Assembly (NCBI GenBank): GCA_963845185.1
Contig: CAWJRG010000009.1
Coordinates: 768,001 to 832,000 of the forward strand
DNA: 64,000 bases
Reading direction: 5' to 3'
Source of the DNA: an uncultured bacterium
Lineage (GTDB): Bacteria; Oederibacteriota; PGYV01; CAWJRG01
A program made the position numbers and the translations under genes. This document shows, one piece after another, positions 1 to 64,000 of this stretch (the first letter of the stretch is position 1; each line of letters begins with the position of its first letter). The notes under the pieces are model-generated. The model saw nothing but the letters and a program-made list of their open reading frames with translations. It ran no database searches and had not been told where the DNA came from.

Positions 1-180
1 CGCGTCATCATAATCCCTCGCACCTTTTTCAAGCATGAGGTTTACAACATCTATCCGGCCGCTGTAAGCTGCCCATGCCATGGCAAGCTCAAAATCAAGG
101 GCGCCTTCCAAAACAGCCTGCTTTATTTTTTCCATGTCGCCTGTTTTTGCCGCGTCAACCAGTTTTTCGTCAGGTGTCAT
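1..180 (-). CDS. Ankyrin-repeat-like protein, N-terminal part (runs off the window)
   Basis: Manual translation MTPDEKLVDAAKTGDMEKIKQAVLEGALDFELAMAWAAYSGRIDVVNLMLEKGA has ankyrin-like AA..G..D.V..LL..GA motifs; GGAGG upstream of the ATG at 180. Confidence 0.7.
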   Translation of the reverse strand, partial: MTPDEKLVDAAKTGDMEKIKQAVLEGALDFELAMAWAAYSGRIDVVNLMLEKGARDYDDA

Positions 181-244
181 TTTTTCCTCCTGCCCAGATT
201 AGAAAAATAATGCAAATTATCAATCCTCAGTTTCGCATTGTTAT

Positions 245-697
245 CTAAGGATTAAAAACCTTTGTTGTTTTTTCATTCAAATATAAAATACATTTATGGC
301 TGTGTTTTTTTTCGTTAAACTCCTTAAACTCTATTTTTATATTCCCGTAAACCTCATATACAGCTTGTATCCAGATATCTTCTCCCAATACCCTTAATTT
401 ATTCGCTTCCAGTTTTAATTTCTCGGCTTTTAAGCCTTCCTGGTTGGCGTTAAAAGTTATTTCATTGCTTTTTAAAGCAATATATTCCCCTTTTATCTGC
501 TGCCTGAAATCATTTACGCTGACATTCTTTTCGCCGCTATATGCTTTTTTATGCAGCTCAATTCCCTCATTATGCATCCTGTTGCTTTCTTCCGTAACAG
601 CCTTGCTGTCGTCAAAAATTTTTTTGGCTTCAGCAATTAGTTTCATACGCAATTTCCATATCGATTCCAGGCTTACTCCTTCTTTTTTGCCGAACAT
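245..697 (-). CDS. Hypothetical protein, 150 aa
   Basis: ORF with AAGGAGG SD and an upstream TTGACT-16-TATAAT promoter (726-753); no family recognised. Confidence 0.7.
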   Translation of the reverse strand: MFGKKEGVSLESIWKLRMKLIAEAKKIFDDSKAVTEESNRMHNEGIELHKKAYSGEKNVSVNDFRQQIKGEYIALKSNEITFNANQEGLKAEKLKLEANKLRVLGEDIWIQAVYEVYGNIKIEFKEFNEKKHSHKCILYLNEKTTKVFNP

Positions 698-837
698 AAC
701 TGCCTCCTTTTTTTATTTGCCTATGATTATACCCTATTTGTTTTTGCAGTCAAATGTAAAATCCCCCATAAGGCGGCACCTTAGGATCAAGTGTTTCTTA
801 AAATCAACCTTATAAATCCATATTGATATATGGCAGC

Positions 838-2808
838 CTATCTCAATACAATAAACACGCCCGGCTTGCTTTTTAACTGCTTTCCCTTGTTGTCTTTTGC
901 TGTCAAAATATAATAGTATATTCCTCTGGCGAGTTTTCCAAGTTCTCCTTCAGAGAAGCATACGGTATAACGGCCGGTTATGGCAGAAGCGGGCCATGTT
1001 TTGTCTTTTATCAGCCTGAAAGCTTCTGTATAAATTTTCACGCTTACTGATTGCGGCTGCTGTGTTAAATCCAGATTAAAATAAAGCACATCCTTGCCTG
1101 CTTTCATCGGGTTTGGATAAACAAGGACATTATTTATTGCAAACACAGGGATTGGGGTCGGATTCGGAGTCGGTGTCCAGGGTATGAAAGTCGAATACTG
1201 GTATGCGCCTACGTCCCAGTTGCCCTGCCCTGCTCCGGGCCGTGTATTGCCGTTAATATCCGTTCCCATACCGGGCAGGTTAAACCCTGCGTCGTACATA
1301 TTCTGGCCATTGCCGATGAGCCAGGACCCTAAAACCGGCATTCCATTGGCATCCACTACTGCGGTAAGCGTGGCAGGATTGGCGGCCGAATCCGTGTCGC
1401 AATTGCATGCTGCCTGCCATGCAGGGAAACTTGCGGTGTCGACGCCGAACCCCCAAAATGGATTATAAGAACTCTGGTAATCGCCGTAATACTCATGGTC
1501 GGGAAGCAGGGTATAAGTGTCAGTGGCGTTTCCGTTTATCAGCGTGTCTTCGCCGCTCCATAAATTGTTCCTGACAACCAATCCTGCAGAGTTTACTCCT
1601 CCAGGGCCTGTGCCGCCCATGCTAAGGGCATTGCCTATGTCAACAATACCGGGCCCTACCAGCGTGTTGTTGAAAACCACACCTGGCCCGGTGCAGACTA
1701 TTTCCACGTTTGCACCGCTGTCAATGTCTGAATTGGTAAAGTAATTTCCGTAAATAAAGGCATTCGGGCTGCCGAATAGTGAAGTCCATGGCGTCCTGCC
1801 GGTATTGTTATACCCGCCCTCAAGAAAAATCCAGGCAGTGCAGTTATTGCCCTGATAGCCGCCGAACCTGTTGTTGTAAATATAGAGCCCGGTAAAAGAA
1901 CCCCAGAATGATGCCCCCTCGTCCTCTGCAGAGTTCCACGCGTGGATGCCGTCGTGGTGGTATGTGTTGGCTGCGCCGGAATCCCAGTTCATCATGTCAT
2001 GGAAGTAGTTGTCGTGGATGTAGTCGTTTGTGGCCGTGCAAGTCAACTCGCTGGACACTATAATGCCGTGGTCCATGTTGTAAAACTCGTTATGGTCAAT
2101 GTTGTTGTTTGTGTCGCCGAAGTTATAAGTATGCATCAGCACCCAGTGGATGTCGTGAAAAACATTATTATCCACCCTCCAGTTGCTTCCGCTAATTGAT
2201 ATGCCGTCGCCGACCGAACCTGACGTGTCGCAGCCGGTTGCCGCCTCGCACTGGGTGTGCACATAAAAATTAGCGATTGTGAGGTTTTTGATTTCGCAGT
2301 TGTTGCAATTCCCGGCAAGAATTGCAATGCTTGACTGCTGGTAGGAACAATTGCCGTCCGGGCAAGTTGCGCCCGGTGAGCCGTTAAGAGTATTCTGAAT
2401 AAGTCCTTTTATGCTGCCTCCATCCAGGATGACATATGATTGGTTCATCATTACCACGGCTGCCTCGTTGTAATTGTTGTTTGGAAAATATGGTGATTGA
2501 AGAACCGCGCCCGGTTCAAACAAAATGGTTATTGGGTTTGCAGCAGTGCCGCTGGCTTGGACAATTATGCCGGTTGTATTTGCAGGAATATTAAACACGC
2601 CGCACAAATGTACTGTTGTTCCGGGCCCGATTTGGCCAGCGTTCGTTCCCCAGTTGCCGGCATTGTTTAGCCAGGCCAATGAATGGGCATCAGTGCAGTC
2701 GGCTCCGGTATCAGAGCCTGAAGTGTTTTGCGTGATGTAAATGTCTGCCGCAAACAAAGGATATGAAAGCCCAAGGATGAAGAGAAAAAAGATAAGTACT
2801 CGTTTCAT
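838..2808 (-). CDS. Secreted right-handed beta-helix (pectin-lyase-like) protein with YPNP Ig-like C-terminal domain
   Basis: Signal peptide MKRVLIFF...LFA from the ATG at 2808, overlapping the upstream stop (ATGA); Asn-rich beta-helix repeats; D..G..RP...WDVGAYQY motif; PT linker; VYPNP...GIYYYIL C-terminus. Confidence 0.75.
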   Translation of the reverse strand: MKRVLIFFLFILGLSYPLFAADIYITQNTSGSDTGADCTDAHSLAWLNNAGNWGTNAGQIGPGTTVHLCGVFNIPANTTGIIVQASGTAANPITILFEPGAVLQSPYFPNNNYNEAAVVMMNQSYVILDGGSIKGLIQNTLNGSPGATCPDGNCSYQQSSIAILAGNCNNCEIKNLTIANFYVHTQCEAATGCDTSGSVGDGISISGSNWRVDNNVFHDIHWVLMHTYNFGDTNNNIDHNEFYNMDHGIIVSSELTCTATNDYIHDNYFHDMMNWDSGAANTYHHDGIHAWNSAEDEGASFWGSFTGLYIYNNRFGGYQGNNCTAWIFLEGGYNNTGRTPWTSLFGSPNAFIYGNYFTNSDIDSGANVEIVCTGPGVVFNNTLVGPGIVDIGNALSMGGTGPGGVNSAGLVVRNNLWSGEDTLINGNATDTYTLLPDHEYYGDYQSSYNPFWGFGVDTASFPAWQAACNCDTDSAANPATLTAVVDANGMPVLGSWLIGNGQNMYDAGFNLPGMGTDINGNTRPGAGQGNWDVGAYQYSTFIPWTPTPNPTPIPVFAINNVLVYPNPMKAGKDVLYFNLDLTQQPQSVSVKIYTEAFRLIKDKTWPASAITGRYTVCFSEGELGKLARGIYYYILTAKDNKGKQLKSKPGVFIVLR

Positions 2809-4904
2809 TTCACCACCGCCATCTTTCCCCATGATTTTTGATGTTCCTTACTATCTATCGCCTCTATGCTGTAGATAAATATCCCGCTTGCAACTCCCTT
2901 GCCTGTTTTATTATTTGTATCCCAGTAAATGCTGTTCATGTCCGGCTGGCCTTGTTGCGTAAATTCCCTTACAACCTCCCCGCTTATTGTGTATATTTTT
3001 ACGTTCACTTGCGCCTCATCGCACAACTGGTAAATTATATTCGTGCCGTTTGAACAAGGGTTTGGCGAGTTTTTGTATAACTTCAAACAAAGCGGCACTT
3101 GAGGCGTAGGTATTATTGTTACACTGCATGTTATGCTTGCTGTAGGTGTCGGTGTAACTGTTAGCGTAATAATAGCGCTGGGTGTCATTGTTTCCGTATT
3201 TGTAAATGTTGGTAAAATAGTGGGCGTTGTCGTTTCTGTATTTGTAAGTGTCGGCGATGGACCCGGATTAATAATACTATTAACCATATTTGATTCATAT
3301 GGTCCCAGGCCGTTAGCATAAATAATTGCTTGATTGGTAATCGTTGTTCCTGTCGGGCAGCTTGGATTCACTTGCACCATAAAACTATAACTTAAAATTG
3401 TATTGGCAACAACATCGCCTATATTCCATATTAATAAATTACCATTAAGTATGGGCGAATCTGTTGCGGAGCCGGATATATATTGGGCACAGGCAGGAAT
3501 TGTATCAGCAAGCACGACTCCGGTCTTTGTGGAACTTGATCCCATAGAATTAATATTTAAAAAATATTGTAAAATGTCGCCCTGATAGGTTATTTTTTTA
3601 TCGACAGTTTTGCAAAGGGTTAGGTCGGGTCCAAATGCCCATATCCCGCCGCTGTCAAGGCTGATCAACAAATAGTTATCGAATATTATCGGCGAATTAA
3701 AATCAAAGCCCTGCGAATCTCCCCCTGTTATTTGATATTGCCACAGTATTGTGCCGGCGTCCGCATTTCCCGCACCTGATATTGCGAATATTTTTTTCGA
3801 ATCTCCTACTGCCACAAAAACAATATTATTCCCCGATATTGCCGGCGAAGATATTATCCTATTTGCGCTTGTTGTAAATACAGGAAACCCCGCCATTGGA
3901 TTCCCTGTATTCATATCAAAAGCATAAAGCTCTGAGGTTCCGTCCAATGCATAAACAACATTATTAGCGGCAGCTATTCCTCCATAGTTATTATAAGAGC
4001 CACCCGATGTTCCTGCATTGACTGGAAATCCGGTTAACGGGAGCCCTGTAGAAATATCATAAACGTATATTTTCAGGTCGGTTAAATTTGAATCGTGCGC
4101 GTAAACAAATATTTCGTTATTATAAACCACGGGCCTGGTAAAAATATAATCAGAGGAATAAGCCGGGACGTTTATCGGAAAATTAGCAAGTACATTGCCG
4201 TTTATGTCATAGCCGTAAATCTCCGTGGTTGCCGTGTCGTAATAAAAAATCCTGTAATTATCCGCGCAAAGGCCCGGCATGGAAGTATAGTTGGAACTCG
4301 TTGTAGTAAAACTTACAGGGAAACCGGATTTTATTGCCCCGGTATTCTTGTCATAAACCCAGATGCCGTGGGTCCAGGGAGGCCCGTATCCGCATTGAAT
4401 ATAAACGTAAAGGTCGTCAACTACCAGGCTATTGAAACTCGGGGGACGCAGAGAAGCCATGCTTACCAACGCATTTGATGTCCATAGTACAGAACCAGTT
4501 CCAATATCAATGCATTTAACATACGCATTACTACCGCCCATATCCAGGACATATAATCTGTTATCACTTGCCGCAGGCGTTGATTCTCCTATATTGACGA
4601 AATTATAAGTCTGAACCTGCTGTCCGGAGAATAAATCGTAACCCAGTATAGGCCCTGATTTTCCCTGATAAACCGTACCTGCTATTCCTATAAGGCCGTT
4701 TTCTTCAACCGTAGAATCCGGGGAAGCCCATTTTAATGCCAATGGTACTGTTATATTATCTGTGTTAAACCCGGTATTTTCCGGATCCTCCCTGTAATTT
4801 GGCCAGTCATTGGCATATATTTTATGAGGAATTATTAGAAAAATAGCAAATAATGCCGTTAGTCCTATAACTTTAAATCTTGAATTTCGAATTATAAATT
4901 TCAT
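2805..4904 (-). CDS. Secreted PQQ-like beta-propeller protein with DUF11-like domain, Thr linker and FlgD-Ig/CTD-like end
   Basis: DWPNYR...NTG...PLALKW, repeated SSPA/W motifs, LTLCKTVDK...GDILQY...DTIP, NSPNP...KIYTISGE.V...WD..N..GK.VASGIFIY; start taken at the ATG at 4904. Confidence 0.75.
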   Translation of the reverse strand: MKFIIRNSRFKVIGLTALFAIFLIIPHKIYANDWPNYREDPENTGFNTDNITVPLALKWASPDSTVEENGLIGIAGTVYQGKSGPILGYDLFSGQQVQTYNFVNIGESTPAASDNRLYVLDMGGSNAYVKCIDIGTGSVLWTSNALVSMASLRPPSFNSLVVDDLYVYIQCGYGPPWTHGIWVYDKNTGAIKSGFPVSFTTTSSNYTSMPGLCADNYRIFYYDTATTEIYGYDINGNVLANFPINVPAYSSDYIFTRPVVYNNEIFVYAHDSNLTDLKIYVYDISTGLPLTGFPVNAGTSGGSYNNYGGIAAANNVVYALDGTSELYAFDMNTGNPMAGFPVFTTSANRIISSPAISGNNIVFVAVGDSKKIFAISGAGNADAGTILWQYQITGGDSQGFDFNSPIIFDNYLLISLDSGGIWAFGPDLTLCKTVDKKITYQGDILQYFLNINSMGSSSTKTGVVLADTIPACAQYISGSATDSPILNGNLLIWNIGDVVANTILSYSFMVQVNPSCPTGTTITNQAIIYANGLGPYESNMVNSIINPGPSPTLTNTETTTPTILPTFTNTETMTPSAIITLTVTPTPTASITCSVTIIPTPQVPLCLKLYKNSPNPCSNGTNIIYQLCDEAQVNVKIYTISGEVVREFTQQGQPDMNSIYWDTNNKTGKGVASGIFIYSIEAIDSKEHQKSWGKMAVVK

Positions 4905-4984
4905 TTTACTACCGCCACGCCCGTAAAACAAACTTGAGTTTTTGGCTCATAGAAAAGTGGAGGATTTAAAACGTACCTAACCAT
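4901..4984 (-). CDS. Putative 27-aa small ORF MVRYVLNPPLFYEPKTQVCFTGVAVVK (not in the ORF track)
   Basis: Strong SD AAAGGAGG 9-10 nt upstream; its stop overlaps the ATG of the next gene (ATGA); lies just downstream of a consensus promoter. Confidence 0.5.
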   Translation of the reverse strand: MVRYVLNPPLFYEPKTQVCFTGVAVVK

Positions 4985-5010
4985 TCTTTTTAACCTCCTT
5001 TCTAGTTTTA

Positions 5011-5039
5011 ATTATACATCTTCCTCTCTTCAAAATCAA
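5011..5039 (-). promoter_or_regulatory. Sigma70-type promoter TTGATT-17-TATAAT
   Basis: Near-consensus boxes upstream of the small ORF and the PQQ-like gene. Confidence 0.6.
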
Positions 5040-5103
5040 ATTTTATAATTCAGCCCCCAAAACCCCTATTTTTTAAATCAGCCTTACTAATCTATTCTAA
5101 AGC

Positions 5104-6918
5104 TTACTTCAGCAAAATAAATACGCCAGGCTTGCTTTTTATTTGCCTGCCTGAACTGTCTTCTGCTGTCAAAATATAATAATATAATCCGCTTGCATAA
5201 TTAGCCAGTTCATTTATGGGAATATTCACTTCATAATTTCCTGTTATAGAAGAAGCAGCCCATGTTTTTTCTTTTATCAGCCTGAAAGACGCAGTGTAAA
5301 TTTTCATGCTTACGGATTGTGGCTGCTGTGTCATATCCATGTGCACGTAAAGCGACTCTTTCCCCGCTATTGCGGGATTTGGATAAACAAGGACGTTGTT
5401 TATTACAAGCCCATTGTTTTCTTTCGTAGTTTGGGTGCTGGTCGGCGAATATTGCGGCGTTGCAGTAAATGTCGCAGTGATTGTTGCGGTTTTGGTCACA
5501 GTAAATGTTTCCGTATATGTCGCTGTTTTTGTTATTGTAGGCGTATTTGTTTCAGTCGGCGGCGTGCCTGTCATGGTCGCGGTGACTGTCGGAGAAACAG
5601 AAAAAGTTGGAGTATTAGTGAACGTGGGTGTAGCAGATAATACAGCCCCGGGTGTGTTAGTGGGGCTGTAATATTCATAAGCGCCTGCATCCAGATCGCT
5701 TGTGCGCGCTGTTTCTGTCAGGTTATTGACGTATTCAAATACAGGCACTGCTGAATACTGGGTACCGGTTCCGTCATAATATACCTGCGACTGGGCGTCG
5801 ATATTCAGGCATGATGAACCAGCTGTCAAATGAAAATCAAATCCAGCGTAGTTTACAAAACCCGGGTTTGCCGCGTTTGTCATATTTATAAATCCCGAAG
5901 GTATTGCAGCGCCGGCCTGCACCCAGTTGTTTGTGCCTGTAACTATGCCGGGTCCACCGCCTATTATATTATTGGAATTGTAAAAAATATTGTTAGCCGC
6001 ATAAATTGTAACACTAATGGCGCTCGGGTTGATAAAATTTATTGTGCTGGCTCCGGCAATGCACGTGTTGTTGACAAGATAAAGAGTGCCGGTGTGCACG
6101 TTGCCCATGTCCTGTCCGAAATCAATGAACTTGCTGTCATTGCCCGTGCGGCTCGGGCTGCTGACCACTATGTTCCCGACCATAACCGCGTTGCTGTTTG
6201 GAATGTCGGTCACGCCTGCCTGGTCCACGAACCCGACCTCGCCCTCGTTTGAGTCGGCGATATAGTTGTAAAAAAGTTGCTCGTAATGGCCACGGGACTT
6301 GAAATTCTGGCCGTACAGCGCGTCATGTATGTAGCAGAACTGTATTGTGCTTTGATAACCGTCAAGGTAAAAATTATGGCTGTAGCCGTTGTACAAAGCA
6401 GTGCCGTTATAAGCCACTTCGCAGGAATCAACAAGCGTGCTGCCGTTCCCGTCAGACATCATGCCCATGTCGCAGTAAGTAATCCTACAGCCTTTTATTG
6501 TGATATTGTCCCCGCCTGTAACCCTTATACCGGCGCCGTTGTTCCCGTTTGTAGCGTTCTGGAAAGCAATATTTTCAACCATATAATTACTGCCGTTGAA
6601 CTGGAAAAGCGCCCTCGGCACCGACCCTGCACCGCTCACGTCAACTCCTGTGCCGTCTATTATTGGCATTGGGCTGCCCATGCCTATTAAAGTTATCGGG
6701 TTTGCTACAGTGCCGCTTTCTGTCCATTTTATGGCTTCGTTGAAGTACGGCGCCGGGGTATAATATATTTCCACGATATCCCCGGGTGAAAGCGGCCTTG
6801 GAAGGGATGAAATGGTTGTGTATGTTTGTCCCGGCCCCACCTGATATACTGTTGCCATGGAAGCAAAAGGCATCATCACAATGAAAAAAACAAAGGTGAT
6901 TACTTTTATACGGCTCAT
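5104..6918 (-). CDS. Secreted right-handed beta-helix protein (polysaccharide lyase-like) with Thr/Pro linker and YPNP C-terminal domain
   Basis: Signal peptide; VGPGQTYTTI...PGD.V; NGAGIR; SHNFY; NFKSRG; DFHL...S.C; DAGAYEY; CTD similar to that of 838-2808. Confidence 0.8.
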   Translation of the reverse strand: MSRIKVITFVFFIVMMPFASMATVYQVGPGQTYTTISSLPRPLSPGDIVEIYYTPAPYFNEAIKWTESGTVANPITLIGMGSPMPIIDGTGVDVSGAGSVPRALFQFNGSNYMVENIAFQNATNGNNGAGIRVTGGDNITIKGCRITYCDMGMMSDGNGSTLVDSCEVAYNGTALYNGYSHNFYLDGYQSTIQFCYIHDALYGQNFKSRGHYEQLFYNYIADSNEGEVGFVDQAGVTDIPNSNAVMVGNIVVSSPSRTGNDSKFIDFGQDMGNVHTGTLYLVNNTCIAGASTINFINPSAISVTIYAANNIFYNSNNIIGGGPGIVTGTNNWVQAGAAIPSGFINMTNAANPGFVNYAGFDFHLTAGSSCLNIDAQSQVYYDGTGTQYSAVPVFEYVNNLTETARTSDLDAGAYEYYSPTNTPGAVLSATPTFTNTPTFSVSPTVTATMTGTPPTETNTPTITKTATYTETFTVTKTATITATFTATPQYSPTSTQTTKENNGLVINNVLVYPNPAIAGKESLYVHMDMTQQPQSVSMKIYTASFRLIKEKTWAASSITGNYEVNIPINELANYASGLYYYILTAEDSSGRQIKSKPGVFILLK

Positions 6919-7026
6919 GCCTTCACCCCGCTTTAAGTATTCAGGACTTTTTCAAATAATCAAAATTCCCTGCTTCTTAAATAACTATTTTATCCCAAAA
7001 GCGCGGAACTTCAACAGAAAAGAATA

Positions 7027-10000
7027 TTAATGTACTACGAATATAGTGCCTGTTTTTAATATATTGTTGGAACCTGACTCAATCACATAATAATACACCC
7101 CGGACGATACCGGGCTGTTGAATAAATTCCTGCCTTTCCAGTAAACAACAGGCGTTTGTGACGTCATCGAAATTACCAGTTCCCCTGATATTGTATAAAT
7201 GGATATGTTCGCGCCGATTGGCAAGTTGACGATTTTTAGCGCCCCTTCAATTGCTTTGTTGGGATTATAGGGATTGGGATAAACAATAATATCACCGATT
7301 GGATAAGGAGTAGTTGTTGCCGTAATTGTAGGCGTCAGTGTCGCTAGCACTTGCGTCAATGTCGATGTCACTGTTCTTGTAACTGTATATGTCAGCGTTA
7401 GCGTCGGCGTTAATGAAGCAGTAGGTGTAAAGGTTGATGTAGCAGTTATGGTTGGTGTAATTGAAGGCGTTGCCGACAAAGTCGGCGTGGGGCTTGCGCA
7501 CGCGCCGAATTCCTGGATTCTGTTATTATTTGTGTCCGCAACATACACATTACCACTGCTGGATACTGCTATCCCAGAAGGACCGTTAAACTGCCCGTTG
7601 CCGCTTCCACCGCTGCCCCAGCGTGTTATGTATGTTCCTGTACTGCTGAATTCATCGATTCTGTTACTATTCCATTCTGTGACATAAACATTTCCGCTGC
7701 TGTCTATTGCTGCGTCTTGAGTAATGGAAAATTGCCCGGGATTAGTGCCTTCACTGCCCAACCGGGTGATGTATGTGCCTATACTGTTAAACTCCTGAAC
7801 TCTGTAATTCCCATAATCCGTAACATACACGTTGCCGCTGCTGTCTATTGCTATTCCGTCAGGGCCGCTAAACTGCCCGTTACCGCTTCCTGCTGTACCC
7901 CATTGTGTGATATATGTGCCTGTATTGTTGAATTCTTCTATTCTATTATTAACATAGTCAGCAACATACACGTCTCCACTGCCGTCCACAGCCACCCCTT
8001 GAGGGTCATTAAACTGCCCGTTACCGCTTCCGGCAGTGCCCCATTGTGTGATATATGCCCCTGTATTATTAAATACTTCTATTCTGTCATTAACCAGGTC
8101 TGAAACATATACGTTCCCGCTGCTGTCTACTGCTACTCCAACAGGGCCGTCAAACTGCCCGTTACCGCTTCCAGTGCCACCCCATTGAGTTATATATGTC
8201 CCTGTACTGCTGAATTTTTCTATTCTATTATTACCTTCGTCTGCAACATACACGTTTCCGCTGCTGTCTATTGCTAAGAAAGCAGGATACTTGAACTGCC
8301 CGTTACCGCTTCCACTGCTGCCCCATGCCGTGATAAAACAGGGCGTCGGCCCGGATGTTAAAGTGGCAGTATATGTCAGCGTAATCGTGAAAGTGTTTGT
8401 AGGCGACAATATGGGTGTTGAAGTGCATGTCTGTGTCTGCGTAAGCGTCAAAGACAAAGTCTGCGTTGGGCTTACGCACGCGCCGAATTCCTGGATGTTA
8501 TTATTGTCTGAGTCTGAAACATACACATCCCCGCTGCTGTTTACTGCCAATCCAAAAGGCCATTTAAACTGCCCGGGCCCGGTTCCGTAACTGCCCCACT
8601 GTGTTATATATGTGCCTGTACTGCTGAATTCCTGGATTCTTATATTGCTGACATCTGCAGCATAAACGTTTCCACTGCTGTCTATTGCTATTCCTGCAGG
8701 GCCATAATAAAACTGGCCTTCGCCGCTGCCATTGCTGCCCCACTGTGTTATATATGCTCCTGTACTGCTGAATTCCTGGATCCTGCTGTTATTCGGGTCT
8801 GAAATATACACATCCCCGCTGCTGTTTACTGCTATTCCCCACGGGCCTATGAACTGCCCGTTGCCGCTCCCATTACTGCCCCATTGTATTATATATGCTC
8901 CTGTGCTGCTGAATTCCTGTATCCTGTTATTTCCGTTGTCAACAACAAACACATTACCGCTGCTGTCTACTGCTATTCCAAAAGGGCTATTAAACTGGCC
9001 GTTGCCGGTTCCAGTAACTCCCCATTGTGTTATATATGTGCCTATGCTGCTGAATTCCTGAATCCTGTTGTTATTCGCGTCTGAAACATACACGTCTCCG
9101 CTGCTGTTTACTGCTACTGCAACCGGATAATTAAACTGGCCGTTGCTGGTTCCAGAAAATCCCCACTGTGTTATATATGTTCCTGTACTGCTGAATTCTT
9201 CAATTCTGTTATTATAGCTGTCTGCGACATACACGTTTCCGCTGCTTTCTGCTGCTGCTCCTTCAGGATTATTAAACTGGCTGTTGCCGTTTCCACTGCT
9301 GCCCCACACCGTGATAAAACAAGGCGTGGGCCCTGGAATTATGGTTGCGGTATAGGTTGGAGTTGTTGTCATCGTATTTGTTTGCGTAGCAGTTCCAGTT
9401 ATGGTTTTTGTTATTGAAGGCGATACTATTGGCGTCTGCGTATTTGGGGTAAATACTATCCAGCATGATATATTAACTTGTGGTGATAATACTATCGGGC
9501 ATATAGCAGAACTATCGGGCGATGATTCTACCTGGAATGTCGCAAAAAGCAAATGGCATTGTGTATTGGTTGGAGCAGTCGCGCCAGGTCCTCCATTGCT
9601 TTTGTCCCCGTATGTTACTATTATCTGGCCTGCGTTCGCAGTAAGGCCGCTGGCTTCAACTATTATTTCGTTTCCGCTTACGCTTGAGCCTACTAGAACC
9701 CCGCCAGTGACAGTTATTGAAAAATATCCGGGGTCAGTAGCTGTTGTGCTCGGCGGGCTCCAAACAGGAGGGATAGTTATTATTAAAGTTCCGTACCCGG
9801 TCCCCGTGGCCCACGCGATCGGGCCTGCGGTATAAGTAAAAATAAGCGTGTTTCCAGTGCTTCCAGAACGGACCAATGCCGGATTTACAGACGCACTTCC
9901 CTCACCGATACAAGACGTCGGCGTCACGCTAGGCGTATTGGTTATAGTCATGGTTGGCGTTATTGTCGGAGTTATTGAAAAAGTCGGCGTGGATGTAGGC

Positions 10001-11247
10001 GTTGTTGTCGGGCTGCATATCAGGCATTCTGTGAGTGTTATTGTAACAGTCGGGGTAATGGTCGGGGTATTGCAAGAACTCAAGCATGTTATTCCCTGTA
10101 CCTGGCGTATAACCTGATTGTGGTTGTCGCATATAAGCAAATTTCCAAAATTATCAATCCCTACTCCGGAAGGCCAGCTTAACTGCGCACTGACTGCCGG
10201 GCCGTTATCACCGCTATAACCTGCAGTGCCCGTAGTGTCTGCAATTGTGGTTATATTTCCATACGCATCCACTTTCCTTATACGGTTGTCATCCGCGGTT
10301 GCAATGAAAAATTCATTACTGCAACTTCCGATTACGCTAAGCGGGTACTCAAGACTTGCGGAAGACGCAGGCCCTCCGTCGCCGAAATAAGCATCACTGC
10401 CGTTGCCTGCAAGGGTTGTAATTATACCTGTTACTGCGTCAACCCTGCAAACCCGGAAACCATTCATAGAAACTGGAAAATAAACATTATCACTGCCATC
10501 AACCCATACATCTTCTGTCCATCCAAGGGCTGTGTCAACTGCATCCCCGCCATCCCCGCTATATCCTGCACTACCATTGCCAGCCACGGTGTAGATTGTT
10601 CCGTCAGTATCAACCATGCGTATCCTGAGATTGTTGCGGTCGGCAATATACAATTGGCCCGAACAACTCATAAAAACCCCGTGAGGGTTCTGCAGTTCGG
10701 CTGAAATTGCCGGAATATCATCGCCGTTATACCCGCCAACATTAGGGATGCCAGCCACTGTTGATATAATGCCTGTAACGGCATCGACTTTGCGTACGCA
10801 ATGGTTTTGACAATCCGCAATATATAAATTGTTGTTGGCATCAAGGCACACACCAGTGGGCGTATATAGTTCCGCGGATACCGCAGGCCCGCCATCACCG
10901 CTATATCCTTGCGTTCCGTTACCTGCAACTGTTGTAATATTATTACTGCCTGCGATTATTTCCCTGATGCGGTTATTGTAGCTGTCGCTGAAATATATGT
11001 TATTTGCGCTGTCTACAGCAATGTAATACGGATAATAAAGTCTGGCTGATACAGCCGGACCGCCGTCACCGCTGTATCCCAGTGTGCCTGTGCCGGCTAT
11101 GGTCGTGATATCTCCGGTCGCAGCTGATAGGGTTGAAAATAATGCAAATAATAAAACAGTCAAATACGCAAGCTTATTTATTTTATAACGGCAATAAAAA
11201 AAATATGCCCCGCATTGAGTTTGTATTATATGCCCTTTTGGATTCAT
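7027..11247 (-). CDS. Large secreted NHL-repeat protein (three beta-propellers) with YPNP C-terminal domain
   Basis: N-terminal G..GYSGDGGPA..A.L repeats; two blocks of ~47-aa WG..G.GNGQF..P.G.A.DSSGNVYV.D..NNRIQEF repeats; Thr-rich linkers; VYPNP...GVYYYVI end. Confidence 0.9.
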   Translation of the reverse strand: MNPKGHIIQTQCGAYFFYCRYKINKLAYLTVLLFALFSTLSAATGDITTIAGTGTLGYSGDGGPAVSARLYYPYYIAVDSANNIYFSDSYNNRIREIIAGSNNITTVAGNGTQGYSGDGGPAVSAELYTPTGVCLDANNNLYIADCQNHCVRKVDAVTGIISTVAGIPNVGGYNGDDIPAISAELQNPHGVFMSCSGQLYIADRNNLRIRMVDTDGTIYTVAGNGSAGYSGDGGDAVDTALGWTEDVWVDGSDNVYFPVSMNGFRVCRVDAVTGIITTLAGNGSDAYFGDGGPASSASLEYPLSVIGSCSNEFFIATADDNRIRKVDAYGNITTIADTTGTAGYSGDNGPAVSAQLSWPSGVGIDNFGNLLICDNHNQVIRQVQGITCLSSCNTPTITPTVTITLTECLICSPTTTPTSTPTFSITPTITPTMTITNTPSVTPTSCIGEGSASVNPALVRSGSTGNTLIFTYTAGPIAWATGTGYGTLIITIPPVWSPPSTTATDPGYFSITVTGGVLVGSSVSGNEIIVEASGLTANAGQIIVTYGDKSNGGPGATAPTNTQCHLLFATFQVESSPDSSAICPIVLSPQVNISCWIVFTPNTQTPIVSPSITKTITGTATQTNTMTTTPTYTATIIPGPTPCFITVWGSSGNGNSQFNNPEGAAAESSGNVYVADSYNNRIEEFSSTGTYITQWGFSGTSNGQFNYPVAVAVNSSGDVYVSDANNNRIQEFSSIGTYITQWGVTGTGNGQFNSPFGIAVDSSGNVFVVDNGNNRIQEFSSTGAYIIQWGSNGSGNGQFIGPWGIAVNSSGDVYISDPNNSRIQEFSSTGAYITQWGSNGSGEGQFYYGPAGIAIDSSGNVYAADVSNIRIQEFSSTGTYITQWGSYGTGPGQFKWPFGLAVNSSGDVYVSDSDNNNIQEFGACVSPTQTLSLTLTQTQTCTSTPILSPTNTFTITLTYTATLTSGPTPCFITAWGSSGSGNGQFKYPAFLAIDSSGNVYVADEGNNRIEKFSSTGTYITQWGGTGSGNGQFDGPVGVAVDSSGNVYVSDLVNDRIEVFNNTGAYITQWGTAGSGNGQFNDPQGVAVDGSGDVYVADYVNNRIEEFNNTGTYITQWGTAGSGNGQFSGPDGIAIDSSGNVYVTDYGNYRVQEFNSIGTYITRLGSEGTNPGQFSITQDAAIDSSGNVYVTEWNSNRIDEFSSTGTYITRWGSGGSGNGQFNGPSGIAVSSSGNVYVADTNNNRIQEFGACASPTPTLSATPSITPTITATSTFTPTASLTPTLTLTYTVTRTVTSTLTQVLATLTPTITATTTPYPIGDIIVYPNPYNPNKAIEGALKIVNLPIGANISIYTISGELVISMTSQTPVVYWKGRNLFNSPVSSGVYYYVIESGSNNILKTGTIFVVH

Positions 11248-11425
11248 TTTTCTCCCTTAAATTAAGGAATCTTTCAAACTATAAATTCGATAAATTAGAC
11301 AATAATTTCATGCCATAGTTCCGGTACCTTTTGGATTATTTTATCACACGGAGGGTTTCAACAGGTAAAAAAAGATTTAATTTTATTGTGGATTTTAACC
11401 ATTGATTTTAAAAATGTATGTAATA

Positions 11426-12313
11426 TTAATATGCCCGGCTCACAAAAAATCCTGCGAGTTGAGTTAGTTGTTTTGTGTCTTTTTTTGCTTTGGCGAGTAT
11501 TTTTACTGCTTCAGATACCAGTTTTTCTGCAAGCACGCGCGACTTGGCAATGCCATATAATTGCGGATAAGTAACCTTGCCTGCTTTTGCGTCCTTTTTA
11601 GTCTTCTTTCCCAGCTCTTTTTCATCGCCAGCAACATCGAGGATGTCATCAGCTATCTGAAACGCGAGGCCTATTTTATCGCCGAACTCCCTGAAAAACC
11701 CTGATATTTTTCTGTTTGCTCCTGCCAGTATGACGCCAGCCATAATTGACGCCGTAATTAGCGCGCCTGTTTTATGCGAATGAAGGTAATTTAATGTTTT
11801 TTTGGATACATTTTTGTTCTCGCTGGTTATATCGACAACCTGCCCGCCTATCATGCCAACGGCGCCGGCGGCTTTTGCTATTTCAGAAGCTGCCTTTATT
11901 ATGTTTTCCTTTTTTATTTTTTTATTTTCAGCAGCAGACATCATCAGCTCAAATGCTTTTGTAAGAAGCGCGTCACCGCTGAGTATTGCCACTGCTTCGT
12001 TGAATTTTTTATGTGAAGTGAGCTTCCCCCTGCGGAAATCATCATTGTCCATTGCGGGCAAATCGTCATGGATGAGCGAATACGTATGAATCATCTCAAT
12101 CGCAGCGGCAAAAGGCATGGCATCCCCGTATTTAAGGCCGCATGCTTTTGCAGAAAGCAGGCAAAGTGCGGGCCTTATCCGCTTGCCGCCCGCAAAAAGG
12201 CTGTAGCGCATGGCCCTGTAGATTATGGCCGGATATGCGGCCTTTGGCAGGCTTTTATCAAGCGCCCGGTTTACCTGCTTTGCCAGTTTTTCAAGCATTA
12301 ATTCCGTTTCCAA
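11426..12313 (-). CDS. ispA: Farnesyl/geranylgeranyl diphosphate synthase
   Basis: GGKRIRP, HTYSLIHDDLPAMDNDDFRRG, AFQIADDILD; follows xseB. Confidence 0.93.
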   Translation of the reverse strand: METELMLEKLAKQVNRALDKSLPKAAYPAIIYRAMRYSLFAGGKRIRPALCLLSAKACGLKYGDAMPFAAAIEMIHTYSLIHDDLPAMDNDDFRRGKLTSHKKFNEAVAILSGDALLTKAFELMMSAAENKKIKKENIIKAASEIAKAAGAVGMIGGQVVDITSENKNVSKKTLNYLHSHKTGALITASIMAGVILAGANRKISGFFREFGDKIGLAFQIADDILDVAGDEKELGKKTKKDAKAGKVTYPQLYGIAKSRVLAEKLVSEAVKILAKAKKDTKQLTQLAGFFVSRAY

Positions 12314-12330
12314 ATTGTTTCCCCTTTGGT

Positions 12331-12636
12331 TTAAAAAGGCAACTCGCTATCGTCTTCTTTTTCGGTCTTTTCTTCAGGGTCTTCTTCTTTATCTTTCCCG
12401 CTGCCTTCCGGCTCAAACGGCTCTGTCTCAAGGCCGCCCTTAACTTTTTTTTTCAAAACATCGATTTTTAGTTTGGTTTCTTTCAGGATTTCCCTACATT
12501 TTCCTACCAAAGCCATGCCTTTTTCATAGTCGCTAATGGCGTCTTCCAAATCAATCTCGCCTGATTCCAGTTTTTCGACTATGCTTTCGAGTTCTTTTAA
12601 ATAAGACTCAAAATTCTTTCCTTTTTCTTTTTTCAT
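12331..12636 (-). CDS. xseB: Exodeoxyribonuclease VII small subunit
   Basis: FE..L.ELE.IV.KLE.G...LE.A...YE.G motif; start at the ATG at 12636; xseA-xseB-ispA order. Confidence 0.92.
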
Positions 12637-12637
12637 T

Positions 12638-13845
12638 TTATTCCACCTCTTTTTCAATTACCGTGGCTTTTAAAGCGCCTTTAAACAATCTGGCCTTAAT
12701 TTTTTCCCGGGTTTTACCTGTCTGGAATCTTTTAATATTGATTTGTCTTCATTGTAAACGACAGCATAACCCTTTTTCAGGATATTCAGTGGATTGAGTA
12801 TTGCCAGTTTCTCTTTTAATGTTTTTATGGTGTCCCCGGTAAATTTTATTTTATCCGCAATAAGCCTGTCAAAGTCCATTCCCACATCATCCAGTTTCTG
12901 CACGTACTCGTTATATAAATCAAAAGGCATTTTAAAAGCATGGCTTTTAGCAAGGCCCTGCAGTTTTTCCTCATATCGCAGGACTATATTATCAAGAGTA
13001 TTTTCCAGCCTTTTCCTGTAAGAGACTATATTTTCATAAAGTTCATGTGAATCCGGTACAACAAGCTCGGCAGCTGCCGAAGGCGTAGGCGCGCGCATGT
13101 CAGCCACAAAATCAGCTATTGTGAAGTCTATCTGGTGGCCTATGGCTGAAATTACAGGTATTTTGGATTCGTAAATGGCATAAGCAAGCTTTTCGTCGTT
13201 AAATGCCCATAAATCCTCAATAGAACCGCCGCCACGGGCCAGTATTATAATGTCAGCAGCGCTTATTTCGTTCATATCCTTAAGCGCGCCTATTATCTGT
13301 TCAGGCGCTTCCTCTCCCTGCACAAGCACCGGATATATGAGTATTTCCACGTTCCTGTAACGCCTGTCAATTATGTTTAAAATGTCCCTTAAAGCAGCAC
13401 CGGTTTGGCTGGTTATAATGCCTATTTTGTCCGGGAAAGCCGGTATTGGCTTTTTATGTTCATCCAAGAATAAGCCTTCAGATTCAAGTTTCTTTTTAAG
13501 CTTTTCGAACTGGACTAAAAGGTCGCCAATGCCCAATAGCTCTATTTCTTCAGCTATTATCTGGTATTCGCTTCTTTGGCCGTATATTGACAATTGGCCA
13601 AATATCTTGATTTTTTGGCCCTCTTTGAGTTCAAATCCTAGTTTTCTATGGCTAGCCCTAAAAAAGGCTATTTTTACCTGGTTATATTCGTCTTTAAGGG
13701 TAAAATAAACATGGCCTGAACCTGGTATTCTCAGATTTGATATTTCACCTTGAATCCAGATAATGCCTACATTATCCTCCAGTAACCCTTTAATTATTGT
13801 TGTTATTTCCGAAACAGAATAGATTTTTCCGTTTTCTTTTAGCAT
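12638..13845 (-). CDS. xseA: Exodeoxyribonuclease VII large subunit (apparent 1-nt deletion near the 3' end)
   Basis: GEISN...[35 protein letters not shown]. The ORF stops at 12670, but the shifted frame continues [22 protein letters not shown] to a TAA at 12638, abutting xseB. Confidence 0.92.
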
Positions 13846-13903
13846 TGCTTTAGCCTTCTTCTTTGTCCGGACATAAGGTAGGAACCTCGTCAAAAGCTAT
13901 GTA

Positions 13904-14890
13904 TTATAACTTTCTCAAATATTCAGCACTTTCTTCAGGCAAAGTATTATTAATATAAAACCCGCTACCCCACTCAAAACCTGCAGAACTCTTAATTCTG
14001 GGTAATATCTCCATATGCCAGTGAAAATGGTCGAGATTAGCCGATTTTAGGGGTGCTGTATGTATCATATAGTTATAGGCAGGGTAATTTAGGGCCTTAT
14101 TAAGCCTGAAAATAGCGTCTTTCAGAATATAAGCCAGGTCATTTGATTCCTTATCGTCAATGTCTAAAAAATGGCTTTTATGCTGCTTTGGCAATATGCA
14201 CATTTCAAACGGCGACCTTGACGCAAAAGGCGTTATACAAAGGAAGTATTCAGACTCTTTTACCACACGGTCTTTCATCTGAATTTCGCTGTCTATAATG
14301 TCACAGTAAACGCACCGTTTTTTAAAATCGTAATATTGCTTTGCCGAATCGATTTTCTCAATAATCCTTTTCGGTATGACGGGCAATGCCATAAGCTGGG
14401 AATGCAGATGGGTCAGGTGCCCGCCTGCCCTTGCTCCCCTGTTTTTAAATATAAATATGTATTCAAGCCTGGTGTCGTTTTTCAGGTCAATAAACCTGGA
14501 TTTGTAGGTTTTAATAACGTCGTTTATCTGGCTGGGTTCAAGCTTATCCATGTCAACATTATGCAAAGGAGTCTCAATAATGACTTCGTTTGCGCCTGTG
14601 CCGGATATCACGTCAAATATCCCTAAACCTTTTTTGGTCAGGGGTGTTTCCACTTTTAAATACGGGTTGTTATTCGGGATGACGCGGATTTTCCATTTGT
14701 TTTCCTTGTCCTTTATTTCAGAAATGGAAAAGGTTGTTTTCCCTTCATTACCCGGGCAAAATGGGCATGATACATCCTGTTCAGGCAGGTTGTTTTTTGA
14801 AAATTCAGAATCTGTCAGGGGTACAAAATTTTTATCGTCTAAAGTTATTACCCATCTGTTTATTACAGGGTCTTTCCTGAGTTCGGACAT
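13904..14890 (-). CDS. galT: Galactose-1-phosphate uridylyltransferase family protein
   Basis: SELRKDP...WV, CPFCPGNE, FKN.G..AG...HLHSQ, HWH.EI.PR...AGFEWGSG. Confidence 0.85.
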   Translation of the reverse strand: MSELRKDPVINRWVITLDDKNFVPLTDSEFSKNNLPEQDVSCPFCPGNEGKTTFSISEIKDKENKWKIRVIPNNNPYLKVETPLTKKGLGIFDVISGTGANEVIIETPLHNVDMDKLEPSQINDVIKTYKSRFIDLKNDTRLEYIFIFKNRGARAGGHLTHLHSQLMALPVIPKRIIEKIDSAKQYYDFKKRCVYCDIIDSEIQMKDRVVKESEYFLCITPFASRSPFEMCILPKQHKSHFLDIDDKESNDLAYILKDAIFRLNKALNYPAYNYMIHTAPLKSANLDHFHWHMEILPRIKSSAGFEWGSGFYINNTLPEESAEYLRKL

Positions 14891-15265
14891 TTATTTCTTT
14901 TCTTCTGGCTGTTGGTCTGCCAGCTTATCAACCCTTGAAGCCACATGGGACCTTTTCATGTTTAAAAGCGTGCTTTCCCCGCTTTTAATCCTGATGATAT
15001 CCTCGGATTCCACAATTTTATCAATTATGCCGACTATTCCTCCGCTTGTTATTATCTTATCCCCGGGTTTCAAAGTCTTTAGCATTTCCTGATGTTTCTT
15101 CTGCTCTTTCCTCTGCGGTACGATAAACATGAAATAGAACAAAACAAAAATCAGTATTAAGGGCAAAAACGACATAAACATAGAAGCCGGGTCCGACGGC
15201 CCTGAAGCAGGTGCGCCGGCTGCAGGCGCTGCTGCTGCGGCATAAAGATTTTCTTCGAATAACAT
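14891..15265 (-). CDS. yajC: Preprotein translocase subunit YajC
   Basis: TM segment followed by PQRKEQK.H...L..LKPGD.I.T.GGI.G; downstream of tgt. Confidence 0.93.
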   Translation of the reverse strand: MLFEENLYAAAAAPAAGAPASGPSDPASMFMSFLPLILIFVLFYFMFIVPQRKEQKKHQEMLKTLKPGDKIITSGGIVGIIDKIVESEDIIRIKSGESTLLNMKRSHVASRVDKLADQQPEEKK

Positions 15266-15335
15266 GGTTAAACCTCCTGGTTTAAATTTTCATTGTTATC
15301 TCCCCGCCTTTTGGGGGAGAGAGTATTCGCTGATA

Positions 15336-17505
<2,170 letters not shown>

Positions 17506-17603
17506 TTTTTCTCCTTTTTTAATTCCTATATGCGAAATTATAATTGTTTTATTGTGATGCTGCCGTTTGAACTTTTTTTTGTTTATTTATGCACCTGTGT
17601 TTT

Positions 17604-18395
17604 TTATGGCTGTTTCTGATTAAACCCCATACTCTGCGATATTTTTTCAGCAGTTGCTTTTACCTGTTTTGCGTATTCAGGTGTCTTCTGGTCATTCATC
17701 CTCAGAGCCGGCGCTGTTATGCCTACGCATGCGATAACCCTGCCTCTGTAATTTTTCACCGGCGCGGCTATCCCTACAAGGTCGTTTGAATACTCCTGAT
17801 TGTCTACGGCATAACCCTGCTGTTTTGCTTCGTTTATTGCTTCTTTCAACTTTTCAGCAGTGTCTATTGTGTAAGGAGTGAATGGTTCAAACTTGATAAA
17901 TTTCATTACCTCATCTAGCCTGTCATCAGGCAAATTGGCCAGCCAGATTTTTCCGGATGCCGAACAGTGAAGCGGAACTCTTTCGCCGACGTTTGACTTG
18001 ACCCCTACCTTTTCAAGCGTTTCGAGTACATCCACATAAAGCACTTTGTTCTGATCCACTATCGCGAGCTGCACAGTCTCGCCAGAGGACCTCCAGAGCT
18101 GCCTTAAATAGGGCATGGCGTGCTGCCTGATATCAAGCTTTGACAGTACGGCATTGCCGAGTTCAAATAACTTCATGCCAAGACGGTATTTTGAAGTTTC
18201 AATATCCTGCTCAACATATTTCCTGAGCATTAAAGTGGTCAAGAGCCTGTGTACCGTGCTTTTATGCAGGTGAAGCTCCTTGCTCAGTGTCGTAACGCCT
18301 ACTCCTGTCTTGTATTCGCTTAAACTTTCAACTATATCGAGAGTCCTTTCTACTGATTGTACCGTGGTTTCATATACCTGTTTTCTTCTCATCAT
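17604..18395 (-). CDS. IclR-family transcriptional regulator
   Basis: QSVER.L.I...HKSTVHRLL.TL HTH; PLHCSASGK; IAAPV. Confidence 0.93.
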   Translation of the reverse strand: MMRRKQVYETTVQSVERTLDIVESLSEYKTGVGVTTLSKELHLHKSTVHRLLTTLMLRKYVEQDIETSKYRLGMKLFELGNAVLSKLDIRQHAMPYLRQLWRSSGETVQLAIVDQNKVLYVDVLETLEKVGVKSNVGERVPLHCSASGKIWLANLPDDRLDEVMKFIKFEPFTPYTIDTAEKLKEAINEAKQQGYAVDNQEYSNDLVGIAAPVKNYRGRVIACVGITAPALRMNDQKTPEYAKQVKATAEKISQSMGFNQKQP

Positions 18396-18482
18396 TTCCT
18401 CCTGCTGTTTTTATTCCCCTGTTATTTATAATATGGGTTTTGGCCGTTATTATTTGTATAAACCGGCTGGCCTTTGCCGTAT

Positions 18483-20417
18483 TTATTTCCATTCGCTTGC
18501 TTTTATTCTTATCGTTACCCTCCTGTTTTTCTGCCTGCCCTCATCGGTATCATTTGAAGCAACAGGCATCGTATCCCCTTTCCCTATAGCAGTAAACATA
18601 TTTTCCTGCATTCCAAAAAGATCGACAAAAAATTTGACTACAGCCTCTGCCCTTGCCTGGGATAAAGCAAGGTTATTCGGGTATATGCTGCGTTTTATCG
18701 GCATATTATCAGTATGGCCTTCCACTATCACCGATGCGTTTTTATGGGTGTTTATCTGATCCGCTATCTTTTTTATGTCCTGATATACACTTATTTTAAC
18801 GTCTGCCTTGCCTGTATCAAATAAAGTATCTGCCGATAAAGTTATTACAATTTCCCTTAGTAACACATGAACGTACTGCGGCACGGTATGCGCCCAGTTA
18901 CCGACCGTATCAGCTGCATAAAAAGTATATGTATAAACTTTGCCCGGGTCAATATACGCGCCCTTGTCGTTTGTGCCATCCCACACAACAGGAGAAGGCG
19001 GATCCCCTGCTCCGCTGAATCTTTTTACCACCTTGCCTTTATCATCCCCTATAATCAATTGCCATGAGCCTATATTGTGCAAGTCTGTGGCTGTTGGTTT
19101 AAATGATACGGGTACAACAATGGCGCCTATTTGATTTGGTTTAAGTATTTTGGGCTCTGCATCTATACTAACTTTCGGTGGAGTGTTGTCAACCTCCACG
19201 CTTATCTCGTTTGAGTCTGATTTTGTCCCGTTTTTATAAATAGCCTGTGCTTTTATATTATAAACACCATCCGGTACAACTTTTCCTAAACTATTGTATC
19301 CGTTCCAGTATAATCTTTGGGATGCATCCTTAAATACAAGGCTTTTAATAGCAACGCCAACTGAATCGGAAATATTCAGGATTATTTGTTTTACCTTTGC
19401 GGGCGATGCAATATCAGGAACAATGAAAGTGAAATCCTTATATTTATCGCCATTGGGAGAAAATACAGCTGGATTTGCTGCTATATTAAAAGGCGGAGTG
19501 CCGAATTGATAAGTCAAAGTTATCCTGTTGGTTAAACCAAGGTCTGCATTATAAGGCACAAAAGCATAATCAATCAAAAGAGAGTTTAAAATCAATCCTG
19601 CCCCAAAAGTCGGTTGTTGGATAGTCCCTAATTTGTAACCAAGCCTGAAAGCTAAAACATTAAAGGCGGTATATGACGCGCCAAATGAATAATTAAGGTT
19701 ATTGTCCGAAGCTGCCTGCACATTACCTTCAAGTGTAAAATTATTTGCGCTGTAACCCAGTCCTATTTTCATATTTATTGGTTGGCTGAAAGCCTGTGAA
19801 ACAAAAGTTTCCTGCGGCCCTATGTCGTTAAAAACAAGCCCTGCTGACAAGCCGTTTAGAAACGGTAAATCATATATAAGTCCGAAGTCAAAAAGAAAGG
19901 AAAATGTGGAACCCGTTGCATTCTGGTTGTCAATTGTATAATTAAGTATTTTCAGGTTTGCGCCAAGAAATAGATCATCAAAAAATTGTTTAGAATAAGT
20001 TAATATTCCATAAACGCTGTAAGGAGAAAAAGTATAAAGCGATGTGTACAATGTTGTTGGGTTAGCAATAGTTTTTGTTAATGAATCCATATGAAGCCAA
20101 TTTATGGTGGCGGCAATTGTTCCAAAAGGAAAAATCATGGAGTATTCAATATTCTCGTATTCCACCTGTTGAAACCATTCAATGTGAGTTAACGAAATTT
20201 CTGATGATAGTGATTTTGAAAGGCCCGCTGGGTTATATTCTATTGAATCTATATCATTCGCTAGTGCAATATATGTTTCACCCAAACCGCTTGGCTTTGC
20301 AGGAACAAGGATTTTTAAAAAATTATTTGCAGTTGTGCCGATTTGTTCTGCAGAAGGAAATATATTTCCTTCTGTCAATAAAACAATGAAAAGTAAAAAT
20401 AATATTTTCTTTTTCAT
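18483..20417 (-). CDS. PorV/PorQ-like outer membrane barrel fused to FlgD-type Ig domains and an OmpA-like peptidoglycan-binding domain
   Basis: FLKI...A...GLG....A...D......NPAGL start; amphipathic strands ending YAFVPY..LG..NRITLTYQF; FSPNGD..KD; LFDTGKA...EGHTDN...LS..RA..V...NRRV. Confidence 0.75.
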   Translation of the reverse strand: MKKKILFLLFIVLLTEGNIFPSAEQIGTTANNFLKILVPAKPSGLGETYIALANDIDSIEYNPAGLSKSLSSEISLTHIEWFQQVEYENIEYSMIFPFGTIAATINWLHMDSLTKTIANPTTLYTSLYTFSPYSVYGILTYSKQFFDDLFLGANLKILNYTIDNQNATGSTFSFLFDFGLIYDLPFLNGLSAGLVFNDIGPQETFVSQAFSQPINMKIGLGYSANNFTLEGNVQAASDNNLNYSFGASYTAFNVLAFRLGYKLGTIQQPTFGAGLILNSLLIDYAFVPYNADLGLTNRITLTYQFGTPPFNIAANPAVFSPNGDKYKDFTFIVPDIASPAKVKQIILNISDSVGVAIKSLVFKDASQRLYWNGYNSLGKVVPDGVYNIKAQAIYKNGTKSDSNEISVEVDNTPPKVSIDAEPKILKPNQIGAIVVPVSFKPTATDLHNIGSWQLIIGDDKGKVVKRFSGAGDPPSPVVWDGTNDKGAYIDPGKVYTYTFYAADTVGNWAHTVPQYVHVLLREIVITLSADTLFDTGKADVKISVYQDIKKIADQINTHKNASVIVEGHTDNMPIKRSIYPNNLALSQARAEAVVKFFVDLFGMQENMFTAIGKGDTMPVASNDTDEGRQKNRRVTIRIKASEWK

Positions 20418-20597
20418 CGCAAACCTTTCCGTCTTATGAAATAAGTATTTTGATTATTATTATTTTGTCAAATAATTATAATTTTGTCAATAAAAAATAA
20501 AATAATATTTAATATCATATGCCAAAATAGTTTGAAAAATAAAACATTTTAAAGAATCTAAAGTAAATATATCGGTTAATGAATTTTGTATAGAATA

Positions 20598-20626
20598 TTG
20601 ACATAAAAGAAATTTAATGATATTTT
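20598..20626 (+). promoter_or_regulatory. Sigma70 promoter TTGACA-17-TATTTT with extended TG
   Basis: Consensus -35 box in the AT-rich divergent intergenic region upstream of 20663. Confidence 0.55.
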
Positions 20627-20662
20627 AACATTTAAATTACGCTAAAATAAAATGAGGTTAAT

Positions 20663-21376
20663 ATGCGAAAATTTTTTATAATATTTTTTATATTTGTATA
20701 CTCTTTTATGACTGCAACAATAAAAAATAATGAAACAGCGAAAGAACGACCTTTACTCGAACCAAGGCCTATTCCTAATATTCAGATAGATGGAGAATTA
20801 AAGGAATCCATAAGTACTCCGCCGATAATATTGGCCAAAGCTGAAAAAATTTTCAAACACGGATTTATATCAAACGCCAAAGACACTCCTTCAGCTGAAA
20901 TATATCTCGGTTATGACTCAACCGGCCTTTATTTTTTCGCCAATGTAGATTGTTATTTACCAAAAACCAATAATAAAAAAGATGCTTCAATATCCGACTG
21001 TAACTGCATTGAATTCTTTCTTTCGTCTGATCCAAACGCAAACCCAAATAGGACCGATTATGGTGCCAAAGACTTTCATGTCGGTGTAAAAGCTGCAAAA
21101 GATGCTGCCACATGGAACTGGCAGTATAAAGCGCCGCTTGTAAACCCGGAAATATTTTATAAAGAAAAACCTGGTGGATACATTATGGAGGGCAGAATCC
21201 CATGGTCAAATTTTGATATTGGCTGTCTGTGTAAAATAAACGGCCGGGAAGTCGGATTTGATATGGCCATAGACTTTGTTGCAAACAGTATATTTGAAGG
21301 AAAATCTCAGATAAGATGGTTTGGCGACGAAAGCATTAACAAAAACCCATCAAAATGGGGTAGAATTGTTTATTGA
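20663..21376 (+). CDS. Secreted CBM9/DOMON-like sugar-binding protein
   Basis: IDG.L.E, Y.GYD..GLY, DCIEFF, GYIMEGRIPW, GFD.AID pattern; hydrophobic N-terminus. Confidence 0.7.
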   Translation: MRKFFIIFFIFVYSFMTATIKNNETAKERPLLEPRPIPNIQIDGELKESISTPPIILAKAEKIFKHGFISNAKDTPSAEIYLGYDSTGLYFFANVDCYLPKTNNKKDASISDCNCIEFFLSSDPNANPNRTDYGAKDFHVGVKAAKDAATWNWQYKAPLVNPEIFYKEKPGGYIMEGRIPWSNFDIGCLCKINGREVGFDMAIDFVANSIFEGKSQIRWFGDESINKNPSKWGRIVY

Positions 21377-21741
21377 TTAGTTTTCATTATTTTTTCTTGT
21401 ATAAAATTATCTAAAAAATCTATATCCCCTTCCCGTACAGCCAGAAAGCTCAGGCCTGTTTCATAATTACCGTCGATTTCCTTGTCGTTTGACCATCTTA
21501 CTTCACAAAAAGCCTTAATAATTTTATCACTTTTATCAATTAAAATTTCAACTCTTATTACTTTTCCAGGTTCTACTTTATTCGGCATTACAAGACATAT
21601 ACCGCCTTTTGATAAATTCCTCGTTTTTCCCTTATAAAAAGTCGATTGAATATTTTCAATATCGCCCATTAAAACTTTATACTTTGTTGATGCTTCATAG
21701 TTAATCCTTGGATAGGCTCTTCGCTCAATGCCTTGTTCCAT
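21370..21741 (-). CDS. Stand-alone PilZ-domain protein (c-di-GMP receptor)
   Basis: ERRAYPR (RxxxR) and NLSKGG (D/NxSxxG) motifs. Confidence 0.9.
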   Translation of the reverse strand: MEQGIERRAYPRINYEASTKYKVLMGDIENIQSTFYKGKTRNLSKGGICLVMPNKVEPGKVIRVEILIDKSDKIIKAFCEVRWSNDKEIDGNYETGLSFLAVREGDIDFLDNFIQEKIMKTNQ

Positions 21742-21783
21742 CGTAATATCTCCTTTAAAAAATTATTTAATTGAAATAATAAA

Positions 21784-21799
21784 AGCAATTCCTGTGCCA
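21784..21799 (-). promoter_or_regulatory. Sigma54 (-24/-12) promoter
   Basis: TGGCAC-AGGAA-TTGCT matches the TGGCAC-N5-TTGCW consensus, about 40 nt upstream of the PilZ gene. Confidence 0.75.
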
Positions 21800-21963
21800 C
21801 GCAGTTATTGCTTAAAATAAAGAGATTTTTATTTGAATTAAATTCTTATATGTGCCGCAAGGAACATTAAAAAAACAGCAGTGCCGAAAAGCACATCAAA
21901 AAATCTATATCCAATATAATCCGGAAAGTTTAGTCGTAACTATAAATAATACTGTTTAATATA

Positions 21964-23712
21964 TCATTTTATACGTTTGTGTTTTGTAATGATTTTTTTG
22001 GCATAAGATAAGACCGTTTCGGGCTTTATTTCATAAAGGCATTTATAATGCCCAAATTTGCATACTTTTTCAAAACACGGAGAACAATCAATACCACTTC
22101 CAAAAATATAAGCATTTTTAGACAAAGGACCAGTCCATTTTGCGGATGTTGAACCAAATATTGCAATTAACGGAATATGAAAAGCATCTGCTATATGCAT
22201 AAGTCCTGAATCATTGCCTATAAATAAATCCATATTTTTAATGAGCCCGCAAACCTGGCCCAGCGTGGTCTTTCCCCGCAAGTCAAAAATGCCATTGTCC
22301 TGCGGAATTTTCAACGTGAATTTTTTATCTTTTTCAGAGCCAACAATGTAAATCCTTATTTTATTATTTAATTTCACAAGGTTTTTGATCAATTCCACAT
22401 AATTTTCAAGCGGCCACATTTTTGCCGGGCCGTATGCTGCAAAAGGTGCTATTATAATATTATATGAGGAGTTCATAACGCAGAACTTTTTGCTGGTTTC
22501 TTTTTCATTTAAGGAATTAATTTGAATTAGTTGTTTTAATATTTTAAAGTCAAACCTATTGCTTATTTCATAAAAAATTCTTTTATATTCTTCTGCAATA
22601 TGTAACTTATCATGTTTCTTATCGCGACAATATCTCCGGTTTAAAAATAGTCCATCTTCGCAAAAACCTGCTAGGATACTGACGCCTCCAAACCACAAAA
22701 TAAAACCCGAAGATAAGGAAGGAGTAAGGCTAATTCCTGTTTTAATTTTTTCTTTTCGTATTCTTAAAATAATTTTAAAAGAATCAATAAATGATTTCTT
22801 ATTGAAAATAATCAACTCGTCCACAAAATGGTTGTTATTATATAATTCAGCTACCGATTCATCGGCAAGTACGTAAATCTTTTTATATAATTTTTTTGCC
22901 TCTTCCAAAAATGCTGTAGCTATGACTGCATCTCCAAGCCAATTTGGCATGCGTACTATTAATTTGTCCACCAGTGCAGGTGATTTTCTTTTTTCAAACA
23001 TTTTTGCAAACTTTGCATATTCTGAAAAACTGCTGTATATAGAAAGAATAAAACCCTGCAGCCCGTCGAGAAAACCAAGTTTAAAAAAATACATTCTTAA
23101 AAATTTAAATAGAGGGGAAAAAATAATTCTAGCCAACAAAAATTTTTTTTGTTTTTCTTCAGCTTGCAAAGATGTGTACCTGTTCATTTTTTTAAAATAC
23201 GTGAAGCTGTCAAGGTAGGAATTATGTGTAATAGGCTTGTTTATTTTACCTGTTATACCGTTGACTTTTATGCTTTCGTGCACGGGTTTCTCGTCAAAAG
23301 CACCTTTATTTTTTTTAAAAAGCCTTAACTGATAATCATTTCCCCAGCCGCAGTGTTTTATTTTTCTTCCCAAAAAAATAGTTTCCCGCTTTATGTAATA
23401 TCCGTCGAAAGTATTCTTCCCTTTTATTGTCATGAGTATCTTGTCTTTAAGTTCCGGGGATACTTCCTCGTCTGCATCGATGCTCAGCAACCAGTCATAT
23501 TTTGTTTTTGACATTGCATAGTTTTTTATTTGGGAAAAATCCCTGAATTTCATGAAAAATATTTTTTTTGTATATTTTTTTGCTATCCCTACCGTGTTAT
23601 CCGTACTGTTTGAATCAATCATAACTATTTCATCTGCAAATGAAAGGCTTTTAAGGCATTTATTTATATTTTTTTCTTCGTTATAAGTTACTACAGTTGC
23701 CGAGATTTTCAT
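21964..23712 (-). CDS. GT2 glycosyltransferase fused to a heptosyltransferase II-like GT9 domain
   Basis: N half: TYNEE, DS.STD.T, IDADE, GFLDG. C half: RMPNWLGDA, YGPAK.WP, GNDSGLMH, CSPC...C...H..C. Confidence 0.85.
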   Translation of the reverse strand: MKISATVVTYNEEKNINKCLKSLSFADEIVMIDSNSTDNTVGIAKKYTKKIFFMKFRDFSQIKNYAMSKTKYDWLLSIDADEEVSPELKDKILMTIKGKNTFDGYYIKRETIFLGRKIKHCGWGNDYQLRLFKKNKGAFDEKPVHESIKVNGITGKINKPITHNSYLDSFTYFKKMNRYTSLQAEEKQKKFLLARIIFSPLFKFLRMYFFKLGFLDGLQGFILSIYSSFSEYAKFAKMFEKRKSPALVDKLIVRMPNWLGDAVIATAFLEEAKKLYKKIYVLADESVAELYNNNHFVDELIIFNKKSFIDSFKIILRIRKEKIKTGISLTPSLSSGFILWFGGVSILAGFCEDGLFLNRRYCRDKKHDKLHIAEEYKRIFYEISNRFDFKILKQLIQINSLNEKETSKKFCVMNSSYNIIIAPFAAYGPAKMWPLENYVELIKNLVKLNNKIRIYIVGSEKDKKFTLKIPQDNGIFDLRGKTTLGQVCGLIKNMDLFIGNDSGLMHIADAFHIPLIAIFGSTSAKWTGPLSKNAYIFGSGIDCSPCFEKVCKFGHYKCLYEIKPETVLSYAKKIITKHKRIK

Positions 23713-23716
23713 GAAT

Positions 23717-24729
23717 CTATTTGCATAAAATTTTATTTACTGTATCAAGAACAGCGCTTACCGTTACTGAATCCGCTTTTTTATCGATTGCCAGGAGCAC
23801 TTCGTTGTTATGACCCGAAGGTTTGTTGATTTCCGGGTCGGTTTCGCCCCATATAACTATGGTATTTGTGAATGGCGAAAATATGTGCATGAAGTCTGTT
23901 TCATTGCATATAAAGCAGGTAAAAAACTGGGACAGCGCAGCCAAACGCATATAATCATTGTTTTCTGCCGCGATGCACTGTTTTTTTGTTATGTGCATGA
24001 ACTCATTCAAAGCGTCCGCTTCGTATTTATGTGAAACGACTATTATTTTAGCCTGGTATTTTTCAATCAGGTTTTTAGCCAGCATGGAAAATTTATTCAA
24101 AGACCATCTCTTTTTCTGGTCTTTTAAAGTCGGATGCAGGCCAATTATTGTGTCTTTTTCCGTAATGTTATTTTTCTTTAAAAATTCTTTCGCATAGACT
24201 TTGTCGCTGTCCGACAGGGTTATTTTCGGGGTAAAATCATATGAATTTGCTCCTATAAACCGAACCAGGTTGAGATATTTTAATATTTTATGCTGATGCG
24301 GGCTTATGCTGTGAAGCGACAAATTATAAAGTTTATTGTAAAAATCCCGCTTTTCCTGGAAATAACCGACTTTTGCGAGCGACCTGTTTAAAACTGCAGC
24401 CAATACAGGCACGCGGGATGTATCGTTAAAATTTAATATTACATTGTATCGGCTCGTCATAAGTTTAAAGATAGTTTTAATATAAACTAACGGATTGATT
24501 GTTTTGATCTCGAGTATTTTATCGATGTACTTGCATGCCATAGCGAACTTTTTAATCCTTGGGGTTGTAAGTACGGTTATCTCCGACTCTTTAGGCATGG
24601 CTTCTTTCAAAGCCGCGATAGCCGGGGTTGAAAGTATAAATTCCTCTACATGAAAAGGCGTTATTATTAAAACAGAAGAAACCTCTTTCGGGTTTATCTG
24701 CTTAGCGGAAACTATTTTTTTATTTTCAC
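23717..24729 (-). CDS. Divergent GT9-family protein; start uncertain
   Basis: The frame stays open upstream of the tracked TTG (VLIITPFHVEEFILSTPAIAALK); GT9-like KRW...F and C-terminal fold; the GTG at 24729 is one base out of frame. Confidence 0.65.
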
Positions 24730-24772
24730 GTTTCTTTAATTGATTTTCAATTTGCGTTCACCTATTATTTGA

Positions 24773-25735
24773 TTATTTTTTCAAAATTCTCCGTGCTCTT
24801 ACGGCAACATCCCGCGCGTTTATACTCTTCATGCATACAAATTCACCAGTTGGACAGGTATTGCCTCCATGCAGATGGCATGGCCTGCAACTCAGGTCTT
24901 TTTCAAATACGTCATAACCATTTTCTGTAATAAAGCCAAAGCTTTGCACAGTCGGCCCAAGAAAAACTATGGCAGGTACGTTAAAATGCCGTGCCAAATG
25001 CGCGGCTGCCGTGTCATTGCCGATAAATAATCCGGTTTTTTTTATCAAATTTATAAGCTCTAAAAAATCCGTTTTTCCAACCAAATTCTTTATATTTTGG
25101 CCTTTAATATATAATATTTTATCGGAATTTTCAACCTCATCTTTTAAACCAGTTATTGTTATTTTAAATCTTCCCTGTTTTTTAAGTTCATTGACCAGCT
25201 CAAAAAAATACGGCCATCTTTTAAGTTTCCATTTTGCTCCTATATGCATCAATATTGATTTTTCCCGCCTCGTCCTAAGTATTTTTGCAGTCTGTGGCTT
25301 TAAATTTAATGTGTGTTTTATCGCACTTAAATATTTTGCCGAAACTGTTTGCCTTTCGTCCAAAAACCACTTAAAAAGAACGGTCAGGCGTCTTTTAATG
25401 ATGTCTTTCTTATAAATAGTCCGTTTTTTTGTTTTTATCAAGGCTGCCAAAAGCCTGGATTTAACATTATTTTGTAAATCAAAAACATAATCAAAATTTT
25501 CAGCGCTTAAAAGCTTTGCTTTTTCTAGTATTATTGCCAAGTCTTTAAAAAACCTTCCACGAAATTTTGTCAGAAATATGCGGTCTATCGGCATTAACCC
25601 CTGCAAATCCGAATATTCTTCTTTTGAAAGAAAGCATATTTTGGCATCCCTGTATGAGGCTTTTATTGCTTTTACAGCTTCTGCCGCCAGTATTATGTCA
25701 CCTGCAGAAGAAAACCTGATTAACAATATTTTCAT
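24773..25735 (-). CDS. GT9 LPS heptosyltransferase family protein
   Basis: LLIRFSSAGD, DLQ, KRWP, GNDT...H, CRPC..HG...CP...C. Confidence 0.88.
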   Translation of the reverse strand: MKILLIRFSSAGDIILAAEAVKAIKASYRDAKICFLSKEEYSDLQGLMPIDRIFLTKFRGRFFKDLAIILEKAKLLSAENFDYVFDLQNNVKSRLLAALIKTKKRTIYKKDIIKRRLTVLFKWFLDERQTVSAKYLSAIKHTLNLKPQTAKILRTRREKSILMHIGAKWKLKRWPYFFELVNELKKQGRFKITITGLKDEVENSDKILYIKGQNIKNLVGKTDFLELINLIKKTGLFIGNDTAAAHLARHFNVPAIVFLGPTVQSFGFITENGYDVFEKDLSCRPCHLHGGNTCPTGEFVCMKSINARDVAVRARRILKK

Positions 25736-26826
25736 TTTTTTATCATATCTTCCAGTTCTTTTACGTTTTTAATCAACATGCCGATTTTTAATGCATAGAA
25801 ATTGTTTTCCTGTATGAATTTCTTATTTATCCTAATTTCATCTTTTTCTGTTGTCACAATGAGGGAAGCGTTGGTTTTTCCGTAAAGCCGCTCTATTGCC
25901 TCGATTTCCTTTCTTTTATACCTGTGGTGGTCGCCAAACCGAAGGCTTACGCTTATGTGAGCATCCATGCTTTTTAAAAGTTTTTCAAAACCATGGGGGT
26001 TTCCCAGGCCGGAAAAAGCAATTACTTTTCTGTTTTTAACAGAACTTACGTTGAACTTTTCACCGGTCGATACATTATAAAAATACTTTGGCATGTACTC
26101 ACTTTCAAATATTTTCATATTTTTGCCGTAGCCGAGCAGTATTTCCTTTATTTTTTCTATTCTAGCCGGGTCATTGCTGAGGTTTGCGTTTGTAATGACT
26201 ATCGCATCCGCATTTTTCAGTGAGGAAACCGGTTCCCTTAAAAATCCCGCAGGAAAGAGCCGGCCGAACCCAAAAGGGTTCATTGCGTTGATAAGTACTA
26301 TCTGGAATGAATTTTTAAGTATTTGCCTTTTCTGAAACGCGTCATCAATAAAAACAATGTCGGGTTTCATGTTTTCAATTCCGTATTCAAGCGCTTTGAT
26401 TTTATTGTTGCCGACGATTACCTTTGCTTTTTCGAGGTTCCTTGCAAGCAAATACGGCTCGTCCCCGGCATTGATTGCCTTTATCAGCATACGCCTGCCG
26501 TCGCTTACTATGTCAATATTTTTTATTTTATGCCTCTTATATCCTTTTGCCACTACGAGCACGTCCTTACCGTCTTTTATGTAGCGTTTTCCCATTTCCT
26601 CCACAAACGGGGTTTTACCGGTTCCTCCCATGGTTATATTCCCTACCGAAATAATATTTACCCTGAATTTCTTGGATTTAAAAATATTGAGCCTGTAAAA
26701 AAGGTTTCTGATAAAAAGGCCGAATCCGTAAAAAAAAGATATTAAATACAAAAAAAGCATTATTAAATTTTCTTTAAAATTTCTTTTTTTCTTTGATATC
26801 AGAGCCATCCATGAATTCTCAATCAT
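25732..26826 (-). CDS. lpxK: Tetraacyldisaccharide 4'-kinase
   Basis: SVGNITMGGTGKTP, GDEP, DDAFQ, P.G.LREP, TTEKD. Confidence 0.95.
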   Translation of the reverse strand: MIENSWMALISKKKRNFKENLIMLFLYLISFFYGFGLFIRNLFYRLNIFKSKKFRVNIISVGNITMGGTGKTPFVEEMGKRYIKDGKDVLVVAKGYKRHKIKNIDIVSDGRRMLIKAINAGDEPYLLARNLEKAKVIVGNNKIKALEYGIENMKPDIVFIDDAFQKRQILKNSFQIVLINAMNPFGFGRLFPAGFLREPVSSLKNADAIVITNANLSNDPARIEKIKEILLGYGKNMKIFESEYMPKYFYNVSTGEKFNVSSVKNRKVIAFSGLGNPHGFEKLLKSMDAHISVSLRFGDHHRYKRKEIEAIERLYGKTNASLIVTTEKDEIRINKKFIQENNFYALKIGMLIKNVKELEDMIKK

Positions 26827-28183
26827 GCGGCACGTCCTCCTTGTCGCAAATAAGCGTTACGTTTTCGGCGTTAAATTTTTTCTTATTCTCGTTTATTATT
26901 TTATAGGTTGAAATAATCCTGTCAACAATCTTTGCGGTCTTTAAAGCCGAGCCTTTAAACCTCTCTACAACCGCCTTGTTTTTATCGCCCATACTTTGCC
27001 TCAACATTTCGTTTTTTAGCAGGATTGACAGCTTTGAAGATATGTCCTCAGGCGTGCTCTCCACCCTGTAAGCCCCGCCGTCGCTTGTTAACCTGTCTGC
27101 CGTATCCTCGAAATTATACATGTATTTGCCCATTATAATCGGCAATCCGTCTGCTGCCGCCTCAATCGGGTTATGCCCACCGTATTTCTTAAATCCGCCG
27201 CCGATTATAGCTATATCGGAAATATCATACAAATAAGGCAGGTCTCCTATTGTGTTTATCAATACTGCTTCATAATTGGTAATGATATTGTAATCCTCAA
27301 CTTCATCCCACAATATATAATTAACCCCGCCTTTTTTTAAAAGGTTTATTATGAATTTTACCCTTTCCATATGCCTTGGAGCAATTATAAGTACATTTTC
27401 ACTGCTTTTTACAGATTTAAAGGCGTCTATTATCAATTTTTCCTCGCCTTTTCTTATGCTGCCCGCTACAATAAATTTTTTCCCTTTTTTGTCCATGTTT
27501 ATCTTTTTCGTGCCAATGCCGGTTATTCCCGCCGAATATTTAGTATTGCTTAATATTGTTATTTTCTCTTCCTTTATGCCAAGGCTCTCCAGGCGTATTT
27601 TCATCTTTTCGCTCTGCATTACAAAAAATACCATCTTGTCCAGGATGTATTTAAAAAACAGTCCGAAAGCATGATACAGTTTAAAACTTTTATTCGACAG
27701 CCTTCCATTGACCATGATGACAGGTATGTTTAATTTTTTGGCATAATATAACAAATTCGGCCAGATTTCCGTCTCCACCACAACTATGCCGAACGGGTTT
27801 GTTTTTTTCAAAAAATTCCAGGTTATCAGGTTTATATCCAGGGGAAAAAGCGCTGTATAGTTAATTTCCAGACCTGTTTCGCTTGTTATCTTCATTTGGC
27901 CATTCAGGCTAGTCGTGGTTGCCATTATATCGTATTCCGGATTTATCTTTTTAATTTCTTTTATTACCGGAATTACAGCCTGGACTTCGCCTACAGACGC
28001 GGCATGAAACCACAGGACCTTTTTGCCGCGTAATTTTTCAATATCCTGATTTTTTATAATCCCCAGCCTCTGGCTTGCTCCGGTTCTCCATTTTTTATTG
28101 AAAACAAAAAATAAAATTATGAATGGCAGAAGTATCATCAAAATAATGTAAATAAGGATGTTGTAAATTAAAATAATAATCAT
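26819..28183 (-). CDS. waaA: Kdo transferase
   Basis: WFHAASVGE, ETEIWPN, NGRLS, APRH.ER, GGHNPIE. Confidence 0.95.
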   Translation of the reverse strand: MIIILIYNILIYIILMILLPFIILFFVFNKKWRTGASQRLGIIKNQDIEKLRGKKVLWFHAASVGEVQAVIPVIKEIKKINPEYDIMATTTSLNGQMKITSETGLEINYTALFPLDINLITWNFLKKTNPFGIVVVETEIWPNLLYYAKKLNIPVIMVNGRLSNKSFKLYHAFGLFFKYILDKMVFFVMQSEKMKIRLESLGIKEEKITILSNTKYSAGITGIGTKKINMDKKGKKFIVAGSIRKGEEKLIIDAFKSVKSSENVLIIAPRHMERVKFIINLLKKGGVNYILWDEVEDYNIITNYEAVLINTIGDLPYLYDISDIAIIGGGFKKYGGHNPIEAAADGLPIIMGKYMYNFEDTADRLTSDGGAYRVESTPEDISSKLSILLKNEMLRQSMGDKNKAVVERFKGSALKTAKIVDRIISTYKIINENKKKFNAENVTLICDKEDVPHD

Positions 28184-29316
28184 TGCCCCAGCTCTTTCAC
28201 TATTGCATTGGCGGTTTTTTTAACCGTACCTTTTTTATAAATCAATGCTTTTAATTTTGCAAAATTCTTCTTCATATTCTTTCTGTATTTCTCCTCTCTT
28301 AATATCTTGACGGCTTCCATGCTTATATTTTCCGGTGTTACATTATTTTGAATGAATTCTTTAACCACCTGTTTGCCCAGTATGATGTTGACCAGCCCTA
28401 TGAAATTAACTGTACTGGCCAGTCTTCTGACTATAATAAAGGAAACCGGGTTTAGCCTGTAAACAAGAAGCTCCGGGATCCCAAGCAGGGCAAGCTCAAG
28501 CGTTATCGTGCCTGATTTGGCAATTGCACAGTCAAGGCTTTTCCGCAGATAAACATCACTCCCGTCAACTATCTTCATATCAGGGCAATCGTTGCGTGAA
28601 ATGATTTCGCGCATGAGCGTCTCGTCAATTGTGCCCGCCTTGAAGATAATAAACTTCACTCCCTTTGCTGTTTCCGATATCCTTTTACAGGCTTTGCATA
28701 TCACTGGTAATAACGATTTTATTTCCCTTGTCCTGCTTCCCGGAAATATGCCTACAATTTTGCCTTCATGCTTTTTCAAGGCTTTTTTTGTCGTTCCCAG
28801 GATGCTTTCCGCAGCCGGATGCCCGAAATACCTCACATTTATGCCTTCTTTTTCAAATATCGTTTTTTCAAACGGCAGAATTACCACGGCAAGGTCCACA
28901 TATTTTTTTATCTGGTAAATTCGTTCATAATGCCATGCCCATACCTGGGGTGTTATGTAATAAATAATTTTTTTTACGCCGGCTTTTTTTGCCGCTTTGA
29001 TTAGTTTTAAATGGAACCCCGGGTAATCCAGCACTATCAGTGCATCTATTTTTTCGTCGCTGATTATATGAACTGCCCTTGAATAAATCCTTAAGATATC
29101 GAAAAGTCTGAAAACAACCTCGATTATGCCCACCAGCGCAAATTTTACAAGGTCTATCCTGACGTCTACCCCGGCTTGTTTCATTTTTTCCCCGCCAAAG
29201 CCGAGTATTTTAACTTTGCCTTTCGTGGATTTATGAATTTCCTTCGCCAGGTTTGCCGCAAAAAAATCCGCGGATTCCTCCCCTGCTGATATTAAGATTT
29301 TTTTCAAAACATGCAC
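28180..29316 (-). CDS. lpxB: Lipid-A-disaccharide synthase
   Basis: AGE.S.D, DYPGF, PQVWAW, ILPFE, GHP, PGSR..E, SGT.TLE. Confidence 0.95.
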   Translation of the reverse strand: MHVLKKILISAGEESADFFAANLAKEIHKSTKGKVKILGFGGEKMKQAGVDVRIDLVKFALVGIIEVVFRLFDILRIYSRAVHIISDEKIDALIVLDYPGFHLKLIKAAKKAGVKKIIYYITPQVWAWHYERIYQIKKYVDLAVVILPFEKTIFEKEGINVRYFGHPAAESILGTTKKALKKHEGKIVGIFPGSRTREIKSLLPVICKACKRISETAKGVKFIIFKAGTIDETLMREIISRNDCPDMKIVDGSDVYLRKSLDCAIAKSGTITLELALLGIPELLVYRLNPVSFIIVRRLASTVNFIGLVNIILGKQVVKEFIQNNVTPENISMEAVKILREEKYRKNMKKNFAKLKALIYKKGTVKKTANAIVKELGQ

Positions 29317-29317
29317 C

Positions 29318-30283
29318 TTAAGCCTTGAATTTATTCTTGATCTGTTCTTCTATTTCCAGAACTATTTTCAGCGCCATGTATGCCTGAAAAGGCGTGACTG
29401 CGACCTCTATCTCCCTGTTTATTGCGCTAATAAAGGACTTGAGTTCGCTGGCCAAAGGCTCCTCTTTTGCCATTGGGAACGACTCGATTTCCATTATGTC
29501 GTTCCAGGAAACCGTCCTGTCTGCCGGAAGCCCTTCCTTGATTTTGTAAATTTTTATGCTTTGCCTGACATAATCTATAGATATGTACGCGTTGTTCTCA
29601 AACACCCTGATTTTCCTGAGTTTTTTCGGGCTGACCCTGCTTGCAGTCACGTTTGCCACTGCCCCGTTTTTAAACTCAATCCTTGCGTTTGCCATGTCTA
29701 TATTTTTTGTCAGTATGGGCACCCCTATGGCGTCTATCTTTTTCACGTCAGACTCCACGAGCTGCAGGATTATGTCAATGTCGTGTATCATGAGGTCCAG
29801 TATTACGCTCGTGTCAAGGCTTCTTGCGGTAAAAGGTCCGAGCCTGTTTGCCTCTATGAGCCTTGGGACCTTTTTCATCTGCTGGAGCTTTTTTATTGCC
29901 ACGTTGAACCTTTCTATATGGCCTATCTGGAAAATCAGCTTGTTCTGCTTTTTTTTGAATATTTCCATCAGCTTGTCCGCTTCTTTTATGGTCGCAGTCA
30001 TGGGTTTTTCCAGCAGTACGTGCTTTTCGTATTCGAGCATGTATTTTGCCACGTCATGATGCATTGTAGTGGGCACTGCTATGCTTACAGCGTCAACCTT
30101 GTCGACTATTGTTTTATAATCGGTATAAAGCGGCACTTTGTATTTGTCCGCTATCTCGACTGCCTTAGGCGATACGTCGCATATGCATGTCAGCTCCACG
30201 TTGTCCATGCCCGCGTATATCCTGGCGTGATGCTGTCCCAGGCTGCCTACTCCTATTACGCCCACTCTTAATTTTTTGCCCAT
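29318..30283 (-). CDS. Gfo/Idh/MocA oxidoreductase (GnnA-like candidate)
   Basis: GVG.LG..HAR, EKP, GHIERFN, DLMIHDID, ASR.S; directly upstream of lpxB. Confidence 0.85.
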   Translation of the reverse strand: MGKKLRVGVIGVGSLGQHHARIYAGMDNVELTCICDVSPKAVEIADKYKVPLYTDYKTIVDKVDAVSIAVPTTMHHDVAKYMLEYEKHVLLEKPMTATIKEADKLMEIFKKKQNKLIFQIGHIERFNVAIKKLQQMKKVPRLIEANRLGPFTARSLDTSVILDLMIHDIDIILQLVESDVKKIDAIGVPILTKNIDMANARIEFKNGAVANVTASRVSPKKLRKIRVFENNAYISIDYVRQSIKIYKIKEGLPADRTVSWNDIMEIESFPMAKEEPLASELKSFISAINREIEVAVTPFQAYMALKIVLEIEEQIKNKFKA

Positions 30284-30284
30284 T

Positions 30285-31523
30285 TTACACCTCTTCCAGT
30301 AATTTCAGGTATTTGTCAAAAGTTTTTTGCATGCATTTTATTTTTAACTGCGTGCCCTGTTCAGTCTGCTTTTTATCGAGCACGACAGCTTCAGTATAAA
30401 ACATATTTATGATTTTTTCTTTATTATACGGTATAACCACGTCTTTTTCCATAAATTCTTTCTCAACCAGTCCCTCGATTTTCGCTATAAGCGTATCCAG
30501 GCCGTCCCCGGTCTTTGCGGAAATATGTATGACGTTTTTATTCATTAACAGGGCTTGTTTTGCCTCTTCGCTTAAGAGGTCCACTTTATTGTACACGTCT
30601 ATGATGGTCTTATCTTCATAAGCGCCTATGCTTTTCAGGATGTCATATACGGTTTCTTTTTGCTCTTCGTAATCTTCCCTGCTTATGTCTATAAGATGGA
30701 GTATTATGTCCGCCTCCACCACTTCTTCCATGGTTGCCCTGAACGCTGCTATTAAATAAGGAGGCAGGTTTTTTATGAATCCCACAGTGTCGCTGAAAAG
30801 CACTTTGTATTTGTTCGGCAGGATATACTGTTTAATTTTCGGGTCGAGCGTTGCAAAAAGCTTGTCCTCGCTCAACATGCCCGCATTTGTGAGCCGGTTT
30901 AAAAGCATGGTCTTGCCTGCGTTTGTGTATCCAACAATCGAGACAAGCGGCACAGGAATCTCTTTTCTTCTTTCCCTTTGCTGCGCCCTGATTTCCTTTA
31001 TTTTTTCAAGCTCTTTTTTTATTATTTGTAACCGTTTCTTAATCTTTCTCCTGTCAACTTCAAGTTTTGTTTCTCCGGGCCCTCTTGTCCCTATGCCTCC
31101 TCCAAGCCTCGATAATTCCACGCCGTGGCCTGTCAGCCTGGGCAGCAGATAATTCAGCTGTGCATACTCCACCTGAAGAATGGCCTCTTTTGTATGTGCC
31201 CTCTGCGCAAAAATATCGAGTATAAGCTGCGTCCTGTCAATTATCCTTTTTTCAATTATCTTTTCTATGTTTCTTATCTGCACAGGCTTTAAGTTTGCGT
31301 CAAAAATCGCAAGGTCTATAAAATCCTTGTATTTTTCGGCAATTTCGTGTACTTTTCCCTTGCCGATAAAAAAGACCGGGTCAACGGCCTTTCTTGCCTG
31401 GGTTACGACGCCATAAACTTCAGCGCCTGCCGTGTCTATAAGGCCGTGCATTTCCTCAATATCTGTTTCCAATTGAGCTTTCTGGCTTTGTGAAAATGTC
31501 TTGATTAACAGTGCTTTTTCCAT
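30285..31523 (-). CDS. hflX: Ribosome-splitting GTPase HflX
   Basis: DRT.LILDIFA.RA, GIGTRGPGETKLE.DRR, GYTNAGK, DTVGF, NKVD. Confidence 0.96.
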   Translation of the reverse strand: MEKALLIKTFSQSQKAQLETDIEEMHGLIDTAGAEVYGVVTQARKAVDPVFFIGKGKVHEIAEKYKDFIDLAIFDANLKPVQIRNIEKIIEKRIIDRTQLILDIFAQRAHTKEAILQVEYAQLNYLLPRLTGHGVELSRLGGGIGTRGPGETKLEVDRRKIKKRLQIIKKELEKIKEIRAQQRERRKEIPVPLVSIVGYTNAGKTMLLNRLTNAGMLSEDKLFATLDPKIKQYILPNKYKVLFSDTVGFIKNLPPYLIAAFRATMEEVVEADIILHLIDISREDYEEQKETVYDILKSIGAYEDKTIIDVYNKVDLLSEEAKQALLMNKNVIHISAKTGDGLDTLIAKIEGLVEKEFMEKDVVIPYNKEKIINMFYTEAVVLDKKQTEQGTQLKIKCMQKTFDKYLKLLEEV

Positions 31524-31533
31524 ATTGCGGGTA

Positions 31534-31561
31534 ATTATACTCCTGGCACAGTAAAAGTCAA
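31534..31561 (-). promoter_or_regulatory. Sigma70 promoter TTGACT-16-TATAAT for hflX
   Basis: The -10 box ends 10 nt before the hflX ATG. Confidence 0.6.
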
Positions 31562-31653
31562 TGTTATTGGCTATACTGCTGGGTTATAGAGGGGGCAGAT
31601 ACTAAAGTGCTGTCATTCATCAACTTAATTGGTGGGAATTTTTGCAGAGAAGA

Positions 31654-32403
31654 TTAAACTTTTTTCTTCCATTCCACAGCTATGATCCTCTGGCCGTTCA
31701 TGCCTTTTGATTCATCGCTCGCGAGAAAAACAGCAGGCGGACCCATGATTTCAGGCTTAAGCAGCTTGCTCTTTTTTTCCTTTGGAAACGAGTTAGGTAT
31801 CATTCCTGTTAGTGTCGCACCGCCCGGAAGTAGCACGTTTAAGGTAATGCCTGTGCCTTCCAATTCCTGCGCCCATATAATGCTCATTGACTCCAGCGCT
31901 GCCTTTGAAGGACCGTACGGGGTGAATCCTTTGCGCTTCATGGTTTCATAATTCATGGATATGTTTATGATTCTTCCATGCCCCTGTTTGAGCATGTGAG
32001 GCACAACAGCGCTGGTCATCAGGAAAACTCCGTTAACATTTGTGTTTATTACCATGCGCCACATGTCTGGGTCAGCTTCCCAAAAAGGCTTTGGTTCTGT
32101 CATGAAACTGTCATTGACAAACTTCATTCCCCTTCCCGCATTATTAACAAGAATGTCTATCTTTCCATATTTTGATATCACCGTATCCACGAGCCTTTGC
32201 ACGTCATTTACGTCAGTTACATCGGCAAGTATCGCTGTACCACCTATTTTTGCCGCAACCCCGTCTATTTCTTTTTTCTGCTTGGCTGCGGTTACCACAA
32301 CATCCGCGCTCTCAGCAGCGAATGCCTCGGCAATGCCCCTGCCAATGCCCCTTCCTCCGCCTGTAATAATTGCAATCTTGTTCTTCAGCTTTCCCTTTTT
32401 CAA
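31654..32403 (-). CDS. Short-chain dehydrogenase/reductase
   Basis: TGGGRGIG, NNAG, YxxSK; likely TTG start at 32403 after GGGAGG. Confidence 0.9.
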   Translation of the reverse strand: MKKGKLKNKIAIITGGGRGIGRGIAEAFAAESADVVVTAAKQKKEIDGVAAKIGGTAILADVTDVNDVQRLVDTVISKYGKIDILVNNAGRGMKFVNDSFMTEPKPFWEADPDMWRMVINTNVNGVFLMTSAVVPHMLKQGHGRIINISMNYETMKRKGFTPYGPSKAALESMSIIWAQELEGTGITLNVLLPGGATLTGMIPNSFPKEKKSKLLKPEIMGPPAVFLASDESKGMNGQRIIAVEWKKKV

Positions 32404-32539
32404 AAGTCGCCTCCCTTGATTTCGTTTACTTTGCCAAGCCGTCAACAGGAGCAGTCAAAGTATTACAAAATCATGTGCCCGTTCAAGTCCAAGGCTTTAG
32501 CCGAGGACAAGCGGTATTGATATCAAATCGTTTGTTTTT

Positions 32540-32563
32540 GTAGGGACAATTCATGAATTGTCC
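32540..32563 (+). repeat. GTAG-type REP-like palindrome
   Basis: GTAG followed by GGACAATTCATGAATTGTCC, a perfect palindrome; related copy at 48260. Confidence 0.6.
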
Positions 32564-32740
32564 GCCTTTGTTGTTTTATCCTTTTGAATAATTCTTCATA
32601 GTCCCGAACTCAATTAAAAGATTAATACCGCATACTTTTACCTGACAAATTTCAAATCCCAATTCTTATTGTCCCCTTATTCCGTTAAAAAAGCAAGGAT
32701 GGTTTTTATTTTGAATCTTTAAATGGTGGTTTAAATAGGA

Positions 32741-32815
32741 TGGCTGGGGAGCTAGGGCTCGAACCTAGAGATGCGGGCGCCAAAGGCCCGTGCCTTACCA
32801 TTTGGCTACTCCCCA
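32741..32815 (-). tRNA. tRNA-Gln (TTG)
   Basis: TGGGGAGTAGCCAAATGGTAAGGCA CGGGC CTTTGGC GCCCG ...GGTTCGAGCCC... CCA; folds as a cloverleaf; ispE-tRNA-Gln linkage is common. Confidence 0.95.
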
Positions 32816-32915
32816 ACTTTGTAACTACTGTGATATACGCGATGTGCTATGTGTGAAGTGTAATATGAAAACCTGTTTTTCACATGCCACTTACCCCATA
32901 CCACTTCCCACTTTT

Positions 32916-33785
32916 TCAGAGCGAATGCGTCATATATACTTTTGCTTTCTTAAACTGCCTTTTCGCGGAATTAAAGCATTTTAAAGCTGCTTTTTTATCC
33001 TCATATACCGCGAATATCGTGGAGCCGCTTCCGCTTAATCCTGCGTCGACGCATTCGTGCTGCAGGAAAAAAAGCATTATTGAAAATAAATATTTGTATT
33101 TTAAAAACACGACTTTTTCAAAATCATTGTACAAAATACCGCCCCTCATCCTGCTTCCCTTCATGTAATCGAGCAGTATTTTATTATAGTCAAACCTGGC
33201 TGTCAACTTGTATTCACCCGCGTAGAATTTATCGTACAGCCTGTACGTATCTTTAGTGGATACTTTTACATTGTTGTACACAAGCACGTACCATAATTTC
33301 CTGGCGTCTTTTATTATTTCTATTTTTTCACCCTTTCCTGAAACAACAGCCGGTTTTCGGTATATAAAAAAAGGTACATCCGAGCCTATTTGCGCTCCCA
33401 TGCCGGCAAGCTCACTGCTACTCAAGCCAGCACCGAAGAGCCTGTTCAATGCAATTAATACTGCCGCGGCATTGCTGCTTCCGCCACCCAACCCGGAGCC
33501 TTCGGGTATGTGCTTGTAAAACTCTATTTTCAAGCCGGATTTCTTGCCAGTATAATCCATGAATTTTTTTGCGGCCTTGTAAATCGTGTTATCATGCGGC
33601 GCCAGGCGCAGCTTTTTTAATTTGTCCTTCAGGATTATCCCGGAGTCTTTCATCGTGTTTATTTCAAGTATATCGTATAAAGCAATCGGGTCAAATATTG
33701 ATTTTATGAAATGATACCCGTCCTTTTTGTCCGTGCCGATAATCTGCAGTGTGAGGTTCACTTTTGCGGGAGAAAGGAATATCAC
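32916..33785 (-). CDS. ispE: 4-diphosphocytidyl-2-C-methyl-D-erythritol kinase
   Basis: PAKVNL.L, DGYH, IP.G.GLGGGSSNAA, GSDVPFF, SGSG. Confidence 0.95.
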   Translation of the reverse strand: MIFLSPAKVNLTLQIIGTDKKDGYHFIKSIFDPIALYDILEINTMKDSGIILKDKLKKLRLAPHDNTIYKAAKKFMDYTGKKSGLKIEFYKHIPEGSGLGGGSSNAAAVLIALNRLFGAGLSSSELAGMGAQIGSDVPFFIYRKPAVVSGKGEKIEIIKDARKLWYVLVYNNVKVSTKDTYRLYDKFYAGEYKLTARFDYNKILLDYMKGSRMRGGILYNDFEKVVFLKYKYLFSIMLFFLQHECVDAGLSGSGSTIFAVYEDKKAALKCFNSAKRQFKKAKVYMTHSL

Positions 33786-35509
33786 AGGATCTTTTCCAGT
33801 TCGTCAAGTTTTTTCTTCAGGTCTTTCTTTTTGTCCTTTACTTTTTCCAGCTCCAGCGCTTTCTCGAACTTTTCCTTTGCCTTGTCGTATTCCTTCAGTT
33901 TCACATAGGCATCGCCGGCATGCTCCAGTATGAGCGGATCCTGCTTTAGTTTTGCCTTGTCCATGGCTGCAAGGGCATTGTTTAACGCATCCACTGCCTC
34001 TTTATACAGGCCTTTCTTGAAATAAACCCATCCGAGGCTGTCAAGGTAAAAACCATTGTTTTTCTCCAGTTCAAGAGCCTTTTTGACGAAGTCAAAGGCT
34101 TCATCCAGGTTTTTGCCCTCGTCGGCGTAGGTATAGCCTATATAATTATACGCCTCTGCGTTTTTTGGGTTTATCTTCACCACTTCCTTAAAATTCTCCA
34201 CTGCCTTGTCGTAATCCTTCATACTGTCGTAAATAAGCCCCAGGTTAAAATACAATTTTTCGGAATCCTTAAACTGCGCTTTTGCTCCGTTATACAATTG
34301 CAGGGCTTTGTCGTATTCTTTGTTGTCCATGTAAGCCGACGCCAGTAAATGATAAAAATCCTCGTTATCCTTGTTTTCATCCAGTGCCTGCTCAAAAAGT
34401 TTTATTGCCTCAGGGATTTTTCCCTGCGCCTCGTATACATAGCCTATGTGGTAATACGCGTTTACTAGCTTTTTGTTTTCCTTTATGACGGACATGAATT
34501 TTGCAAGCGCCTCGTCGTATTTTTTCATTTCTTCATACGCAATACCGAGGTAATACCTGTTCATGATGTCATTGTAACCCATTTTTTCCAGTTTCTTGAA
34601 TTGCAGGCTTGCCTCTTTGAATCTTTTCAGCTTAATGTAAACTTCTCCCAACGAGTATATGGCGTCTTTATTTTCCGGGTTTAATTTGAGTATTTCCCCG
34701 TATGTGGCGATTGTCTTGTCCCACTGCGAATTCCTGTAATATATGTCGGCAATATAATTTATAATTTCAATGTCCCCGGGTTTTTGTTTCAGATAATCCC
34801 TGTATACCTTTATTGCCTCCTCGTCCTGACCGGTAAGCTCATACGCTTTGCCAAGCCCCATATAGGCCTTGTAATAACCCGGGTCTTTTTCAATGGCCTT
34901 CTTGAAGTATTCTATCGCCTTGTCACTGTCTTCTTTTTGCCCGTAAACAATAGCTATATTGTAGTAGGAAGACGCCGATTCCTGGTCAAGCGCGATATTT
35001 TTCAGGAAATTCCCCTCGGCTCCGCTAAAATCTCCTTCCTGGTACGCGATAACCCCCATGTAGAAAAACGCCTGGGGAGATACAGGCTCAATGTTTATGA
35101 GTTTTTCAAATAATTCCTTTGCCTTCACATAATCTTCTTTTTGAACGGCTTCTTTACCTGCCAAAAGCAACAGCCGTGTATTATCCGGGGATTCTTTCAG
35201 CCCTTTTTCAATGATTTCCTCGGCCTGTGTGGTAACGCCTTTTGCTTCATATACGTCGGCAAGCTCGCCGTATATCGCGCCGGTATCATAAGCATATTTG
35301 GCGCTTGTATTAAAAAATTCGATGGCTTCGTCGTAATTATTGTACAATTCAAGCAGGTATCCGATTGAATAATATAGGTATGACACTGCTTCCTGATAAG
35401 GGTTTTTTTCAACTTCCGGTCTTATTGCGCTTTTATTAAGAGCGCACCCGGAAACGGCCAGCGTCAAAATCACAAAAAGAATTATTGGCTTGAAAATATT
35501 TTTTTTCAT
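33782..35509 (-). CDS. TPR-repeat lipoprotein
   Basis: Lipobox VSGC; many TPRs; AYNYIGY.YAD...YLDSLGWVYFK motif typical of the TPR gene upstream of ispE. Confidence 0.88.
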   Translation of the reverse strand: MKKNIFKPIILFVILTLAVSGCALNKSAIRPEVEKNPYQEAVSYLYYSIGYLLELYNNYDEAIEFFNTSAKYAYDTGAIYGELADVYEAKGVTTQAEEIIEKGLKESPDNTRLLLLAGKEAVQKEDYVKAKELFEKLINIEPVSPQAFFYMGVIAYQEGDFSGAEGNFLKNIALDQESASSYYNIAIVYGQKEDSDKAIEYFKKAIEKDPGYYKAYMGLGKAYELTGQDEEAIKVYRDYLKQKPGDIEIINYIADIYYRNSQWDKTIATYGEILKLNPENKDAIYSLGEVYIKLKRFKEASLQFKKLEKMGYNDIMNRYYLGIAYEEMKKYDEALAKFMSVIKENKKLVNAYYHIGYVYEAQGKIPEAIKLFEQALDENKDNEDFYHLLASAYMDNKEYDKALQLYNGAKAQFKDSEKLYFNLGLIYDSMKDYDKAVENFKEVVKINPKNAEAYNYIGYTYADEGKNLDEAFDFVKKALELEKNNGFYLDSLGWVYFKKGLYKEAVDALNNALAAMDKAKLKQDPLILEHAGDAYVKLKEYDKAKEKFEKALELEKVKDKKKDLKKKLDELEKIL

Positions 35510-35515
35510 TTTGAT

Positions 35516-35965
35516 TTATGCTTCCTCGAACATTTTATTGGTCTGCCTCAGGCGCTTGTTTATCACGCGTAAAAGTTCCATCAGCAGTTTTGCCGCGACT
35601 TTCGGGTCTGAATCGAGTATTTCATTGAAACTATTTTTTGTTATTACAATCAGTTTTGTGTCGGCGTTTGTCCTGCCTGTAGCGGTCCTGGGCCCTGAGT
35701 CGATCAATGACATCTCCCCTGCTATTTCACCCGGACCGAGCTTTGCTATTACCTTCTCGTCTGATTTTGTCTTTTTTATTATATCAATCCCGCCTTCTGT
35801 CACAATATACAGGATCTCGCCAGGCATTCCCTCTACAAAAAGTATGGAGCCTTTCTTATATGATTTTTCAAATACTTTCCTGCAAACAATGTCGATTTCC
35901 ACATCCGTCAAATCCCTGAATAAATTAACCTGTTTTAATCTGTTGTAATCAATGGGTTCTGGCAT
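35516..35965 (-). CDS. Stand-alone cyclic nucleotide-binding domain protein
   Basis: LF..L, GEMSLID..PRTAT phosphate-binding cassette; no HTH domain. Confidence 0.9.
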   Translation of the reverse strand: MPEPIDYNRLKQVNLFRDLTDVEIDIVCRKVFEKSYKKGSILFVEGMPGEILYIVTEGGIDIIKKTKSDEKVIAKLGPGEIAGEMSLIDSGPRTATGRTNADTKLIVITKNSFNEILDSDPKVAAKLLMELLRVINKRLRQTNKMFEEA

Positions 35966-36045
35966 TCTGACGTCCTAGTTTTATTAAAGTGATAAATATA
36001 ATTTAAAATATGGGAACAAAACTGTATTAAATCCCCGATTAGGAG

Positions 36046-36861
36046 TTAAACCTGCACTTCCCATCCTTCCTGAATGGCGTAAGTCTTTTGGAATTTTGCC
36101 TGGGCATTGCGCTGCAAATCGTCTATCTGCGCGTCTGTATGCTCGGGCGCGTGATGGCACAAATGAAGTTCCTTGACATTGGCAAGCTGCGCTACTTTTA
36201 TGCCTTCTTCATAAGTTGAATGCCCCCAGCCTATGTATTTTGGGTATTCCTCAGGCGTAAAGTGCGCATCATACATCAGGATGGAAGCGTTCTTTGAAAG
36301 TTCTATCAGCTTGTTATCCGGCACCGAAAAATGCTCTATGTCCGTGGCAAAAACAAAAGCACCGGTTTTTGTTTCCACCCTGAATCCCAGAACGCCGCCT
36401 GGATGGTTTAATCTCGCAATTTTTATGTTAAAAGGCCCTATGGTTGTGGGTTCGGTTTCCATTATTTCAAGAAAATGCAGTTTTGACATCATGCCTGACA
36501 GCTCAACTGGAAAATTAATGAATTCCTGCTGCTTTTTTAAAACATCCTTGATGCTTTGGTTGTACTTGGTTTCGCCGTAAAGGTTGATTTCATTTCCTTT
36601 AATGAACGCAGGCGTGAAAAACGGGAATGCCTGGATATGGTCCCAGTGATAGTGTGAAAAAAACATATGCAGCTTTCCCTGCCCGGTAAAACCTCTTTTT
36701 AAAAGGTCTCTGCCCAGGTTCCTTATTCCTGTGCCAGCGTCAAAAACCAGAAATGTATCGTCCTGCTCTATAAAAACACAGGTTGTATTGCCTCCGTATT
36801 TGACTGTATCTTTTCCCGGCACAGGTATTGAGCCCCGTACCCCGTAATACTTTATCTTCAT
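36046..36861 (-). CDS. MBL-fold metallohydrolase (RNase Z/cyclic-nucleotide phosphodiesterase-like)
   Basis: GVRGSIP.PG..T.KYGGNT.C, DAGTG, SHYHWDH, HPGG, WGHST, HH.P. Confidence 0.88.
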   Translation of the reverse strand: MKIKYYGVRGSIPVPGKDTVKYGGNTTCVFIEQDDTFLVFDAGTGIRNLGRDLLKRGFTGQGKLHMFFSHYHWDHIQAFPFFTPAFIKGNEINLYGETKYNQSIKDVLKKQQEFINFPVELSGMMSKLHFLEIMETEPTTIGPFNIKIARLNHPGGVLGFRVETKTGAFVFATDIEHFSVPDNKLIELSKNASILMYDAHFTPEEYPKYIGWGHSTYEEGIKVAQLANVKELHLCHHAPEHTDAQIDDLQRNAQAKFQKTYAIQEGWEVQV

Positions 36862-36934
36862 CGTGCCTCCGTATTTCGCGCCGTGTTATATTTTGTTTTC
36901 ACACGTGATATGCAATTTTCTTTCGTTATATTTG

Positions 36935-36963
36935 ATTATAGTCTTTAATTTTTCATTTATCAA
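36935..36963 (-). promoter_or_regulatory. Sigma70 promoter TTGATA-17-TATAAT
   Basis: Near-consensus boxes upstream of the MBL gene. Confidence 0.6.
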
Positions 36964-37025
36964 GCTAAAAACCACTGGAAAAATATTTATCTTCTTTTAT
37001 TGCCTTATTTTAAAGCCAAAAAATT

Positions 37026-37041
37026 TGTGATTTGAATCACA
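37026..37041. promoter_or_regulatory. CRP/FNR-family binding site TGTGA-N6-TCACA
   Basis: Exact TGTGA TTTGAA TCACA with AT-rich flanks, in the recG/MBL intergenic region. Confidence 0.7.
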
Positions 37042-37067
37042 ATATTTTTCCGCCAAGCGAAATTCAT

Positions 37068-39137
37068 TTAACCAACATTTACCAGTTCAAAATCCCGGCC
37101 GTATTTAATATTTATCATGCCAAGTAATTTTGTTTTTTCCTTGCTGCTTATTACATATTCTCCGGAAACAATCCCGAAAGCAGCCTGCCTGCTTGTTTCC
37201 ATGATGTCCCTGTCGGTAATTATATTGGCAATTTTAAATTCAGGAACGCCATGCTGCCTTACGCCCATGAATTCGCCCGGCCCCCGCAACGCAAGGTCTT
37301 CTTCAGCTATCTTAAACCCGTCCTGTGTGGAAACCATGATATTCAAGCGTTTCATGCCTTCCTCGGTTTTCGGATCCCCAAGCAATATACAATAGGATTG
37401 AACGTACCCTCTGCCAACCCTGCCCCTGAGCTGGTGCAGCTGTGACAGCCCGAACCTGTCGGCATGCTCGATAACCATTACCGTGGCGTTGGCGACGTCT
37501 ATACCGACCTCGATAACTGTTGTGGACACAAGTATATTTACGGCTTTATTTTTAAAATCCTGCATAACAGAATCCTTTTCCTCTTTTTTCATTCTGCCGT
37601 GTATGAGCGCTACCTTATAGTTTCCGAACCTTTTTGCCCATTGTTTTTCCATCTCTATCGCGGACTTTAAATCAATTTTTTCCGACTCTTCGACAAGCGG
37701 GTAAACTGCGTAAACCTGCGCGCCTTCATTGAGCCTTGCTTCGATAAAAGTATAGAGTTTTTCAGTTTCATTTTCCGCAAACAAAACAGTTTTTACTGCC
37801 TTTCTGCTCGGCGGCATCTCGTCAATTATTGATATGTCTGTATCCCCGTAAACCGTTAAAGATAAAGTCCTTGGTATGGGTGTTGCGCTCATTATCAAAG
37901 TATGGGGCATGGCCCCTTTTTTTAAAAGTTCTGCCCTCTGCATTACGCCGAACCTGTGCTGCTCGTCTATTATCACAAGCCCCATGTTTTTAAACCCGAC
38001 ATCCTCCTGTATCAGGGCATGCGTGCCTATGATTATGCCTATATCCCCGTTTTTAATCCGTGCCAGTATTTCGTCCCTTTTTTGTTTCTTGGTATCGCTG
38101 GTCAGTAGTTCGTGCCTTATTCCAGTGCTCTTAAAATAATTTTCCGCGTTCCTCGCGTGCTGCTGCGCCAGTATTTCAGTCGGTGCCATAAACGCAGTCT
38201 GGCAACCGTTGCCGCATGTTATTGCGGCTGCGATAAAAGCCACTACTGTCTTGCCTGAGCCCACATCGCCCTGTATGAGTCTGTTCATAGGCCTGCCGCT
38301 CTTAAAATCCGCCTTTATCTCCTCTACCACGCGCTTCTGCGCGCCTGTAAGTGAAAAAGGCATGGCCGATTCGAACGCTGCGTAAGTTTCCGGTTCCGTA
38401 TTAAAAACAATGCCGCTCTTTTCCTTAATATTTTTTTTCCTAATGGCAAAAGCCATCTGCAGGAAAAAAAACTCGTCGAATATCAGGCGTTTTTTCGCCT
38501 TATTTAAAGTATCAAAATCCTCCGGAAAATGCGCGTTCAAAATGGCTTTATTAACGTCAATAAGGGAATCTTTCATTCTTAAGGTTTCGGGCAGATATTC
38601 ATCTACGCAGTCAATATACTTATCAAGCGCAAACTTGATTATTTTCCTTAAGCTTTTTTGGTAAAGCCTGTCTGTAAGGGAATAAACAGGCACAATCCTG
38701 TTTACGCTGATATTATCGTCGTCCCCTGTAATAATCTCGTATTCCGGGTTGGATATCTGGAGAAAATTCCTGAACAGTTCTATCTTCCCGTGGCAGATTA
38801 TTGAGTCGCCTTTTTTAAAAACCTTTTCCATGTACGGTTGGTTATACCATATGCAGTTTATGCTGCCTGATTCATCCTGCACCATTACGGTTGTTATTTT
38901 CAGCCTAGCGCTTACCTGCCTTGTTTGCTTTGCGAGTACTATGCCCCTTATGGTTTCCTTTTCCCCCAGTCTTAAATCTTTTATTTTTTTTATTACAGTC
39001 CTGTCCACCCATGTCCTGGGAAAATAGTAAAGCAGGTCAGCGACCGTGCGCACTCCAAGCTTCTCGAGCAGTTTCGCCCGCTCTGGTCCAACGCCCTTGA
39101 TATACTGCACTTCGTTTGACAGTTTATCTGCTTTCAT
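37068..39137 (-). CDS. recG: ATP-dependent DNA helicase RecG
   Basis: RLIQGDVGSGKT, DEQHRFGV, MSATPIPR, QLHQLRGRVGRG, RGPGE. Confidence 0.97.
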   Translation of the reverse strand: MKADKLSNEVQYIKGVGPERAKLLEKLGVRTVADLLYYFPRTWVDRTVIKKIKDLRLGEKETIRGIVLAKQTRQVSARLKITTVMVQDESGSINCIWYNQPYMEKVFKKGDSIICHGKIELFRNFLQISNPEYEIITGDDDNISVNRIVPVYSLTDRLYQKSLRKIIKFALDKYIDCVDEYLPETLRMKDSLIDVNKAILNAHFPEDFDTLNKAKKRLIFDEFFFLQMAFAIRKKNIKEKSGIVFNTEPETYAAFESAMPFSLTGAQKRVVEEIKADFKSGRPMNRLIQGDVGSGKTVVAFIAAAITCGNGCQTAFMAPTEILAQQHARNAENYFKSTGIRHELLTSDTKKQKRDEILARIKNGDIGIIIGTHALIQEDVGFKNMGLVIIDEQHRFGVMQRAELLKKGAMPHTLIMSATPIPRTLSLTVYGDTDISIIDEMPPSRKAVKTVLFAENETEKLYTFIEARLNEGAQVYAVYPLVEESEKIDLKSAIEMEKQWAKRFGNYKVALIHGRMKKEEKDSVMQDFKNKAVNILVSTTVIEVGIDVANATVMVIEHADRFGLSQLHQLRGRVGRGYVQSYCILLGDPKTEEGMKRLNIMVSTQDGFKIAEEDLALRGPGEFMGVRQHGVPEFKIANIITDRDIMETSRQAAFGIVSGEYVISSKEKTKLLGMINIKYGRDFELVNVG

Positions 39138-41362
39138 TGCGTGCCAAGTTGGGGGTTAATAGACGGCGCTATAGTAGTCGGCTTGGTCAGCTTGTACTGC
39201 GGCAGGGCCGATATGTTTATGGAAAAATATACTTCTTCTACGTTATCCTGCCGTTTTGACCAGCTAAATGAAGCATCCCAGCAGTGCAAATGCCATGTTA
39301 CGCTGTAACTGTGGTCCATTAGGCGCTTTGTAATCATGTCGTACTGCCTTGTCGCGCCGATGCTGAACTCATCAGTGAAAGCAAAATTAAGCCCTGTGTT
39401 GAAATAAAAAGTGTCTTTTATGTTTAATTGCGGGTATCCCCTTGTGTCTATCAGGTTATTTACGTAGGTGGTGCCAAGGTTCATGCTCCACAAAGACTTT
39501 TCTTTGTCGCCCATGGCAAAATTTACATCCGTGTTCTTTACCATGTTCGCGTAAATGCTGTAGCCGCTGTTGGCATAAAGCGAATACTCGTTATAATTCA
39601 TTGTCGCATTTAAGGCAAGCAGTGAAAACCTGTCCTGGATGTTTTTAATCGGCGGGCTGTCATCAAGCATGTCATAAGTGGTATTTGCCCTGATAGTAAG
39701 CATGCCTAACATGCTTGACATGTTGATTGCCAGCGAATCCGCTGTTATGCCGGTATGAAGCATAGATTTATTTTTATTTATCTGCTTGGCAAGATTTTGG
39801 GACAGCGTCAGCTGCAGCACGCCTCGGGGTGCAATATCCATGACAAGCGTAGCGTTTGTTGTATAAGTATTCAGGAATTCACCTTTGATATGCGACTTTT
39901 CGTCGCTGTTTGACCAGTTCGACTGCAAACCAGCGCCCCCGGACAAAGACATGAAAAGCAGGCGGGGAAGCGATAATGTCAGGTTCGGGTTCCAGCCTGC
40001 ATTGTCGGAATAATAACCAGGCGTGGAAAGGCTGTAATTCCGTGTAAAATTAAGCGAGTTTTTCAAATAAAGCCTTGGTAAAATTTCCAATGACGTCATC
40101 TGGTAATTTAAATACGGCAAAGTCCTGCCCGTAGTAATGTAATGATATTTTGATTTATCAAGAGGCTGCCCGGTCAACGGATCCGTGGTAACAAGCGTCT
40201 CAGTGTCCAGTGCATTAATGTCCAGGGAGTTGTTTCCCCAGAAGCTTGTCGTGAAATCCGCGTATGAATTCTGCGATTGGTTATCCACCTGCCCTGCAAG
40301 CGTTTCCTGGCTTAACAGCGCGTCGCTCACCTTGCTGACCTTGATATTCAGCTTGCTGGTGTCGTTAAACTGCTGGGTATGAGTCAAACTGCCTTCCCAA
40401 TGCTCGTCCTGAGAGTTTAAACTCGACGTAGTTTTTGTGTAATAGCCATAAAGGGATCCAGTCGAATCTTTTGAAAAACCGTAATTTGAAGTCAGCCTGT
40501 AGCCCCACCCGAGTTTTTGCATATAATCAACTTCCAGCGTTTCCTGATTTAACTGGTTAAAATAATAATTGTAGATTAAATCGGCGTAATAACCCTGAAT
40601 GTCGTTATGCCCGACTTTAATCTCAAAAGGCAATTTATTGTTTTTTAGCGACTGGTAAAAATACGGGAAATAAAGCACCGGTATCCTGCCAAGGTAAAAA
40701 ACCGTGTTCCATGCCTCTATTTTGTCGTCCTGGTAAATATATATGATTGACGATTCCATCCTGTAATGCGGCTGTTCCTTGTCGCAGGTGGTGAATACAG
40801 GCGATTCTATCTCGGTTTTTTTGCCTTCGGTTTTCATTTTTTTACCTTTGACTATCCATGGCGGCTTGACAATCGTTACGTTTTCCGTATAAGCTGTCGG
40901 TGTCTTGAAATTGTAATATATCTTGTCCGTATAAATCCGCGAGTCCTTTTGCATCACCAGGACATTTCCATCTGCAGATATATCGCCGGTATTTACATTG
41001 GCATAAATCCTGTCGGCAAAAATATAAATATCGTCGTGTTTTATGGTGCCGTGGCCTTCGCCGAAAATCTCAGCAGTCTGGTTGTCGTAGGAAAGGTCGT
41101 CTGCCATTACAAATACAGGCGTGGCTGTGTTGGCATTTACATCGGCTGGCATTGATAAAGAAGTGTAAGTTCCCGTTGCCGCCTTTGCTTTAAACGGCAG
41201 GAGCGGGGAAAAAACAAGAAGGAATAGTATTAAGTGAAGTGCCGGCCAAATCCTGTTGCCGCATCGAGGGTTTCGCCGCGGACGTGGTCGCCGGAACTTT
41301 GACAAAAGATGGTATACCCGCGTATAAGAATAAAATTTTTTTTTATCATTAACGTTTGTCAT
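39134..41362 (-). CDS. lptD: LPS assembly protein LptD-like; start uncertain
   Basis: AD.L.YD jellyroll N-domain, FTTC...PHY, PVLYFPY, C-terminal barrel ending LHCW. Confidence 0.75.
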   Translation of the reverse strand: MTNVNDKKKFYSYTRVYHLLSKFRRPRPRRNPRCGNRIWPALHLILFLLVFSPLLPFKAKAATGTYTSLSMPADVNANTATPVFVMADDLSYDNQTAEIFGEGHGTIKHDDIYIFADRIYANVNTGDISADGNVLVMQKDSRIYTDKIYYNFKTPTAYTENVTIVKPPWIVKGKKMKTEGKKTEIESPVFTTCDKEQPHYRMESSIIYIYQDDKIEAWNTVFYLGRIPVLYFPYFYQSLKNNKLPFEIKVGHNDIQGYYADLIYNYYFNQLNQETLEVDYMQKLGWGYRLTSNYGFSKDSTGSLYGYYTKTTSSLNSQDEHWEGSLTHTQQFNDTSKLNIKVSKVSDALLSQETLAGQVDNQSQNSYADFTTSFWGNNSLDINALDTETLVTTDPLTGQPLDKSKYHYITTGRTLPYLNYQMTSLEILPRLYLKNSLNFTRNYSLSTPGYYSDNAGWNPNLTLSLPRLLFMSLSGGAGLQSNWSNSDEKSHIKGEFLNTYTTNATLVMDIAPRGVLQLTLSQNLAKQINKNKSMLHTGITADSLAINMSSMLGMLTIRANTTYDMLDDSPPIKNIQDRFSLLALNATMNYNEYSLYANSGYSIYANMVKNTDVNFAMGDKEKSLWSMNLGTTYVNNLIDTRGYPQLNIKDTFYFNTGLNFAFTDEFSIGATRQYDMITKRLMDHSYSVTWHLHCWDASFSWSKRQDNVEEVYFSINISALPQYKLTKPTTIAPSINPQLGTQ

Positions 41363-41397
41363 TCCTTTTTCATCAGCCGGCTGCTGTTACCTCCGAC

Positions 41398-42498
41398 TTA
41401 TAATATTGCCGTTTCGTTTGACGCGTCAAAAAAATGCGCCTTGTTCATGTCAAATACCAGCTCGAGTTCCTGGTTTATGTCTATCTCCGCGTCGGAGTCC
41501 ATCTTCGCTATGAACGGCGTCTTCCCTGTCGTCAAATACACCAGGTTTTCGCTTCCAAGCGGTTCCACTACCTCAACCGTTGCCACCACCGTATTGTCCG
41601 CGCTCGCGTTCGGAGCGTACACCTTGTCGTATATGTCTTCCGGCCTTATTCCCATTATTATCGGCTGCCCTGCCTTGCCCTTCAGCAGCGCTCCCATCGA
41701 CTCCGGCACCTTTACCTCGAAATTCTCTTCGTTGAAAAATAATCCCCCTTTCTTTTCCTCCAGTATTCCGTCTATGAAATTCATTGACGGGCTCCCTATA
41801 AATCCTGCACAGAATTTGTTCACTGGCTTATCATACAGTGTCTTCGGGTCCGCTATCTGCTGTATCTCTCCGTCCTTCATTACCACTATCTTCTCCCCCA
41901 TTGTCATTGCTTCCACCTGGTCGTGCGTTACGTATATCATTGTCGCCTGCAGCCTCGTGTGCAGCTTTGAAAGCTCTGCCCTCATCTGCACCCTTAGTTT
42001 TGCGTCCAGGTTCGACAACGGCTCGTCAAACAAGAATACCTTCGGCTTCCTTACTATCGCCCTTCCTACCGCTACCCTCTGCCTCTCTCCTCCGGACAGC
42101 TCTTTCGGCTTCCTCTTCAGCAGTTTCTGTATCCCGAGTATATCAGCCGCCTCGTCTACCCTCTGCTTTATCTCTGCCTTCGGGTATTTCCTCAGCTTTA
42201 ACCCAAATGCCATATTTTCCTCTACTGTCATGTGCGGGTATAACGCGTAGTTCTGAAATACCATTGCTATATCCCTGTCTTTCGGTTGTACGTCGTTTAC
42301 CATCATGTCATCTATAAATATCTCCCCTCCTGTCGCTTCCTCCAGTCCTGCCACCATCCTCAATGTCGTTGTCTTTCCGCATCCGGATGGCCCTACCAAT
42401 ATTAAAAATTCTTTATCTTCGCATACTATATTTGCACCTTTTACTGCAAGTACGTTTCCGTATTTCTTCATTACATTTTTCATTACTACTCTCGCCAT
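41398..42498 (-). CDS. Sugar ABC transporter ATP-binding subunit (MsmX/MalK/UgpC family), orphan
   Basis: GPSGCGKTT, FQNYALYPH, LSGGERQR, DEPLSNLDAKLR, YVTHDQ, TOBE-like end; no permease genes adjacent. Confidence 0.95.
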   Translation of the reverse strand: MARVVMKNVMKKYGNVLAVKGANIVCEDKEFLILVGPSGCGKTTTLRMVAGLEEATGGEIFIDDMMVNDVQPKDRDIAMVFQNYALYPHMTVEENMAFGLKLRKYPKAEIKQRVDEAADILGIQKLLKRKPKELSGGERQRVAVGRAIVRKPKVFLFDEPLSNLDAKLRVQMRAELSKLHTRLQATMIYVTHDQVEAMTMGEKIVVMKDGEIQQIADPKTLYDKPVNKFCAGFIGSPSMNFIDGILEEKKGGLFFNEENFEVKVPESMGALLKGKAGQPIIMGIRPEDIYDKVYAPNASADNTVVATVEVVEPLGSENLVYLTTGKTPFIAKMDSDAEIDINQELELVFDMNKAHFFDASNETAIL

Positions 42499-42553
42499 TT
42501 TGTCCTCCGCTATTTTGTGCTGATTTTTGTAAAAATTATTGAAATTCCTAGTG

Positions 42554-42582
42554 ATAATAACACTTTATCTTTATTATGTCAA
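42554..42582 (-). promoter_or_regulatory. Sigma70 promoter TTGACA-17-TATTAT
   Basis: Near-consensus boxes upstream of the ABC ATPase gene. Confidence 0.65.
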
Positions 42583-42812
42583 TAATATTGCCTAAACTTG
42601 ATAATTGAAAGTTTAAAATATTTTAATTTAAACAAAAATAATAGCTTTAGATATTAATTTAACGAAAAACCCTATTTTAAGAAATACAAATAATTATAAT
42701 AACAGTGATTATACAAAGATAAGCCCATGATATTCAAAGCGTATTTTCGATAAAATAAGGTTGTTATTTATACTTCTTATTTGCATGTAAACAATCTGGT
42801 TTTCAGTTATTC

Positions 42813-43181
42813 TTATGGAAGATTTCCTTCCAATTCCTCGCATTGATAGAGGGTTGTTTGGCTGAACGCAACTTTCCCATCCTCGTATATTTGCTCTAAA
42901 ACATCATCCCCGCAACCATCACATGCGGCTAAAGTAACTCTGGTTCCTGATTTTGCGTTATATGTAGGGGATTTCCACGGAAGGCTTGATGGTTCGACTT
43001 CATATCCTATACCATTCACGTAATATGTAGTCTGATAACCGTCATTATTATAACCTCCGCACCCACTGTTTGATACAGAGAAGTAAACCTTGTGGGTAAA
43101 TAGCGAGCAGGAAGAGCAGGACAGTGTAAGAATACAAATTACTGCTAAAACCATTAATAAGATTTTTTTGTGAGTAGACAT
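42813..43181 (-). CDS. Small Cys-rich lipoprotein (MmpS-like Ig fold); 3' exon of the intron-interrupted gene
   Basis: Lipobox LSC; SLPW.S.TY; the ORF start (ATG 43181) lies inside intron domain VI; the native ATG is at 45076-45078; paralogue at 45211. Confidence 0.8.
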   Translation of the reverse strand: MSTHKKILLMVLAVICILTLSCSSCSLFTHKVYFSVSNSGCGGYNNDGYQTTYYVNGIGYEVEPSSLPWKSPTYNAKSGTRVTLAACDGCGDDVLEQIYEDGKVAFSQTTLYQCEELEGNLP

Positions 43182-45074
43182 CTTTTATAACCTCCTTTGG
43201 TTACTTAATGCCCCTCTCAGAACCGAACGTGACCGTTTCGGTCATTCGGCTCCACGGGAATACTTCCTAATACGATGACAGCGAATAGGTTAAATGATAT
43301 ATCCTGGGTTCCGGCAATGGGTTGTATCTTAGAAAGCGGCAAAACTGTTCCCAGTTGTAACTTCTTTTCTGGCTTCGCCTGTTTATCCATTTATAGGCGA
43401 GCGCACGATTTCTCCAGTAGAATTTTGTTATTTGGGGCATATTACCGCTTATCCCGTAATAATTGTAGTGGCCCGTTAACTTTCTTCCTAATGCCTGCCA
43501 CCACTGTTTTAATTCCACAAGATTTCTTACGCTCTTTAGCCAGAAGTTCGTCGCCTTCATCTTCTGTTTGAATTTTGTACTTGCCGTCCTTCGGCCTAAT
43601 TTGAAGCCGCCCTTTCTGGTTTTGTCGCAGTAATGAGTAAACCCGAGGAAATCAAAGGTCGGAATTTTCCCGCCTGTATCTTTGGACTTATACCAGGCGT
43701 GGCGCCCGAATACGATTATTCTCGATTTATCTTTGGCGATTTTGAGGCCAAACTTATCAAGCCTCTGTCTTAACATTTCGCCAAACTCCTTTGCTTCGCT
43801 GTCATATTGGAACAGCACAACAAAGTCATCGGCATAACGTATCAGACTGGCGTATCCTTTGAGCTGTCTCTTGACATGCCTTTCGAACCACAGGTCTAAT
43901 ATGTAGTGTAGGTAGATGTTCGCCAGTAATGGGCTTAGTATTCCGCCCTGCGGCGTCCCTTTATCCGTTTCGATAAACTTACCTTCTTCCATAATCCCTG
44001 CATTTAATATCCTGCCGATTAACCTTATCAGGTTTGTATCGGCAATCCTTTGCGTAAGGCATTTCATTAGCCATTTGTGGTTTATGGTATCGAAAAACTT
44101 CTCAATGTCCATATCCACTACTGCGTTGACTGGCTTTGTCATTACTTCCTTATCCAGAATTTTCAATGCCTGATGACAATTTCTGTCAGGCCTGAACCCG
44201 TAAGATACTTCGCTGAAGTCTACCTCAAAGATTGACTCAAGAATTTTCTTTACCCCCATCTGGATTATCTTATCCTCGACGGCAGGTATTCCCAGCGGCC
44301 TCTTGTCTCCGTTTGTCTTGGGGATGTAGACGCGCCTTGTTGGTTGCGGTATGTATCTCCACGCCTTCATCCTATTGATTAAATCCTTGATATTTGCCTC
44401 TTTGTTGACTTCATATTCCTCTATCCTTACTCCGTCAATGCCCGGGGCTTTGTCCTGTTTTAACTCCCCAAAGCACTCCATTAGAAACTCCTCATTGAGC
44501 AGGTGTATCAGCGATGTAAATCTCAATTTTGGATTTTCCTTTGCCCGCATTGTTATGGTCATAAGTTTTGTTGCCATTCCGTCTCCACCTCTGTGTGTGG
44601 CGGTTGTCTCCCTTATGTCCATACGCATTCCCTCTATCCCCTTTTCTCCATCTACTTTCGTAGACTTCATCGATACTATGGGATAGTCAGACTGCCGGAA
44701 CATCTTTTGCGGCTCCTTATCTTTTAGGATTTGTCGCCGCATACTCTCGTTTTGAGGGTGTCCCGGCTCTCCCGAGTTCATATCTGCTCCTTGACATCTT
44801 GACACGGACTTAGACCCCGTCGGATTCCCACTCTCTCGCCTTTTTATGATTGTGGGACTGCTGCCTGCTCTTTTATGAAAAATGTCGGCCTCCGACACGT
44901 TGGCGATTTCGGGGCTCAATACCTTCACTTGCGTTGTATCCCGATGTCTCCCGCCTTCCAGCTTCATTTAGCTCGTTGCCTCACTATTTGTGGAATTTGG
45001 TATTGGGCTGGCGGCTGACCTTTGCCCAGGCTGGACTTTCACCAGCGCGAACCGATACGCTTTTCTCGGCGCAC
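43169..45074 (-). mobile_element. Group II intron (IIB-like, about 1.9 kb) with RT/maturase ORF
   Basis: 5' GTGCG at 45074; DV GAGCCGAATGACCGAAACGGTCACGTTCGGTTC (43220-43252); DVI GAGGGGCAT...ATGTCT-A-CTC with a bulged A; RT ORF in DIV. The 3' boundary is 43169 or 43170. Confidence 0.92.
43267..44577 (-). CDS. ltrA: Group II intron reverse transcriptase/maturase, no endonuclease domain
   Basis: APGIDG, RPLGIP..EDK, SYGFRP, D...FFD, GTPQGG.LSPLLANIYL, YADD, FDFLGF, domain X GHYNYY; likely start MATKL at 44577. Confidence 0.95.
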   Translation of the reverse strand: MATKLMTITMRAKENPKLRFTSLIHLLNEEFLMECFGELKQDKAPGIDGVRIEEYEVNKEANIKDLINRMKAWRYIPQPTRRVYIPKTNGDKRPLGIPAVEDKIIQMGVKKILESIFEVDFSEVSYGFRPDRNCHQALKILDKEVMTKPVNAVVDMDIEKFFDTINHKWLMKCLTQRIADTNLIRLIGRILNAGIMEEGKFIETDKGTPQGGILSPLLANIYLHYILDLWFERHVKRQLKGYASLIRYADDFVVLFQYDSEAKEFGEMLRQRLDKFGLKIAKDKSRIIVFGRHAWYKSKDTGGKIPTFDFLGFTHYCDKTRKGGFKLGRRTASTKFKQKMKATNFWLKSVRNLVELKQWWQALGRKLTGHYNYYGISGNMPQITKFYWRNRALAYKWINRRSQKRSYNWEQFCRFLRYNPLPEPRIYHLTYSLSSY

Positions 45075-45092
45075 TCATATTCCGCCTCCTTA
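45075..45092 (-). promoter_or_regulatory. Native RBS and start codon (5' exon) of the interrupted lipoprotein gene
   Basis: AATTAAGGAGGCGGAATATGA matches the paralogue's AATTAAGGAGACGGAATATG; a TTGCAT-17-TAAAAT promoter lies just upstream. Confidence 0.8.
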
Positions 45093-45210
45093 ATTGAATT
45101 TAAAAACAAAACTATTTTATCATTTTTCATTATCCCATGCAAGCAATTTCAGCCAGTATTTACTTTATCCCTAAGTCCAGTGCGTTTTTATTGTGCCATG
45201 AATTAAAAAT

Positions 45211-45558
45211 TTATATTGTGCCGTCAAGGGTTATACCACAGTTATAAGTATCATTGGCGCTTACCAATACGTTCCCATCCCTGTATATGTACATGTTAGT
45301 ATTATTGTTACAGCCTTCGCAACAAAATATTGAAACTGAAGATCCTGCTTTTGCAGTATATGTGGGAGACGTCCATGGCAGGGATGGATAAACCGTATAA
45401 GACGAACCGTTTACAGTATATTCTATCCAACTACTCGTACTGCAGGAACCTGTGTCAGTTACCTTAAAGTAAACTTTGTGGGCAAATAACGAGCAGGAAG
45501 AGCAGGACATCATAAAAACGCTGAATATAGCTAAAACCATTAATATAATTCTACGCAT
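45211..45558 (-). CDS. Small Cys-rich lipoprotein (MmpS-like), paralogue of 42813
   Basis: Shares LMVLA...SCSSCSLF.HKVYF, VNG, SLPW.SPTY.AK.G, C.GC, IY.DG. Confidence 0.82.
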   Translation of the reverse strand: MRRIILMVLAIFSVFMMSCSSCSLFAHKVYFKVTDTGSCSTSSWIEYTVNGSSYTVYPSLPWTSPTYTAKAGSSVSIFCCEGCNNNTNMYIYRDGNVLVSANDTYNCGITLDGTI

Positions 45559-45724
45559 ATTCCGTCTCCTTAATTAAAATCTTACGCATTACTTTTACCC
45601 GCCGAATTGCCAGCCGTGTTTAGAATAATTTGCAGTAAATCATTTGCCTTGATTTTATTTATATCATTTTCTACTGAATTTCGCAAGACGTTTTTAAAAC
45701 AATCCGGACGGCCGATATAAACCA

Positions 45725-45753
45725 TTGACATTAATAGTGTTTTATGTTAAAAA
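45725..45753 (+). promoter_or_regulatory. Probable rpsT promoter TTGACA-17-TAAAAA
   Basis: Consensus -35 box and extended TG. Confidence 0.5.
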
Positions 45754-45795
45754 TCATTTGTTTTTTTAACAAATCAACCGGAGGTATCAAGTAAA

Positions 45796-46056
45796 ATGCC
45801 GAATTTGAAAGCTTCTATTAAAGACGTCAGAAAAACCGCAAAAAGGACAGTGAGAAATAAAACAGCCATATCCGAAGTCAGGAGCACCCTGAAAAAAATT
45901 AAAAAGATAACTTCTGCCGAGGAAGCAAAAAAAGCCCTGCCCGGCGCTTATTCGGTGATTGACAAAGCCGTGGAGAGAGGGATTTTAAAAAAAAATACAG
46001 GCGCAAGGTATAAAAGCAGGCTGGCATCTTACGTCAATAAACTGCCGCAAAAATAA
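45796..46056 (+). CDS. rpsT: 30S ribosomal protein S20
   Basis: MPN.K.S.K..R......RN, IDKA...G..KKN..AR.KSRL; GGAGG SD. Confidence 0.96.
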   Translation: MPNLKASIKDVRKTAKRTVRNKTAISEVRSTLKKIKKITSAEEAKKALPGAYSVIDKAVERGILKKNTGARYKSRLASYVNKLPQK

Positions 46057-46071
46057 GCAACCACCCAAAAA

Positions 46072-47107
46072 TCAGTTTTTTTTCTCGTTAAGTTTCAAGA
46101 ATATCTTTTCAGAGCATCACCTGAAAAATAATCTTGCCGTTTTCTTTTGACGACAGCTTTATTTTTTTGTCAGCTTCCTTGACGATGCGCAGTACGTCGA
46201 TAAAAGGTGTCCCCGAAAAATTCTTTACATGGTCTTTGGCTTTCTTCATGGTGTACCAATTCATGAATTTCGACGCTTCCTGCTCTGCCTGTTTTGTAAG
46301 GTATCCTGATTTACCCATGTAATATTTCAGTATGTAAATCTTGTATATGGAGCTGAAAACAAACCCGAGCATTTGTTCCGGGGCCTCATCCTCGTATATT
46401 TTTTCCAGTATGGTCAGCGCTTTTTTCTCGTTTGCCTCGCCTATAGCATCGGAAAAATCAAATATGGAAAATCCCTTTTCAACTCCCCTTGTCTTGTTGA
46501 AATCTTCAACCGTAATATCGGTTTTATTTCCCGTAAAAAGCACGAGCTTGTCTATTTCGTTTTTTATAAATGCCATATCCCCGTTTGACTCGTAAATAAT
46601 GTAATCCATGACCTCGTAATCCATTTCTTTTTTGTCTTTTGCGGTATATGCCTTTGCCCAGTCCATTATATCCGAATCGCGAAGGCTTGAGAAATCAACT
46701 ATGTTTTTGCTCGATATGTCGTATTTTTCAAGTATCTTTTTTTTAAAATCCCTGCTTTCAAGCCCGGCTATAAGCGCCATGCATGTGAATTCCGGCATTT
46801 TCCCCAAAAAAGCCATCAGCCGTTCCAGTTCTTCGGTCTTTAACCTGTCGAACGATTTCACTATCAAAAGTTTTTTATTTGAAAAAAAAGGCCGCGTCCT
46901 GGCATTTTCTAAAAGGGATTCAATGGATATTTTTGAGTCTTTGTCGTCAACCTGGTAAACGTCGGTCCCGCTTGACGCGTCCCCGTCTTCGAATATTTTC
47001 ACAGAAAGCTCAAAAACAAATTCTTCATTTAAAAAACCGTTATTGCCCGCCAGAATGTAATACGGCTCGGTTTTGTTCTCAATAACCGACGCGAATCTTG
47101 GCAGCAT
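46072..47107 (-). CDS. holA: DNA polymerase III delta subunit (apparent 1-nt insertion near the 3' end)
   Basis: Y.L.G, PFF...KL.IV, NEIDKL, IFDF.DAI; leuS-lptE-holA context. The ORF stops at 46109 but the shifted frame gives EKIFLKLNEKKN to 46072. Confidence 0.85.
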
Positions 47108-47110
47108 GGC

Positions 47111-47668
47111 TTAATTTTTCATCTCAAAAAATGTAATTGCTGAAAGCTTGCCGTTTATGAAAAGGTTTACGTGGTACAGCCCCTGTTTTTCCGGCGTTTT
47201 TTTCTGGCCGTTTTCAGTCAGGATATTATCGATTTCAATGTAATTAGCGCAGACATAAGGGCTGAACTGCTTTCCGTCCACCTCAACCCTTTCATTCGAG
47301 TTGGTTTTGTCCCACGTGGCTACGCGTTCGCATATCACGTCTCCCGCCGGGTCTATCCACCTGTCTTCAAAAACATAGCTATCGGTATCAGAATTGCCTC
47401 CGCCTTTGGAATAAAGTATGTAGGGATTTATAAAAAGAAAATCCCTGTTTCTCAAATTGACATCCTTGCCCCCGCTTGAAGGAAACAATATATAAGCCCA
47501 GTATTGTATTGCCTTGTCCGTACCCCGGTAAAACCAGTTTTTGCTGTCAATAGGATAGCTGTTTATCAGCCCGCTGCATGTTGTTATATGGCCTATCAAA
47601 TAGGAATCTGCCGCATATAACCCAACGGCAAAAAATATCAGCATAAATAACAAAAAGACTTTTTTCAT
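47111..47668 (-). CDS. Secreted hypothetical protein
   Basis: Signal peptide MKKVFLL...LYA; embedded in the operon. Confidence 0.75.
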   Translation of the reverse strand: MKKVFLLFMLIFFAVGLYAADSYLIGHITTCSGLINSYPIDSKNWFYRGTDKAIQYWAYILFPSSGGKDVNLRNRDFLFINPYILYSKGGGNSDTDSYVFEDRWIDPAGDVICERVATWDKTNSNERVEVDGKQFSPYVCANYIEIDNILTENGQKKTPEKQGLYHVNLFINGKLSAITFFEMKN

Positions 47669-47703
47669 TTGTCTTCCTTATATCTGTATTTTGTTAATAG
47701 GAA

Positions 47704-48219
47704 TTATTTTACCGAACCATTTATTACCCTGTTTACTATTGTGCTGGCGAGCTGGTCAAGCACCCTGTTCCTGGCTGTGGTTTCATCTTCAGCCGGCATG
47801 CCCAGGTTATTTGCCACATAGTATGTGGTTTCTTCCCTGATTAAATCATCGCTCCAAAGCAGCGTCTGGCTTTTATTGTCAAAAAAGTAGAGCGTGATGT
47901 GTATCCTTAAGCGGTATTGCTGCGGCACCTGGTTCACGTCAAAAAGTATCGGCGTAAGGACATATTTTGTGATTTCAGCTTTTACAATCGCGTCCGCTTT
48001 GCTTTCATCGGTTATCTGCAACCGCCCGTTTGAGATAAATGTATCTATTGTCTTCTGTGTCAGATACTGTTCCATGCCGTATTGGGTCGTCTTGTTTAAA
48101 AACATAGGCACAGCTGCCTTTTGAATATAGCTTGGCAGTCCGGGCTGCGGGCTATAAGTGGAGCATCCCGCAAAAATCACTACGAACAAAATCAAAACCG
48201 GTAAAAGCATTTTCTTCAT
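47704..48219 (-). CDS. lptE: LPS assembly lipoprotein LptE
   Basis: Lipobox FAGC; LP..I....VP.F.N.T pattern; located between leuS and holA. Confidence 0.82.
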   Translation of the reverse strand: MKKMLLPVLILFVVIFAGCSTYSPQPGLPSYIQKAAVPMFLNKTTQYGMEQYLTQKTIDTFISNGRLQITDESKADAIVKAEITKYVLTPILFDVNQVPQQYRLRIHITLYFFDNKSQTLLWSDDLIREETTYYVANNLGMPAEDETTARNRVLDQLASTIVNRVINGSVK

Positions 48220-48259
48220 GATTCTTCCTCCTTAAATATTGTTTTTTTTAGTCGCATGT

Positions 48260-48288
48260 GTAGGGGTGATTCACGAATTACCCCGTAC
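48260..48288 (+). repeat. GTAG-type REP-like palindrome
   Basis: GTAGGGGTGATTCACGAATTACCCCGTAC just past the leuS stop; similar to 32540. Confidence 0.65.
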
Positions 48289-48303
48289 TTATTTTTCAAT
48301 CAA

Positions 48304-50791
48304 TTATTTTACTACTATATTCATCAGTTTGTTTTCTACAAAAATCTTCTTAACTATTTCCTTGCCTTTGACAAATTCTTTTATTTTCTCGTCGTTAAGA
48401 GCAAGCCTTTCAATTTCCGTTTGTGCTGTATTCACTGCAACATTTACTTTGCTCCTGATTTTGCCGTTTACCTGCAGCACAAACTCCACCGTATCCTCGA
48501 TCGTAAGCGCCTCGTTGTACCGCGGCCACTGCGTGTGGAATATGCTCGGCTTGCCTCCGGTTTTTTCCCATATTTCTTCGCTGAAATGCGGCACCATAGG
48601 CGCGAGCATAAGGGCCATGTTTTTGATGACGAATTTCAAAAGTTTCTGCTCGTTTTTGTCACCAGGGTTTATTTGAGTGTCATTAAGCGTGTTAAAAAGC
48701 TCCATGAGCGAGGCAATGGCAGTGTTAAACTGCTGTTCTATTTCGATATCGTTCGTGACTTTTTTTATTACCTGATGCGTCTTCCTGACAAGTCTTTTTG
48801 CGCCTTCGTTTAATTTATCATATTCTACGTCTTCGTCAATGTTTTTTATCTTATCGGCGTATTGCGTTATTTTACGCCACAACCTGTTTAAAAACCTGAA
48901 TGCTCCTTCAACAGCTTCGTCCGACCATTCGAGGTCAAAGACAGGCGGCGCCGCAAAAAGCATGAAAAACCTCGCTGTATCTGCGCCGTATTTTTCTATC
49001 ATGTCGTCCGGGCTGATTGTATTTCCTTTTGATTTTGACATCTTTGCGCCGTCTTTTATCACCATGCCCTGCGTCAGGAGCCGTAAAAAAGGCTCGTCGC
49101 TCGATATCAGCCCCATATCACGCATTACTTTGGTAAAAAACCTGGCATAAATCAAATGCATGCACGAATGCTCTGCGCCGCCGATATACTGGTCAACAGG
49201 CATAAGCTTGTCCGCTACAGCCTTGTTGACCATTTCTTTGTTATTTTTCGGGTCGCAGTAACGGATAAAATACCATGACGAGTCCACGAAAGTGTCCATG
49301 GTGTCGGTTTCTCTTTTTGCCGGCCCGCCGCACTTTGGGCACTTCGCGTTGACAAATGTTTTTGATGTCTCAAGCGGATTACCCTTGCCGGTGAATTCTA
49401 TGTCCTCGGGAAGCACCACAGGCAGGTTTTCCTCTTTTTCCATGACTACGCCGCATTTATCGCAGTATAGCGCAGGTATCGGCGTGCCCCAGTAGCGCTG
49501 CCGCGATATGAGCCAGTCCTTTAACTTGTAATTCACGGATTTTTTACCTATGCCAATTTTTTCCATCCAGTCAGCTATTTTTTCCTTTGCCTGCTTCGTT
49601 TTCAATGCCGTTGAACTGTCCTGAATTCACAAGCACGCCCTCACCCTCGTGCGCGTCTTTCATTTCTTCAATTTTTAAGATTTTGTCTTTGGGCTGAATG
49701 ACCACAATCATCGGGAGGCTGTATTTTTTCGCAAATATAAAATCCCTGGAATCGTGCGTTGGCACTGCCATAATAGCGCCTGTGCCGTATTCCATAAGCA
49801 CATAGTTACCGATAAATATCGGAATCTTCGCATTATTGACCGGATTTACGGCATATGCGCCTGTGGCAATGCCTTCTTTTTCAAGGTACAAAAGTGTCTC
49901 TACTGTAATGTCTATCTTTTTGACTTTTTCCTGGAATTTTTCTATTTCTTTTACCTTATTTTTGTCCGATTGTTTTTTTATTTCTTCCACCATCGGGTGC
50001 TGAGGCGCCAGCACTACATAGGTTGCACCAAATATCGTGTCAGGCCGCGTAGTGAACACAGGAATCTGCGCGCCTGTTTTTTCCTCTTTGAAATAAATGG
50101 TTACTCCGGTGCTCCTGCCTATCCAGTTTTTCTGCATTGCAAGCACTTTTTCCGGCCAGCCCTTCTCAAGCAATTTATGCCCGTCAAGAAGCTCCTGGCT
50201 GTAATCCGTTATCTTAAAAAACCACTGGGTCAAATCTTTTTGCTCGACCTTTGTTTCGCATCTCCAGCATTTGCCGTCATGCACCTGCTCGTTTGCAAGC
50301 ACGGTTTTGCAGTCAGGGCACCAGTTTACAGGCATCTTTTTGCGGTAAGCAAGGCCTTTTTCGAAAAATTTTATGAAAAGCCTCTGGTTCCATTTGTAAT
50401 ATTCCTTGTCGCAGGTCGTAACTTCCCTTTCCCAGTCATAGGATATGCCCATTTTCTTGAATTGCCCGCGCGCATGGTCCACATTTTTATGCGTCCACTG
50501 TGCTGGATGGATTTTGTTCTGGATTGCCGCATTCTCTGCAGGCAGGCCAAAAGCATCATAACCCATGGGGTGCATCACATCATAGCCTTTCATGCGCATA
50601 AAATGGGCTATGACGTCGCCTATGCAGTAAACCCTCACATGTCCCATATGCAAATAGCCTGAAGGATAAGGGAACATTTCAAGCACGTAATATTTCTTCT
50701 TGGCGTCGTTTTTAAGCCTGAATGTCTTGTTATCTTCCCAGTACTTCTGCCATTTTTCCTCTATTTCCTTGTAAGGGTAAAAATCAGCCAT
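48304..50791 (-). CDS. leuS: Leucine--tRNA ligase, split into two ORFs (49571-50791 and 48304-49605) by a frame break
   Basis: MFPYPSG.LHMGH and FTTRPDT in ORF1; DWLISRQRYWG, TMDTF.DSSWY and KMSKS in ORF2; the frames overlap by 35 nt. Confidence 0.95.
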
Positions 50792-50848
50792 GTTTTATTT
50801 CCTGCTCCTTATGCTGTCATTTGCATTTCGAAAAACCGCTAAAATTTA

Positions 50849-50943
50849 TCATTGCGAACCCCGCTTTTATTTTTATGGGGCGTGGCAATCTCGTTTTTCC
50901 CTTTTAATAAGGGATTGTTTCGTCGCTTAACTTCTCGCAATGA
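50849..50943. repeat. Palindromic MITE/REP-like element
   Basis: Terminal inverted repeats TCATTGCGA/TCGCAATGA with an inner GGCAATCTC/GGGATTGTT arm pair. Confidence 0.65.
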
Positions 50944-51020
50944 CAATCAAAAATTGTAGTTATAATATCATTTTTTTTGTTTTTTACAATAGCGGTTTTG
51001 TAATGCGGCTTATCGGCGTA

Positions 51021-51830
51021 TTATTTTTTGTTATCCTTAATATATTTGGCTACTTCGCCGAAAGGCGCTATCCAGTATTTGTCCCTGTTATCGCTTAAAT
51101 ACTTCAGCAGTTCCTCGTGCGCCTGGGCGTCAGTGGGTATCCAGTCTCCTCCGACGCCGTGGAAAAGGAACACGGCCCACGAATTCGTCATTTCGGCTTC
51201 CTTTGCAAGTTCAATCATCTCAGGCCCTGTTTTGCCATTCACGGCAAAGCACGGTATCATCGTCATTTCGATTGCGTCAGGGTATGCATGCCTCCACGTA
51301 ACCCCTCTTGCCGCAAGGAACTTTTCCTTTACCAGCGGAATATAGCTTTCGTCATTGTCGCCCACAAACGTGTCGCCGCACGGGTAAGCAAAGACATAAT
51401 AGCCGCTCACATAACCTAATTTTTTAAGCCTGTCGATGTTATCCTGCAGCTCTTGTTTCATCCTTTGCAGGGTGTAATCCTGGAGGCTGTAGCTGAGTTT
51501 TTTTGACTTGTTACAAGCGTGGTTGATGGTATGGCACCCTATTTCATTGCCGTCTTTAATGATTTCCAGCCATTCTCCGGCATGCGCGTCGTTCATAAGG
51601 TAGTCCCCTGTCGGGAAAAACGTGGCTTTTAAATTATATTTTTTAAGGGCAGGCACTGCGTTTTCAAACTGCGAATCCATGCCGTCGTCATAGGTCAGCG
51701 AAACCGCGGCCCTGGCGTTGTTTGGCCAGGTATAGATAGGCTTGCTTTCATTTTCGGCTTTCTTTTTCATTGTGTCGCATCCTCCTGCTATTAAAAGTAT
51801 TATTACGGCTAATATGAAGTATTTTTTCAA
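51021..51830 (-). CDS. Polysaccharide deacetylase (CE4) lipoprotein
   Basis: Lipobox AGGC; LTYDDG, EIGCHT..H, FAYP.G, FHGV. Confidence 0.88.
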   Translation of the reverse strand: MKKYFILAVIILLIAGGCDTMKKKAENESKPIYTWPNNARAAVSLTYDDGMDSQFENAVPALKKYNLKATFFPTGDYLMNDAHAGEWLEIIKDGNEIGCHTINHACNKSKKLSYSLQDYTLQRMKQELQDNIDRLKKLGYVSGYYVFAYPCGDTFVGDNDESYIPLVKEKFLAARGVTWRHAYPDAIEMTMIPCFAVNGKTGPEMIELAKEAEMTNSWAVFLFHGVGGDWIPTDAQAHEELLKYLSDNRDKYWIAPFGEVAKYIKDNKK

Positions 51831-51866
51831 GTTAAGCCTCCCTTGGTTAAATAGCCCGGTGGGCTA

Positions 51867-52268
51867 TTAATGCTTTTTCCCGGAAAAGTATTTCTTCATC
51901 GGTTTGAAATAAAAATCGATCCATCCTTTTTTGTATTCTTTTGCCTGCCCGTCGGGTATTTCTGTATGGATTAATGATAATTTTGTGCCTTTTTTTCCCT
52001 GCTCGAGCAGTATTTCAAGATTTGAATCAGGGCTGCCTTCGGGAAATTCAGTCGTGCGCCATTTCTGCACTATCCGCGTATATGGTTTTAATCCGACATT
52101 CGTGCCACTTATATATCCGTCCCAGGCTATAAATTTTCCGCCTTTTTTAGGGTCAACTTTCGCAGGGCTTTTGGTAAATGCAGAGTGCCCTTTGCTGTCC
52201 AACCATGCAATATATATATCTTTTGCCGTAGCATTTAACAGGGTAGAAACCTTCAGTGATTCGCTCAT
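51867..52268 (-). CDS. SRPBCC/AHSA1-like domain protein
   Basis: Y.AWLD, GG.F..WDG.I.G, RIVQ.WR, GW..FYF.P. Confidence 0.85.
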   Translation of the reverse strand: MSESLKVSTLLNATAKDIYIAWLDSKGHSAFTKSPAKVDPKKGGKFIAWDGYISGTNVGLKPYTRIVQKWRTTEFPEGSPDSNLEILLEQGKKGTKLSLIHTEIPDGQAKEYKKGWIDFYFKPMKKYFSGKKH

Positions 52269-52430
52269 ATTTACCTCCGTTATATCTTAAAGCTTCCATT
52301 TTACGATTTTTAATTATAAATTAATTTTTAGCCAATTATTTGCTTGTTTAAGCTGTTACTTAAGGTCTAAATACATTTAAAATTTCACTTTTTCTGTTTT
52401 CCCTGTAATGCATGTATGCATTACAAAGCA

Positions 52431-55400
52431 TTATTTTAATATAATAATCGTATCTGTCCTGGAGCCTACCTTTACCCCGCTTTTTTCCCCAATTACCATG
52501 TAATAATATGTTCCGGGACTCAGGCCGCCAAGCACGTTGCTGTCGCATGTCAAAACCACTCCGCCTTCCGCCTGTTCCACATTTTGTCCCGTTCCATCAA
52601 ATGTCTCTTCCCTTATAAGCCTGTAAGCCTCTGTATATATTTTCAGTATTATGCTGTTTACATTATTTGGCGCTACATTAACCATGATTTTTAATTGTTC
52701 TATCTCCGGGTTTATGGGATTCGGATACGGCATTAAATGCCCTACCGTCAGCGGCCCTGACAACACCGCTGCCGGCATATTTGTTGCCGTAAGCGTAGGT
52801 GTTCCTGTCACTACGGGTGACTGTGTACTTGTCTGTGTTATGGTCGGCGTGCCTGTAAGCGACGGCGTACCTGTAATTGTCGCTGTAACCGTAGGCGTCG
52901 GCGTGTTTGTCGGCGTGCCTGTAAGCGATGGTGTGCCTGTAATTGTCGCTGTAACCGTAGGCGTCGGCGTGTTTGTCGGCGTGCCTGTAAGCGATGGTGT
53001 GCCTGTAATTGTCGCTGTAACCGTAGGCGTCGGCGTGTTTGTCGGCGTTTGAGTTATTGTGAAAGTCGTGGTATTAGTCGGCGTTGATGTCTGTGAAACA
53101 TATGGCGTAATGGTCGGTGAAGGACATGCCCCGAACTTTTGGATCCTGTAATTGTTTGTATCCGCTACGTACACGTCTCCGCTGCTGTCTGTTGCCAGCC
53201 CGTATGGACTGAAAAACTGCCCATTGTTTCCACCCATGATGCCCCATTCTGTCATAAATGTGCCTGTACTGCTGAATTCCTGTATCCTGTTATTGCCCTC
53301 GTCCGAGACATACACGTTTCCGCTGCTGTCGCATGCCACTCCGGTAGGATAATGAAATTGCCCGGGGTTTGATCCTGAACTGCCCCACTGCGTGATATAT
53401 ACGCCTGAGCCTGTGAATTTCTGTACTGTATCAATGCTTATATCTGAAACATACACGTTACCGCTTCCGTCCACTGCTATGCCTTCAGGCTCGACAAACT
53501 GGCCATTGCCCAGCCCCGGAGTGCCCCATTGCGCTATATATGCGCCTGTGCTGCTGAATTCTTCCACCCTGCTGTTCATAGAATCTGTGACATACACATT
53601 TCCGCTGTTATTATCCACTGCAATACCGTAAGGTGAGCTGAACTGGCCGTTCCCGCTTCCGGCGCTTCCCCACTGTGCGGCATATGCGCCGTTGCTTGTG
53701 AATTCCTGTATCCTGTTATTTTTATAATCCGTGACATATACGTTTCCGTTGCTGCCTACAGCCACCCCGCTGGGTTCACTAAACTGGCCGTTGCCGCTTC
53801 CCGGACCGCCCCACTGCGTTATAAAAGTGCCTGTGCTGCTGAATGCCTGGATGCTGTTATTAAACCAGTCCACGACATACACATTTCCGCTGTTATTGTC
53901 CACTGCCGCTGAAAAAGGAGCGATAAACTGCCCGTTTTTGGCCCCATAACTTCCCCATTTTGTAATATAGCACGGCGCAGGGCCTGATGATACCATAGTA
54001 GCAGTATAGGTTATTGTGGGTGACACTACAGGTGACTGTGTGGCCGACACCGTGATTATAGGTGTTATTGTAACTGTCATTGTATACGGGGCAATAGTCT
54101 GTGTTGGTGAAATAGTCGGCGATACAACCGGCGTAGGGCTTGCGCACACGCCGAACTCCTGTATCCTGTTATTCTGGCTGTCTGCAACAAATATATCTCC
54201 GGCGCTGTCTATTGCCACGCCATTGGCGCCGTGAAACTGCCCGTTGTTGAGCCCAAGGCCTCCCCATTGCGTGATATACACGCCGCTGCTTGTGAATTCC
54301 TGTACCCTGTTGTTATTCCAGTCGCCAATATAAATGTTTCCATTGCTGTCCATTGCTATTCCGGCAGGCCCGTTGAACTGCCCCGGGTTTGTTCCGCTGC
54401 TGCCCCACTGGGTTAAATAAGTGCCTGTGGCTGTGAATTCTTCCACCCTGTTATTCTGGAAGTCTGTAATATATAAAGTTCCGCTGCTGTCTATTACTAT
54501 ATTGGAAGGATACTCAAACTGTCCGTTGCCTGCGCCGTAACTACCCCATCGTCTTATGTATGTGCCTGTACTGCTGAATTCCTGGATTCTGCTGTTATTA
54601 TAATCCGCGACATATACGTTTCCGCTGCTGTCCAGCGCAATTCCTTCAGGATATTCAAACTGCCCGTTGCCGTTTCCTGTGGTACCCCATTGCGTGATAT
54701 ATGCACCTGAACCTGTAAATTCCTGTATTCTGTTATTCTGCATGTCCGAGACATACACGTTTCCGCTGCTGCCTATGGCTATTCCCGTAGGCTCATAAAA
54801 CTGCCCGTTGCCGGTCCCGGAACCGCCCCATTGCGTTATATACATTCCCGTATTGCTGAATTCCCGAATCCTGTTATTCATCTCGTCTGCAATATACACG
54901 TTCCCATTGCTGTCCAACGCTACGCCATTGGGCCAGTCAAACTGGCCGTTGCCTGTTCCTAAACTGCCCCATTTTGTGATAAAGCATGGAGTCGGACCTG
55001 ATACCAGAGTTGCAGTGAAAGTCGGCGATATTGTAGATGTGCAAGTGGTGCTCGGTGTTATTGTAAAAGTCGCGCTTACGGTACGGGTTGGAGTAACAGA
55101 CAGAGTAGCTGTATTTGACAGTGTACACAAACAGGTATTCGTATATGTGCCTGTTGCCGATATTGTGATTGTTAATGTGGGAGTGCTTGTCGGAGTGTTT
55201 GTAAATGTGCTTAAAACAGACGGAGTACCTGTCCCTGTAGGAGTAGTTGTGTACGTACACATGCAGGCATTTGTCAATGTGGCCGTGGGTGATATTATGA
55301 TTGTTTGCGTATTTGTCATTGTCCGTGTCGGGGATGCTGTAAAAGTCGGAGTTGATGTCGCCGAAGGGCAAATTCCGAATTTTTGGATCCTGTCATTCTG

Positions 55401-56291
55401 AGTGTCTGCAACATACACGTTAAAATTGCTGTCTACTATCACTCCGGCAGGATATTCAAACTGTCCGTTAGCGGTTCCTTGATTTCCCCATTGTGTTATA
55501 TATACGCCTGTGCTGTCAAATTCCTGGATCCTGTTATTCTGCTGGTCCGCGACATATACGTTAGAATTATTGTCTACTGCTATTCCATAAGGATACTCAA
55601 ACTGACTGCTGCCGCTTCCCTGAATTCCCCATTGTGCAATATATACGCCCGCACTGCTGAATTTTTGAATCCTGTAATTAGCAGAATCCGAGACATACAC
55701 GTTTCCGTTGCTGTCTACTGCCACTCCATGAGGATTATAAAACTGGCCGTTGGCGGTTCCACTGACATACCCGGGAGTGCCCCATTGTGTTATGTATGCA
55801 CCTGCACTGCTGAATTCCTGGATTCTGTTATTGCCATTGTCCGCGACATACACATCACCGCTGCTGTCTGTTGCTACTCCAATAGGCAAATTAAACTGGC
55901 CGTTGCCGTTTCCATAATTACCCCATTGTGTTAAATATGTCCCTGTATTGCTATATTCATATATTCCGTTATTAATATAATCTGAAACATACACGTTTCC
56001 ACTACCGGCTATTGCTATTCCCAAAGGATAAGAAAGTTGCCCGCTGCCAAATTGGGTTATGTAAGCGCCTGTGTTGCTGAATTCCTGGATTCTGCTATTA
56101 GCTGAGTCTGCGACATACACGTTCCCGCTGTTATCCACTGCTACTCCATAAGGATAATTACTAAACTGCCCGTTACCGGTTCCAAAACTTCCCCAGGCAA
56201 GGATGAAACAAGGCGGCGATGCAGCCGCGCTATAGGAGCTCATTATAAAAACGGATAAAAGAAACAGAAAATATTTCAGTGATTTTTTCAA
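52431..56291 (-). CDS. Large secreted NHL-repeat protein (three propellers) with YPNP C-terminal domain
   Basis: TTG start after GGAGG; signal peptide; three blocks of six NHL repeats; Thr/Pro linkers; PYPNP...KIYTEAYRLI...GTYYY. Confidence 0.9.
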   Translation of the reverse strand: MKKSLKYFLFLLSVFIMSSYSAAASPPCFILAWGSFGTGNGQFSNYPYGVAVDNSGNVYVADSANSRIQEFSNTGAYITQFGSGQLSYPLGIAIAGSGNVYVSDYINNGIYEYSNTGTYLTQWGNYGNGNGQFNLPIGVATDSSGDVYVADNGNNRIQEFSSAGAYITQWGTPGYVSGTANGQFYNPHGVAVDSNGNVYVSDSANYRIQKFSSAGVYIAQWGIQGSGSSQFEYPYGIAVDNNSNVYVADQQNNRIQEFDSTGVYITQWGNQGTANGQFEYPAGVIVDSNFNVYVADTQNDRIQKFGICPSATSTPTFTASPTRTMTNTQTIIISPTATLTNACMCTYTTTPTGTGTPSVLSTFTNTPTSTPTLTITISATGTYTNTCLCTLSNTATLSVTPTRTVSATFTITPSTTCTSTISPTFTATLVSGPTPCFITKWGSLGTGNGQFDWPNGVALDSNGNVYIADEMNNRIREFSNTGMYITQWGGSGTGNGQFYEPTGIAIGSSGNVYVSDMQNNRIQEFTGSGAYITQWGTTGNGNGQFEYPEGIALDSSGNVYVADYNNSRIQEFSSTGTYIRRWGSYGAGNGQFEYPSNIVIDSSGTLYITDFQNNRVEEFTATGTYLTQWGSSGTNPGQFNGPAGIAMDSNGNIYIGDWNNNRVQEFTSSGVYITQWGGLGLNNGQFHGANGVAIDSAGDIFVADSQNNRIQEFGVCASPTPVVSPTISPTQTIAPYTMTVTITPIITVSATQSPVVSPTITYTATMVSSGPAPCYITKWGSYGAKNGQFIAPFSAAVDNNSGNVYVVDWFNNSIQAFSSTGTFITQWGGPGSGNGQFSEPSGVAVGSNGNVYVTDYKNNRIQEFTSNGAYAAQWGSAGSGNGQFSSPYGIAVDNNSGNVYVTDSMNSRVEEFSSTGAYIAQWGTPGLGNGQFVEPEGIAVDGSGNVYVSDISIDTVQKFTGSGVYITQWGSSGSNPGQFHYPTGVACDSSGNVYVSDEGNNRIQEFSSTGTFMTEWGIMGGNNGQFFSPYGLATDSSGDVYVADTNNYRIQKFGACPSPTITPYVSQTSTPTNTTTFTITQTPTNTPTPTVTATITGTPSLTGTPTNTPTPTVTATITGTPSLTGTPTNTPTPTVTATITGTPSLTGTPTITQTSTQSPVVTGTPTLTATNMPAAVLSGPLTVGHLMPYPNPINPEIEQLKIMVNVAPNNVNSIILKIYTEAYRLIREETFDGTGQNVEQAEGGVVLTCDSNVLGGLSPGTYYYMVIGEKSGVKVGSRTDTIIILK
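52843..53048. repeat. Three tandem 66-bp repeats encoding TPTNTPTPTVTATITGTPSLTG
   Basis: Units start at 52843, 52909 and 52975; two are identical and one differs at three synonymous positions. Confidence 0.92.
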
Positions 56292-56576
56292 ATTAAATAC
56301 CTCCGTCCTGTATTTGTATGTGGAGCCCCCCCGCCTTCACAGGCAGGGCACCTTTAAAAAAATCTCATATGCTCCCTTCCCGGAGCGGCCAGATATCCCA
56401 CTGGGATATCTTCCTGTCCCCGCCTGACATCGGCTGAGCTCAGTCGAAACCCTACCGGCGGGGATTTTCGCGGAGTGGGATTAAAATCTTGATGCCAAAT
56501 TCGTAATTACGCATTAGACGCAAAATCTATAATTTAGTTTACCAGGGCGTCAATGTTTGTATTTGGCATTCAGATT

Positions 56577-57479
56577 GGCACATTCAATGTTTAAGTGCAA
56601 CACAACTGATTAAAAACTTCGTTTGGCGTTTTCCAATTTAAACATTTTCTCGGTAGATTGTTAAGCCAATTTTCAAGTTCTTGAATCTTTGCATTGCTTA
56701 TCTTATCAAAGTCTGTACCTTTCGGGTATATCCTTCTTGCAAGCCCTATTGTATTTTCTACGGTTCCTTTTTCATAAGGCTTGCCTTCGTGACAAAAGAA
56801 CGACTTACATCCCAACTCTTTATTGATCTTTTCGTGTTCCTACATTTTCCTTGCCGTTATCGTATGTTATCGATAATCTTGCTTCTTCGGGAACCGTTCT
56901 TAACGAATCTCTTATGTTTTTACTATTGCGTGCTGCCGTTATCTTATTTGTCTTTCTTACCTTGGTCAATCTTGTCTTTCTTTCTACTGTAAATGTTAAT
57001 CCTGAATCTTTTTGTTTCAAGCCCATCATTGTATCGCTTTCCCAATGTCCTATCTTTTTACGCCTCTCTATGTATTTTGGTCTTAAATCTATTAATATTC
57101 TATTGGGTATATGTGTCTTTCTATGGGTTCTCCGTTGTCCCTTCATATGCCTTTTAATATGGCCTCTTGGTAACTTACACCTTAAATCCAGCCTTTGTTT
57201 GTATACAAAACCATATATTGTTTCTGGACTTACATGTTTCCCAGGGTATTCTTCGTTCAGACGTCCGGATATCCTTTCCGGCGTCCAATTGTTTTCTATC
57301 TTACCAACTACATAATTCTGTACTTCTTTATCTCTGATTCTTCCTTGCGGATGTTTTATTCGTCTTTTATAGTTATAGTGTGCTCTCTTGGGAACATATC
57401 TTCCGTCTATATCCGAATTTCTGTTAATTTCTCTGTAAATGGTTGATCTGTTTCTCTCTAATTCATCTGCTATTTCTGT
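56577..57479 (-). pseudogene. IS30-family transposase remnant, 5'-truncated and frameshifted
   Basis: IA..L.R..STI.RE..RN HTH, W.PE.I, GHWE.D, DNGKE, EKGT.EN..G..R, N..PRK.L..KTP; right IR-like TGTTGCACTT...; no in-frame start; break near 56838. Confidence 0.88.
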
Positions 57480-57480
57480 C

Positions 57481-57515
57481 CATTCCCCATTCCCTATTCT
57501 CTATTCCCGATTCCC
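57481..57515. repeat. Five heptamer tandem repeats (NATTCCC)
   Basis: CATTCCC CATTCCC TATTCTC TATTCCC GATTCCC. Confidence 0.8.
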
Positions 57516-57566
57516 TTCTCACTTCAAGCAGGCACAAGGCAAGTCTTACACTATCTTTCGCTTATT

Positions 57567-59789
<2,223 letters not shown>

Positions 59790-59872
59790 TTATTTTATTA
59801 TAATTCATCCCACCAGCTGAAGTTGGGGGATTTCTTTCTGGATTGAAAATAGATATAATATAGCATAGATTC

Positions 59873-60229
59873 CTACGGCTTCAGCAATATCCTGCCATAC
59901 GCCACAAACGCGGCAAGGATGGCTGGCACCACACCCCAGAGCATGCCCGGAAACCCGGCATACTGGGCGAAAAGCACACAGCCGGACAAAGCATATACGG
60001 CCAGGCAGATTGCCGAGATGGAGACCAGTTTGCGCAGCGGCTTAATTATGCCGGGTATGACCAATCCCAATGCAAATAAAACCTGGAGCGCGCCAATGGC
60101 CAGCCATACAGGCCTGGGCAGATTAACCGTGGCTGCCTGCAGATTTTTAAAATTTTGCGCTGTGTATATCCCGCCAATCACGTTCCAGAGAGCCAGCAGG
60201 ATTTGAAGAACCCATAACAGGATGTTCAT
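59873..60229 (-). CDS. DoxX-like membrane protein
   Basis: MNILLWVLQILLA, four TM segments, FVAYGR end; start at 60229 after AAGGAG. Confidence 0.78.
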   Translation of the reverse strand: MNILLWVLQILLALWNVIGGIYTAQNFKNLQAATVNLPRPVWLAIGALQVLFALGLVIPGIIKPLRKLVSISAICLAVYALSGCVLFAQYAGFPGMLWGVVPAILAAFVAYGRILLKP

Positions 60230-60442
60230 ATACTTACTCCTTATCCGCCGGCGTACAGCCGGCATGGTTTTATGATAAAATTTATCCACCTGCGCAGAAC
60301 ACCACGCGCATACGCGTGGGGCTCCAGTGGCTGAATTATGGCATGTTAATACAGGTTTGCGTAACAGCGGCATTCCGCTTTAAATTGACATATTTCTATT
60401 TCAATTTTAAAAAAATGGGGTAACTAAGACAGGTTCAGGCTC

Positions 60443-60640
60443 TTATTTTGTCCCAATAGCTGCTGCCGGTGTTTTTTTTACAGGGACTGGTGTTTTTATT
60501 ACTTTTTTTCTCGCCTTGACTTTTGTAATTTTCTTCACATGTGCCGCGCTCCCTGCTGCCGGCGTCGCTGCCGGTGATGCCGCGAATGCCATTGAGGCCG
60601 CGAACACTGCTGCTAATAACGCTATTATGGTTTTTTTCAT
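60443..60640 (-). CDS. Small secreted Lys/Ala-rich protein, 65 aa
   Basis: AAGGAGA SD; MKKTIIALL...AFA signal peptide; basic low-complexity mature part. Confidence 0.7.
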   Translation of the reverse strand: MKKTIIALLAAVFAASMAFAASPAATPAAGSAAHVKKITKVKARKKVIKTPVPVKKTPAAAIGTK

Positions 60641-60689
60641 GACTATTTCTCCTTTTCCGGGCTTTGCCCGCGTTTTATCAGAAATGCGT

Positions 60690-61838
60690 TCAGAAAACCT
60701 GGAACTCCCATATGGAAATGCCGCCGCCTGCTGAATCCGTGTCAGTGGCAAACACCCTTATATACCGGCCCGATGCTGACAATCCGGTAAATACGCTGGC
60801 AGCATTATTGCCAGGCCCTGTTGCCGTTATAAAATCCGTCCATGTAATTGTGTCATTTGAAGACTGTACATAGAAAGTCGTTGCAGGAGATGACAGCCAG
60901 TATATATTTACCTGGCTTATGCTGTAGACAGCTCCAAGGTCGACATATATCCAGTTCGGGTAGGTTGTGGTAGCTTCCCATGCTGTCAGCATGTTTCCGT
61001 CAACTGCGTTTGCAGCCGTCTGCCCGTTTTGAAAATCAGAGGCAACCGCAGGTTTGCCCTGGGATAACGGATTCCCCACTCCATAATTCACGTCCCAGCT
61101 GGCAGTATATACCGCACGTATCCCGCTCGCCGGATCCAGATTTGATGATAATGTCCCGTTATAACCATTCACCTGCAGGTCCACTGCGTACACTCCGTCA
61201 TCTCCGGGATAGTAACCGCCTGCAATATTCACGCTGCCGCTGGTCCCGTAGGCGTTCCATATGCCGGTGGTTACAGGATTCGTAACGGTTGCAAGGCCGG
61301 TTCCGCCGTACATCCACGTAATAGTGTAGCCGTCTGCGCTCATGACAGCGTTTCCCGGCGTTATTGCTGTTTCCGTATAATCAATCCCCTGATAGTTATA
61401 ATCCACTTTATATGTATCTCCCGGTATATAGGTATATGTCCCGGAAGAGTCGGCAGCTTCATAATCCTGGTTTGAGCTGACATAGGCGAGCGCTATTGGC
61501 GATGTCATCGCCGTGGTATCCTGCACTGTAATACTGGCTGAGCCTGACATCAGGATGCCGTTCACTGAAATTGACACGGCATAATGGGCGCTGCACTGCC
61601 CGCTTCCGTTATCCGAGCCGATCAGGTCCGCGCTCAGAAGCACATCCGGGGTCGGTGTTGGCGTTATTGTGGCTGTCGGCGTGATTGTGGCTGTCGCCAT
61701 CTTCGTAACCGTGGCTGTTGCAGCCGCCTTGCCCGCAGCCGGAGGAGCTGTGGGCGGCTTTACATTTTCGCACCCGATTAAGGCCAGTATTGAAATAATC
61801 AATGCCGTAATAAATACCGGTACAATTTTATTTTTCAT
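60690..61838 (-). CDS. Lipoprotein with a C-terminal discoidin/F5-8 type C (CBM32-like) domain
   Basis: Lipobox LIGC; T/P linker; GKPA.AS...NAVDG...T.W...WIYVDLG...GRYIRV...SIWEFQVF. Confidence 0.85.
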   Translation of the reverse strand: MKNKIVPVFITALIISILALIGCENVKPPTAPPAAGKAAATATVTKMATATITPTATITPTPTPDVLLSADLIGSDNGSGQCSAHYAVSISVNGILMSGSASITVQDTTAMTSPIALAYVSSNQDYEAADSSGTYTYIPGDTYKVDYNYQGIDYTETAITPGNAVMSADGYTITWMYGGTGLATVTNPVTTGIWNAYGTSGSVNIAGGYYPGDDGVYAVDLQVNGYNGTLSSNLDPASGIRAVYTASWDVNYGVGNPLSQGKPAVASDFQNGQTAANAVDGNMLTAWEATTTYPNWIYVDLGAVYSISQVNIYWLSSPATTFYVQSSNDTITWTDFITATGPGNNAASVFTGLSASGRYIRVFATDTDSAGGGISIWEFQVF

Positions 61839-61839
61839 A

Positions 61840-62835
61840 TTAAAATTCCTCCTTTGCAAATATCATCATGCCGATACCTGACGAAACCGGCCCCACTTTT
61901 ATATCAGCAGGATACACCCAGTGCAGGCAGAAATAATCCAGCGCTGTATACGCAAGCGCCGCGCCTGCCAGGCACGTACCTATGACCAGCGGCGTCTTCT
62001 TGTCATCCACTGTTTTTTCCATGGAAAGAAGCTGGTTATAGTTTGTACCTTCGGCGTTGTTCAGTACGCTGTAACTTTTGTTGTAATTACCCGCGGCTGT
62101 CCTCTGGTCATTGACCGCGTAAGCACCGTAAGCAACCAGCGCGACGTCAAGCGCGTCCAAGCCCATGCACCCCCAGCATATCCCGTTTTGCTTTTTTTCA
62201 GGCGCTGCGGTTACGGGCGCTGCTATTTCTGGTTTTTTCTCCTGTGTTTCCGCTATTATTAATTTCTTTTCCATGGTTTTCCCCGTAATCTTCACTTCTA
62301 TCCTTCTGTTCGCGCTTCTTCCTTCCGGTGTTGAATTATCTGCCAGGAAATTGACCGGCCCGAGCCCTTTAATGACAAAATCTTTTTCTGCCAGGCCCCT
62401 TTCCCTGAGCTTGTCAAGGATATATGCCATGACCGAACCTGCCCTTTTTTCCGATAACTTTATATTATACGCTTTTCTCCCCCTGTCGTCCGTATAGCCG
62501 TCTATCTGTATCACCGGCTTTTCTTTTTTATCCAGGAAATCTCCTATTATGGCCGTAACTTCTTCCAGTTTAGGATAAGCCTCTTCGGGTATTTCCGCGC
62601 TGTTTTTCGCAAATGTCAGCCCGTAAATCGTCAACCCGCTTTCAGCAGCAGCGCCCTGGGCCGTAGCAGTAGTGCCCTGGGCTGCTATGGTAGTACCCTC
62701 CTGGGCAGTTATGGTAATATCCTGGGCTGTTGCAGTAATCCCGGAAGCCTGCGCAGCAGGCGTGACATCCCCGGCAAAAGCACAAACAGAAAATAAAGAC
62801 AGGATTATAAACAAAGCAATTTTTTTTCCTTTCAT
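61840..62835 (-). CDS. OmpA-like peptidoglycan-binding domain protein
   Basis: Signal peptide; TxTAQ repeats; F..NSA, GYTD..G...YN..LS.KRA, NRRIE; hydrophobic C-terminal part ending in F. Confidence 0.85.
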   Translation of the reverse strand: MKGKKIALFIILSLFSVCAFAGDVTPAAQASGITATAQDITITAQEGTTIAAQGTTATAQGAAAESGLTIYGLTFAKNSAEIPEEAYPKLEEVTAIIGDFLDKKEKPVIQIDGYTDDRGRKAYNIKLSEKRAGSVMAYILDKLRERGLAEKDFVIKGLGPVNFLADNSTPEGRSANRRIEVKITGKTMEKKLIIAETQEKKPEIAAPVTAAPEKKQNGICWGCMGLDALDVALVAYGAYAVNDQRTAAGNYNKSYSVLNNAEGTNYNQLLSMEKTVDDKKTPLVIGTCLAGAALAYTALDYFCLHWVYPADIKVGPVSSGIGMMIFAKEEF

Positions 62836-62987
62836 AAAAGCCTCCTATTTTTTTCACACCGCTTTATAGCGTTTGTTTTGTCAAGCTTCCCAGCGCAGAC
62901 AAAACATTACGCTATAAAGTACCCGCTCAAGTCTCGAGCTTGCGAGAGACAAGAGGTGTTGATAATTTTTCCAAATTCGTAGATACA

Positions 62988-63016
62988 ATTATATCTTTGC
63001 TTTATGTCTTTGTCAA
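62988..63016 (-). promoter_or_regulatory. Perfect sigma70 promoter TTGACA-17-TATAAT
   Basis: Exact consensus about 150 nt upstream of the OmpA-like gene. Confidence 0.8.
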
Positions 63017-63078
63017 TTACGGAAGGAGTGAATTTAATTGAAAATTGAAAATTCTTGATTGAATTACCTCCGACTTCC

Positions 63079-64000
63079 AGACTGTGTCATAAGTCTCCGT
63101 CCACAGCTGATTGCCGTAGGTAAATTAAAAAATCTACAAAATATCCTGTTTTATACAAAAAACCTGCGTGGCCCGATGTTTCTTGCTATCCAAGCTGCGC
63201 AATCAACTCCCTGACACCTACAATGCTTATCATTCGAGCCATATTGAAACAACTTGTGAACAACGCCATCTCAGCTCTTGCTCCTTCAAGCCCTCGCAGC
63301 AGAAACCCGCTTACTCCAAGATTTCTTTTAATATGTCCGAACGGCAACTCTGCTTTCTCTTTTCTCAACTTGAAAATATCCTGCGATTCTTTTGTTTTAT
63401 ATTTTTCTTCAAGCAATATTTTTAGTTCTTCGTTTTTTAGCCTCTTTATCATTCTGCCCTTCGGAGACCGGGTGCATACTCCAAAGTTTTTACATTCTAT
63501 ACAAGCCTTTTCTTCAGTAGACCTATATACTTCAAGATTCTTTTTTTTATCAAAACTATGCCATGTCAATATCTGTCCTTCGGGACAAGTGTAGGTATCT
63601 TTCTCTGAATCGTATTGGAATTTATCTTTCCCAAACGGCCCGATGTCTTTTTTCTCTACCTGTTCCTGAGAAGGTACTATTACATTTATGTCTTTGTCGT
63701 GTATCTTTTTCATTTCTTCTATGCTGGCATATCCGGCATCCCCACACGCATTTTTGCATTTGTTTTCAACTGTTTTCGCCGCTTCTTCAATCTGACTCCC
63801 GAATTGCTTGCGGTCATTGCTTTCGTTTACTACGTCGCTATGCACTATCAGTCCGTGTCTTTCATCTACCACTATCTGCCCGTTATATCCCGCATGCGTT
63901 CCCTGACGCCCTTTTACTTTCACGCATTCCTTGTCTGTCGTATTTATCGACTTTTTCCCCTCGTTCCTTATTTCTTCCATTACCTCTTTTATCTTTGCTT
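63079..64000 (-). mobile_element. IS1182-family element, 3' part (transposase 63186 to window end)
   Basis: N.TD, GYN.Q, DAGY, F.YD...D.Y.CP.G, C..C....C, R....E.PFG.IK..LG...F.LRG; candidate end AGACTGTGTCATAAGTCT at 63079. Confidence 0.88.

Follow-up and report, generated by a model that had tools for sequence, protein, structure and literature searches.

The group II intron that splits a small lipoprotein gene in the window, the 64,000-nucleotide stretch of DNA analysed here, most likely belongs to a lineage that inserts at translation-initiation regions and provides a substitute start, as judged from sequence comparison. About a hundred relatives spread over many phyla share a Shine-Dalgarno (SD) sequence and an in-frame AUG in the last intron domain, and the interrupted gene is probably translatable even without splicing. 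There is good reason to regard these elements as small group II introns of Rfam type D1-D4-6, resembling the IIE and IIF classes and encoding an RT without an endonuclease domain (En-less), that are specialised on translation-initiation regions and bring the replacement start in domain VI (DVI). Because bacteria translate RNA while it is being transcribed and splicing takes time, introns inside genes should be harmful; this element seems to make splicing dispensable for expression of the gene it enters.

The intron occupies 45074-43169 of the minus strand (1,906 nt, GUGCG...CUCACA), with the GUGCG at 45074 corresponding to the GUGYG 5′ end of group II introns. Rfam matches in the window comprise RF02005 at 44805-45039 (minus strand, 100.4 bits) and RF00029 at 43168-43254 (minus strand, 49.1 bits), and a single domain V (DV)-DVI is found in the whole window. 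Of the two candidate 3′ ends, ...CAC and ...CACA, the latter is preferred from frame arithmetic in seven of seven copies and from EBS1 pairing with the A of ATGA. The intron ORF matches Pfam RVT_1 only (1e-40) and is without an endonuclease domain. The features of the locus are as follows.

43169..45074, minus strand: group II intron (Rfam matches and comparison of copies)
45085..45091, minus strand: native SD AAGGAGG of the lipoprotein gene, in the 5′ exon (read from the sequence)
45075..45078, minus strand: ATGA, the native ATG plus the first base of codon 2, being the 5′ exon end and IBS1 core (sequence, EBS1 pairing)
44902..44906, minus strand: EBS2 candidate UCGCC, pairing with GGCGG/GGUGG of 5′ exons
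44873..44878, minus strand: EBS1 UCAUAA, pairing with UUAUGA/AUAUGA, its CAU reading the start codon
43267..44628, minus strand: RT/maturase ORF of the intron, start at 44628 or 44622 (Pfam)
43220..43252, minus strand: domain V, capped by a loop of 5 nt, GAAAC (Rfam, alignment, RNAfold)
43169..43216, minus strand: domain VI (sequence, Rfam, alignment, RNAfold)
43191..43198, minus strand: DVI SD AAAGGAGG, with AAAGGA in the apical loop and GG in the apical stem
43179..43181, minus strand: DVI AUG on the 3′ side of the basal helix, separated by 9 nt from the preceding SD and lying 13 nt from the end of the intron
43175, minus strand: bulged A, the predicted branch-point adenosine (structure only)
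42813..43168, minus strand: 3′ exon, the rest of the small Cys-rich lipoprotein ORF with its stop codon (signal peptide, LTLSC lipobox)
45211..45558, minus strand: uninterrupted tandem paralogue, 115 aa, 48% identical, beginning MRRIILMVLA...

The native ATG at 45078-45076 is followed on the minus strand by A 45075 and then by the intron, and the final GG of the native AAGGAGG is part of the IBS2 candidate GGCGG. DVI reads GAGAGGGGCAU UAAG UAACC AAAGGA GGUUA UAAAAG AUGUCU A CUC ACA, and its AUG is in frame with the 3′ exon. The earlier note had described an SD and an in-frame AUG in this domain; both are present as claimed, and a similar arrangement occurs in 97 of the 102 related loci with a readable 3′ end. 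Its transcription of DVI had lost an AG from the 5′ strand but agrees in all other letters. The two products it had proposed also hold: the unspliced one, MSTHKKILL... of 122 aa, corresponds to the ORF 42813..43181 (minus strand) in the ORF list, and a spliced product of 119 aa follows if the intron is 45074-43169. The sequence MKKILLMVLA is regarded as the native N-terminus because the upstream paralogue starts in the same manner. Comparison of the 3′-exon protein with 40 related genomes, made for the pre-insertion site, returned only the paralogue in the window and two weak matches (31% identity), and two DNA contig runs matched in short pieces inside the intron only, with neither a junction nor an empty site among them. 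The source genome has no close relatives within the collection searched.

The genome carries seven copies of the intron, of which six are full-length (99-100% identical) and one is internally deleted, and the full copies have identical ends at different sites. All seven lie at gene starts with GGAGG-N5-6-ATGA before the intron and A-rich sequence after it, and the host ORF is open in each (69-337 aa in the DVI frame, two of them matching the Pfam families MORN_2 and FGE-sulfatase with scores over the curated cut-off). The near identity of the copies suggests that the window intron is one copy of an active retroelement. Frame continuity peculiar to the window copy, produced by a homopolymer error or seen in a dead gene, might be suspected from the seven consecutive A at 43163-43169. 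Such a local artefact is exceedingly improbable, as the phase is the same in all seven copies although their A runs after CAC vary from 4 to 7, their ORFs are intact, and the DVI frame is also open at 48 of 61 unrelated sites.

The wider comparison set consists of 141 related loci, 102 with a readable 3′ end and 86 with a readable 5′ junction. In metagenome contigs, chimeras across identical intron copies are possible; for the pairs L143/L144 and L139/L142, which have the same 3′ flanks and unrelated 5′ flanks, exon mobility was considered and set aside in favour of such assembly chimeras as the simpler explanation. Among the 102 3′ ends, an ATG is located at position -13 in 94, a GTG at -13 in one and an SD with an ATG at -16 in two, the last variant adding exactly one codon and keeping the frame. 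Relatives lacking the SD and AUG, or having them in random phase to the 3′ exon, had been named beforehand as the outcome that would speak against the idea, and the start is instead found at -13 or -16 in these 97 loci. Of the 97 whose DVI start is in frame, 83 contain GGAGG, and the SD-to-start spacing is 5-11 nt, with 9 nt in 70 of them (L025 set aside in both counts). The phase is the same whether the intron ends in CGAC, CAAC, CACA or CAAA, and in both DVI architectures, with lengths of 41-51 and 117-119 nt. Where the 3′ exon extends over 200 nt or more, the above 48 of 61 non-redundant loci have a DVI frame open over at least 60 codons, compared to two and five for the other frames; the remaining 13 have a short DVI frame in the 3′ exon, in some cases perhaps because the gene has decayed or encodes a small protein. 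In the basal DVI helix, variation is confined to the 5′ strand, all 17 aligned sequences having an identical AUG strand, and 98.9% of cells in the DV/DVI alignment are paired. Placement on a tree indicates that the SD and AUG are ancestral in the clade and that losses are nested.

A structural role for the motif, in which the AUG is simply basal helix sequence, the purine-rich apex is a tertiary-contact motif and the open frame is a trivial by-product of insertion beside a start codon, would account for part of these observations. The neighbouring UCUACUCGAC is also conserved in relatives without any AUG, evidently for ribozyme reasons, so that coding accounts for only part of the invariance of the AUG strand; some of the SD-like apex is paired; and the DVI of IIF introns is known to be long and structured (PMC3753933, in the part available). 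This structural explanation is nevertheless very unlikely. The interval of 5-11 nt from SD to start persists where about 70 nt are inserted into DVI and where the helix is continuous, the apical stem shows compensatory changes in four of five pairs with GGAGG fixed, and the -16 variant differs by precisely one codon. Canonical RF02005 members have a different DVI sequence, and the SD and AUG disappear along with the start-codon target. None of 11 introns outside the clade (nine IIC introns and two canonical RF02005 members from cultured Bacillales and Arthrobacter) has an ATG in DVI.

Insertion at gene starts had been proposed as a property of the element itself, which is borne out by the seven copies in this genome and by 75 of the 86 readable 5′ junctions, where the exon ends with a start codon plus one base (67 ATGA, 6 ATGG, 1 GTGG and 1 GTGA). 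An SD-like motif lies upstream of 65 of 67 non-redundant start sites. The preference for start codons is explained by EBS1, which has the form 5′-YCAU and covaries with the target, ATGG being matched by CCAU and GTGG by CCAC. Contiguous EBS1-IBS1 pairing of 4-10 bp from the splice site is seen in 81 of 87 loci, and altered EBS1 sequences fit altered exons in L024, L027, L030, L040, L043, L092, L099, L100, L138 and L140; in L041 the match UCCGUG:CACGGA was identified by eye on the alignment. An alternative EBS1 in the AAUCAUAAAAAGG loop further downstream was dropped, the alignment placing the covarying loop at 44873-44878. The EBS2 candidate pairs in six of six full-length copies of this genome, for which alone it is claimed. 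As a general anti-SD, EBS2 was rejected with a mean longest pairing of 5.14 against 4.93 (sd 0.11) for shuffled partners, a weak control in that all exons share an SD.

Target and start signal are lost together. Among 67 non-redundant loci with both ends readable, 58 of the 59 start-site insertions have the SD and start in DVI, and the eight other loci comprise two mutated start sites (ATAGA and ACGA), four without the SD and two without both. Insertions at non-start sites have an EBS1 that matches those sites, and sublineages whose EBS1 has moved in this way have lost the SD or the AUG. Three to four independent contrasts underlie the co-loss and agree in direction (p about 0.25 by sign test). 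These losses bear on a further explanation, that the DVI signals recruit ribosomes for the benefit of the intron, by shielding its RNA against nucleases, by preventing Rho-dependent termination downstream of the RT ORF or by timing the branching reaction, and that rescue of the host protein is incidental. Ribosome association guards Ll.LtrB RNA against degradation (PMC3851717, also cited in PMC12584367), only 86 nt separate the RT stop codon from the DVI AUG downstream, and this AUG is paired next to the branch adenosine, all of which would suit a function in ribosome recruitment. It is unlikely to be the main one, as loading alone does not need the constant phase (-13 or -16) seen with all four terminal variants, and the signals decay in sublineages off start codons, which are still transcribed introns with an RT ORF.

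The favoured mechanism is thus one of targeting combined with replacement of the start. EBS1 of the intron RNA (5′-YCAU-N) would read the start codon and the next base, EBS2 would read part of the SD or the spacer, and the intron would enter after the first base of codon 2. Insertion would cut the gene off from its own SD and AUG, and the intron would for this reason carry a replacement in domain VI, with the SD in or beside the apical loop and the AUG in the basal helix, on its 3′ strand, where the distance of 13 nt from the 3′ splice site puts it in phase with the 3′ exon. Spliced RNA would be translated from the native start to give MKKILL..., and for unspliced RNA translation from the DVI AUG to give MSTH-KKILL... 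is expected, such that insertion would have little cost for the host in either form.

Ribosomes presumably initiate at the DVI AUG, and since this codon is paired adjacent to the branch adenosine, initiation and DVI function would be expected to preclude one another. DV and DVI together have a predicted folding energy of -35.4 kcal/mol (RNAfold; z -5.1, none of 200 shuffles as good), and in this fold the DVI AUG and the last two G of the SD are paired, so that DVI would have to open for ribosome access. Ribosome occupancy of intron core sequences is known to impair splicing (PMC3073962, in the part available). In the window copy, the frame of the native AUG also stays open for the first 37 codons of domain I, and ribosomes from the native start may therefore interfere too. 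It can be suggested tentatively that this is an undescribed lineage homing on initiation regions with a portable DVI start, in which ribosome loading and branching exclude one another and host genes are expressed from unspliced RNA. With similar reserve, the CAU of EBS1 could be viewed as anticodon-like and EBS2 as often anti-SD-like. If true, translation would be coupled to the decision whether the gene is expressed or the retroelement released.

Several known introns share parts of this arrangement. C.te.I1 of Clostridium tetani, correctly named in the earlier note as a partial precedent, has the annotated start codons of its four downstream ORFs inside D5/6 motifs, and its unspliced RNA is the main form and itself coding (PMC3919590, McNeil et al., NAR 2014). 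It is ORF-less and located between S-layer protein ORFs, which it fuses by alternative splicing via a shifted 5′ splice site, whereas the window intron has an RT ORF and its single DV-DVI and lies at an SD-ATG; the available portion of that paper reports neither a lineage-wide SD and AUG in fixed phase nor start-codon targeting. The IIB1 'start/stop-codon' lineage (Avi.groEL, EcKTE56.groEL), described by Michel et al. 2007 and summarised in Gomes et al. 2025 (PMC12584367), likewise colonises the codons of translation signals and leaves the signal working, the groEL UAA becoming UAG on insertion. According to the parts of that article at hand, its members have a CL1 RT, reside in housekeeping genes of proteobacteria with the studied ones in the stop codon, and contain an insertion of 300-700 nt at the base of domain I, and no initiation signal inside DVI is mentioned there. 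The window intron is instead an En-less element with a ribozyme of about 550 nt of the RF02005 type and a normal domain I that aligns with its relatives from base 1; some relatives have an insert of up to about 60 nt and none one of 300 nt. As its best D1-D4 family is RF02005, it is taken here to fall outside IIB1/CL1.

Similarity to IIC introns lies in the use of an En-less retroelement aimed at a generic gene-expression signal. IIC introns recognise DNA hairpins with a short EBS1, insert outside ORFs and have no start signals, and the nine sampled here differ from the window lineage in having no ATG in DVI. Their generic signals are the terminator and attC, providing many low-cost sites per genome (PMC4424553, in the part available). 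Canonical RF02005 members of IIE-IIF type (Peribacillus, Arthrobacter plasmids; RT 52% identical) share the D1-D4 family, the UCUACUCGAC 3′ end, the small ribozyme and the En-less RT, but are not at start codons and have a DVI without an AUG or an SD-to-AUG arrangement. A 5-nt DV loop in place of a tetraloop and a ribozyme of 450-700 nt without the ORF are peculiar to IIE/IIF introns in the available account (PMC3753933), and the likeness drawn here is based on these two properties, the DV loop being GAAAC or GAAAU in 17 of 17 sequences and the ORF taking up about 1,360 of the 1,906 nt. Ll.LtrB and EcI5 also place an SD and start codon in a ribozyme helix, setting structure or protein binding against translation (PMC3073962, PMC8643678 and PMC12584367, each in part); these signals are in subdomain IVa and serve the intron's own ORF, whereas those of the window intron are in DVI and serve the host gene. 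The literature searched contained no account of an SD or AUG in DVI or of SD-ATG targeting, though one may exist in Michel et al. 2007, Simon et al. 2008 or Toro et al. 2002.

Three target specificities are listed in the available part of a 2015 review, namely homing sites, terminators and attC (PMC4424553). SD-AUG targeting through recognition of the start codon by EBS1 would add a fourth, and would explain many intron-bearing protein genes per genome at little cost. Gene callers will take the intron AUG as the start and produce N-termini such as MSTRQ and MSTHK, and these miscalled starts hide the intron and give both the initial residues and the true start wrongly. Competition between ribosome and ribozyme could be studied in this lineage as it occurs in nature, and gene-targeting vectors that leave the target expressed are conceivable. 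The native start appears to have decayed in some hosts (ACGA in L108 and ATAGA in L016), and these genes may depend on the intron start.

The anatomy of the intron (1,906 nt, 45074-43169, minus strand) and of the lipoprotein gene that it interrupts just after the start codon can be laid out as follows, with SD for Shine-Dalgarno sequence, DV and DVI for intron domains V and VI, and EBS1 and EBS2 for the intron loops that pair with IBS1 and IBS2 in the 5′ exon.

45091-45085, minus strand: native SD AAGGAGG, followed by GCGGAAT (read from the sequence)
45078-45076, minus strand: native ATG, followed by A at 45075
from 45074, minus strand: intron 5′ end, GUGCGCC... (read from the sequence)
44906-44902, minus strand: EBS2 candidate UCGCC, facing GGCGG/GGUGG overlapping the SD in the window's copies
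44878-44873, minus strand: EBS1 loop UCAUAA (domain I alignment)
43252-43220, minus strand: DV
43216-43169, minus strand: DVI
42813..43181, minus strand: ORF of 122 aa from the DVI AUG, MSTHKKILLMVLAVICILTLSCSS... (ORF listing)

DVI reads GAGAGGGGCAU UAAG UAACC AAAGGA GGUUA UAAAAG AUGUCU A CUC ACA, then AAAAAAUC, which confirms the earlier note's observation of an SD and an in-frame AUG in this domain; its transcription agrees with the window except for two letters dropped from the 5′ strand. DV and DVI are predicted to fold at -35.4 kcal/mol (z -5.1) in the expected shape, and the intron matches Rfam RF02005 (D1-D4-6, 100.4 bits) and RF00029 (DV-DVI, 49.1 bits). RVT_1 is the sole Pfam match of the domain IV ORF, with no endonuclease domain. 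An uninterrupted tandem paralogue upstream of the intron begins MRRIILMVLA, which argues that the native host protein begins MKKILLMVLA. The two paralogues are small Cys-rich lipoproteins (45211-45558, 115 aa, and 42813-43181, about 119 aa, both minus strand), 48% identical to each other, that match no Pfam family and find weak matches only (31% identity) in 2 of 40 related genomes. A tRNA gene at 32744-32815 (minus strand, RF00005, 62.5 bits) is unrelated to the intron.

Of the seven copies in the same genome, six are full-length (99-100% identity) and one is internally deleted, and the near-identity of the six suggests that the intron is active there. All seven are inserted at GGAGG, 5-6 bases and ATGA, with A-rich sequence following the intron, and in each of them the frame of the DVI start runs uninterrupted to a normal stop (69-337 aa) and encodes a signal-peptide or lipoprotein-like N-terminus; two host products pass the curated Pfam cut-off, as MORN_2 and FGE-sulfatase. 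Since canonical borders GUGCG...CAC would leave one surplus A in every copy, the mobile unit is taken as GUGCG...CUCACA, the extra A being assigned to the intron 3′ end because the base preceding GUGCG is A or G among relatives and forms a pair with the initial EBS1 base. The deleted copy (L007/L008, C1:269104-269908) retains the 5′ 660 nt at 89% identity and the 3′ 138 nt, starts with GUG in place of AUG in DVI, and still has an open host ORF of 250 aa with RHS/MORN-like repeats.

The comparison set of 141 loci comprises these seven copies, 54 loci from an RT search of one-genome-per-species contigs, and the best 80 of 330 matching stretches of metagenome contigs, from which redundancy was removed by identical flanks only. 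Intron ends were detected by motif, which missed 39 3′ ends and 55 5′ ends among the 141 loci, mainly at contig edges or in other intron classes. Among the 102 readable 3′ ends (metagenome part, best 80 of 330), DVI carries ATG at -13 in 94 and GTG at -13 in one, while ATG at -16 occurs with an SD in L086 and L094, whose variant AUGGCUUCUACUCGAC places the start 16 nt rather than 13 nt from the intron end and keeps the frame with one extra codon, and without an SD in L025; L024, L029, L040 and the IIC intron L055 have no credible start. The last three intron bases vary (GAC 69, ACA 26, AAC 5, AAA 1, GAT 1; ACA marks the window's clade) and the distance of 13 is unchanged across them. When L025 is left out, 97 loci have a start in frame within DVI; their SD is GGAGG in 83, AGGAG in 5, AGGA in 4, GAGG in 1 and absent in 4, and it lies 5-11 nt from the start (9 nt in 70). 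Two length classes of DVI occur, 41-51 nt (83 loci) and 117-119 nt (14 loci); in the longer class about 70 nt are inserted and SD and AUG are still adjacent. At least a dozen groups of phylum rank appear in the record titles, including Omnitrophota, Aerophobetes, Aminicenantes, Thermodesulfobacteriota, Planctomycetota, Actinomycetota, Chloroflexi, Verrucomicrobiota and Bacillota, bin assignment being unsure for short contigs with a mobile element. The DVI start characterizes a large intron lineage of scattered phylogenetic distribution, beyond a single locus. The deltaproteobacterial contig of L060 carries a c-di-GMP-I riboswitch (277-370, minus strand, RF01051, 65.4 bits) close to a IIC intron.

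The target of the lineage is the start codon itself. Readable 5′ junctions (86 of 141 loci; metagenome part, best 80 of 330) read ATGA in 67, ATGG in 6, GTGG in 1 and GTGA in 1, giving a start codon plus one base in 75 of 86, and an SD-like motif lies 4-12 nt upstream of 65 of 67 non-redundant start sites (GGAGG in 50). In the domain I alignment a hairpin loop with consensus CUGU-UCAU-NNN-GGAGCAG pairs, in 81 of 87 loci, with the 4-10 bases that end the 5′ exon. This EBS1 loop starts with UCAU at ATGA targets, and elsewhere it changes with the site, including in introns away from start codons, which match their own sites.

Target ATGG (L099, L100): EBS1 CCAU
Target GTGG (L027): EBS1 CCAC
Non-start locus L024: EBS1 UAAAGA, exon UCUUUA
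Non-start locus L040: EBS1 UGCCGC, exon GCGGCA
Non-start locus L041: EBS1 UCCGUG, exon CACGGA
Non-start locus L092: EBS1 UCCAGU, exon ACUGGA
Non-start loci L138, L140: EBS1 UGAAGA
Non-start locus L030: EBS1 CGUGA

These matched changes argue that the CAU of EBS1 reads the start codon, and we regard the locus anatomy and this target rule as close to certain. Locus L043, whose RT is truncated and whose contig stops short of DVI, has a 5′ exon (...CTCTTATG/GTGCG) ending exactly at ATG, in phase 0 instead of phase 1, and its EBS1, CAUAAGAG, pairs perfectly with that exon. In many relatives a CUCC- or UUCC-like loop stands opposite the SD as EBS2 candidate; the longest EBS2 pairing averaged 5.14 against 4.93 with shuffled partners, a weak control, so that EBS2-SD pairing is not claimed for relatives generally. 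The UCAUAAAAA motif recurs in the next domain I hairpin loop of the window's intron (44851-44863, minus strand, CACAAUCAUAAAAAGGCGAG), at a place where relatives carry AACCGNNNNGGCGAG; the EBS1 duplicate is found in the window's clade only.

Several comparisons bear on whether the DVI signal is kept as a start. Where 200 nt or more of 3′ exon is available (61 non-redundant loci), the frame set by the DVI start is the longest of the three in 53 and stays open for at least 60 codons in 48; the alternative frames do so in 2 and 5. The DVI alignment is paired in 98.9% of cells, with compensatory changes in four of five apical pairs around a constant GGAGG. Variation in the basal helix is confined to the 5′ strand, the AUGUCU-A-CUC strand being invariant in 17 of 17, and part of this invariance reflects ribozyme constraint, as UCUACUCGAC is also kept in AUG-less relatives. 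Of the 59 start-site insertions among the 67 non-redundant loci with both ends readable, 58 have SD and start, a count to be read with caution as contigs may be chimeric across identical copies; L143/L144 and L139/L142 share an intron and 3′ flank with unrelated 5′ flanks and are most simply such assembly chimeras. The remaining eight include four with AUG kept and SD lost (L025, L030, L092, L140), two with both lost (L024, L040), and two mutated start sites: L016 (ATAGA), whose 5′ exon ...AAGGAGAAAGTTATAGA/ has ATAG for the native start, and L108 (ACGA), whose exon ...GAGGTGGTGAGTACGA/ has ACG. Both retain EBS1 UCAU and an intact DVI SD and AUG, and their host genes possibly now depend on the intron's start. 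The trait occupies the earliest clade branches in a 31-row RT tree, where AUG-less introns are nested and require three changes; a 91-row tree gives three independent contrasts (four with unsupported branches), all in one direction, a number too small to reach significance (p about 0.25). Outside the clade, ATG was found in DVI of none of 11 introns, namely nine IIC and two canonical RF02005 introns from Peribacillus and Arthrobacter plasmids (RT 52% identical, away from start codons). The main interpretation of the earlier note, a replacement start supplied by the intron, thus passes the comparison among relatives that it had proposed, and from these alignments the DVI SD and AUG probably serve that function.

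Taken together, this retroelement lineage recognizes through its RNA a start codon and the base after it, integrates within codon 2 (phase 1), and carries an SD and in-phase start codon at its extreme 3′ end. Unspliced RNA would be translated from the DVI start to give a host protein with MST(R/H/Q) replacing M, the terminal intron A in the window's clade restoring the native second codon, and spliced RNA would recover the native start. In the precursor the intron would pair with the native SD/AUG (IBS2/IBS1), and translation begun at the native AUG would extend 37 codons into domain I, so that this start is probably underused or harmful to folding. The branch A lies three bases from the DVI AUG, which is itself paired; a ribosome starting at this AUG should open DVI, and the AUG should be concealed when DVI is docked. 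The putative switch between ribosome loading and branching suggested in the earlier note is plausible on this geometry and is offered tentatively; for other introns, portions of PMC3073962 establish that splicing suffers when ribosomes occupy core sequences.

In the full-text literature searched we found no description of an SD/AUG in DVI or of SD-ATG targeting, and an earlier mention is possible. A 2015 review, in the part available, lists three target specificities only (PMC4424553). The IIB1 start/stop-codon lineage of Michel et al., as excerpted from Gomes et al. 2025 (PMC12584367), carries an insertion of 300-700 nt within domain I, differs from the window's intron in ribozyme and RT lineage, and has its studied members in the groEL stop codon. 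C.te.I1 resembles the present intron in having annotated start codons within its D5/6 motifs, but is ORF-less, lies away from gene starts and acts by alternative splicing, according to sections of PMC3919590. By its 5-nt DV loop and small size, the window's intron fits the IIE/IIF classes as outlined in extracts of PMC3753933.

Follow-up and report, generated by a model that had tools for sequence, protein, structure and literature searches.

An endonuclease-less group II intron and its relatives found at translation initiation regions

The window, a 64,000-nucleotide stretch of DNA from an uncultured bacterium, contains a group II intron of 1906 nt on the minus strand (45074 to 43169), which splits a small lipoprotein gene one base past its ATG. 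This element is very probably a mobile, endonuclease-less, IIB-like group II intron of a widespread lineage whose homing sites are translation initiation regions. We describe its anatomy, the sites at which its copies and relatives are inserted, and the covariation of its EBS with the exons.

Anatomy of the intron and its insertion sites

The intron boundaries were drawn from six near-identical copies located at different sites. The 5' exon ends in AAGGAGGCGGAAUAUGA, with its last position at 45075, and the intron opens with GUGCG at 45074. The letter strings on which the first-pass annotation of this DNA had relied were all found at their positions, its coordinates being plus-strand numbers and its letters being read on the minus strand. 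The main features of the locus are as follows.

43169..45074, minus strand: group II intron, from 5' GUGCG to 3' ...CUACUCACA; RF02005 and RF00029 matches
43220..43252, minus strand: domain V, from the RF00029 alignment
43172..43216, minus strand: domain VI, from the RF00029 alignment, with the bulged branch-point A at 43175
43267..44577, minus strand: RT/maturase ORF, 436 aa; Pfam RVT_1 at 1.7e-40; no endonuclease domain
42813..43168, minus strand: 3' exon, a lipoprotein-type gene, small and Cys-rich, with the A at 43168 as IBS3; predicted spliced product MKKILLMVLAV...
45211..45558, minus strand: unoccupied tandem paralogue, upstream, with an ATG C start behind GGAGACGG

The Rfam model RF02005 (group-II-D1D4-6) matched 45039-44805 on the minus strand with 100.4 bits (E 3.4e-27), and RF00029 (domains V/VI) matched 43254-43168 with 49.1 bits. 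The hallmarks of group II introns, namely a GUGYG 5' end, domain V and a bulged branch-point A in domain VI, are present, and the bulged A at 43175 is 7 nt from the 3' end of the intron. Domain I aligns from nt 1 without insertion; a few relatives have only a 30-40-nt hairpin at the start of domain I. The predicted ligated exons read ...AUGA followed by AAAAAAUC, restoring an open frame whose codons align one by one with those of the paralogue. No RNA run was found to cover 42900-45300; contigs from two DNA runs lay inside the intron as pieces of 150-340 nt and gave no join spanning it.

The intron-encoded protein (IEP) has a YADD motif and ends about 50 aa past the maturase region. In Pfam searches of the IEP there was no match to an HNH/En domain, and the Pfam maturase family did not reach E 0.001. 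The start codon of the ORF is uncertain because the frame is open from 44967; the proteins of relatives align over residues 1-436.

In this genome there are six full copies (1905-1908 nt, identity listed as 100%) and one 786-nt derivative lacking the ORF. The six near-identical full copies sit at six different starts, and such identical introns at different starts demonstrate, at the level of sequence, recent mobility; in metagenomes, too, identical IEPs were found at different sites. All seven copies lie behind GGAGG-N5/6-ATGA, the pattern being GGAGG(C/U)NN(N)WWAUGA, and the sense strand of all seven is the G-rich strand. This orientation fits lagging-strand-template invasion as in RmInt1-type introns, as described in the available part of PMC4615759, or may merely mirror the usual co-orientation of genes with replication. 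Integration would proceed via the replication-fork pathway of En-less introns.

The relatives came from two sources: GTDB genomes of many phyla, with 54 loci, and metagenomes, for which the best 80 of 330 matches were taken. One of the relatives, L021, comes from an anammox bacterium. The resulting set held 97 junctions, 87 of them with at least 20 nt of exon and 80 of them unique. With the best 80 of 330 metagenome matches included, 72 of the 80 unique junctions were at a start codon (65 ATGA, five ATGG, one GTGA and one directly after ATG) and eight were located otherwise; in the same 80 no insertion was at a stop codon, and none was intergenic or antisense. The first-pass annotation had proposed SD-spacer-ATG-A as the homing site and a survey of copies and relatives as the check on it, and the site indeed recurs, in the seven own copies and in relatives. 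ATGA ends 65/80 junctions versus a genomic frequency of 0.0043 per position (binomial p about 1e-138), and GGAG/GAGG stands at -19..-8 in 60 of the 65 ATGA junctions versus 6.5% of 30,026 genomic ATGA sites (p 4e-65); since the rows are phylogenetically non-independent, the binomial and Fisher p-values of this analysis overstate the evidence.

The ligated frame was open through 60 nt in 51 of 55 sites, whereas frames shifted by 1 or 2 nt were open in 7/55 and 28/55, respectively. The second residue of the ligated products was K in 46, N in five, E in three and I in one (n=55). Many of the interrupted genes have housekeeping functions. In the IEP tree a single clade of 97 rows (support 96) contained 69 of the 71 start-site rows; L029/L040 and L039 were outside this clade and the remaining non-start rows were basal or scattered inside it. 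Thirty related genomes searched with 42300-46100 gave the flanking conserved genes and two distant intron relatives only, and in these genomes neither an empty orthologous site nor an orthologue of the host gene was found.

Initiation signals in domain VI

Domain VI contains the following two elements.

43191..43195, minus strand: intron-borne GGAGG in distal domain VI, with GGA in the loop and GG in the distal stem
43179..43181, minus strand: intron-borne AUG, 13 nt before the 3' splice site and in frame with the 3' exon

The spacing between them is that usual for a bacterial initiation site. From the intron-borne AUG, an ORF (43181..42813) would encode MSTH-KKILL..., 122 aa. In 55 of 55 start-site introns the AUG is at 13 nt and in frame with the host gene, and GGAG/GAGG is present in domain VI of 54 of these 55 versus 1/6 others (Fisher p 6e-6, overstated by the same non-independence of rows). 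A 13-nt stretch is in phase with the 4-nt AUGA that ends the 5' exon. GGAGG-N8-AUG would allow the host gene to be translated from unspliced RNA with three extra residues after Met. From the conservation of these signals, we lean towards the view that domain VI permits such translation, and that it would thereby lower the cost of residence in real genes.

It is quite possible, though short of probable, that GGAGG-AUG has no translation role, being part of the helix and its distal extension and lying in frame by chance. The AUG pairs with CAU in the stem, two G of the SD are in the distal stem, and an alifold analysis of short domain VI sequences (42 distinct ones) gave 10 consensus pairs, each of them standard in 42/42. 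The AUG and its 13-nt distance are also retained in the non-start relatives L029, L040 and L099; since it occurs there and is base-paired in the stem, the AUG may be structural, and the prior for a frame match is one in three. The SD, however, is kept whether domain VI is short or carries an insertion of ~90 nt, and is degraded or absent in five of the six non-start relatives, on several separate branches. Together with the customary SD-to-AUG distance, this argues for a role of domain VI in translation, which is the reading we prefer.

Reading of the target by EBS1, EBS2 and EBS3

The elements assigned to target recognition, and their partners in the exon, are as follows.

44872..44881, minus strand: EBS1 hairpin loop; UCAUA is 44878-44874, after GCCGAC; terminal loop in RF02005, with covariation and retargeted relatives
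44902..44906, minus strand: EBS2, UCGCC, in an internal loop after GAGCCCCGAAAU; unpaired in the RF02005 alignment
44812, minus strand: EBS3, the parenthesised U in GGGGUC(U)AAG, pairing with the first base of the 3' exon
45085..45089, minus strand: host Shine-Dalgarno GGAGG, from the sequence; last two G shared with IBS2
45082..45086, minus strand: IBS2, GGCGG (exon -12..-8); four Watson-Crick pairs and one G-U with UCGCC
45075..45079, minus strand: IBS1, UAUGA, pairing with UCAUA; host ATG is 45078-45076 and the last exon base A is 45075

The first-pass annotation had named UCAUA and UCGCC as EBS1 and EBS2 and suggested modelling domain I by covariance. RF02005 places them exactly so: UCAUA falls within the loop of the EBS1 hairpin and UCGCC within the internal loop directly 5' of this hairpin; the letters before UCGCC (44906-44902) are GAGCCCCGAAA(U), and the lineage consensus of the EBS1 loop is G-U-UCAU-N-N. 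The second UCAUA that had been pointed out at 44845-44849 is present as well. It is located in the loop of the next hairpin and is ACCGU in relatives; since it is not conserved, it was regarded as a coincidence. An IIA-like delta-delta' pairing of the UUUU 5' of UCAUA with AAAA of the 3' exon was also rejected: relatives retain the letters G-U at this place, and the base 5' of EBS1 is U, irrespective of +1; the column that covaries with +1 is another one, 44812.

In the proposed mechanism, EBS2 would pair with the 3' part of the Shine-Dalgarno sequence or with the bases just past it, EBS1 with two spacer bases, AUG and the next base, and EBS3, a single U, with the A after the stretch read by EBS1. 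The EBS1 core 5'-UCAU contains CAU, which is the sequence of the initiator anticodon. Reading by the three elements gives the consensus target GGAGG-spacer-NN-AUG-A/A (the slash marks the insertion point), that is, genes starting Met-Lys or Met-Asn, and the intron RNA would reverse splice one base past the start codon. The extent of the site given in the first-pass annotation, SD-spacer-ATG-A, is correct as far as it goes but incomplete, since position +1, at which 46 of 47 sites have an A, is also read, by EBS3. Of 16 sequences, 15 show complementarity between this column and +1, among them five of the six in which +1 is not A. Exon recognition is of the IIB type: the 5' exon is read by EBS1 and EBS2, and the 3' exon by an EBS3 of one base that lies apart from EBS1.

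Covariation of EBS with IBS, another check that had been suggested, was found for EBS1 with exon positions -5 and -6 and for EBS2 with the Shine-Dalgarno region. At 13 of the 80 sites the EBS regions could not be extracted by pattern, and these sites were left out of the covariation counts, and L051, with a decayed loop, was excluded from the EBS1 count. Base 7 of the EBS1 loop pairs with exon -5 in 46/57 sites (shuffles 25.1, sd 3.7) and base 8 with exon -6 in 40/57 (shuffles 24.7, sd 3.5), values reached by 0/5000 shuffles in either case; without the copies of this genome the counts are 40/50 and 35/50, again with 0/5000 shuffles each. UCCAU loops accompany ATGG sites, and L042 has the loop CAUAAG with the exon end CUUAUG. 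For EBS2, the mean best helix is 3.91 versus 3.42 in shuffles (sd 0.10; 0/2000 as high), and 3.86 versus 3.52 without the copies of this genome (2/2000 as high). Some members carry a literal anti-SD as EBS2 (UCCUCC, UCUUCC, CUCCUU), and the sequence at the EBS2 position is complementary to the own exon in relatives such as L040, L025, L099 and L122. Two registers of EBS2 occur in this genome, GGCGG-N3-ATG in two copies and GGCGG-type-N2-ATG in five.

The first-pass annotation had also supposed a large pool of ATG-A targets. ATGA does account for 1,061 of 2,365 crude starts (SD+ATG+ORF of at least 80) genome-wide and for 23 of the 44 in the window, but EBS2 cuts this pool to 66 unoccupied starts with at least 5/6 EBS1 and at least 4/5 EBS2 pairs to the window copy. 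The neighbouring paralogue (45558-45211) starts ATG C and is unoccupied, as had been noted, and it mismatches EBS2, EBS1 (at -1) and EBS3.

Alternatively, integration might occur at many AUGA-like IBS1 sites with only the insertions at gene starts surviving, those elsewhere being lost because genes are broken there, so that the SD association would reflect survivorship and not reading by the RNA. As would be expected in that case, only two of the 27 genomic ATGA sites that pair 5/5 + 5/5 with EBS1/EBS2 in the register of the window copy hold an intron, and the majority of the other 25 lie elsewhere than at gene starts. EBS2 spans just the last two G of the GGAGG conserved at 7/7 own sites, and its helices are weak, with a score of at least 4 in only 29/51 sites outside this genome and below 4 in 22/51. 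Nevertheless, survivorship as the source of the SD association is unlikely, because EBS2 covaries with the exon (0/2000 and 2/2000 shuffles), is a 6-nt anti-SD in several members, and has been altered together with EBS1 in relatives off start codons to fit the new site. Thus the EBS of L040 (UCCGUG/CACGGA and UUUAUC/GAUGAA) and L099 (UCCAGU/ACUGGA and UUGAC/GUCAG) fit their own exons, and those of L025 and L039 also match their own non-start exons. Moreover, intergenic and antisense insertions should be tolerable, yet they are absent from the 80 sites, the best 80 of 330 metagenome matches included. Reading of the site by the intron RNA is therefore favored; since the pairing of EBS2 is short and uneven and the full GGAGG is only partly covered, protein contacts or survival selection on insertions may contribute.

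In the precursor RNA, pairing with EBS2 and EBS1 would hide the host SD and AUG and block ribosome entry into domain I. We tentatively suggest, on the sequences at hand, that this cross-phylum En-less lineage may home by mimicking the ribosome, with EBS2 as the anti-SD and the CAU of EBS1 reading AUG, and may carry a replacement ribosome-binding site and AUG so that the host would be translated whether spliced or not, splicing and host initiation being mutually exclusive. If true, dozens of unrelated genes, flagellar, nitrogen-regulation and purine-synthesis ones among them, would have a built-in switch at their first codon.

Relation to known group II introns and implications

Group IIC introns read a DNA hairpin and lack EBS2. 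In the present lineage EBS2 is present and covaries, and the sites are SD-AUG and not hairpins; the lineage is unlike IIC in reading SD and AUG by base pairing. Like IIC and IIC-attC introns, the whole lineage is specialised for a generic recurring genomic signal and not for one gene. IIC-attC introns have outward promoters that keep downstream cassettes expressed, according to the available part of PMC3001079, and these are a cost-lowering device analogous to the domain VI SD-AUG, which would restore translation, not transcription.

Introns of the RmInt1 type (class D / IIB3 of Sinorhizobium) resemble the lineage in an RT-maturase without D/En, in EBS1, EBS2 and a one-base EBS3, and in a variable linker, given as 1-2 nt between IBS2 and IBS1, along with a lagging-strand-template preference, in the accessible portions of PMC4075523 and PMC4615759. 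RmInt1, however, homes into an insertion sequence, whereas this lineage homes into gene starts. The class D C-terminal signature LX3AX3PXLF[V/A]HW, taken from the available part of PMC4615759, was found in 0/113 IEPs of this lineage and also not in L143-L145, and class D was rejected for the lineage on its absence; g2 (Toro 2013) was rejected since the motif is YADD, not FADD. The best plasmid matches were 52% identical (Arthrobacter, Peribacillus, Ca. Megaera) and 43% identical (Sinorhizobium). RF02005 also matches the Sinorhizobium plasmid intron, whose IEP is 43% identical to that of the window; that intron is distinct from RmInt1, as its EBS1 loop does not agree with the EBS1 published for RmInt1. 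The plasmid introns L143-L145 match RF02005; in the stretches inspected, L144 and L145 had neither an SD-ATGA 5' exon nor a domain VI SD-AUG, the 5' junction of L144 not being located by pattern.

Compared by description only, the basal 'bacterial F' introns (Toro & Martinez-Abarca 2013) are similar to the lineage in being RT-X only with an IIB-type RNA. Pe.th.I2, So.us.I2, Ge.ur.I1 and c-Ku.st.I1 have RT-X proteins of 428-522 aa, lengths of 1.94-2.07 kb and IIB-type RNA; their loci are given as a methylase gene or 'putative non-coding sequence', and start codons are not mentioned (PMC3552965). Neither the lineage nor a ribosome-binding site in domain VI was found described in the accessible portions of the full-text literature, PMC4424553, PMC7306698, PMC8919778, PMC3245105, PMC7923331 and PMC2882425 among it; Michel et al. 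2007 and Simon et al. 2008, which were outside reach, may bear on novelty.

The IIB1/CL1 clade consists of introns with an En-containing CL1 RT and a 300-700-nt subdomain Ia, reported from proteobacteria at start and stop codons; in the available part of their 2025 report its own investigators state that the way of finding these codons is unknown (PMC12584367). Both groups are retrotransposons at initiation codons (in that clade also termination codons) of real genes, housekeeping genes included. Membership of the lineage in this start/stop-codon clade (Michel 2007; Avi.groEL, EcKTE56.groEL), with which it has initiation-codon insertion and many housekeeping hosts in common (PMC12584367, available part), is very improbable, because the IEP ends soon past the maturase region with no match to HNH or a C-terminal En, the 1906-nt intron has no 300-700-nt Ia and no insertion at the start of domain I, and the hosts are from many phyla. 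The lineage further differs in occupying start codons only, in having a plain EBS/IBS explanation, and in the SD-AUG of domain VI. Relative to the IIB1 clade, it is a second, probably unrelated lineage, apparently much more widespread.

Bacterial group II introns are said to avoid genes, the IIB1 clade being the only exception known at start and stop codons. In this lineage the targeting mechanism is readable from sequence, with EBS2, EBS1 and EBS3 specifying the SD, the AUG and the two bases that follow. For annotation, gene callers will place the start of the host gene at the intron-borne AUG (43181 in the ORF list here) and miss the real start 1.9 kb upstream. The lineage provides a testable model for low-cost colonisation of many essential genes by a retroelement, and for a possible competition between folding of the intron and loading of ribosomes over the same 20 nucleotides. 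It also offers a testable model for the design of gene-targeting introns that insert at start codons with expression kept.

The intron of the window and its copies

The window carries a group II intron of 1906 nt on the minus strand, which begins with GUGCG at 45074 and ends with ...CUACUCACA at 43169. Every string quoted in the first-pass annotation lies at the plus-strand coordinates given for it. The features of the intron and of a derivative in the same genome are as follows:

45039-44805, minus strand: domain I (Rfam covariance model RF02005, 100.4 bits, E 3.4e-27)
44577-43267, minus strand: RT/maturase of 436 aa in domain IV, the intron-encoded protein (IEP; Pfam RVT_1, 1.7e-40)
43254-43168, minus strand: domains V/VI (Rfam covariance model RF00029, 49.1 bits)
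G000:C1:269108-269895 (contig C1, outside the window), minus strand: ORF-less derivative of 786 nt (loci L007/L008), IEP deleted

No endonuclease (En) domain was found in the 436-aa IEP by Pfam search. The sole further Rfam match in the window is a tRNA gene (32744-32815, minus strand, RF00005, 62.5 bits).

The 5' exon ends in AAGGAGGCGGAAUAUGA and the 3' exon opens with six A followed by UC. The ligated exons read AUG AAA AAA AUC..., that is MKKILLMVLAV..., a lipoprotein-type signal peptide, and this frame aligns, codon for codon, with the tandem paralogue at 45558-45211 (MRRIILMVLA...). The two paralogous genes, both on the minus strand, encode Cys-rich small lipoprotein-type proteins (45558-45211, 115 aa; 43168-42813, 119 aa). 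The intron occupies only the second, whose start the ORF caller puts at the intron-borne AUG at 43181. The first is unoccupied, as the first-pass annotation had pointed out, and is mismatched at IBS2, -1 and +1. Downstream of the host gene, the 5' part of an ABC-transporter ATPase gene is duplicated (217 nt, 97% identical; C1:285427-285643 versus about 42300-42520 of the window).

The intron has recently moved within this genome (3.5 Mb, 11 contigs), which contains six full copies (1905-1908 nt, identity printed as 100%) besides the ORF-less derivative. The ligated frame is open in all six full copies, starts with MK and is signal-peptide-like. The derivative is about 90% identical to the same intron in domains I-III and 98% in domains V/VI; it lies at another GGAGG-N-ATGA start, that of a signal-peptide gene, and its domain VI AUG is replaced by GUG. 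The full copies might supply the IEP for its splicing in trans.

Insertion sites and exon recognition

The homing site had been proposed to be SD-spacer-ATG-A. All seven copies of this genome lie behind GGAGG(C/U)(G/A)N(N)WW-AUGA, the gap from GGCGG to AUG being two bases in five and three in two, and relatives extended this pattern. The IEP scan found 54 loci in GTDB genomes; the relatives' records are titled Omnitrophota, Aerophobetes, Aminicenantes, Elusimicrobia, Brocadia, Syntrophaceae, Actinomycetota, Chloroflexi, ANME-1 archaeon and others. In metagenomes 330 stretches matched the IEP, and the best 80 of the 330 were used. Intron ends were located by nhmmer and simple patterns, giving 97 5' junctions, 87 with at least 20 nt of exon and, own genome included, 80 unique sites. 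ATGA ends 65 of these, 60 of them with GGAG or GAGG at -19 to -8; five end in ATGG, one in GTGA and one in ATG itself. The remaining eight end otherwise (loci L016, L023, L025, L029, L039, L040, L099 and L107). In the own genome ATGA occupies 0.43% of positions and the SD word accompanies 6.5% of 30,026 ATGA sites; the binomial p-values against this background, about 1e-138 for the ending and 4e-65 for the SD word, are both overstated because the rows are related.

At the 55 unique start-codon sites with at least 45 nt of 3' exon (60 nt examined), the ligated frame is open through 60 nt in 51, whereas a shift of the frame by 1 or 2 nt leaves 7 and 28 open. At position 2 the product has K at 46 sites, N at 5, E at 3 and I at 1. 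Judged from their N-termini, the host genes look like those for FlgB, PurM, P-II, NifU-type, response-regulator, aldo-keto reductase and IS110 transposase proteins and many lipoproteins. The relative at L043 lies inside the start codon of the apparent IS110-family transposase gene (N-terminus MIKYHVGVDVSKDKH...).

It had also been stated that many genes of the window start with ATG A. By a crude rule (GGAG/GAGG at -16 to -5, ATG, ORF of at least 80 codons), 23 of 44 candidate starts in the window are ATGA and 15 ATGAA; in the genome the figures are 1,061 and 673 of 2,365. With the EBS2 of the window copy, 66 unoccupied starts of the genome offer at least 5/6 EBS1 and at least 4/5 EBS2 pairs.

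The RF02005 alignment bears out both guide segments named in the first-pass annotation: UCAUA (44878-44874), taken as EBS1, falls in the terminal loop of the hairpin after GGCCGA, and UCGCC (44906-44902), taken as EBS2, in an unpaired stretch directly after GAGCCCCGAAAU. Both vary with their own exon above shuffled pairings, which is the covariation that had been looked for. The EBS1 loop of introns at start codons is G-U-UCAU-N-N. Of 57 sites, 46 allow pairing of the loop's first N with exon -5 (mean of shuffles 25.1, sd 3.7) and 40 pairing of its second N with -6 (24.7, sd 3.5), values reached by 0 of 5000 shuffles each; without the own-genome copies the counts are 40/50 and 35/50, again 0/5000 each. 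UCCAU loops accompany exons ending AUGG, and L042, with loop CAUAAG, is inserted directly after CUUAUG. Loops of non-start relatives also fit their own exons (L040 UCCGUG/CACGGA, L099 UCCAGU/ACUGGA, L025 UAAAGA/UCUUUA, L039 UGCCGC/GCGGCA).

For EBS2, the 8 nt after the GAGCCCCGAAA anchor were compared with exon -16 to -7, the best helix was scored and partners were shuffled. The mean best helix is 3.91 versus 3.42 (sd 0.10) shuffled (58 sites, reached in 0/2000), and 3.86 versus 3.52 without own-genome copies (51 sites, 2/2000), where 29 of 51 sites score at least 4. Literal anti-SD segments occur: UCCUCC in L122, UCUUCC in four introns, and CUCCUU or UUCUCCUU in three. L020 has an exon without SD, and its EBS2 AUUU stands opposite exon AAAU.

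At 46 of 47 start sites the 3' exon begins with A. Pairing of a U-run with the A-run of the 3' exon was rejected, the covarying column being instead the U of GGGGUC[U]RAG (44812), the EBS3, which is complementary to +1 in 15 of 16 sequences and in 5 of 6 where +1 is not A. Therefore exon recognition is of the IIB type. EBS2, EBS1 and EBS3 can pair with SD/spacer, NN-AUG-A and the next A, respectively, and they change together with the target.

A possible ribosome-binding site with AUG in domain VI

Domain VI is a helix with a bulged A at 43175, and none of the 42 distinct short versions has a non-standard consensus pair. Its distal part contains, on the minus strand, GGAGG (43195-43191), eight bases and AUG (43181-43179). 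The AUG is paired with CAU of the 5' strand; of the SD, two G are paired in the distal stem. In 55 of 55 start-site introns the AUG is exactly 13 nt ahead of the 3' splice site, a distance equivalent in phase to the four nucleotides of AUGA in the 5' exon; therefore the host gene is in frame in both spliced and unspliced RNA, the unspliced product having S-T-H or S-T-R added after Met.

GGAG or GAGG lies 5-16 nt upstream of this AUG in 54 of 55 start-site introns, both those with a short domain VI and those with an insertion of about 90 nt in it, and in one of six non-start relatives (Fisher p 6e-6). The AUG at 13 nt is kept in three non-start relatives, so it may itself be structural; what goes with insertion at start codons is the SD. 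The insertion, with a conserved GAAA-capped hairpin, was seen in L013, L014, L016, L021, L029, L040, L096, L110 and L115, and its start-site bearers keep SD-AUG downstream of it.

L016 (exon ending AUAGA), the sole non-start relative with the domain VI SD, and L107 (ACGA) both have a start-type EBS1 loop, an SD upstream and a near-miss start codon. Here the host start codon may have decayed once the intron was in place, which a takeover by the domain VI start would predict.

Lineage and proposed mechanism

In a FastTree of 113 IEPs, 69 of 71 start-site rows fall in one clade of 97 rows (support 96). L029/L040 and L039 lie outside it, L025/L028 at its base, and L023, L099, L107 and L016 are scattered within. 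The clade of the window intron has 23 rows (support 100), 20 at starts and 3 unknown, and identical IEPs were found at different starts. The RT active-site motif differs between members of the lineage (IEPs of L009-L142): of the 113 IEPs, 58, including the window copy, have YADD, 23 YGDD and 16 YCDD.

The start/stop-codon clade of IIB1/CL1 introns was rejected as the identity of this lineage: according to PMC12584367, it is reported from proteobacteria and has an En domain and a subdomain Ia of 300-700 nt. Four relatives (L015, L020, L021, L025) bear an extra 30-40-nt hairpin near the base of domain I, about nt 37, roughly at the position of that much larger subdomain. The class D C-terminal motif, as given in PMC4615759, was found in 0 of 113 IEPs. 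The nearest annotated plasmid relatives are 52% (Arthrobacter, Peribacillus, Ca. Megaera) and 43% (Sinorhizobium) identical, and the three examined all match RF02005. By description, the basal 'bacterial F' introns (Toro & Martinez-Abarca 2013, PMC3552965) are similar in size and domain content. A literature search extending to neither Michel et al. (2007) nor Simon et al. (2008) found no account of this lineage.

Like other En-less introns, this one would integrate at replication forks, its RNA reverse-splicing into the sense strand. The sense strand is the G-rich strand in 7 of 7 own copies (GC skew +0.07 to +0.14 over 10-50 kb), which is compatible with this route, although the usual bias in gene orientation would lead to it as well. 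GC skew switches near C9:740,000 and C10:780,000 (contigs C9 and C10), the former point being no more than about 100 kb from three of the copies. In the precursor RNA the host SD and AUG would be covered by EBS2/EBS1 pairing. A 36-codon frame runs from the host start into domain I, and without this cover ribosomes would enter domain I along it. The domain VI SD-AUG would permit translation of the host gene from unspliced RNA.
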